Positions 1-32,657 of a stretch of 32,657 nucleotides of DNA are shown in pieces (positions within the stretch are counted from its first letter, which is position 1; the number at the start of each line of letters is the position of its first letter). The stretch is taken from positions 1 through 32,657 of the forward strand of contig QMXD01000004.1 of NCBI GenBank assembly GCA_003661965.1. Direction: 5' to 3'. Made by a program: the position numbers and the translations under genes. The notes below the pieces were generated by a model. It did no database searches, was not told the origin of the DNA, and saw nothing but the letters and a program-made list of their open reading frames with translations. The stretch is from Candidatus Hecatellales archaeon (GTDB taxonomy: Archaea; Thermoproteota; Bathyarchaeia; Hecatellales; Hecatellaceae).

Positions 1-342
1 AAGAATATATCCACGTTCATCCTGTGGGTGAGCCTGAAACCTAAAAACATTCCCATCATCCAAAAATATTTCTACGATTTGTCTTGCCTGTTCAGGTCCA
101 TCCCCAGAAACTGTTACCTCCCAGCCCGGAACTATTATTACGTCCCTAAAATGTTTTGATGCGATTTTTGAGGCTTTAAACCCATACTCCCTATTTTCAT
201 GTTCTGTTATGGCTATTCCGTCTATTCCGCTTCTACGGATAGCCTTAACTATTCTTTCAACAGTCTCTATTGTTGGCTCTGGAAAACCCATAGTCTCAAA
301 AGGGTGGGTATGTAGGTCGAGTTTAAGAGTTTTATTCCACAT
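1..342 (-). CDS. PHP-domain (polymerase/histidinol phosphatase) metal-dependent phosphoesterase, truncated by the window edge
   Basis: Manual translation from ATG at 342: MWNKTLKLDLHTHPFE...GIDGIAITEHEN...IVPGWEV...FQAHP. These are the DLHTH, AITxH, PGxE and AHP motifs of PHP proteins. Not in the ORF track. Confidence 0.85.
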   Translation of the reverse strand, partial: MWNKTLKLDLHTHPFETMGFPEPTIETVERIVKAIRRSGIDGIAITEHENREYGFKASKIASKHFRDVIIVPGWEVTVSGDGPEQARQIVEIFLDDGNVFRFQAHPQDERGYIL

Positions 343-441
343 TTTTAAACCATTTTTACATTATGTTTAAGAAAGATTTAAGCTATAACATAGGTTGGCT
401 TAAAACAACTGTTTAACAATAAAGCTTTTGGTGGAGACTAC

Positions 442-1164
442 TTGTCAAGGATAAAAAAACCTGTAGGTAAGGGGGAGATAAAAGAGGTTGTTTATGGTGA
501 GGAGAGATGGAGACTGCTTAAAAGTTTAAGGTTAAAGGCTTTAAACATAATGGAAGCCCTAGTAAAAGCCGGGTTTAACCCTATTGTTCATGGTAGTATA
601 GCAAGGGGTGATGTTGGAAAAAGAAGCGACATAGATATAGCTGTTTTGGATGTTATTCCATCCTATAAGGTTGAAATAGCCTTAGAAAACTCTGGGTTTA
701 AAATTGTTGATAGGGTTATGATTCAGGCTTCACCAAGACATACTGTTAAAGCCCACATTTACCTTGACGAGTTAACAACAGTAACCTTCCCCCTCATAAA
801 AATGACAAAGATAGAAAGGGAGTTTTATAGGTTTGGTGGTGAATTGAGTTTTGAGGAGTTAAAAGAAAATGTTAGGGTTGCTGGGGTTGATAAGAGGCTT
901 ATGCTTATAGAACCTACAACCTATGGACATATAGAATCCTCAATTTTAGGTAGGGAAACAGAGGTTGCGTTAAAACTTAACGTTAGTGTCGAAATCTTAA
1001 GGGAGAGAACCAGAGTCTTGATAAGAAGGGATAATGTTGGAAGAACAGGTGTATATTTAAAGTATAGGTTAAGGGATGAGGAAGTTTTTGAGGAGGCTTT
1101 AAAAGAAAACGCTTCAAAGGATCCTGCCTTACGTAGGATGCTTATTCAACGTGGCTTTTTATAG
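442..1164 (+). CDS. Archaeal nucleotidyltransferase (Pol beta-superfamily, COG2413-like)
   Basis: HGSIARGDVGKRSDIDI matches the GSxARG...SDxD NTase signature; conserved GVDKRL and GRTGV segments. Confidence 0.85.
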   Translation: MSRIKKPVGKGEIKEVVYGEERWRLLKSLRLKALNIMEALVKAGFNPIVHGSIARGDVGKRSDIDIAVLDVIPSYKVEIALENSGFKIVDRVMIQASPRHTVKAHIYLDELTTVTFPLIKMTKIEREFYRFGGELSFEELKENVRVAGVDKRLMLIEPTTYGHIESSILGRETEVALKLNVSVEILRERTRVLIRRDNVGRTGVYLKYRLRDEEVFEEALKENASKDPALRRMLIQRGFL

Positions 1165-1213
1165 GTAAACCTAAGAAAACTAGATTAAGCCTTAAAACAT
1201 AATCCTCATAAAG

Positions 1214-1570
1214 ATGCAGAGGCTAAAATGTTGCCGTTCATGTGTTTACTGGGATTTTGCATCAAAAAAGGTTCCTGTGGATGTTAGGAAAAAGCCTTTA
1301 AAAAACGAGTTTTTAGAGGTTTCTTTTGAAAATCATTCGGTTAAAATTCCAGCTTGGGAGTGGAAAACCGTTAAACCCATAAAACTAAGTGAAATTTTGC
1401 GTAGAAGGGTATGTTTTTATGGGAAGGGGGTTGTTGAGCCTTGGGATGAATGTGAAAACTATAAGCCAAAATTTGAGGATGGAAGGGTTGCATGTCAACT
1501 AGAAAACGTTGGATGTGAGTATTCGGATGTATGCCCAAAAAACCCCTCAAGAAAAAGATACACAGTATAG
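1214..1570 (+). CDS. Hypothetical Cys-rich, probably metal-binding protein
   Basis: 118-aa ORF with ATG start, N-terminal CCxxC and several later Cys; no family recognised. Confidence 0.55.
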   Translation: MQRLKCCRSCVYWDFASKKVPVDVRKKPLKNEFLEVSFENHSVKIPAWEWKTVKPIKLSEILRRRVCFYGKGVVEPWDECENYKPKFEDGRVACQLENVGCEYSDVCPKNPSRKRYTV

Positions 1571-1573
1571 GGT

Positions 1574-1632
1574 TTAGTCAGCCTGGTGTAGGCTAATCAT
1601 CACTCATAACGTGCAATTTTCATCATCCCCAA
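1574..1632 (-). ncRNA. C/D box guide sRNA (candidate)
   Basis: Minus strand reads box C ATGATGA (1626-1620), 12-nt guide, D' variant ATGA, C' GTGATGA, 15-nt guide, box D CTGA (1581-1578). Intergenic and about 60 nt, the usual archaeal layout. Confidence 0.75.
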
Positions 1633-1752
1633 CCGTTTATATTCTCTTGTTGTTTGAAAACCTTTACCTTAACAATATATAACCCGAAAAGCTAAAACCC
1701 ATGGAAATGTAGAATAATGTGATACTGTTGGTGTTTAAGGTGTATGGGTTAG

Positions 1753-3321
1753 ATGATTGAGGAAAAAGAAAAACTGCTTCTTGTAGGCTTAATTGTTTTA
1801 GCCTTAATTGGAGGAGTTTTTGTCGGAATCTTTATTCAAGGAGTTTTTACACCTAAACCAAAACCTATAACCCCATGTGTAGGAATAATCGACATCTACG
1901 GTCCCATAGTTTCAGTTGGGGAAAGAGACTACATACTTAGGATGGTGGATTACACGTTAAAAAACGACACGATAAAGGCTGTTGTGTTAAAAATTGATAC
2001 ACCAGGAGGCTACGTGGATTTTGTTCAAGACATTTATCTCAGCCTTCTAAAGCTTAGAAACAAAAAACCGTTGGTTGCATCTGTCTCTTTTGGACCTTCA
2101 GGAGGATACTATATTGCTGTGGCTGCAAACCATGTTTATGTTACACCTCAAGCAATAGTTGGAAACATTGGGGTTATAGGTTTTCTTCCACCAAAACCAA
2201 GCCCCCGCGAAAACATTGTTGAAACCGGACCGTATAAGCTTACAGGTTTCCCTGTTAAAGAATACCCGTTTATGGTTAAGGAAGCCTTAAACACCTTTCT
2301 GGATACAGTTGAAAAGGAGAGGGGAGTAAAGCTAAAAATAGGTAGAACTGAACTTTCAAAAGCTTTACTTTATTTTGGTTATGAGGCTGTAAAGTATGGT
2401 TTGGCTGATGGTTTAGGTTCAACTGTGGATGCTGTTGAAAAGGCTGCTAAACTAGCAAACCTTACAACCTATGAGGTTGTGGATGTTAGCAGCATTATTA
2501 AGCCTCCAACAGAAAAACATAAGGTTTCAAGTATAGCTGACCTTAAAAACCTACATACACCACCAGCACTCTACTACATCTATATACCCTCCTCAGCTAA
2601 AACCTCTAAAGGTGAAGAGGCTTTTAATATAGGGAAAGCTTCTAGCCTAAACATAACAGGAAAAACTATTCTTGTTGACCTTTCACATGGAAACGCCTTT
2701 AAACCCTACGAGTTAAACATTCTTACCTCTGAAATTGTTTCTAGAGGTTTTAATGTTCAGTATGTGTATAGCTTTGAAAATATGTCTAGCTGGGAGAATG
2801 TTTCAGCCCTTGTAATAATTTCACCAACAAAAAAGTTTACCTTTAAAGAGGTTAATCTAACAAGGGTTTTTGTTAGGGGTGGAGGAAAGCTTCTCTTATT
2901 TTTTGAGCCTACAAGAACAACCACAAGTGAAATAAACATGATTGCAAACGTTTTTGGCTTAGTTTTTTCTAACGGCTACCTATACAACCTAAAAGAAAAC
3001 TATGGAAACTACCGAAACATAATCATAAAAAACTTTGCACCAGTAAATCTGACAAAAGGCTTAAGGGAAGTTGTCTTTTTCACAACAACCTATATTTGTG
3101 GGGGAGAAAAGGTTTGTTGGACATCAAACAACACCTATTCTTCTGAAAGTGGTTATGCCAACGTATATCCACCAATAGCCTTAGCCTATAAAGGGAGAGT
3201 CTTAGCTATAGGAGACCAAACATTCCTAACCGAGCCTTACTGTTACATTAAAGACAATTATAGGCTCATAAAAAATGTTGCCGCATTTTTAACCTCAAAC
3301 CAAACAAAAATCCTTCACTAG
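1753..3321 (+). CDS. S49 (SppA-like) peptidase fused to a C-terminal GldG/DUF4350-type class I glutamine-amidotransferase-like domain
   Basis: N-terminal TM helix; IDTPGG, SGGYYIA, GNIGV and GPYK S49 motifs; C-terminal half has ILVDLSHGN, FVRGGGKLLL and GRVLAIGD, typical of GldG/DUF4350 domains. Confidence 0.75.
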   Translation: MIEEKEKLLLVGLIVLALIGGVFVGIFIQGVFTPKPKPITPCVGIIDIYGPIVSVGERDYILRMVDYTLKNDTIKAVVLKIDTPGGYVDFVQDIYLSLLKLRNKKPLVASVSFGPSGGYYIAVAANHVYVTPQAIVGNIGVIGFLPPKPSPRENIVETGPYKLTGFPVKEYPFMVKEALNTFLDTVEKERGVKLKIGRTELSKALLYFGYEAVKYGLADGLGSTVDAVEKAAKLANLTTYEVVDVSSIIKPPTEKHKVSSIADLKNLHTPPALYYIYIPSSAKTSKGEEAFNIGKASSLNITGKTILVDLSHGNAFKPYELNILTSEIVSRGFNVQYVYSFENMSSWENVSALVIISPTKKFTFKEVNLTRVFVRGGGKLLLFFEPTRTTTSEINMIANVFGLVFSNGYLYNLKENYGNYRNIIIKNFAPVNLTKGLREVVFFTTTYICGGEKVCWTSNNTYSSESGYANVYPPIALAYKGRVLAIGDQTFLTEPYCYIKDNYRLIKNVAAFLTSNQTKILH

Positions 3322-3789
3322 CTAAAACTGTTTAATTATGGCGTTTTTATCTAGTATGGTTCCACAGTAGTAGCATCTTAAAAGAATAGGGTCTTTACTT
3401 TTAACATGAAAAACTGGTTTAACTGGTTCTGGGCTGTTGGTTATACATGATGGGTTTGTGCATTTAATTATGTCTTTAACGATGTCTGGAAGTTTAACCT
3501 TCTCTTTTTTTACAACATTAAAATCTCTTATTATATTTATGGTTGCTTTTGGTGCGACTAAGGCTATTTCAGCAACCTCTTTTGGGCTTATCTCTCTACC
3601 CTCAATTTTTACTATATCTTTTTTGCCAAGCTTTTTGCTTGGAACATTCATAATCACACTAACAATAAACCCTTCATGTCCAGTAATGTTAAGGATTCTT
3701 AAAACAGCTAAGGCTGTTCCACCTGTTATATGGTCTATTACTGTTCCCTCACGAATTTTTTCTACACGAAGCTTCCTATAAGCTTTCAA
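3322..3789 (-). CDS. pyrI: Aspartate carbamoyltransferase regulatory subunit
   Basis: [15 protein letters not shown], and Zn motifs CTNPSCIT and CYYC. Confidence 0.97.
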
Positions 3790-3856
3790 CTACCATCAAA
3801 CATATTTAGCTTCAAACAAAAATTTAAAATGTGACGGATAAGGGGAGCACACCTAA

Positions 3857-4774
<918 letters not shown>

Positions 4775-4862
4775 ACATAATAAAATTTAAAAGCATTAAC
4801 TTTCTCATTCTGCATTTACAACAAACCTAAAACACTCTAGACAACTGGTTTGGGGTTTCTTG

Positions 4863-5533
4863 TTGGAGAGTGTGGTTACAGGCTTTAAGGTTTTAGATGA
4901 AAAGCTAAGCGGATTTTTTGGACGTGGAAAAAACATACTTGTTTTTGGTCCCCCAATGTCAGGTAAAAAGTTTTTTCAAAAACCTTTGTTTATAGGGGGC
5001 TTTTAAACGGTGAGGCATGTATATTCACATGCACAAACAACACTGCTGAAGGTGAAAGTAGACAGTTTACCGAGTTTGGATATAGGGTTGGAGAGTTTGA
5101 GGAGGAAGGGTTTCTTGTCTATGTTGATTTTTACTCAAAAACTGTTGGTTTAAAGTGTGAGGAGAAAAAACATGTTAGATATGTTTCAAGTATGATGGAT
5201 TTAACAGGCTATAATGTTGCTGTTAGAGATTTAACAGCCAAGTTTTGGAGGGAAGAAAAACCTGTTAGACTTGTTTTTGACTCTGTTACACCGTTACTTC
5301 TCTATAATGAGCCTAGAACCGTTATGCGTTTTTTACATATTCTTTTTGGTAGGCTTAAAAGTCTTAACATTATAAGCCTCTTCCTTATCGAGGAGGGTAT
5401 GCATAGCCGAGAAACCATGGTAACACTTACAAGCATGATTGATGGCATTATAGAAACAAAAAACGAAAACGGAAAAAACTGGGTTAGGTTAAAATCAGAA
5501 GCTTTAAGTGGCGACTGGATACCTTTAACCTAG
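4863..5533 (+). pseudogene. KaiC/RAD55-like RecA-superfamily ATPase, frameshifted near 4965-4980
   Basis: TTG at 4863 gives MESVVTGFKVLDEKLSGFFGRGKNILVFGPPMSGKK, then a stop at 5004-5006. Adding one base in the A5/T6 runs joins it to the 5192-5533 frame (RLVFDS, IDGIIE), giving about 223 aa. Confidence 0.75.
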
Positions 5534-6096
5534 CCACCTTTTTTTAGGTTTAAGTATAAACATGCAATAGTTGTCACCTTTAGCTATACACTTAACCTCT
5601 TTACCAACAAAATCTTTCCCTAGAATCATGCTTAGGTTTCCAGCAAGAGCCCCACGTGTAATATGACATGAAGGCTCATTCTGTTTCCCAAAATGTTCTA
5701 AAATGCTTTCAGCCTCAAAATTGTTTAAAAGTATCACTTTAACCTCCTCCTCAGAAAAACTTTCAACATACCCTAAAAACGTCCAAGATACCAGCATCCA
5801 GCAAACACATAGTTAACAATCTCCTCTTTAGGTATACCAAGAGATAGATACCTTTTTACAGCATCCCTTCCACACCTATAACCAAAATTGTAAAGAAAAG
5901 TCTTTATTACAGGACCTAAACCTCTAACAACCTCTATTAGGCTTGCAGGCCAATATCTGCTAGACATAAGCACACATCTTTCACCAAAACGTATAATTTT
6001 TCCATCCTTGTCGACAATGGGAGGTTCAGCCGTGATTTTTTCTAGAAGCTTTTTGTAGAAGTTTACTAGCTCATCCTTATCCTTTAAAACATCCAA
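5525..6096 (-). pseudogene. V4R-domain protein, frameshifted near 5775-5797
   Basis: SD GGAGGTG (6109-6103) precedes TTG at 6096. The C-terminal ORF has the V4R motif C...RG.LAG...EVKCIAKGDNYC. One extra T in CGT-TTT-TAG joins the two halves, giving about 190 aa. Confidence 0.7.
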
Positions 6097-6112
6097 AAAA
6101 GCCACCTCCAAC

Positions 6113-6489
6113 CTATGAACCCAAAATTTTTTGATTTTTTCAACCGCCTTTTTCATTTCTAGGAGGATTAAACCCAAGGTTGCTTTTGAGTCTGACATAG
6201 CAACAAGAAGAGCTTTTTCTCCAGCACCTGTTGTAATTATTTTTGCTTGGGTTCCCTCAACAATAACTCTTTCAGTTATACCTTTTTTTAGCTCTGAGAA
6301 GGCTGTTTCAGCAGCCCCAGTCATTGTGGCTGTCATAGCTGCAAAGGTTTCAGCATCAACATCTTCAGGCATCATACTGGCTATAAGTAAACCGTCTCTT
6401 GAAACTATAGCTGAGGCGTAAACACCTGAACTACGGTTTAAACCTGATAAAGCCTCTTTTAAAGCCTCTTTTAAGGGTGTTTCATCCAA
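6113..6489 (-). CDS. Roadblock/LC7 (MglB-like) protein; its 3' end appears frameshifted and reads through into the V4R gene
   Basis: SAIVSRDGLLIAS, FAAM and LGLILLEM roadblock signature. One extra A in the run at 6127-6132 gives ...KIKKILGS-stop at 6113, just ahead of the V4R SD site. Confidence 0.8.
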
Positions 6490-6520
6490 ATTTTACCACC
6501 TACCCACATTTTTTGTTTAC

Positions 6521-7750
6521 TTAAGCCCAAACTGAGTGTAAAGAAATAATTCTTATCCAAAAACGGTTTTCACCCCAAACACCAAAAATTTGTTTAAGAA
6601 GTATTTCAAGACCCTCAAAAATCCCCTTTTTCTTTGTGGCTATTGTGCCAACTATGGGTATGTTTTCAGGAAGCCTCATTCTTCTACGAATTTCTTCGAT
6701 TGGTAGGGCTTCAGCTAAATCTTGCTTGTTGGCAAAAACAACTAGGGGTAACCCGTAAACTCTAGCCTTTCTTAACATTTCTAGGGCTCTTGGGAAGCTT
6801 TCAGGTTTGGTGCTGTCAACAACCAGTATAACACCAACAGATTCACCTCCAAGCATTTCTAAAACAGGGTCAAACCTTTGCTGACCTATAGTCCCAAAAA
6901 GGTCTGCTGAAAATCCTTTATATTCAAGATGCCCAAAATCTAGGGCTATGGTTGTTGATTCTCTTTCAACACTTACAGCTCTAACAGATAAACCATGAAC
7001 AACCGTGGTTTTACCTGCATTATAGGGTCCTGTAACAAGAATTTTTGGTATGTAAACTTTTAAGCCTCCAGGTTTAACAAGCTTAAACGGTATGGGTGGT
7101 CTTTTAACCTCTCTACCAGCAATTTTTCTAGCCGTATAGATTTCTGTTGTGATTATGCTTCTTTCTAAGGCTTTTACATCAATTATGTTGTCACAGATTT
7201 CGCTAAGTCTTTGTTTTAAGGTTAAGTCATAATCCCAGTCTGTAAAAAGGTAGATTGGTGAAAAACTGTAAACCAAGCTCATCCTATTCCATAAAGCCAA
7301 CTCATCCAAAATTTTTAACCCAAAATAGTCTACAAGTGTTGACAGTGAATCTATGACTAAAAGTTTGTTAGGCTTTTTAATTTCTTTAACAACCCTAAGG
7401 ATTAGGCTGCTAATTTCTTCTAGGTTTGACTGGTCTGAGACGAAGTAGGGTTCACTGCTTTTTATACCCATAGCTGAGGAATACGAGTCTATAAGGATTA
7501 GATTTTTGTTTTCATGGTAGGATTGAACATCCCAACCATACCTACCAAAATCTTCAATAACAATATCAACTCTTTTATTGTTTACAAAATAGGCAACCAA
7601 ACCACCGTTTTTAAGCCACCTATAACAAATCTGGTAGGCTAAAACAGAACAGTCAACAAGAGGGTTACACCAGATAACTGTGCTTAACCCAACCTTTAAA
7701 CCATCCCTAAAAAACTCGTTTAAAACAGGAAAACCAGAAAGCTCACCCAA
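6521..7750 (-). CDS. Fusion of an inactivated KaiC/RecA-like domain and an MglA/COG2229-like small GTPase
   Basis: N-terminal domain has a degenerate Walker A (WCNPLVDCS) but keeps LLVIDSLS. C-terminal domain has GPYNAGKTT, TTIALDFG, GTIGQQRF and NKQD. Confidence 0.85.
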   Translation of the reverse strand: MGELSGFPVLNEFFRDGLKVGLSTVIWCNPLVDCSVLAYQICYRWLKNGGLVAYFVNNKRVDIVIEDFGRYGWDVQSYHENKNLILIDSYSSAMGIKSSEPYFVSDQSNLEEISSLILRVVKEIKKPNKLLVIDSLSTLVDYFGLKILDELALWNRMSLVYSFSPIYLFTDWDYDLTLKQRLSEICDNIIDVKALERSIITTEIYTARKIAGREVKRPPIPFKLVKPGGLKVYIPKILVTGPYNAGKTTVVHGLSVRAVSVERESTTIALDFGHLEYKGFSADLFGTIGQQRFDPVLEMLGGESVGVILVVDSTKPESFPRALEMLRKARVYGLPLVVFANKQDLAEALPIEEIRRRMRLPENIPIVGTIATKKKGIFEGLEILLKQIFGVWGENRFWIRIISLHSVWA

Positions 7751-7766
7751 AACCCTACACCCAAAA

Positions 7767-8488
7767 CTAAACAGAAATTATTATTCCTCTTCTAGGCTGA
7801 ATTATGAAGGGGAAAACACCCATACTATGGTTTACACCCCTCATTTTTCTGATGTAAAGCTCTCTCCTAAAACCAGTTTCAACCATTTGAAGTCTAAGAA
7901 CAATAATACCTGAAGCCAAAAACTCTTCAACACCATAACGGCTAAGCTTTTTTGTTCCTGTTGGAATTTCTGAGGTGCCTATGGTTGTTATGTTAAGCTC
8001 TTCTAGGGCTTGAAAAAGTCTTCTAAGATAGTTTCTAATATACATTTGGGCGTCAAGACTTGTTAAAGGCTCATCAGACCTAGCAACTAGGGGGGCTATA
8101 GGGTCTATAGCAAGCCTTTTAGCCTCAACCTCATCAATATAACCCTTTAACCCTTTAGATTGTCAACGATTTGAACAGAATCAACCTTTTTAATATCTGA
8201 AAAATATGGGGAAAGCTCAACCATAAGCAACCTATTTTCATCGATAAGCTTTTCAAGGTCCCAGCCTAAGGTTAAAGCATCCTCTACAACTCTTTCAGGT
8301 TTTTCGTCTATGGTTACATAGATACCGTTGTCACCATAGCTAACCCCATAATAAAGGTATTGGAGGGCGAAGGTTGTTTTACCTGTTCCAGTTTCACCTG
8401 CAACAAGGTAAACTCTTCCTTTTGGGAAGCCTCCCTCAATAAAGTTGTCCAACCCTTCGATTCCAGTTTTAACTTTAAGGTTTTCCAA
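7767..8488 (-). pseudogene. Single-domain KaiC-like ATPase (COG0467) interrupted by an 8-bp tandem duplication
   Basis: TGIEGLD...GGFP, GETGTGKT and RKMRG motifs are split over two ORFs. Removing one TAAAGGGT copy restores ...DNLKGYIDEVEAKRLAIDP... and a 237-aa ORF. Confidence 0.85.
8142..8157. repeat. Exact 8-bp tandem duplication (ACCCTTTA x2)
   Basis: Read directly at 8142-8149 and 8150-8157; creates the premature TAA in the kaiC-like gene. Confidence 0.9.
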
Positions 8489-8541
8489 GGGTTTTCCCTT
8501 TTTTTTATGAAAAATTTGGGTGGTTGGAGGGTATTTGAGGA

Positions 8542-9690
8542 TTATTCTTTTTTTAGAAGAATTTTTCCGATGGATGGTCCTATAAGCACGGAAAAAAGTG
8601 AGAAGAGGACGAATATGGAGTAAAAGGTTTCGTTTAGGATTCCGATGTTTCTCCCTATTTCAACCCCAGCCAATATTAGGCTTAGTCTTGCTGTTTTAAT
8701 AAAGCCTAGCGAGAAGCTTTCTTTAAACGTTAGGTTAAAAATTCTTGAAACCAATCCTACACCAAAAACCTTCCCAAAAATTCCAACAAGTAAAACTAGG
8801 AGGAAAATTAGAATGTTTTCTATGTTTTTAACAAGGGCTACTAGGTTTGTGTTTACACCAACCATGATAAAAAAGAATGGGATAAAAAAGCCGTAACCGA
8901 AGCTTGTAAGGTTTCTTTCAAGTAGGCTTCCCCTCCAAGTAATCACGGAAACGATTAAACCAGCAACAAAAGCACCAATTATGGCATGGAAACCTATAAT
9001 TTCTGCTAGTAGGGCTAGGATGGCTATAAGTGCAAAACAAAACCTAACCTCAAAATAAAAGTATGGGTTTGAGCCACAACACATCCTAACCTTTTGACCA
9101 ATCTTAAACCTGCCAAAAAAGAAGGGTAGCATAAATAGGGCTACCACATAAAAAACTGAGAAGATGAATAGGTAGTTTAGGGTTTTAAGGAAAACCTCCA
9201 CAGAAACCGTTAAAAGAAACATGCTAACAATATCAACAATCACCGTGGAGCGAAGCAACAAAAAAACAAATTCCTCCCTTTGTTTAAGTTCTCTGGTTAA
9301 GGGTAAAACAACACCAAGCGAGGTTGTTGAAAATATTGTTCCCATAAAAAAGGGGTTTACACCAAGATATTCCCCCAAAAACAATCCTAGGGTGAAGGGT
9401 ATAAGTAGGGAGGCTAAAGCTATAGAAAACACTGGTGTAAACCTTTTTCTTATCTCCCCAAACTCAACCTCTAAACCAGCCAAAAAAAGCAGGTATATCA
9501 AGCCAAAATAGGAGAAAAAGTCAAGCCAAGGGTTTGGAGTTATCATGTTAAGAAAAGATTTTCCAAGGATAATTCCTATGGCAATTTCAACAACAACAAG
9601 CGGAACCCCAACCTTATAAGAAAAAACTGGTGCTAAAAGTATTGCAAAAAGAATTATAGCCAAAGACAGGATTGTTGAAGAAACCTCCAA
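8542..9690 (-). CDS. Cation:proton antiporter (CPA2/KefB-like, membrane domain only)
   Basis: Multi-TM protein with LLFLAGLE, TTSLGVV, IGAFVAG and FFIPFFF motifs. Confidence 0.9.
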   Translation of the reverse strand: MEVSSTILSLAIILFAILLAPVFSYKVGVPLVVVEIAIGIILGKSFLNMITPNPWLDFFSYFGLIYLLFLAGLEVEFGEIRKRFTPVFSIALASLLIPFTLGLFLGEYLGVNPFFMGTIFSTTSLGVVLPLTRELKQREEFVFLLLRSTVIVDIVSMFLLTVSVEVFLKTLNYLFIFSVFYVVALFMLPFFFGRFKIGQKVRMCCGSNPYFYFEVRFCFALIAILALLAEIIGFHAIIGAFVAGLIVSVITWRGSLLERNLTSFGYGFFIPFFFIMVGVNTNLVALVKNIENILIFLLVLLVGIFGKVFGVGLVSRIFNLTFKESFSLGFIKTARLSLILAGVEIGRNIGILNETFYSIFVLFSLFSVLIGPSIGKILLKKE

Positions 9691-9760
9691 GACAAACCCA
9701 CTTAAACAAACCTATAAAAATTTAGGGTATCAAGAGACATTTTTTCTTTTCGAATTTTTA

Positions 9761-9788
9761 GTGCATTACACTGCATTACAGTGCATTA
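9761..9788. repeat. 10-bp-period tandem repeat (SYGCATTACA-like x3), copy 1
   Basis: GTGCATTACA CTGCATTACA GTGCATTA, in the divergent intergenic region. Confidence 0.8.
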
Positions 9789-9917
9789 TCTCTTCTAAAA
9801 ACGGCTTTTACAATCTGGAGGTAGGCTTCTGTTTTGCTGTTTTTCTATTTGTTTTTATGTAAACTAGGAATGTCTTTATCAGCATCTTTTTCCTTTTTAC
9901 TTTTGGTGTGGGTGGGT

Positions 9918-10559
9918 ATGTCTGGGGAGCGTGTTCCCTCTGACTATGCTAGGATGGGTTTTGTGGAGGCGGAGCTGTTTGATAAGAAGGTTAAAGAACA
10001 TTTTATGCCTGCAATTATTTCTATGGTTAAACAAATCATAGAGGATTATGATTTGCAGGGTGTATGTGTGGATGTTGGTTGTGGGACTGCTGTTTTTGCG
10101 GTTGAGTTATGTAGACATTCTAACCTAACCATATATGCTTTGGAAAGGGAGGAAGCCATATGTAAGGTTGCATATGTAAACATTAAAAGGGAGGGGTTAA
10201 AGGATAGGATAATCCCTGTTTTGGGTGATGCACATAAAATGCCTTTTAAAGATGAGTTTGCCGATTTTGTTATTAGCAGAGGCTCATACCATTGTTGGGA
10301 GGATAAGGTACTCGTGTTTAAAGAGGTTTATAGGGTGTTAAAGAGGGGTGGTATCGCTCTTGTTGGTGGTGGGTTTGGACGATATGTGACCGAGGAAGAA
10401 TTAAAAAGAATGAAACTTTTAAGGGATCTTTCTCTAGGGGAGAATGCAAAAGCCTATAGTTCACCAGACAAATTAAGAGAGGTTGTATACAGGGCAGGTA
10501 TACCTAACTTCCGTATAATTTATGATCCAGTAGGTCTTTGGGCAGAAATAAAGAAGTAG
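9918..10559 (+). CDS. Class I SAM-dependent methyltransferase (Methyltransf_11-like)
   Basis: VDVGCGTA, GDAHKMPF and RVLKRGG motifs. Probable start is ATG at 9918 after GGTGGG, rather than 9834. Confidence 0.9.
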   Translation: MSGERVPSDYARMGFVEAELFDKKVKEHFMPAIISMVKQIIEDYDLQGVCVDVGCGTAVFAVELCRHSNLTIYALEREEAICKVAYVNIKREGLKDRIIPVLGDAHKMPFKDEFADFVISRGSYHCWEDKVLVFKEVYRVLKRGGIALVGGGFGRYVTEEELKRMKLLRDLSLGENAKAYSSPDKLREVVYRAGIPNFRIIYDPVGLWAEIKK

Positions 10560-10599
10560 CCGTGAAACTGTTAAGTTTAGATTTTTTAGTCCTCAATTT

Positions 10600-10678
10600 T
10601 GGCGGGCTCGAGGGGATTTGAACCCCTGTTCTCCGGCTCCGAAGGCCGGTGCGTTTGTCCTGGCTACGCTACGAGCCC
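10600..10678 (-). tRNA. tRNA-Arg(TCG), no intron, CCA encoded
   Basis: Cloverleaf: acceptor GGGCTCG/CGAGCCC, D stem GCGT/ACGC, anticodon arm CCGGC-CTTCGGA-GCCGG, T arm AGGGG-TTCAAAT-CCCCT, 3' GCCA. Confidence 0.97.
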
Positions 10679-10742
10679 CCTTTCTTCTAAAAGATTTATT
10701 TACCTCTTCTGGTTATAGGATTTTCTAGCTTAGAGTAATCTT

Positions 10743-10766
10743 TAAACTTAGATTTGTCTAAGTTTA
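10743..10766. promoter_or_regulatory. Perfect inverted repeat, candidate operator
   Basis: TAAACTTAGA-tttg-TCTAAGTTTA overlaps a TTTAAA TATA-like box upstream of the HTH-PRTase gene. Confidence 0.45.
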
Positions 10767-10778
10767 GAGTATTCTTGG

Positions 10779-11534
10779 GTGGAGTTTGGGATGGAAACTC
10801 ATAGTAGGGATTTGGAGTTTAGGCTTATGACGATTAAGCTTTTAAACACGATTAAAAGGAAGCATACCTACCGTGAAATTTCTCAGTGGACTGGTTTACC
10901 TGTAACTGTTTTAAGCCGTTATGTTAAGGGTCATGTTCTTCCAACCTCTAAAAGGGCGAGGGAGATATGGGTTGCACTTCAAAAGGTTGCAGACCTTGAA
11001 ACAACCCTGCTTTCAAGGATTAAGTTTGATGAGATGGGTTATTTTGACAACACCCAGATAGTTTATGATATTCCTCTTCTACGTTTAGCAACCCAACATG
11101 TTGTTTCAAAGTTTGCTGGGAGAAGGATAAACAAAATTTTAACTGCTGCTGTGGATGGGATACCCTTAGCCACCCTTATAGCAAACTCTCTTGATGTGGA
11201 TTTGGTTGTTGCTAAAAAGGCTAAGGAGGTTGGTGTTAAAGAGTATATTGAGGAAAGCTATATTCCACCTGATTCAGGTGTAATCGTAACCTTTTATGTG
11301 CCTAAGGATTCGCTTAAAAGAGGGGATAGTGTTCTTATAGTTGATGATGTTGTTAGGACGGGGGAAACACAGGAAGCCTTAATCCATCTTGTAAACAAGA
11401 TTAAGGCTGAGGTTGCAGGAATATTTGTTCTTGTGGCTGTAGGCTCAGACTGGAAGAGTAGGTTAAGTATCCCTCCAAACTGTCCTGTTGAAGCTTTAGC
11501 GGTTATAGAAAAGGTTCCAAGCGAAAAAACCTAG
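10779..11534 (+). CDS. HTH plus type I phosphoribosyltransferase (archaeal Apt/PurR-like)
   Basis: N-terminal HTH (TYREISQWTGLPVTVLSRYVKGHVLP) and PRPP-binding motif VLIVDDVVRTGET. Start may be ATG at 10791. Confidence 0.85.
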   Translation: MEFGMETHSRDLEFRLMTIKLLNTIKRKHTYREISQWTGLPVTVLSRYVKGHVLPTSKRAREIWVALQKVADLETTLLSRIKFDEMGYFDNTQIVYDIPLLRLATQHVVSKFAGRRINKILTAAVDGIPLATLIANSLDVDLVVAKKAKEVGVKEYIEESYIPPDSGVIVTFYVPKDSLKRGDSVLIVDDVVRTGETQEALIHLVNKIKAEVAGIFVLVAVGSDWKSRLSIPPNCPVEALAVIEKVPSEKT

Positions 11535-12553
11535 CCTAAAATTTTTTCTAGGTCTTCTGGTGTTGGCTTAACAATCCCCTTTTCAGTTATTATCCCGGTT
11601 ACAAGTTCTGGTGGGGTTATGTCAAAGGCTGGATTATAAACTTTAATGTTTTTTGGGGCTATCCTACAACCACAAAAGCTTAAGATTTCCTCTGGTTTTC
11701 TTTCCTCGATAACAACCTCTTCAACTCTGCTTTTTCTGTCTATGGTTGAGGTTGGAGCAGCAACATAAAACGGTATCCTATGATGTTTGGCTAAAACAGC
11801 TATAGAGTAGGTTCCAATCTTGTTTATTACATGTCCAGACATTAGGATTCTGTCAGCCCCAACAACAACCTTATCCACCATACCCTTCTGCATAACCCAT
11901 CCAACCATATTGTCTGTGATAAGGGTAAACGGAATCCTCTCCCTTTTAAGCTCAAAAGCTGTAAGTCTTGCACCCTGAAGAAGAGGTCTTGTTTCTGTTG
12001 CTACAACCTGAATTTTTTTACCTTGTCTAAAAGCAGCCTTAATAACACCTAAAGCCGTCCCATATTGGACTGTTGCAAGGTCTCCTGCGTTACAATGGGT
12101 TAAAACCTTGTCACCGTCAAAAATAAGCTCAGCACCCTTAAGACTAAGTGTATAGTTTACCTTAGCATCAGCCTCAACAATTTCAAGACATTTTTTGATA
12201 ACAAAATCTTTAAACTCTTTAAAGGTTCCCTCAAACTTTTCAGCCTCACCAAGAACCAAATCTATAGAGTTAAAAAGGTTTACAGCTGTTGGACGTGTAG
12301 CCTTTATAAGCTTACCTGTTTTTTTAAGCTCCCTAAGCAAACCCTCCTTTGTTTTTGTTTTACTTTTGTAGGCTGTTTGGGCTAAGGCTAAGGCTGAAGC
12401 AGCACCAAGTAGGGGAGCACCCCTAATCCTCATCTCCTTTATTGCTTTTGCAACCTCTTTTGGTGTTTTAAGCTTTAGGTAAACAAGTTTTTTTGGAAGC
12501 TTTGTCTGGTCTACTGTTACAACCAAACCTTTCCTCCAAGAAATCGTTCTCAA
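11531..12553 (-). CDS. mtnA: S-methyl-5-thioribose-1-phosphate isomerase
   Basis: DQTKLP, IRGAP, TRPTAVNL, THCNAG, ETRPLLQGARLT and NKIGTY motifs. Confidence 0.92.
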   Translation of the reverse strand: MRTISWRKGLVVTVDQTKLPKKLVYLKLKTPKEVAKAIKEMRIRGAPLLGAASALALAQTAYKSKTKTKEGLLRELKKTGKLIKATRPTAVNLFNSIDLVLGEAEKFEGTFKEFKDFVIKKCLEIVEADAKVNYTLSLKGAELIFDGDKVLTHCNAGDLATVQYGTALGVIKAAFRQGKKIQVVATETRPLLQGARLTAFELKRERIPFTLITDNMVGWVMQKGMVDKVVVGADRILMSGHVINKIGTYSIAVLAKHHRIPFYVAAPTSTIDRKSRVEEVVIEERKPEEILSFCGCRIAPKNIKVYNPAFDITPPELVTGIITEKGIVKPTPEDLEKILG

Positions 12554-12638
12554 AACTTTTCTTCCTCCATATAGGTTTTATATTTGTCTCAACATGTATA
12601 GCTTCAGATAGCATAGCATATATAACGATTGTTTACGG

Positions 12639-13178
12639 TTGGCTGGGTTGGAAAAAAAACCTTTAAAAGGACTGCTTACAAACGGAAAGGTTTACGTTAA
12701 AAAAGATGAGTCTGGTGTAGAGGTTTTGCTTGAAAAGGGTTATGGTGAAAAGCTTAATGGGGAAGTGGAGTTTTCACCATGGGAAACACTGTATCTGGTT
12801 GGTGAGGGTTGGCTTGAGGTTTTTGATGAAAAAACAGGTGAAAAGCTTGGTTTTGAAAAGCTTGTTGAAATTTTTTCACGTGAGGATAGGTCTGTCTGGT
12901 CAAAATATCTGGTTTATAGGGATTTACGTTCTAGGGGTTATGTGGTGAAAAAGGGTTTTGGTCAAGGTGTAGATTTTAGGGTTTATGAACGTGGAGCCTA
13001 CGGTAAAGAGGCTGCAAAAATTCTTGTTTACAGCGTTTTTGAGGGTGAACCTATACCAATAAAAAACCTTATCAGCCTTCTTGACAGCGCAAGAAACATG
13101 AAAAAAGATGTTGTTATAGGGGTTATAGAAAGAAGAGGTGAAGTTGTCTATTATGCTCTTTCAACCTTCAACCTTTAA
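12639..13178 (+). CDS. endA: tRNA-intron (splicing) endonuclease subunit, probably the structural beta-type subunit
   Basis: ETLYL, YLVYRDLRSRGYVV, DFRVYERG and GEVVYY motifs. The protein contains no His, so the catalytic His is absent. Confidence 0.85.
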   Translation: MAGLEKKPLKGLLTNGKVYVKKDESGVEVLLEKGYGEKLNGEVEFSPWETLYLVGEGWLEVFDEKTGEKLGFEKLVEIFSREDRSVWSKYLVYRDLRSRGYVVKKGFGQGVDFRVYERGAYGKEAAKILVYSVFEGEPIPIKNLISLLDSARNMKKDVVIGVIERRGEVVYYALSTFNL

Positions 13179-13185
13179 CCTTACC

Positions 13186-13938
13186 CTACATAAAAAAACG
13201 GTAGATACATTCGGTTGAAGACTCTAGGTTTAACGGTGGATAACGTTCCAACCTAATCTTTTTGTTAAGAGTTTTAAGGATAGCACACATAAGAGGAAAA
13301 CATTTTTTCTCACACAACCTCCTATCAAAAGATTCACAGCTTCTTAAAATAGGACATTTAACCTTCATCTCAAGTTTTTCAGCCTCAAGCTTAAACGTAA
13401 CAAACTCTTTTAGGTTTACCGTCGTAAAAGAGTTAACGGTCTCCATTAGGTTTAGAAAAAACGTTTTTAAATCTTCAAGACTGCCAACACGTATTTTTTG
13501 TTTTTTAAGGTATCCTTTAACAAAAAGTTTAAGAAAAAATTTTTCGCTAAGGGTTCTCCAATCTGTTAGGCTTAAGGGAATTTTTATGTTTGGATGTAAA
13601 CATTCAAGGGGTGTAGGATTCTTCTGTTCAAAGCCTATCGTATGTTTTCTTAAAAAACTGTTAAGCCAAGAATGTGCAGGATAACTTGGTGTGATTAAAT
13701 GTTCAAGATAAACCCATCTAGGCTCAATTTCAGCCTTAACCCTCCCATCAGAATAAACACGAACATGGATTTGCCATATCCTGTTAAGGTTTTTAGCAAG
13801 CCCAAAAACCTGGTTTTCCTCAACTATTTGGGGTGTATCCCTAAACCCTTCCCCACGAAGAACCTCCTCAAACCTTTTTATCTCCTCAACCCTAACCCTA
13901 AAACATTCACAACAGGTTTTTTTACCCAAAAACCACAC
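13186..13938 (-). CDS. Hypothetical two-domain protein with a Cys-containing C-terminal domain
   Basis: 250-aa ORF following hisS on the same strand. C-terminal CP...C...C...ECIYRF pattern loosely resembles V4R-fold domains. Confidence 0.6.
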   Translation of the reverse strand: MWFLGKKTCCECFRVRVEEIKRFEEVLRGEGFRDTPQIVEENQVFGLAKNLNRIWQIHVRVYSDGRVKAEIEPRWVYLEHLITPSYPAHSWLNSFLRKHTIGFEQKNPTPLECLHPNIKIPLSLTDWRTLSEKFFLKLFVKGYLKKQKIRVGSLEDLKTFFLNLMETVNSFTTVNLKEFVTFKLEAEKLEMKVKCPILRSCESFDRRLCEKKCFPLMCAILKTLNKKIRLERYPPLNLESSTECIYRFFM

Positions 13939-13989
13939 CCTTTAGCTAGGTTAAAACACATATTTTATCCATGTTAATAAGCTTATTCC

Positions 13990-15306
13990 TCACCCTTTTT
14001 TCAGCCTAGAAACAAAAAAATCTTTAAGCTTACCGATTAAAACCTCCTCCTCAAACTTTTTTTCCATATCCCTAACCTTAACCTTCCCCTCAGCAAGCTC
14101 ACGCTCCCCAACTATCAAAACATAGGGGAAACCAAGCCTATCAGCATACTCCAACTGTCTTGTAAGTGAACGGTTTCTTAGGTCAAAGTCTGCTGGTATC
14201 CCCCAAGACCTAAGCCTTTCAACAAGCTCAAGAGTTTTAACATGAACCCTCCTATTTGCTGAGGCTACAAAAACCCCCATTAAAGGTTTAGGTTTCTCCA
14301 AAACCCCGTTTTTTTCTAGGGTAAGCATAAGTCTTTCAATACCTCCAGCAACACCTGTGGCTGGAAGGTCTCTACCAAAAATTTTGCATAGTTTATCGTA
14401 ACGTCCACCAGCAACTATAGCCCCAACCTCCTTTGCAACCCTATCATAAACCTCAAAAACAACACCATCATAATAGCCTATCCCACGAACAATACTAGCA
14501 TCAAAAAAACATTCCTCAATCTTTTTGAATGCTTTTAGGCTTTCCATAAGCTTTTCAAGCTCCCCTAAACCAAGCAAAAACTTCTCGTTTTTTATTTGGT
14601 AGTTTAGGATAGTCGACAAAACCTTTTCATATTCACCGCTAACAGAAACAAAACCTAAAATTTTTTCTGTTTGTTGACTGTTTAACCCAAGCTTATCAAG
14701 CTCACCAATAAAATCTTCTTTTGAAATCTTCCTATACTTGTCGATTATTCTTAGAACAGCCTCAACCTTCTCACCTACAATGTTTAGGCTGTTTAGAAAA
14801 CCTTCAACAAGCTTTCTACTACTTATCCTAACCTCAAAACTTTTTAAACCAACATTTTTAAGAACATCAACAGTTAAAGAAATTATTTCAGCATCAGCAT
14901 CAGCCTCAACACTTCCAAAAATTTCCGCATCCCACTGGTAAAAACACCTATACCTACCAAACTGAGGCTCATCATACCTCCACATATTCGAAATTGCAGC
15001 CAGCTTAACTGGAAGGGTTAGGTCAGGTCTGCTTGCAACCATCCTTGCCAAACCAACTGTTAAATCAAACCTTAAACCAAGCTTTCTTCCAGCCTTATCC
15101 TCAAACCAGTAAATTTCATCTTTTATTGATGGACCACATTTAGCCTCTAAGGTTTCAAGGTTTTCGATTGGGGAGGGTTCAACAAGCCTAAAACCGTATC
15201 TTTCAAGAATCTCCATAATTTTTTTGTTGATTTGTAGACGTTGAGCCATTTCTTCAACTCCAATATCCCTCATTCCCCTAGGCAAAGGAAACCCTTTTAA
15301 AGCCAA
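13990..15306 (-). CDS. hisS: Histidyl-tRNA synthetase
   Basis: PRGMRD, LRFDLT, WRYDEPQFGRYRCFYQ, RGIGYY and AGGRYD motifs. Likely start is TTG at 15306. Confidence 0.97.
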   Translation of the reverse strand: MALKGFPLPRGMRDIGVEEMAQRLQINKKIMEILERYGFRLVEPSPIENLETLEAKCGPSIKDEIYWFEDKAGRKLGLRFDLTVGLARMVASRPDLTLPVKLAAISNMWRYDEPQFGRYRCFYQWDAEIFGSVEADADAEIISLTVDVLKNVGLKSFEVRISSRKLVEGFLNSLNIVGEKVEAVLRIIDKYRKISKEDFIGELDKLGLNSQQTEKILGFVSVSGEYEKVLSTILNYQIKNEKFLLGLGELEKLMESLKAFKKIEECFFDASIVRGIGYYDGVVFEVYDRVAKEVGAIVAGGRYDKLCKIFGRDLPATGVAGGIERLMLTLEKNGVLEKPKPLMGVFVASANRRVHVKTLELVERLRSWGIPADFDLRNRSLTRQLEYADRLGFPYVLIVGERELAEGKVKVRDMEKKFEEEVLIGKLKDFFVSRLKKG

Positions 15307-15423
15307 AAACCATCCACCAGCTAACAAAATTCTTAAACTTTTATCCTACCTAAACTTTAATTTTATGGAAACTATTTAACCTTCTGTAAAGGATAAAGGT
15401 TTCTGTTTGTGGGGTAATAAAGG

Positions 15424-15615
15424 GTGGTTGAAAAACATCGCCACTGTATTGTTTGTGGGTTACCTATAAGCCCAGAAAAAGACCCACCAGTCTGCAGTAA
15501 AAAATGTGAGTTTCTTTTAAGGAGAAAGGAGAGAAGAGAAAGAATTTTTTGGGGTCTAGCTATGGTTCCCCTAATAGTTCTAATGGTTTTACTGCTTTTC
15601 CTAGGTAAAACCTAA
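15424..15615 (+). CDS. DUF2116-family Zn-ribbon membrane protein
   Basis: HRHCIVCGLPI...CSKKC followed by a C-terminal TM helix. Confidence 0.8.
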   Translation: MVEKHRHCIVCGLPISPEKDPPVCSKKCEFLLRRKERRERIFWGLAMVPLIVLMVLLLFLGKT

Positions 15616-16739
15616 AACTCCGGAAAACCCTTTTTCTTCCACCTCTCCAAAAAACTTTTTAACTCTTTAAAGGTCTTAAAAACCCTTGTTGAATGTGCAA
15701 TAATCCATGGGCTTGGATTTTTTAGTTTACAAACAATAAACGTCGGCTTCCCCCTACTCCTAGCATAAAAAAGCTCCATACATGTTCCAGCAGAAACTTT
15801 TGGCATATATGCAACAAGAAAGTCACATCTAGCAATATCCTCCAAATCTCTCCTAACAAACCCTTTAACAGGAACCTTTTCCCACCAAGCCTCACCCCTA
15901 TAAGAATAAAAAACTTTTTCACGTTCCCATGGATCTAAAACCTCAAAACCCAAGCTTTTAAGCATTCTTCCAAGCCTACGCCTATAAAACTGTTTTTTCT
16001 CCATTCCTTGAATTGGACCTGAAAGAAAAACTTTTTTGCTGGTTTCCCTAAGCTTAAATAGGTCTGGCTTGTTTGTGACTATTCCATCAACACCAATCTT
16101 GGTTAGGTTTGTAGCCTCTTTTAAACTGTCAACAGTCCAAACATAAACCTTTAAACCTTTACCATGTGCCTCTTCAACCATCCTAGAATCCACATACTTA
16201 TATTCTGGGAAAATAAAGTCAGCCTTGCTTTTTAAGGCTAAACCACCAACATTTATGGGGTAACATCTAAAAATTATTCCTGTTTTAATTTTGCTGTTAA
16301 ACTCTTTAACCTTTTTTACGGTCTCATGAAAAAACGAGGTAACAATAACATCCTCAACAAAACCTTCATCCTCAAAAATTTTTGTAACCTTAGCCTCATA
16401 ACCAGGCTTTTTAAGTTCTACAACAAGTTTTGCTTTCCCTTTAACAGTATCAATAACCTCTTTAAGTGTTGGAATTTTTTCTCCAAGCCCAGCATCAAGC
16501 CTCCTTAATTCTTCCAAAGTTTTTTCTTCAACATAGCCACTCCCATCGGTTGTTCTGTCAACAGTTTCATCATGGATAACAACAAAAAAACCGTCTTTGC
16601 TTAGTCTAACATCAACCTCAACCATGTCAGCCTTAAGCTCTAAAGCTTTTCTTATAGCCCTTAAAGTGTTTTCAGGCTCGTAGAAGCTTGCACCCCTATG
16701 AGCAACAATTTTAACCTTATCTTCCAACATTGCAACCAT
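15612..16739 (-). CDS. Glycerophosphodiester phosphodiesterase fused to a nucleoside 2'-deoxyribosyltransferase-like domain
   Basis: AHRGAS, PENT, EVDV, IHD, VWTV and GIVTN GDPD motifs. C-terminal VFLSGP...DLEDIARCD...SAGTCMELFYA is NDT/Rcl-like. Confidence 0.85.
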   Translation of the reverse strand: MVAMLEDKVKIVAHRGASFYEPENTLRAIRKALELKADMVEVDVRLSKDGFFVVIHDETVDRTTDGSGYVEEKTLEELRRLDAGLGEKIPTLKEVIDTVKGKAKLVVELKKPGYEAKVTKIFEDEGFVEDVIVTSFFHETVKKVKEFNSKIKTGIIFRCYPINVGGLALKSKADFIFPEYKYVDSRMVEEAHGKGLKVYVWTVDSLKEATNLTKIGVDGIVTNKPDLFKLRETSKKVFLSGPIQGMEKKQFYRRRLGRMLKSLGFEVLDPWEREKVFYSYRGEAWWEKVPVKGFVRRDLEDIARCDFLVAYMPKVSAGTCMELFYARSRGKPTFIVCKLKNPSPWIIAHSTRVFKTFKELKSFLERWKKKGFPEF

Positions 16740-16794
16740 AAATTAGTTTTGTAGAACCTCTATTTTTCTTTGTTTAAACATAAATAGGTTATGT

Positions 16795-17322
16795 TTAGGG
16801 GAGAAGAAGCCTAACCAGTTTTTCAGGTAGGTTATCCCGATTTTTAAACGTTACCTCAAAAATTTTTACGTTAGGATTCTTTTTTATCGAGTCTATTAGG
16901 GTGTCTCTAGCCCTATAATGAACCGTTCCAAGCAGAGGTTTTATGTTGTCTAGGGCGGTTTTAACTGTCTCCCTAAACTCGTTTGAAAAAAGCTCCATAG
17001 GTCCAACCTCATCAACCACAACAACATCAGCCTCCCTTAAAGCCCTTCTAATAGCTTCAACCCCAACCTCAACCAAATCTTTAAGATTAACAACATATTT
17101 TCCAAGTTTAGGACCAGAACCTTGAAGAGTTGCCAAAAAACCTTTTTTGCCTGTTAAAACATCTATAACCTCAAAACCAATTCTTTTTCCCTCTTTTCTA
17201 ACCTCAAAGGTTAACATTCCACCAACAACCATACCCCTATCCTTTAAAGCTGAAACAACCCTTTTTATAACGGTTGTTTTACCTACCCCCGGAACCCCTG
17301 TTAAAAAAACCTTTTTAACCAT
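16795..17322 (-). CDS. THEP1/NTPase_1-family nucleoside-triphosphatase
   Basis: LTGVPGVGKTT, RIGF, GKYVV and VVDEVGPME motifs. Confidence 0.93.
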   Translation of the reverse strand: MVKKVFLTGVPGVGKTTVIKRVVSALKDRGMVVGGMLTFEVRKEGKRIGFEVIDVLTGKKGFLATLQGSGPKLGKYVVNLKDLVEVGVEAIRRALREADVVVVDEVGPMELFSNEFRETVKTALDNIKPLLGTVHYRARDTLIDSIKKNPNVKIFEVTFKNRDNLPEKLVRLLLP

Positions 17323-17350
17323 TGTCGGCTTCTCCCAGCCAAATTAAAGG

Positions 17351-18480
17351 TTAAAGCCTACTAATCCTTTCAACCATTTTTTCTTTACCCTTAAAATATG
17401 CACGTACAGGTTCAAGCATTTTTGTTAGGGTTTCTACAACACTGTTTTTTAGGTCTAGGGGGTGAATTTTCCCTTCAACATAGCTTTTTTCAAGTTCCTC
17501 GTAGCTTGAAAACTCTACAGAGCCACCGTATTTTGCTTCCCTTTCAATAAGAAAGCTTTTTTCCCTAGCAAAAACCACATATTTTACTATTTCTAGTATA
17601 GGGTTTCCCTCAGCCTGTCTTGGTGGACAATATGCTCCAAGAATTTTGCTTTTTATATCCTCTGGAGAATCATGGATAAATATACATCCTTTAGGCTTAC
17701 TTTTAGACATCTTAGTTCCAATCTGAAGGCTAAGCCTCTCATTCTCATCATAGTGGGCTTCAGTTTTCTCGGAAAAACCAGCTAAACCAAGCAAAAGATG
17801 GCTGTGGAGACAAACAGGCTTCTTAACCGAAAGCTTTTCCGCTGTATCCCTAGCCAACATATGGGCTTTACGTTGATCCATCCCTGCACATGCACAGTCA
17901 ACCTCCAACATAAAAATGTCCGCCACCTGCATACATGGGTAGAATAGGTAGGCTGTTTCAACATCTGTTGGTTTTAGTTCTCTTCCCATGATTGGGAGGC
18001 ATCGGATAACCCTTGGAAGGTTTGATTTTTTAGCAACTCTTACGACGGTTTCCCAGTATCCATCCTTTTTTACAAGGTCTGAAGCCCAAACATATTTGAC
18101 TTTGTCTTTTGTTAAGCCTATAGAGGAGAAGGCTTCAATAAAGTATTCTCCACAATCTCTTATGGTTTGCATATCTCCCCCAAACTTGTTGTTTATCCAT
18201 GCATGCCAATCAGCTAAAAGAATTGTAAAGTCAAATCCAGCTTCAACCATATCTAAAATCTTGTAGCCACATACAAGCCCAGTTCCTATATGCATTATTC
18301 TGGGTGGTGAACCCTTCTTATTCCAGCCGAAATTTAAGGGTTCAACCACTATCCAGAAGGCTCAAAACCCCAGTAGGCTTTAGGTTTAGCCTCACACTCT
18401 AAAAGGTTTTTTAGCTCCTCATAGGTTATAATCTCCTCCAAGTTTCTTTTAACAAGCTCCAACTTTTCCTCCAAATCCAA
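17351..18480 (-). CDS. tyrS: Tyrosyl-tRNA synthetase, split into exon 1 (18480-18351) and exon 2 (18297-17351)
   Basis: Exon 1 (TTG at 18480, SD GGAGG at 18495-18491) encodes MDLEEKLELVKRNLEEIIT...AYWGFEPSG. Exon 2 encodes MHIG, LADWHAWIN, YPCMQVAD, GMDQRKAH and KMSKS. Joined length is 1077 nt, or 358 aa plus stop. Confidence 0.93.
18298..18350 (-). other. 53-nt bulge-helix-bulge (BHB) intron in tyrS pre-mRNA (candidate)
   Basis: Central helix CUGG/CCAG, 3-nt bulges AUA and AAU on opposite strands, intron stem GUGG(U)UGAACCCUU/AAGGGUUCACCAC. Cuts at AU^A and AA^U join to TCT GGA TTA ATG CAT (SGLMH). Confidence 0.88.
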
Positions 18481-18574
18481 AAAACATCATCCTCCATACC
18501 GTTAATCTTTCAACAACCTAACAAAAAACTTAGGTTAAATCTAGGTTTAAACTTTATTTTACGGTTTTAGGGGG

Positions 18575-18786
18575 GGTTGTCGCCCGAATAACTAACACTT
18601 AGCTTCACTGTTGAGCTTTACGCTCACCTCTGCTAAGCTCTCTCGTATCGGGCTTTTCTCCCCTTCCTACCGCCACCCCTCCCAATGTCCCACGGCTGGG
18701 TTTATCCGCCCTCATCGATAGCGCCCATTTCGAGTGGACGCTTCCTAGGTTGGACTCCGCTCCGCGGATTAAGGGGGAGGGGTGGT
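18575..18786 (-). ncRNA. GC-rich structured RNA, probably a two-hairpin H/ACA pseudouridylation guide
   Basis: Hairpin 1 (18768-18686): UCCGCGG/CCGUGGG then ACA. Hairpin 2 (18653-18578): GCCCGA/UCGGGC then gACA. Each has an internal pocket and a K-turn-like tandem GA element. An outer 11-bp helix CCACCCCUCCC/GGGAGGGGUGG is also present. Confidence 0.7.
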
Positions 18787-18831
18787 TTCAGCAAGAAAAA
18801 TGCAGTAAGCCTATGCTCTTAAGCTTTTTGG

Positions 18832-20520
18832 TTAGGTTTGGGAGCTATAAATGTTTAGGGGTTCGGTTAGGTCTAATTCAAAAGCGGCAATAGGGTTTGG
18901 TATCCTAAAGTTTTCCAAGATTTTTGGGTGGATTTCTCCGAGGATGACAGCCTCTTTTCCCCTAATCTTTATTGAGGCTACTCTTCCAGGTATAAAGCTT
19001 GGATGTTCTGTTGGTTTTATCTCCCAATCCTCAATTTTAAGGTTTTTAAGTAGCATGTAAACTATGGCTTGAATGTTTTCATAGCTTGCCTTATAGTCAC
19101 ATATTGCAGCTGCAACCCTTAACTCGTTTCTTGTTTTTGTTTCAGAATCCTCGTCAGGAACAACAACATCTCCACACTCAAAAACTTTTTGTGGATATTC
19201 AACATGAACGTTTGCTGAGAGAAAGCTTAAGATTCCTGGTAGAAGCCATCTTCTAACAACAGAAAACTCTGAGGTTTTTGGGTTTAAAAGCTCTATAAGG
19301 TCAAGTTTTTCAAAACCCATTTTTGTTGTTTGGTTTTCCATGCTTGTTAAAACATAGGTTGCAATTTCTTGGAAGCCAAAACCAACCATAAGCTCCCTAA
19401 CCTTCCTCATAAACCTTGTTTTTGGAAGCTCCCTACCATAGGTTAGGGTTGGGGGAAGTTCAGGTTTAAGCTTATCATACCCATAAGCCATTATCAGGTC
19501 TTCAACAAGGTCTATCTGATGTAAAATGTCGCAACGGTAGGATGGGATTGTAAGCAGAAGCTTTTCTTTACCCTTAACCTTCACATTAAATCTTGCCTTT
19601 TTCGCAAGTTTAACTAAGGTTTTAAGGTTTACGTTTAAACCTGAAACACTGTTAAAATAGTTTAGGTTAAGCTCAGCCTTAAACGGTTTTAGGGTTGCAA
19701 ACCAAACAACCCTTTTCTTATACCCTCTAGGATAAAAAACTTTAACACTTTCAACAATTCCACCTCTTTCAGCCAAGTTTGAAACTAGGATGTTTAGGGT
19801 TTGTTCTACTGGTTGGAGGCTTAAACCTGTTATGTCTATAAACAGGTTTTTTGTTGAGGTTGTTACCTTGGTGTATTCTCCGTTTATTATTGGTGGCATG
19901 GATAAAACCATACCTTTAGAGTCTAGAAGGATGGGGTAACGTGGAAGATTCTCTAAAATCCACCCATACTTTTTACCTTGATAGGTTTGCTCCAAAATTT
20001 CTTTGGCTGAGAGTGGTTTTGTCCCATCTAAAGGTATAAACCTTATTTTTTCAGGTTCTAAGGCTGTATAGGTTATTGGAGGCTTAACCACATCAAAATT
20101 ATGAACACCAATAGCAACCATCCTACGTTTCCTACCCAAGGTTTCATGAAGTTTTTCCTGAATCTGGATTAGCTGTTGGAAGGCTTCCTCTGTAAGCCTA
20201 ACATTCCTTACGACAGCCCCAACCACATAAGGTCTAACATCCCTAACCTTCTCATCAACCTTAACCACAACCTTTCCCCTTCTAACCTTGTAGGTTGGGA
20301 GACCTGTTTTAATCCCAAAAAACCCTTTAAGTGTTCTTGCAACACCCTCAACAGAAAACATGTCAGGTCTGTCAGCATTAACCTCAATGGTTAACTGTTT
20401 TTCAACAACAGATTTAACCTCACATTTTACAAGGGGTAAAACATATTCTAAATCCTTTAAAGGAATTTTTCTACCTAAAAGTTCACATAGGTCATCGTAT
20501 TGGATGGTTATGGTTGGCAT
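18832..20520 (-). CDS. pheT: Phenylalanyl-tRNA synthetase beta subunit
   Basis: MPTI, DRPDMFSVEGVAR, QEKLH..LGRKR, SMPPIIN, YRCDILHQIDL and GEIHP motifs. Confidence 0.97.
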   Translation of the reverse strand: MPTITIQYDDLCELLGRKIPLKDLEYVLPLVKCEVKSVVEKQLTIEVNADRPDMFSVEGVARTLKGFFGIKTGLPTYKVRRGKVVVKVDEKVRDVRPYVVGAVVRNVRLTEEAFQQLIQIQEKLHETLGRKRRMVAIGVHNFDVVKPPITYTALEPEKIRFIPLDGTKPLSAKEILEQTYQGKKYGWILENLPRYPILLDSKGMVLSMPPIINGEYTKVTTSTKNLFIDITGLSLQPVEQTLNILVSNLAERGGIVESVKVFYPRGYKKRVVWFATLKPFKAELNLNYFNSVSGLNVNLKTLVKLAKKARFNVKVKGKEKLLLTIPSYRCDILHQIDLVEDLIMAYGYDKLKPELPPTLTYGRELPKTRFMRKVRELMVGFGFQEIATYVLTSMENQTTKMGFEKLDLIELLNPKTSEFSVVRRWLLPGILSFLSANVHVEYPQKVFECGDVVVPDEDSETKTRNELRVAAAICDYKASYENIQAIVYMLLKNLKIEDWEIKPTEHPSFIPGRVASIKIRGKEAVILGEIHPKILENFRIPNPIAAFELDLTEPLNIYSSQT

Positions 20521-20524
20521 ATTT

Positions 20525-22033
20525 TCACCTCTCCCTCAAAAAATCAAGCCTTTTAGAGTGGAGTTCCCTAATATCGTCAACCCCAAGCTTAACCATAGCA
20601 AGCCTATCAACACCAATCCCCCAAGCCAAAACAGGATACCTAACACCCAAAGGTTTAGTAACCTCAGGTCTAAACATTCCAGCCCCAGCAGCCTCCATCC
20701 AACCAATCTTTGGATGATAAACAAAAGCCTCAACACTAGGCTCTGTAAAGGGGAAGTATCCAGGCTTAAACTCAACCCTTCCAATGTCTAAGGCTTTAGC
20801 TATCTCAGACAACATACCCAACAAATGTTTAAACGTCAAATTTTTGTCAACAACAATCCCCTCACAATGGTAAAACTCCATCGCATGTTTAGCGTCAAGA
20901 ACATCTGGACGGAAAACCCTTGAAACACAAAACATTTTAATGGGAGGATTCTTATGTTCTGAAAGAAATCTTGCGGATACGGCTGTAGTTTGGCTTCTCA
21001 TAACAAGTCTTTTTGCAACCTCAAAACTCCATTTGTATCTCCAACCCCTAGAACCTGTAACCCAACCATTCTCATGGGTTTTTTTAACCCTTTCAACAAG
21101 CTTTTTATCCTTTAAAACCCCATACCTAGGATTTTTTATCTGGTAACTGTCATGAATTTCTCTTGCAGGATGGTCTTGAGGCTGAAATAAAACATCAAAA
21201 TTCCAAAGCTCAAGCTCAACATAAGGTCCATCAGCCTCCTCAAAACCCATAGAAACAAGAATCCTTTTAAGCTCATCAAGAAACTCTAAATAAAAATGTT
21301 TTTTTCCAGGATAAATTTTTGGTGGGGTTGCTGTAACATCATATTCCCTAAATTTTGTTTCACGCCACCTACCAGAAACAATAAGTTCACTTGTTAACGC
21401 TGTTACTTCCTCCTCAAAAACTGGTTTAACTTCTCCGCTTTCAAGCTTAACCAAACCGTTTTCTGTAAGCCTAACAACCCTATCAACAAAAACCTTCTCT
21501 AAAACAAGCTTCCTTTTTTTAAGCTCGTTAACTGTGGCTTCTTCTTCTTGGCTAAGATTTTTTGATTTAACCTCACCCTCAACAAGAATCCTACGTAAAA
21601 GTTTTTCATCTCCTCCTTTGCTGGGTTTGGTTTCCACCCTAACCTTTACAACATCACCCTCTCTAACAATTTTACCCCAACCCTTCCTAACAATCCATCC
21701 TAAAGCAATTTTGACGGTGTCCTCAGAAAGGTTTGAATTTTTAACTATGTCTTCTAGGGTTGCCTCCCCACCAAGCATTAAAACAGTTTCAACAACCCTT
21801 CTCTCAGGTAAACCCTCTAAAGCATAACTTTTTCCCTCATCCGTTAGCCTATAGGAGGCTTCCTTTAACTCAAAAGTTTGAACATATCCTTCCTGCTCTA
21901 AACCTAGAATGCTCCTCATAACTGCTGAATGGTCTAAACCTAAGGTTTCACATATCTCCCTAACAGTTACCTCCATGTTTTTTTCTTTAGCAAACCTTAA
22001 AATTTCATAGCTTACCCTATCCACCCTTTCCAA
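20525..22033 (-). CDS. pheS: Phenylalanyl-tRNA synthetase alpha subunit
   Basis: WNFDVLFQPQDHPARE, RVFRPD, YFPFTEPS and GAGMFRPE motifs. Confidence 0.97.
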   Translation of the reverse strand: MERVDRVSYEILRFAKEKNMEVTVREICETLGLDHSAVMRSILGLEQEGYVQTFELKEASYRLTDEGKSYALEGLPERRVVETVLMLGGEATLEDIVKNSNLSEDTVKIALGWIVRKGWGKIVREGDVVKVRVETKPSKGGDEKLLRRILVEGEVKSKNLSQEEEATVNELKKRKLVLEKVFVDRVVRLTENGLVKLESGEVKPVFEEEVTALTSELIVSGRWRETKFREYDVTATPPKIYPGKKHFYLEFLDELKRILVSMGFEEADGPYVELELWNFDVLFQPQDHPAREIHDSYQIKNPRYGVLKDKKLVERVKKTHENGWVTGSRGWRYKWSFEVAKRLVMRSQTTAVSARFLSEHKNPPIKMFCVSRVFRPDVLDAKHAMEFYHCEGIVVDKNLTFKHLLGMLSEIAKALDIGRVEFKPGYFPFTEPSVEAFVYHPKIGWMEAAGAGMFRPEVTKPLGVRYPVLAWGIGVDRLAMVKLGVDDIRELHSKRLDFLRER

Positions 22034-22065
22034 CCCGCCTAAACATAGTCTAACAAATCTATTTT

Positions 22066-22446
22066 TTAGCTTTTCCCAGTTTTCTTAAACATTTCTTCTG
22101 TGATTATTCCAGCCTCAACAAGTTTAACAACAGCATTTACACTTGCCTCCCCAACAAGCCTTCCAATATCACCTCTTTTATGCTCCCATCTAAGCTTGGT
22201 TGAGCCGCTTTTAGAGTTATAAACAACACCAACAACATTCTCAACCCTAACAAAATCAACATCCCTAATCTTTCTAAGTGTAACCTTATCCTCAGCCTCA
22301 GCATAAACCAAACCTTTCCCACAAACCCTTTCAGGAAAAACCTTTTTATCCTCCAAATATTCTTTAGGCACAAAAGAATAACAACAGCTTAAAATCAAGA
22401 ATTTTCTAAAGTTTTCAAGTGGACATGTTAAATCGATAAATACCAA
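22066..22446 (-). CDS. Hypothetical protein upstream of pheS
   Basis: 126-aa ORF, co-oriented with pheST, TTG start after a G-rich SD-like element. Confidence 0.65.
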   Translation of the reverse strand: MVFIDLTCPLENFRKFLILSCCYSFVPKEYLEDKKVFPERVCGKGLVYAEAEDKVTLRKIRDVDFVRVENVVGVVYNSKSGSTKLRWEHKRGDIGRLVGEASVNAVVKLVEAGIITEEMFKKTGKS

Positions 22447-22574
22447 GGTTTTCCCCTAACCATTAAACATGCTCATAGGAGGCTTCTCCTAAAAAAGGCT
22501 TTACCCAAACCTTTAAAGGGTTTATGGTAAACTTTATCTTTTCCTGAATAAAATATCCATCAACCGTTAGGACG

Positions 22575-23708
22575 GTGAACCTATTGTCATCCGACGAGGA
22601 AATGGTTGTAACACCATGGAAGGTTTCAGGAAAAATAGACTATGAAAAACTTATAAGACAGTTTGGAACCCAACCCCTAACAAAAGAAATCCTAGAAAAA
22701 CTCAAAAAACATGCTGGAAGCCTCCACTACCTAATAAGAAGAGGATTCTTCTTCTGCCATAGAGACTTTGACCTCATACTAAACCTTTACGAGCAAGGTA
22801 AAAAATTCGTTTTATACACTGGGAGAGGGCCTTCAGGTCCTGTTCATCTTGGTCATTTGCTTCCGTGGATTTTTACTAAGTATCTTCAGGATGCTTTTGA
22901 TGTTAAGCTTTATTTTCAGATGACTGACGATGAAAAGTTTCTTCTCCACCATGATTTTACGGTTGAAAGGTCTGTAGGCTACACCTACGATAATGCTTTG
23001 GATGTTATAGCTATAGGGTTTGAGAAGGAAAAGACAAGGATAATTTCCGACATAAAAAACATTAGGGCTTTATACAACATCGCGGTTAAGGTGGCAAAAC
23101 ATGTAAACTTTTCAGTTGTTAGAGCTGTTTTTGGTTTTGAGGAAAGCACAAACATAGGGCTAATATTTTTCCCAGCAATTCAGGCGGCACCATGCTTTCT
23201 AGAGTCAGTTTTAACTGGTGAAAATGTTCCAGCCCTAATTCCAGCAGCCATAGACCAAGACCCATACTGGAGGGTTACAAGGGATGTTGCACCTAAGCTT
23301 GGATTTTATAAGCCTGCCCAAATCCATAGCAAGTTTTTGGCTGGGCTTGGTAAAGGTGGGAAAATGTCTGCCTCCCAGCCTGAAACATGTATTTTTACCA
23401 CGGATTCTCTTGAGGCTGCTGAAAAAAAGGTTTTTAATGCTTTTACAGGTGGGCAGCCAACAGCCCAAGAACAAAGAAGGTTTGGTGGAAACCCTGAGGT
23501 TTGCACAGTTTACCAGTATATGCTTTATCTTTTTGAGGAGGATGATGGGAAGGTTAGGGAGCTTTGGGAAAACTGTAGGTCTGGAAGGATAATTTGTGGG
23601 GAGTGTAAAAGTATTCTTGCTGAAAGAGTAAAAAAGTTTCTTTTGGAGCATCAAAAAAGGAGAGAAAAAGCTAAAGATGTTGTTGAAGAATATTTTTTGA
23701 AGGATTAA
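22575..23708 (+). CDS. trpS: Tryptophanyl-tRNA synthetase
   Basis: VTPW, YTGRGPSGPVHLGH, TDDEK, AIDQDPY, KMSAS and AFTGG motifs. Confidence 0.97.
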   Translation: MNLLSSDEEMVVTPWKVSGKIDYEKLIRQFGTQPLTKEILEKLKKHAGSLHYLIRRGFFFCHRDFDLILNLYEQGKKFVLYTGRGPSGPVHLGHLLPWIFTKYLQDAFDVKLYFQMTDDEKFLLHHDFTVERSVGYTYDNALDVIAIGFEKEKTRIISDIKNIRALYNIAVKVAKHVNFSVVRAVFGFEESTNIGLIFFPAIQAAPCFLESVLTGENVPALIPAAIDQDPYWRVTRDVAPKLGFYKPAQIHSKFLAGLGKGGKMSASQPETCIFTTDSLEAAEKKVFNAFTGGQPTAQEQRRFGGNPEVCTVYQYMLYLFEEDDGKVRELWENCRSGRIICGECKSILAERVKKFLLEHQKRREKAKDVVEEYFLKD

Positions 23709-23744
23709 TTAGGGTTAAACCTATCCTATTTTTAGGGTTTTTGG

Positions 23745-24374
23745 TTGAAGGTTTTAGCCTTAATTTCTGGTGGAATAGATTCCCCTGTAGCCGCCTATAT
23801 GGTTGGTAGGATGAATGTTAAGGTTATCCCCATCTACTTTGACAATTCACCCTTTTCTAGTGGAGAAGCAAAAAATAGGGCTGTTGAATGTATAGGTAGG
23901 CTTAGCAAAATTTTAGGTTTAAAAGAAGCCTATATTTTCCCTTATGGGGTTTGTCTTCAAGAGCTTTCTAATAGGTGTAAAAGAAATCTTATTTGTGTTT
24001 TATGTAGAAGGATGATGTTTAGGGTTGCTGAAAGGTTTGCTTTAGAGGTTGAGGCTTCAGCCTTGGTTACTGGTGAAAGTTTGGGGCAGGTTGCAAGCCA
24101 AACCCTCCAAAACGTTTTTGTCGAGGATAAGGCTGTTAAAATTCCTATCCTCCGCCCCCTAATAGGGTTAAACAAGGAGGAATCCGTTAAAATTGCTAGA
24201 AGAATAGGAACCTATGAAATTTCAACCAGAAACGTTGTTTCATGCACAGTTAACCCTAAACATCCAGCAACCAAAGCTAAACTTAGCCAAATCTTGGAGG
24301 AGGAAAAAAAGCTAAACATAGAAAAGCTTGTTTTTGATGTTGTTTCTGGGAGAAAAAAAGTCTTTTTGGGTTAG
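23745..24374 (+). CDS. thiI: ThiI-like PP-loop sulfurtransferase, catalytic domain only (no THUMP)
   Basis: SGGIDSPVA, CVLCRRMM, TGESLGQVASQT, RPLIG and IGTYEIS motifs. Confidence 0.75.
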   Translation: MKVLALISGGIDSPVAAYMVGRMNVKVIPIYFDNSPFSSGEAKNRAVECIGRLSKILGLKEAYIFPYGVCLQELSNRCKRNLICVLCRRMMFRVAERFALEVEASALVTGESLGQVASQTLQNVFVEDKAVKIPILRPLIGLNKEESVKIARRIGTYEISTRNVVSCTVNPKHPATKAKLSQILEEEKKLNIEKLVFDVVSGRKKVFLG

Positions 24375-24375
24375 A

Positions 24376-25308
24376 CTAAAAAATTTTTGCTTTTGTTTTT
24401 AGCTGGTAGCCGTTTAACGCCTCGGTTTGGCTGTCAATTTCTAGGTAGGCTGCATAAGGGTTAAAGTATGGTTCACCTTTTCTTGAGAAAACAGTTAAAA
24501 CAGCACCGTTATGGTTTACTTTTATCCCCTCGTAGCATGGTTCATGTCCACGTATAAGTGTTTTAACCCCAATTTTTCCAAGAAAACTTTTTGTAACATC
24601 TTCACCAAAAAGTTTTCCAGCACCCCTAGGTGAAGGGTAAACACCCTTTATATCTTCTTCAGGATCACTCCATAAAATTTCTTCTAAAAGCCTTTTTGCT
24701 GGATGATGTTTTGCTGCATAGCTTAAATCTTGAAGGTTTTTTGCTTCACTTGGGATTCCGCCGTGAAGAAAAAGATATTTGCCTTTTAGGATGGCTGAAT
24801 GGGGTAACTTATCAAAAAACACCAAAAACTTTTCATAGATTTTTTCCCAGTTTCCCCCAAACTTTCTTTTTAGGTGGTATGGTAGGTCGTGGGGGACTGC
24901 TATAAGGTCTGATGGTCCTTCATGGTTTCCCCTTAAAAGGATAACGTTTTCTGGATGATTTGCTTTCAGCCAAAAAACTATGTAGTAAACTTCTGGTGAG
25001 AGGAAGCCTCTATCCCCATAGTCACCCAGAAAAAGGATTATAGGTTTTTCTCCTCTCCTCACAGCATCCAAAAAGTTTGAGTTTTTAAGGATGTAGATAA
25101 GGCTTTCAAGGTCTCCATGAATATCTCCAACAACCACAATCTTTCCCTTAGCCTTTAAATCGACTAGCCCCTCTTCAACCTTATAGTTTTCTAGGGATTT
25201 AACCTCTTTTTCTTTATCAAGCCTTAAACAAACATTTTCAATTAAACCTATAAATTCTGAGGGTTGAACGGTTTTAGCTTTCTCCACGATTTCTTCTACC
25301 ACACCCAT
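24376..25308 (-). CDS. PPP-family Ser/Thr protein phosphatase (calcineurin-like metallophosphoesterase)
   Basis: GDIHG, GDYGDRG, LRGNHE, HGG, LWSDP, SPRG, IRGHE and TVFS motifs. Confidence 0.92.
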   Translation of the reverse strand: MGVVEEIVEKAKTVQPSEFIGLIENVCLRLDKEKEVKSLENYKVEEGLVDLKAKGKIVVVGDIHGDLESLIYILKNSNFLDAVRRGEKPIILFLGDYGDRGFLSPEVYYIVFWLKANHPENVILLRGNHEGPSDLIAVPHDLPYHLKRKFGGNWEKIYEKFLVFFDKLPHSAILKGKYLFLHGGIPSEAKNLQDLSYAAKHHPAKRLLEEILWSDPEEDIKGVYPSPRGAGKLFGEDVTKSFLGKIGVKTLIRGHEPCYEGIKVNHNGAVLTVFSRKGEPYFNPYAAYLEIDSQTEALNGYQLKTKAKIF

Positions 25309-25367
25309 TTTCTTCCACGTTAGGTTTGACAGGAGGTTTTCTTCTAAAACATGAATAATTAATTTAT

Positions 25368-25712
25368 TTGGTTAACTTAACCTTAAACCTTATGAGTCTA
25401 ATGTTAACGGTTAAGTATAGCCTATTGCTTATAGTAGCAGTTCTTATGTTGTTCATTAACATTAAACTTTTAGCCAGATTTGTTAAAGTAAAGCTTGCTA
25501 CAAGCAAAATTTTTCTTAGACAAAAAGAGTTTTTAGATGTGGTTTTAGGTTTTCTTGTGGCTTTACTTTTTCTTCTTACAGCCACCTCCTCCTTCTGCGT
25601 ATCAACGTTTCTAAAAGAAAACACTATAAAAACTGTGGGGATTATATTTGCAAACCTAACAGCCTTAACTCTCCTTCATACCTTTTACAGGTTTTATCGG
25701 ATGGTTAGGTGA
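25368..25712 (+). CDS. Hypothetical small membrane protein (paralog 1)
   Basis: Three hydrophobic segments; LATSKIFLRQKE resembles the next gene. Start position uncertain. Confidence 0.6.
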   Translation: MVNLTLNLMSLMLTVKYSLLLIVAVLMLFINIKLLARFVKVKLATSKIFLRQKEFLDVVLGFLVALLFLLTATSSFCVSTFLKENTIKTVGIIFANLTALTLLHTFYRFYRMVR

Positions 25713-26072
25713 ATGTTTATGGTTAATGTTTCGTTTCTTCTTCTTTTAGGTCCCCTAACCTCATCCATAGCCCTACTATTTGTTTTAGCCACCTATCTTA
25801 AGGCTAGAAAAAACCTAAAATGTGCTGTTTCAAGACTTTTTCTTAGAAAAGAAAAAACCGCTAAAGCCTTTTACTCTCTTATAGTTGGCTCATGCTTTTT
25901 TGTTATCAACCAGATATTTACCCTACTTTACAGCCTAAAACTTGTTAGCTATATGGTGCTTTTTTTGATGTCGATATGTTTAGGTTCACTTTTTGCTCTT
26001 TCCCTAACTTTTACCTTTTACGAGTTTATGGTTGTTATGGATGTTTGTGTTAAAAAACCTAAAACTGTTTAA
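25713..26072 (+). CDS. Hypothetical small membrane protein (paralog 2)
   Basis: Three hydrophobic segments; CAVSRLFLRKEK and LTFTFYEF segments; abuts the previous stop codon. Confidence 0.65.
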   Translation: MFMVNVSFLLLLGPLTSSIALLFVLATYLKARKNLKCAVSRLFLRKEKTAKAFYSLIVGSCFFVINQIFTLLYSLKLVSYMVLFLMSICLGSLFALSLTFTFYEFMVVMDVCVKKPKTV

Positions 26073-26144
26073 CTTTTTAGAAAAACTTATTTTTAGGCAA
26101 ACCTAAAAATCTAGGTTGACAAAACCTTTTAGGGAAGAATTAAA

Positions 26145-26459
26145 ATGGCTATTGAGACCTTTTATCCTCTTCTAGGTCAGCTTGGTTTTGGTGGAATTTT
26201 AGGGTTTGTTATAGGCTACACCTCCAAAAAGCTTCTAAAAATCCTTATGGTTTTTATAGGCTTGTTTTTTATGGCTTTACTCTACCTATCCTACACGGGT
26301 TTTATCCAAATAAACTACGATAAAATTTCAGCAACAACAGAGGCTTTCCTAAGAAACCTTTTTGGTGGAGGGTTAAGCCTACCCCTATTCTTATCCTCAA
26401 ACATACCGTTTATTGGAAGTTTTATTGTGGGGTTTGGTTTAGGGTTTAAGACGGGATAA
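26145..26459 (+). CDS. FUN14-domain membrane protein
   Basis: QLGFGGILGFVIGYTSKK, GFIQINY and GFGLGFK pattern. Confidence 0.85.
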   Translation: MAIETFYPLLGQLGFGGILGFVIGYTSKKLLKILMVFIGLFFMALLYLSYTGFIQINYDKISATTEAFLRNLFGGGLSLPLFLSSNIPFIGSFIVGFGLGFKTG

Positions 26460-26534
26460 CAAAAAGGGTAGCCATCCAACAGCCTAATTTAAATCTGGGT
26501 TTAAACATTTTTCCTATTGGTTTGGGGTTAAAAA

Positions 26535-27104
26535 TTGTCCCTACAAATTTTAAGCGGTGAAGACTTAAAAAGGCTTAGAAAGTCCTATGGGTTAACCCAA
26601 AAAGAGGTTGCTAAAAAGGCTGGTGTAAGCCAATCACTTATAGCCAGAATTGAGGCTGGAAAGATTGACCCAAGACTTTCAACAGTTAAAAAAATTTTAA
26701 ATTCGATTTTGAGTGTAAAACGTGGGTTAGATGCTGCAAGCATAATGCATAGTCCAGTTATATCTGTTGATGTTAAAGATTCTGTGAGAAAAGCTGTAGA
26801 CCTTATGGAAAAACATGGAATATCTCAGCTTCCGGTTTTTGACGGGGATAGGATTGTTGGAAGTGTTTTAGAGGGGACAATAATTAGGAGGATTCTTCAG
26901 GGTAAGGAGCCTGAAAAGGTTTTTAGTTTAAAGGTTGAGGATGTGATGGAGGAACCTTTTACAACAGTTTCACCTAGAACAAGCATAAACGAAATTTTAA
27001 CTCTTTTTACCCATGAAAAACCTGCTGTTCTTGTTGTTGATAAAGGTAAACCTGTAGGTATAATTACAAAGATAGATTTGATAACCTCTATTAGGTCCAG
27101 ATAG
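26535..27104 (+). CDS. XRE-HTH plus CBS-pair transcriptional regulator (COG3620-like)
   Basis: LTQKEVAKKAGVSQSLIARIEAGKIDPRLST, followed by two CBS domains (ISQLPV, GIITKIDL). Confidence 0.92.
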   Translation: MSLQILSGEDLKRLRKSYGLTQKEVAKKAGVSQSLIARIEAGKIDPRLSTVKKILNSILSVKRGLDAASIMHSPVISVDVKDSVRKAVDLMEKHGISQLPVFDGDRIVGSVLEGTIIRRILQGKEPEKVFSLKVEDVMEEPFTTVSPRTSINEILTLFTHEKPAVLVVDKGKPVGIITKIDLITSIRSR

Positions 27105-27107
27105 TCT

Positions 27108-27809
27108 TTGAAGCCTTTAAAACTAAACCCTGAAAAAAGAATTCCTTCTAGATGTGTATGTTTGGATAGGTTGCTTCATGGGGGTTTACCCTCAGCTAAG
27201 CTTACGGTTTTTTATGGTGAGGCTGCAACAGGAAAAACAACAATAGCCCTCCAATATTCTGTTAACTGTGCTAGGGAGGGTTTACAGGTTTTATATGTTG
27301 ATGGGGATGGAGGTTTTCCTGTTGAAAGACTTAAACAGATGGCTACAGACTTTGAAAGTTTAGCCTCCCTAATCCTTGTTTTTAACCCAAAAAACTTTTT
27401 TGAGCAGACGGTTTTACTGGAAAATCTTGAGGTTTATCTTTCTGGTAGGGTTGGACTTATTGTTGTTGATACCATTAACAACCTATACAGACTTGCAATA
27501 AAAAACACTGAAACAGTTTTCACCTTAAACAAGGAGCTTAATAGACAGTTAGCCTACCTAACCCACTACGCAAAAACCTACAACCTTCCAGTTCTTGTTT
27601 TAAGCCAAGTTCATGCTGTTATAGGGGAGGAAAACGGGAAAATTGAACCTGTTGCAATAAGAGCCTTAAACTATTGGGCTTCAAACGTTATACGTTTAAA
27701 CCTAAACCCAAAACCAGGTTTAAGAACAGCCATTCTAGAAAGGTTGGATGGGAGAAGTTTTACAAACGTTTTTTGCCATTTTAGGCTTTTTGGTGGTGGT
27801 GTAGAGTAG
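27108..27809 (+). CDS. radB: DNA repair and recombination protein RadB-like
   Basis: LDRLLHGG, YGEAATGKT, ERLKQM, IVVDT..LYR and VLSQV motifs; no RadA N-terminal domain. Confidence 0.8.
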   Translation: MKPLKLNPEKRIPSRCVCLDRLLHGGLPSAKLTVFYGEAATGKTTIALQYSVNCAREGLQVLYVDGDGGFPVERLKQMATDFESLASLILVFNPKNFFEQTVLLENLEVYLSGRVGLIVVDTINNLYRLAIKNTETVFTLNKELNRQLAYLTHYAKTYNLPVLVLSQVHAVIGEENGKIEPVAIRALNYWASNVIRLNLNPKPGLRTAILERLDGRSFTNVFCHFRLFGGGVE

Positions 27810-27816
27810 GTTTAGC

Positions 27817-28704
27817 TTAACTAAACCTTTTTTCTCTCCAATACATCGTGATTATGCTAAGAAATATTATGGCTGCTCCAACCATTTGAAGAGGCTCCAA
27901 TCTTTCACCAAGAAATAGGAAAGCCAAAACAAGGGCTGAAATAATTTCCGATGTTGAGTAGATGCTTGCTCTCCCAGCCTCCACGTTTTTAAGACCGAAA
28001 ATGAAGAAGGTGAAGGCTGCTGTTGTAGGTATAAAAGCTATTAGGAATATTAAAATCCATGTTTGAATTCCATGTGGGATAAAGATACCGTTAAAAAAGA
28101 GGTTTACTAGGGTTAGGGTTAAAGCACCAAAACCAAGTGTATAAACAATTATTGTGGGTTCTTCAACATCTTTAAGCATAACCTTGCTAAGAATCATGTA
28201 GATAGAGTAGGCTAAGGCTGAGGCTAAACCTACAGCCACACCTAAACCTGTAAGTTTTAGGTAGGTTAAACTATAACCTTTAACCACAAAAAAACATCCA
28301 ACAACCACAAACATTACAGCAAAAACCTTTGTAAGGGTTGGTTTTTCACCAACAAAAAACCTTGCAAGCATAAGTGTAAAAATAGGGTATGCGTAAAGCA
28401 GCAGAACAGCAACAGAGGCTGATATAAGCTTAACAGCATAAAAGTAGGCTAAAATTCCTCCAGCAACACCAACAACCCCAGCAACCGAGAGACACGGAAT
28501 TTTTCTAGGTTTAACCCTTAAAACTGTAGGGTTTAATAAAAGAAAAACAAGGGTTAAAGCTAAAAATCCTATGGTTAACCTATACATAGCCACAGTTTCA
28601 GGCTGTAAACCATTATTCATAAGAATTTTACCTAAAACACCAGCAGAACCCCAACAAACACCAGCAGAAAAAACTAGGATAAAACCAAGCTTTTTCCTTT
28701 CCAA
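27817..28704 (-). CDS. EamA/DMT-family transporter
   Basis: Ten-TM, two-repeat layout with WG, YPIF, GEK and LGER motifs. Confidence 0.9.
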   Translation of the reverse strand: MERKKLGFILVFSAGVCWGSAGVLGKILMNNGLQPETVAMYRLTIGFLALTLVFLLLNPTVLRVKPRKIPCLSVAGVVGVAGGILAYFYAVKLISASVAVLLLYAYPIFTLMLARFFVGEKPTLTKVFAVMFVVVGCFFVVKGYSLTYLKLTGLGVAVGLASALAYSIYMILSKVMLKDVEEPTIIVYTLGFGALTLTLVNLFFNGIFIPHGIQTWILIFLIAFIPTTAAFTFFIFGLKNVEAGRASIYSTSEIISALVLAFLFLGERLEPLQMVGAAIIFLSIITMYWREKRFS

Positions 28705-28803
28705 GAGGCTCCACCAGTTTTAGGCTGAAAACAAAACTGTATATTCCACCATAACCAAACATAAAAAATTTTTTAGTGTTGTAGAGATGTTTTAGGTTTA
28801 CCT

Positions 28804-29274
28804 TTACTCCTCTTCTAGGTTCTCATCAAACTCAGATTTTTCTTCTTCCCCTCTCAGCAGAACAGATTTTTCTATTGAGGCTCTTTGCATAACACTTTCC
28901 GAAACATAGATTGTGGCTCCTGCTCTTACGGTTAAGGCTATAACATCGCTTGGTCTCCCCTCAACCACCCTTTCCTCACCAGAAACCTCAAGCACAAGTT
29001 TTGCTAAAAACCTGTTTGCTTGAATATCATAAACTTCTCCACGTTTAACCCTAGCGTTTAACTCGTTAAGGATTGTCATTAAAAGGTCGTGGGTGTTTGG
29101 GATTGGAAGCTTAATTCCCTGAAGAGCCATAGCAATAGAGGAAGCTTCAAGCTCACCAATAACAATCAGTAAAACTCTCTCCCTAGAATCCTCAAGGATT
29201 AGTGCAGGTGTAGGTCCATAGGAGGTTCCCACTTTAGCTATACCTGAAATTTGAACTTGAACATTTTCTTCCAT
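28804..29274 (-). CDS. Bifunctional nuclease family (DUF151) protein
   Basis: IGELEASSI, PNTHDL and RPSDVIAL motifs. Confidence 0.88.
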   Translation of the reverse strand: MEENVQVQISGIAKVGTSYGPTPALILEDSRERVLLIVIGELEASSIAMALQGIKLPIPNTHDLLMTILNELNARVKRGEVYDIQANRFLAKLVLEVSGEERVVEGRPSDVIALTVRAGATIYVSESVMQRASIEKSVLLRGEEEKSEFDENLEEE

Positions 29275-29352
29275 TTTTTAAACTCTCTCTGCTTAACTAT
29301 TAAGTTTTGATGGTTATATACCTTTGGATTCATAAGGTTTATTGGTGGTTTT

Positions 29353-29802
29353 ATGGTTGAAAAGAAGGTTTCGATGGTTGATATAACAGGAAAACCGTCT
29401 GTTTATAGGGAGGCTGAAGCTAAAGGTGTTATAAAGCTTAAACCTGAAACCATAAACCTAATAAAAAACGGGGAAGTTGAGAAGGGAGACCCTCTTGAAA
29501 TAGCAAAAATAGCTGGTGTTTTAGCTGCAAAAAACACAAGCCAAATTATTCCTTTATGTCATCCTATACCCTTAACCCATGTGGATGTTAAAACAAGGAT
29601 TTTGGGTGAGGATAAGGTTGAGGTGTCATCAACAGTTAAAACTGAGGCTAAAACAGGTGTTGAAATGGAGGCTTTAACAGCAACCCTAACAGCTCTTTTA
29701 ACCGTATGGGATATGGTTAAACAGTATGAGAAGGATGAGAGGGGACAGTATCCTTCAACAGAAATCTTATCCGTTAGGGTTGTGTCAAAAATTAAGGGTT
29801 AA
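29353..29802 (+). CDS. moaC: Cyclic pyranopterin monophosphate synthase
   Basis: MVDITGK, KGDP, IPLCHP, TGVEMEAL and WDMVK motifs. Confidence 0.97.
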   Translation: MVEKKVSMVDITGKPSVYREAEAKGVIKLKPETINLIKNGEVEKGDPLEIAKIAGVLAAKNTSQIIPLCHPIPLTHVDVKTRILGEDKVEVSSTVKTEAKTGVEMEALTATLTALLTVWDMVKQYEKDERGQYPSTEILSVRVVSKIKG

Positions 29803-29863
29803 ATTCCAACCCAAAACTCTAATTTAGGATGAGTTTGTATTATTTAGGTAAGGTGTTAAAAAA

Positions 29864-30424
29864 TTGGCTGAAGCAGAATCTTCAATTTTTCTTATGTTAC
29901 CTCTCCTACTCCTATGTTGTCTTCTTCCAATGTTGATGAGGGGTGGTATGGGAGGAAGACCTTTAGAGGCTGCAAAAGAATTTGATATTTGGATTGTCCC
30001 CCTAAAAATAGGTGAGGTTTTTGACACCATAGTTAGAGAGGTTGAAAATTGGAGGGGGAAAGCCCTCATAGAACCGCAAAAAACACCCCTACCATTCTTT
30101 AAGCTTGGAAAAGAAACAGGTAAAAGGTTTGAAGTTTCACAGTCTATTCCTCCAAGACTTCTTAGGGTTATGGATAGACAGGAGGGTGAAATGGTTTTTG
30201 AGCTTACGGAGATAGAGGGTGGAGGCACATCGGTTAAAGTTTCATTTTCTCCACCTGCAAAACCTAGAATTCAAACCCTTAAAGCCCAATTCCCAGCAAA
30301 AATAATGACTGGGTGGAGGTCATGTCCATTCTGCGGTAAACCGATTCTTCCAGACTATAACCTATGCCCCTATTGTGGTCAAAGATTGAGGGTTACCGGG
30401 GGAAACCAAAACGAGAAGGTTTAA
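29864..30424 (+). CDS. Membrane-anchored hypothetical protein with a C-terminal double zinc ribbon
   Basis: N-terminal hydrophobic segment; CPFCG...CPYCG at the C-terminus. Confidence 0.7.
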   Translation: MAEAESSIFLMLPLLLLCCLLPMLMRGGMGGRPLEAAKEFDIWIVPLKIGEVFDTIVREVENWRGKALIEPQKTPLPFFKLGKETGKRFEVSQSIPPRLLRVMDRQEGEMVFELTEIEGGGTSVKVSFSPPAKPRIQTLKAQFPAKIMTGWRSCPFCGKPILPDYNLCPYCGQRLRVTGGNQNEKV

Positions 30425-30434
30425 CTGGGAAATT

Positions 30435-30854
30435 TTGCTTTCCCATAACCACCCAGTAACCATAAGGCTTAAGGGGAGAAAACTTAGGGTTTGTGCAAGA
30501 TGTTTAGGGGTTGTTTTAGGTTTTTTAGCTTTAACCCTAACCATAAAACTTTACAGTTTAACATTCTTCCAAAAACTATCTTTCCCCTATCAGCTTACAA
30601 TATGCCTAATTTTGGCTTCCCCAGCAATAGTTGACTGGGTAACCCAAAAATGGGGAATTAGAGAAAGCAACAATTCTTTAAGGGTTTTTACAGGGTTTTT
30701 TGAGGGTTTGGCTGCTGTTCTACTATACCTTTCAGCAGCACCCCTTACCCAAAAAATTCTTATTCTCTTGTTTGTTGAGGCTTTAACCTTAAACATAGGT
30801 TTTGCTGGGGAGAGGCTCCTAAAAAAGGGAATTTTTGTGCATTATACTGCATGA
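30435..30854 (+). CDS. DUF2085-family membrane protein
   Basis: VCARCLG, DWVTQ and RESNNSLRVFTG motifs. Confidence 0.8.
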   Translation: MLSHNHPVTIRLKGRKLRVCARCLGVVLGFLALTLTIKLYSLTFFQKLSFPYQLTICLILASPAIVDWVTQKWGIRESNNSLRVFTGFFEGLAAVLLYLSAAPLTQKILILLFVEALTLNIGFAGERLLKKGIFVHYTA

Positions 30855-30866
30855 CACTGTATTACA
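30837..30866. repeat. 10-bp-period tandem repeat, copy 2
   Basis: GTGCATTATA CTGCATGACA CTGTATTACA; 24 of 28 positions match 9761-9788. Confidence 0.7.
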
Positions 30867-30875
30867 TGTTTTGGG

Positions 30876-31814
30876 CTACTTGTAGAATGGTTCTCTTGCC
30901 ATTACAGCCTCCAAAAAAACTTTACGTAGTTTTTCTTCTGGGGTGTTTTTTCGGATGTGGGATACTATGTCTATAAGGTTGTCGTTTCTCATTAGGCATG
31001 GCTTAAGCTTACCTGAGGCTGTAACTCTAAGCCTACTACAGTTCATACAAAAGCTTGAGTTGTGGAAGGGTCTGACAAGTTCAACTTTTACCTTTTTTCC
31101 GTTGTCGTTAACATGGTAAATTTTTCTGTTGTGGAGGCTTCTAACCTCAACTTTTTCAGCTTTAGAAGCTAAAAGTTTTTCAACATCGTCTAGGCTTGTA
31201 TAGTATTCTTCATAAAGCTTTTTAGCATCTCCAAGGTTTTCAAGTTCTATAAGTTGGAGGATAACATCTTTTTCTGATGCAAACCTTATCATGTCTTGGA
31301 TTTCGTTTTTGTTTAAATTTTTAAGGACAACCATGTTTATCTTTACTGGTTTTAAACCATAGTTTAAGGCGTAGTCTAAGCCTTCAAGAACATCTTTAAG
31401 ACGGTTAAACCCTGTAATCTTCTCGTAGGTTTTAGGGTTTAAAGATGAAAGGTTTATGTTTACCCTGCTTAAACCTGAATCCTTTAAATCTTTAGCAAGC
31501 TTAGCTAAAAGTAGACCGTTGGTTGTCATTGAAACCTCTTTAACACCAGAAACACCACTAATCCTTGAAACTATCTCACAAATATCCTCCCTTACTAAAG
31601 GTTCACCACCAGTTAACTTAATCTTTCCAACAGCAAAAGAGGATGCAACCCTAACAATTTTTTCTATCTCCTCAGGAGTCATCTCATCTTTAACGGTTTC
31701 ACTGTCACCCTCACCATGGCAAAATATACATTTTAGGTTGCAACGTTGGGTTAAAGAAATTCTTAGGCTTGTTATAGGACGGTTAAACCTATCCACAAGC
31801 AACAATACAACCAT
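30876..31814 (-). CDS. moaA: GTP 3',8-cyclase
   Basis: DRFNR, radical SAM CNLKCIFC, LTGGEP, TTNG and FCMNCSRLRVT..GKLKPCL motifs. Confidence 0.96.
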   Translation of the reverse strand: MVVLLLVDRFNRPITSLRISLTQRCNLKCIFCHGEGDSETVKDEMTPEEIEKIVRVASSFAVGKIKLTGGEPLVREDICEIVSRISGVSGVKEVSMTTNGLLLAKLAKDLKDSGLSRVNINLSSLNPKTYEKITGFNRLKDVLEGLDYALNYGLKPVKINMVVLKNLNKNEIQDMIRFASEKDVILQLIELENLGDAKKLYEEYYTSLDDVEKLLASKAEKVEVRSLHNRKIYHVNDNGKKVKVELVRPFHNSSFCMNCSRLRVTASGKLKPCLMRNDNLIDIVSHIRKNTPEEKLRKVFLEAVMAREPFYK

Positions 31815-31875
31815 CCAGCGGTATGTTTAACCAGTAATAACGATTATACGTAAACCCTTATATTAAAAAATCGGT

Positions 31876-32481
31876 TTAGGCTAAACCTTTCTCTTTGGCT
31901 TGTGAAAAAATAGCTTCAAGCTGTTTTTTCATAAGTCTAGGCTCTTTACTTAGGTTAAAATAGTCAGCAAAAAGACTTGTTGTTTTTAACACAAAAGATT
32001 TTCCAAGCTTCTCCCTTTTTATAAGCCCCATCTCCTCAAGCTTTTCAATATGCTCATAGGCTTGCTGCCCCCTAACAATAACAACCTTTGCCTGTGGAAC
32101 AGGCTGTCTATAGGCAATATAGGCAAGGGTTTTAAGAGGTCCCTCTGTTAAAAGAGGTTTAACCGTAAGTCTTCTAACCCTAGGAACGTAGGATGGTTTT
32201 AGCTGCATAACAAACCTTTTATCTTCAAGCTCAACAATTTCTAGGGCACCGTTCCTACTGTTATATTCCTCCATAAGGGATTTTGCCAACTCATAAACCT
32301 TCCTTTTCGAGTAGATTTTTGTTATTGAGCAGAGGGTTTTAAGTTCAAGAGGGTAGCCAGCAGCATAAAGTGCAGCCTCAATTAAAGCCTTTTTCTCCTC
32401 AAGATTTTCCTTTTCCTCTTTTTCTTTCTTTTCTTTCCCCTCTCCACCATCAGACTTTTTAGGTTGCTCGTTGCTGTTCAC
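31876..32481 (-). CDS. scpB: Segregation and condensation protein B
   Basis: IEAALYA, LKTLAYIAYRQP, VRG and TT..FADYF motifs. Confidence 0.93.
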   Translation of the reverse strand: MNSNEQPKKSDGGEGKEKKEKEEKENLEEKKALIEAALYAAGYPLELKTLCSITKIYSKRKVYELAKSLMEEYNSRNGALEIVELEDKRFVMQLKPSYVPRVRRLTVKPLLTEGPLKTLAYIAYRQPVPQAKVVIVRGQQAYEHIEKLEEMGLIKREKLGKSFVLKTTSLFADYFNLSKEPRLMKKQLEAIFSQAKEKGLA

Positions 32482-32657
32482 GTTTTTCAGCCTCCAAACA
32501 TAACGCTATATAAATTTCTCCAAACTCCTCCTCCTGAAAAAGCTCAACAAAACCTTTTGAAGCAAGAAAAATTAGAAGTATAAATGTTCTTACAACCTCA
32601 ACTTTAGATTTACCTGAAACTATCCTTCAAAACGGAATTAAACCTCGAATTTTAAGG
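32459..32657 (-). CDS. scpA: ScpA (kleisin) C-terminal fragment, truncated by the window edge; in-frame TGA at 32627-32629
   Basis: Manual translation: ...IPF*RIVSGKSKVEVVRTFILLIFLASKGFVELFQEEEFGEIYI..., a kleisin C-terminal wHTH. Overlaps the scpB start. Confidence 0.8.

What the first reader, a model, noticed from the sequence alone, without database searches (positions are those of the whole stretch)
18285..18365. Candidate BHB pre-mRNA intron splitting tyrosyl-tRNA synthetase just before its HIGH-type motif
Seen: on the minus strand tyrS reads ...GFE-PSG (CCT TCT GGA), then TAG. The conserved MHIG resumes in another frame after a 53-nt insert, so this is not a homopolymer indel. The insert and junctions fold as a canonical bulge-helix-bulge. 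5' strand: GCCUU-CUGG-[AUA]-GUGG(U)UGAACCCUU. 3' strand: AAGGGUUCA-CCAC-CCAG-[AAU]-AAUGC. That gives a 4-bp central helix, two 3-nt bulges, a 13-bp intron stem and a weak exon-exon helix with one mismatch. Established: archaeal EndA cuts after the second nucleotide of each bulge. Applying that rule with no adjustment removes 18350-18298 and gives GFEPSG-LMHIG, a 358-aa TyrRS with the normal spacing. The well-known archaeal mRNA intron is in crenarchaeal cbf5; I know of none in an aminoacyl-tRNA synthetase. Inference: synthesis of this essential enzyme would depend on the tRNA splicing endonuclease and ligase, which could couple TyrRS supply to tRNA maturation. Unspliced mRNA stops after 43 codons.
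Basis: partly seen in the sequence, partly recalled or inferred. Interest (0 to 1): 0.96.

Follow-up and report, generated by a model that had tools for sequence, protein, structure and literature searches.

The report
Spliced intron inside archaeal tyrS gene
The only tyrosyl-tRNA synthetase gene of this uncultured Bathyarchaeia archaeon is interrupted by a 53-base tRNA-type (bulge-helix-bulge) intron that many relatives carry at the same codon, which appears to make it the second protein-coding gene family known with such an intron.

Summary
On the minus strand, tyrS reads to GFEPSG and hits TAG. It resumes with MHIG in another frame after 53 nt (18350..18298). [quoted passage not shown]

- A covariance model of the junction hit 29 of 151 sampled Bathyarchaeia genomes, once each. 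All 29 hits lie at this tyrS codon. It hit 0 of 131 other Thermoproteota.
- The inserts are 21-53 nt long, in all three length classes modulo 3. None can be read through into exon 2.
- The central helix is paired in 100% of cells, with 2 of 4 pairs compensatory. The intron helix is 96.9% paired, with 4 of 5 compensatory.
- Cutting after nucleotide 2 of each bulge re-forms Leu (23 loci) or Met (6 loci).
- The Gly codon that supplies the first bulge base is GGA in 29/29 intron-bearing loci and 1/29 intronless loci.

The genome holds no second TyrRS. It has two EndA paralogs, RtcB, and a cbf5 gene split by a 26-nt BHB intron at the site published for Crenarchaeota.

Six literature searches found no BHB intron reported in any aminoacyl-tRNA synthetase. 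I class it as a new member of a known kind. Coupling of TyrRS supply to tRNA splicing remains speculation.

The parts
18351..18480 (-). tyrS exon 1: TTG start at 18480, 43 codons ending in GFEPSG, plus U18351, the first base of the split Leu codon
   Evidence: tblastn shows 55-81% identity of this peptide to relatives' exon 1.
18298..18350 (-). 53-nt BHB intron (A18350 ... A18298). Read unspliced, it places TAG directly after the Gly codon.
   Evidence: Covariance model hit at 18281-18369, 75.8 bits, E 2.3e-12.
17351..18297 (-). tyrS exon 2: UA (18297-18296) completing the Leu codon, then ATG 18295 (MHIG...) through the stop codon
   Evidence: Pfam PF00579 E 2.1e-39. NCBIfam NF006330 tyrosine--tRNA ligase, 384.6 bits, profile positions 45-338 of 342. 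PDB 2cya_A E 2.1e-91.
18353..18356 (-). Central 4-bp helix, 5' strand (CUGG, exonic: last two bases of the Ser codon plus GG of the Gly codon)
   Evidence: Pairs with 18300-18303. 100% of cells paired in 13 sequences, 2 of 4 pairs with compensatory change.
18300..18303 (-). Central 4-bp helix, 3' strand (CCAG, intronic)
   Evidence: It changes to CCGG, CCGC or CUGG together with the exon strand in relatives.
18350..18352 (-). 5' bulge AUA; predicted cut between U18351 and A18350
   Evidence: First bulge base is A in 29/29 loci. Gly codon is GGA in 29/29 intron-bearing and 1/29 intronless loci.
18297..18299 (-). 3' bulge AAU; predicted cut between A18298 and U18297
18336..18349 (-). Intron stem, 5' strand (13 paired bases plus bulged U18344)
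   Evidence: MFE structure. The first five pairs are 96.9% paired, 4 of 5 with compensatory change. A contig of run X3 lacks one base at 18344, the bulged U.
18304..18316 (-). Intron stem, 3' strand
18357..18361 (-). Exon-exon helix, 5' strand (GCCUU)
   Evidence: Pairs with 18292-18296 (AAUGC): two U-A pairs next to the bulge, one C.U mismatch, then C-G and G-C. Weak in relatives.
18292..18296 (-). Exon-exon helix, 3' strand (AAUGC)
12639..13178 (+). Gene for one of the two splicing-endonuclease (EndA) paralogs, the structural (beta-like) one; it belongs to the inferred machinery, not to the intron
   Evidence: PF02778 + PF01974. NCBIfam endA 85.5 bits; it aligns to the N-terminal repeat (1-162/350) of the two-repeat EndA model and weakly to 'subunit beta' models.

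Best explanation
The 53 nt at 18350..18298 are an archaeal bulge-helix-bulge intron in the pre-mRNA of the genome's only tyrosyl-tRNA synthetase gene.

Inferred mechanism: the transcript folds so that the last exon-1 bases (CUGG) pair with the last intron bases (CCAG). This 4-bp helix is flanked by two 3-nt bulges and closed on the intron side by a 13-bp stem. The splicing endonuclease cuts between bulge nucleotides 2 and 3 on both strands. The enzyme is inferred to be an (alpha-beta)2 heterotetramer, because two paralogs are encoded. RtcB then joins the exons. That re-forms a Leu codon (U + UA) and puts MHIG, the HIGH-type motif, two residues after GFEPSG, as in uninterrupted TyrRS. The unspliced message ends after 43 codons.

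The intron is old within the class Bathyarchaeia and has been lost (or, less likely, gained) several times.

Shown here: the anatomy, conservation of position, covariation, restoration of the codon, presence of the machinery, and absence of a second tyrS. Inferred: cleavage, ligation and translation of the spliced mRNA.
For: (1) Same-site inserts.
- 12 of 30 loci examined (own locus plus 29 relatives of the same class) have an insert between GFE[P/C]SG and [M/V]H[I/L]G.
- Covariance model R1 hit 29 of 151 sampled Bathyarchaeia genomes, one hit each. All 29 lie at that tyrS codon.
- It hit 0 of 131 Thermoproteota outside the class.
- Among the 80 most similar tyrS loci from GTDB species genomes, 5 have an insert, and all 5 carry Bathyarchaeia or Hecatella titles.

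(2) The inserts cannot be coding.
- Lengths are 21-53 nt. Modulo 3 they fall into classes 0, 1 and 2 in 12, 5 and 12 loci.
- In 28 of 29 loci, reading on from exon 1 meets a stop before exon 2. The remaining locus is frame-shifted.

(3) Covariation (13 sequences).
- Central helix: 100% paired, 2 of 4 pairs with compensatory change. A Ser codon switch from UCU to AGC in the exon is matched by CCAG to CCGC in the intron.
- Intron helix: 96.9% paired, 4 of 5 pairs compensatory.
- The covariation score is 0.367 against 0.188 +/- 0.021 in shuffles (0 of 500 reach it). With the 3' partners slid by 1-3 columns it is 0.03-0.13.
- RNAalifold independently predicts both helices.

(4) Restoration of the codon. 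The fixed cut rule re-forms Leu in 23 loci and Met in 6. Intronless relatives have L, M, P or F at that position.

(5) Constraint on a synonymous site. The Gly codon supplying the first bulge base is GGA in 29/29 intron-bearing loci and 1/29 intronless loci.

(6) Internal control. In this genome cbf5 is split by a 26-nt BHB insert. The same rule re-forms the catalytic Asp codon (G|AT) and the GGTL-D-P.VTGVLP motif. This is the boundary published for crenarchaeal cbf5 (PMC2738675 passages).

(7) Machinery. Two EndA paralogs are present and one RtcB (598.9 bits).

(8) Essentiality. Only two PF00579 genes exist in the genome, this tyrS and a TrpRS (NF008927, 540 bits).

(9) The insert is in DNA. 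Contigs of run X2 (18208-18600) and run X3 (18264-18374) bridge it, with small indels. One of those indels removes the bulged U18344.
Against: - There is no RNA evidence. No listed run is RNA, so neither a spliced junction nor a circular intron was seen.
- The exon-side helix is weak: 70.8% paired with no compensatory change.
- Thermodynamic folding prefers a longer central helix (6 bp, 5 bp). In that register the 3' bulge is not a clean 3-nt bulge.
- 3 of the 29 loci have only 3 of 4 central pairs.
- The genome is a 90% complete draft in 154 contigs, so an unassembled second tyrS cannot be fully excluded.
- The covariance model includes exon flanks and was built from 13 of the sequences it later re-found.
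- Related genomes are not independent samples.
Confidence: 0.9

Rival explanations
1. The insert is not spliced. Either TyrRS is made as two polypeptides (a 43-aa N-terminal piece plus a body starting at or before MHIG), or the gene is a pseudogene and the structured insert is a tolerated hairpin or mobile-element scar.
For: An ORF with a GTG start at 18349 covers the insert and exon 2 (332 aa). The M of MHIG is an ATG in most loci. No RNA data exist.
Against: - In-insert start codons and frames are not conserved; lengths of 21-53 nt fall in all three classes modulo 3.
- L006 has GTG in place of the ATG.
- Exon 1 stays conserved at the protein level, 55-81% identity.
- Helices that have no coding role covary.
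- GGA is fixed at a synonymous site only where the insert exists.
- tyrS is the sole TyrRS gene in the window's genome. In the relatives, each intron-bearing genome had one strong tyrS match; their second matches (E 8.6e-7 or weaker) were not checked further.
- A break between the GFEPSG strand and the HIGH motif would cut the nucleotide-binding fold (general knowledge of class I synthetases).
Confidence: 0.04
2. The ribosome passes the insert by translational bypassing (as recalled for phage T4 gene 60: take-off at GGA, a stop codon right behind it, a hairpin, a gap of about 50 nt) or by programmed frameshifting.
For: GGA followed directly by UAG, at the base of a stable hairpin, occurs in the window's own sequence and most relatives. 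The gap lengths are of a similar order.
Against: - No matching GGA landing codon precedes exon 2 in the window's own sequence or in L003 (by reading).
- Eleven of the 29 loci have CA or AA instead of UA after GGA, so those have no UAG directly after GGA.
- Length classes 0, 1 and 2 modulo 3 all occur, so no single frameshift fits.
- Pairing between the exon bases CUGG and the 3' end of the insert covaries. Bypassing does not need that pairing, while a BHB does.
- The gene 60 features are recalled from memory, not taken from any call.
Confidence: 0.02
3. The insert is an assembly or binning artefact of this MAG.
For: The genome is a draft of 154 contigs.
Against: Contigs of two other runs bridge the insert, with their own small indels. 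28 other genomes from many assemblies carry homologous inserts at the same codon.
Confidence: 0.01

Closest known systems
BHB intron in cbf5 pre-mRNA of Crenarchaeota (Watanabe 2002; Yoshinari 2006; Yokobori 2009, PMC2738675 read in passages; the first two seen only as references)
   Same: Both are short BHB introns inside an ORF that split a codon next to a catalytic motif. Both are cut between bulge residues 2 and 3, occur in lineages with a hetero-oligomeric EndA, and have a patchy distribution read as gain plus lineage-specific loss. The internal part of the intron is variable and the ends are conserved. This genome also carries the cbf5 intron itself, at the published boundary.
   Different: The host gene is an aminoacyl-tRNA synthetase rather than a pseudouridine synthase. 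The lineage is Bathyarchaeia. The site lies between GFEPSG and the HIGH-type motif. The cbf5 splicing has cDNA, antibody and in vitro support according to the paper, whereas this intron has only comparative support.
Canonical archaeal pre-tRNA intron at position 37/38 (hBHBh' motif as defined in the footnote of PMC7714728)
   Same: The geometry is the same: exon helix, 4-bp helix whose 5' strand is exonic and whose 3' strand is intronic, two 3-nt bulges, and an intron helix. The window's own sequence has two Watson-Crick pairs in each outer helix. The same enzymes are inferred.
   Different: The substrate is an mRNA with no tRNA body, and the exon helix is weak in most relatives. I found no sequence similarity to this genome's tRNA-Ser(GGA) intron, although they share the CUGGA context.
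BHB intron in the 5' UTR of HVO_1309 mRNA, Haloferax volcanii (PMC7714728, passages)
   Same: It is an mRNA substrate of the splicing endonuclease, 46 nt long, found as a circular RNA and cut in vitro.
   Different: It lies in the UTR, so the protein sequence does not depend on it. It occurs in a euryarchaeon.
HAC1/XBP1 unconventional mRNA splicing by IRE1 (named as spliceosome-independent splicing in PMC13149111; that it uses RtcB-type ligation and changes the reading frame is my recollection)
   Same: It works alike: a protein endonuclease cuts two structured sites in an mRNA, a ligase joins the exons, and the reading frame changes.
   Different: The nuclease and site structure are unrelated, it is eukaryotic, and it is stress-regulated. 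No regulation is shown here.

Membership tests
Archaeal BHB intron (hBHBh') | Two 3-nt bulges on opposite strands separated by a 4-bp helix | tested here: met
   Read directly from the window's sequence. The central helix has 4/4 pairs in 26 of 29 loci and 3/4 in 3. It is 100% paired with 2 compensatory pairs in the 13-sequence alignment. MFE folds prefer a 5-6 bp register.
Archaeal BHB intron (hBHBh') | Intron-side helix h' of at least 2 Watson-Crick pairs closing the bulge | tested here: met
   13-bp stem in the window. First five pairs are 96.9% paired, 4 of 5 with compensatory change.
Archaeal BHB intron (hBHBh') | Exon-side helix h of at least 2 Watson-Crick pairs closing the bulge | tested here: inconclusive
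   The window has U-A and U-A next to the bulge. Across 13 sequences only 70.8% of cells pair and no pair covaries. In many relatives the motif is the relaxed form.
Archaeal BHB intron (hBHBh') | Cleavage by EndA between bulge nucleotides 2 and 3, ligation by RtcB, circular intron released | not testable with these tools
   Indirect evidence only. The rule restores frame and residue in 29/29 tyrS loci and the Asp codon in 27/27 cbf5 loci with an insert. The EndA and RtcB genes are present. No RNA run is available.
Archaeal pre-mRNA intron (cbf5 type) | Interrupts an ORF so that a functional protein requires its removal | tested here: met
   TAG follows codon 43 directly. 28 of 29 loci have a stop before exon 2 and 1 is frame-shifted. 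This is the only TyrRS gene in the genome.
Archaeal pre-mRNA intron (cbf5 type) | Host has a hetero-oligomeric (alpha-beta)2 splicing endonuclease | tested here: inconclusive
   Two paralogs of 184 and 179 aa match the catalytic and the structural repeat of the two-repeat EndA model respectively. Subunit assembly was not tested.
Class I tyrosyl-tRNA synthetase (archaeal type) | Match to the TyrRS equivalog and PF00579 over the full length once the exons are joined | tested here: met
   Exon 2 matches NF006330 at 384.6 bits (cut-off 220) over profile positions 45-338 of 342. The missing 44 positions equal exon 1 plus one residue. PDB chain 2cyc_A aligns from its residue 46 to the M of MHIG.
Translational bypass (T4 gene 60 type) | Matching take-off and landing codons flanking the gap | tested here: not met
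   There is no GGA before exon 2 in the window or in L003 (by reading). The defining feature itself is recalled from memory.
Self-splicing group I/II intron or other curated RNA family | Match to an Rfam model | tested here: not met
   At gathering thresholds, Rfam 15 finds only tRNA-Arg in the window. At 21-53 nt the inserts are far too short for a ribozyme.

The most novel reading that the evidence does not exclude
The tyrS intron is kept as a control point rather than a neutral passenger. Production of TyrRS would be gated by the tRNA-splicing enzymes EndA and RtcB, or by a factor that binds the anticodon-arm-like junction. Charging capacity would then follow the cell's capacity to mature tRNA. 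Together with the cbf5 intron, this would make Bathyarchaeia a lineage with a small set of translation and RNA-modification genes controlled by mRNA splicing. The fixed bulge base and the long retention in seven families are compatible with this idea, but they are equally what mere maintenance of spliceability would produce.
Probability: 0.12. Interest if true: 0.9.

Novelty: new member of a known kind. Interest (0 to 1): 0.72.

Why it matters
Passages of a 2020 paper (PMC7714728) name cbf5 as the only coding-region BHB intron reported in archaeal mRNA. The reference list of a 2025 paper (PMC12397907) cites only the cbf5 papers for pre-mRNA or protein-coding introns. A second, well-conserved case in an essential translation enzyme has several consequences.
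- It shows that mRNA is a recurrent substrate of the tRNA-splicing machinery, not a one-gene oddity.
- It gives about 29 natural sequence variants for studying what EndA needs in an mRNA context.
- It offers a second data set on intron gain and loss in archaeal protein genes.
- It has a practical side. Gene callers will report tyrS of these MAGs as truncated or broken. The cbf5 result suggests the same holds for 27 of 29 Bathyarchaeia cbf5 genes. This affects annotation and inferences about missing aminoacyl-tRNA synthetases.

Tried and rejected
RNA evidence. The look-up of sequencing runs listed 14 holders and none is on record as RNA (no RNA holder listed), so expression and splicing could not be examined.

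Genome-wide search for further mRNA introns.
- A loose BHB + ORF-fusion scan gave 3681 candidates.
- A strict scan gave 139 candidates, against 325 in the reversed-sequence control (one search timed out).
- A coding-potential filter left 33. Reading ten of them left only tyrS and cbf5 convincing. The others contain the start and ribosome-binding region of the downstream gene, or have non-coding-looking flanks.
- A relaxed short-intron scan gave 435 against 44 in the control, dominated by ordinary gene junctions.
- These scans recover both true cases but cannot discover others. Relaxed motifs and short exons would be missed.

Origin from a tRNA intron. tRNA-Ser(GGA) shares the CUGGA context and has a 13-nt intron, but I saw no similarity to the tyrS intron.

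tRNA-Tyr. It was not found by ARAGORN or among the 28 Rfam tRNA hits I could assign. Relaxed ARAGORN gave only noise. Whether tRNA-Tyr also needs splicing is therefore unknown.

Considered and rejected: translational bypass, frameshifting, a split protein, a pseudogene and an assembly artefact (see the rival explanations).

Tree. The TyrRS tree (quick method, 61 rows after dropping 3 duplicate rows) needs at least 8 changes of intron state, of which 4 are forced by starred branches. It cannot tell gain from loss. Sixteen intron-bearing rows were chosen through the covariance-model search, so the proportions on the tree are biased.

Not done.
- Structure prediction and complex prediction were not run, because nothing depended on them.
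- Supplements of papers were not requested. Additional file 1 of PMC2738675 (intron sizes) might bear on the cbf5 comparison.
- The literature library omits most subscription journals, so 'not in print' means not found in searches.
Full report
**What is in the sequence.** On the minus strand, an ORF starting with TTG at 18480 encodes 43 residues with a typical TyrRS N-terminus. It ends in GFEPSG and is followed at once by TAG. The rest of TyrRS starts with MHIG at 18295 in a different frame and runs to 17351.
- That part matches PF00579 with E 2.1e-39.
- It matches the NCBIfam tyrosine--tRNA ligase equivalog NF006330 at 384.6 bits, covering profile positions 45-338 of 342.
- It matches solved TyrRS chains. 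2cya_A gives E 2.1e-91, and 2cyc_A aligns from its residue 46 to the M of MHIG.

So about 44 N-terminal residues are missing from exon 2, which is exactly what exon 1 plus one codon supplies. Between the two exons lie 53 nt. One caveat applies. The minimum-energy fold extends the central helix to 6 bp by using the first AA of an AAUAAU repeat, so the strict BHB is one of two near-equivalent registers.

**Who it is.** Titles of the most similar tyrS loci place the window in the class Bathyarchaeia. The same-genus record is titled 'Candidatus Hecatellales archaeon', and a family member is 'Candidatus Hecatella orcuttiae' (matched). The genome is a 1.30-Mb draft of 154 contigs, 90% complete, with 39% G+C.

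**Comparative test.** I fetched tyrS loci from relatives (the 30 best places of 41 genomes got loci) and measured the distance between the exon-1 and exon-2 matches.
- 12 of the 30 loci, the window's own included, carry an insert at exactly this codon, 21 to 53 nt long. The other 18 have a single codon there (L, M, P or F).
- I aligned 13 insert-bearing junctions, built a covariance model and searched 151 evenly drawn Bathyarchaeia genomes. 29 had a hit, one each.
- By family (hits/genomes searched, the window's own genome not counted): f1 6/13, f3 3/3, f7 2/2, f13 3/3, f18 5/5, f21 3/3, f26 6/11. The other 24 families had none.
- All 29 hits sit between GFE[P/C]SG and MH[I/L]G of tyrS.
- A phylum-wide draw of 151 genomes gave 5 hits, all in the same class, and none in the 131 genomes outside it.
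- Among the 80 closest tyrS loci from all GTDB species, which include DPANN, Korarchaeia-like, Nitrososphaeria and Patescibacteria records, 5 have the insert and all 5 are Bathyarchaeia. 73 have none. Two escaped my motif, but their printed translation is uninterrupted.

**Why it is an intron and not coding or junk.**
- Insert lengths fall in all three classes modulo 3 (12, 5 and 12 loci). In 28 of 29 unique loci, reading on from exon 1 meets a stop before exon 2. The last locus is out of frame.
- The RNA structure covaries. The central helix is paired in 100% of cells, with compensatory changes in 2 of 4 pairs. The first five intron-helix pairs are 96.9% paired, with compensatory changes in 4 of 5.
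- The covariation score is 0.367 against 0.188 +/- 0.021 in shuffles (0 of 500 reach it). When the 3' partners are slid by 1-3 columns it is at most 0.131.
- The 5' strand of the central helix is coding sequence. Where the Ser codon changes from UCU to AGC or UCC, the intron's 3' end changes from CCAG to CCGC or CCGG/CUGG.
- RNAalifold, which was not told my structure, predicts the same two helices.
- The Gly codon whose third base is the first bulge nucleotide is GGA in 29 of 29 intron-bearing loci, but in only 1 of 29 intronless Bathyarchaeia loci. That is selection on a synonymous site which exists only where the intron exists.
- Applying one fixed rule, cutting after the second nucleotide of each bulge, re-forms a Leu codon in 23 loci (UUA, UUG, CUA, CUC, CUG) and Met in 6. 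These are residues that intronless relatives also have there.
- The weak point is the exon-exon helix: 70.8% paired with no compensatory change. In many relatives the motif is therefore the relaxed form.

**The cut rule.** The rule is not only recalled. Passages of Yokobori et al. 2009 (PMC2738675) state that predicted cleavage lies between the second and third residues of the bulges. [quoted passage not shown] In this genome, my strict BHB scan picked out a 26-nt insert in cbf5 (contig C53 5378-5403).
- The upstream piece carries the DKCLD domain. The downstream piece carries TruB_N, TruB_C_2 and PUA.
- The same rule re-forms G|AT and the GGTL-D-P.VTGVLP motif.
- In relatives, 27 of 29 parsed cbf5 loci (30 fetched, 1 unparsed) have a 17-34-nt insert at that boundary. 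All 27 re-form GAT or GAC, with 4/4 central pairs in 25 and 3/4 in 2.

So this organism already has the one published kind of archaeal mRNA intron, at the published site. This serves as an in-genome positive control for mRNA splicing.

**Machinery and necessity.** The genome encodes two EndA paralogs.
- One (184 aa, contig C1) aligns to the catalytic C-terminal repeat of the two-repeat EndA model.
- The other (179 aa, in this window at 12639-13178) aligns to the N-terminal structural repeat and weakly to 'subunit beta' models.
- This is the pattern expected for the (alpha-beta)2 enzyme, which the abstracts of PMC5829648 and PMC2724299 link to broad substrate range. Assembly of the two subunits was not tested.

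RtcB is present (598.9 bits). Only two PF00579 genes exist, the interrupted tyrS and a TrpRS (NF008927, 540 bits). In the relatives, every intron-bearing genome had one strong tyrS match; where a second match was listed it was weak (E 8.6e-7 or weaker), and I did not check those further.

**DNA reality.** Contigs from two further sequencing runs bridge the insert. X2 record 15 covers 18208-18600 and X3 record 22 covers 18264-18374. A third, X1 record 8, runs from exon 2 20 nt into the insert without a difference.
- The X2 and X3 variants carry small indels inside the insert (+2 nt in X2; +2 and -1 in X3).
- The single-base deletion is at 18344, the bulged U of the intron stem.
- No contig joins 18351 to 18297. 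The two joints listed are elsewhere. The accompanying rows show short (about 40-nt) matches with 4-5 differences, so they look like other organisms' tyrS.

**History.** On a quick maximum-likelihood tree of 61 exon-2 proteins (3 duplicate rows dropped), intron presence needs at least 8 changes, 4 of them forced by well-supported branches. All introns share the site, the first bulge base (A), a purine-rich start (AG or AA in most loci) and the CC[A/G]G-type end. One old gain followed by several losses is therefore the simplest reading, as was argued for cbf5 (PMC2738675 abstract). The tree cannot tell gain from loss, and part of the rows were chosen because they have the intron.

**Rivals.**
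- A split or dead gene is contradicted by the conserved exon 1, the covariation, and the lack of a second tyrS.
- Bypassing of the T4 gene 60 kind is tempting, because GGA-UAG sits at the foot of a hairpin. But there is no matching landing codon, 11 of the 29 loci lack the UAG, and the pairing of exon bases with the 3' end of the insert has no role in bypassing.
- An assembly artefact is excluded.
- Rfam finds no known RNA family at the locus.

**Novelty.** Six full-text searches found no report of a BHB intron in tyrS or in any aminoacyl-tRNA synthetase. Passages of Schwarz et al. 2020 (PMC7714728) say that, besides their 5'-UTR case, only the cbf5 mRNA intron had been reported. The one place in a 2025 NAR paper (PMC12397907) that mentions pre-mRNA or protein-coding introns is its reference list, which holds only the three cbf5 papers. 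Yokobori 2009 mentions unconfirmed predictions in a virus and in Sulfolobus genomes. The library lacks most subscription journals. I therefore file this as a new member of a known kind: the second protein-coding gene family with a conserved BHB intron, and the first in an aminoacyl-tRNA synthetase, as far as my searches reach.

**What remains open.** Splicing has not been seen in RNA. Whether the intron regulates anything is unknown. Whether tRNA-Tyr of this organism also needs splicing could not be settled, because no tRNA-Tyr gene was identified in the draft. My scans cannot exclude further mRNA introns.

Noticed in passing
L115:1491-1516 (own genome, contig C53 5378-5403, + strand): cbf5 of this genome is split by a 26-nt BHB intron inside the catalytic Asp codon (G|AT), the boundary published for Crenarchaeota. 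27 of 29 parsed Bathyarchaeia cbf5 loci have a 17-34-nt insert at that boundary. Yokobori 2009 listed introns only in Desulfurococcales and Sulfolobales, so the cbf5 intron may be older or more widespread than that paper inferred.
   Followed up: partly
window 12639-13178 (+): One of the two EndA paralogs (the structural, beta-like one) lies 5 kb from the intron-bearing tyrS. The catalytic paralog is on contig C1.
   Followed up: partly
window 17351-23708: Three aminoacyl-tRNA synthetase genes lie within 6.4 kb: tyrS (17351-18480, -), pheT, the PheRS beta chain (18832-20520, -), and trpS (22575-23708, +). An NTPase_1 (PF03266) gene sits directly downstream of tyrS (16795-17322, -).
   Followed up: no
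window 14220-14314 (-): ARAGORN calls a 95-nt tRNA-Ile(AAT) here, with 40% G+C and mismatches in the acceptor stem. Neither Rfam search finds a tRNA there, so it is probably spurious.
   Followed up: partly
window 18479-18490 (-): tyrS starts with TTG. Two ATGs and a run of six T directly upstream are out of frame by one base. The start is therefore either a genuine TTG or there is a homopolymer-length error in the assembly.
   Followed up: no
own genome, whole: Only 27-28 tRNA genes were found in a 90% complete genome, three or four of them with introns, and none for Tyr. Several of the genes read end in a genome-encoded CCA. Missing tRNAs may be hidden by non-canonical introns or may be unassembled.
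   Followed up: partly
own genome C53:6215-6314 (+): tRNA-Ser(GGA), with a 13-nt intron, lies about 50 nt downstream of cbf5 on the same contig. Its anticodon loop shares the CUGGA context with the tyrS 5' splice site. I saw no intron similarity.
   Followed up: partly
window 18173-18216: Many contigs of other organisms in runs X1-X4 match only this 40-nt stretch (the conserved LLADWHA-coding part of tyrS) and then diverge. This produces the apparent 'joints' in the read-laying tables.
   Followed up: no
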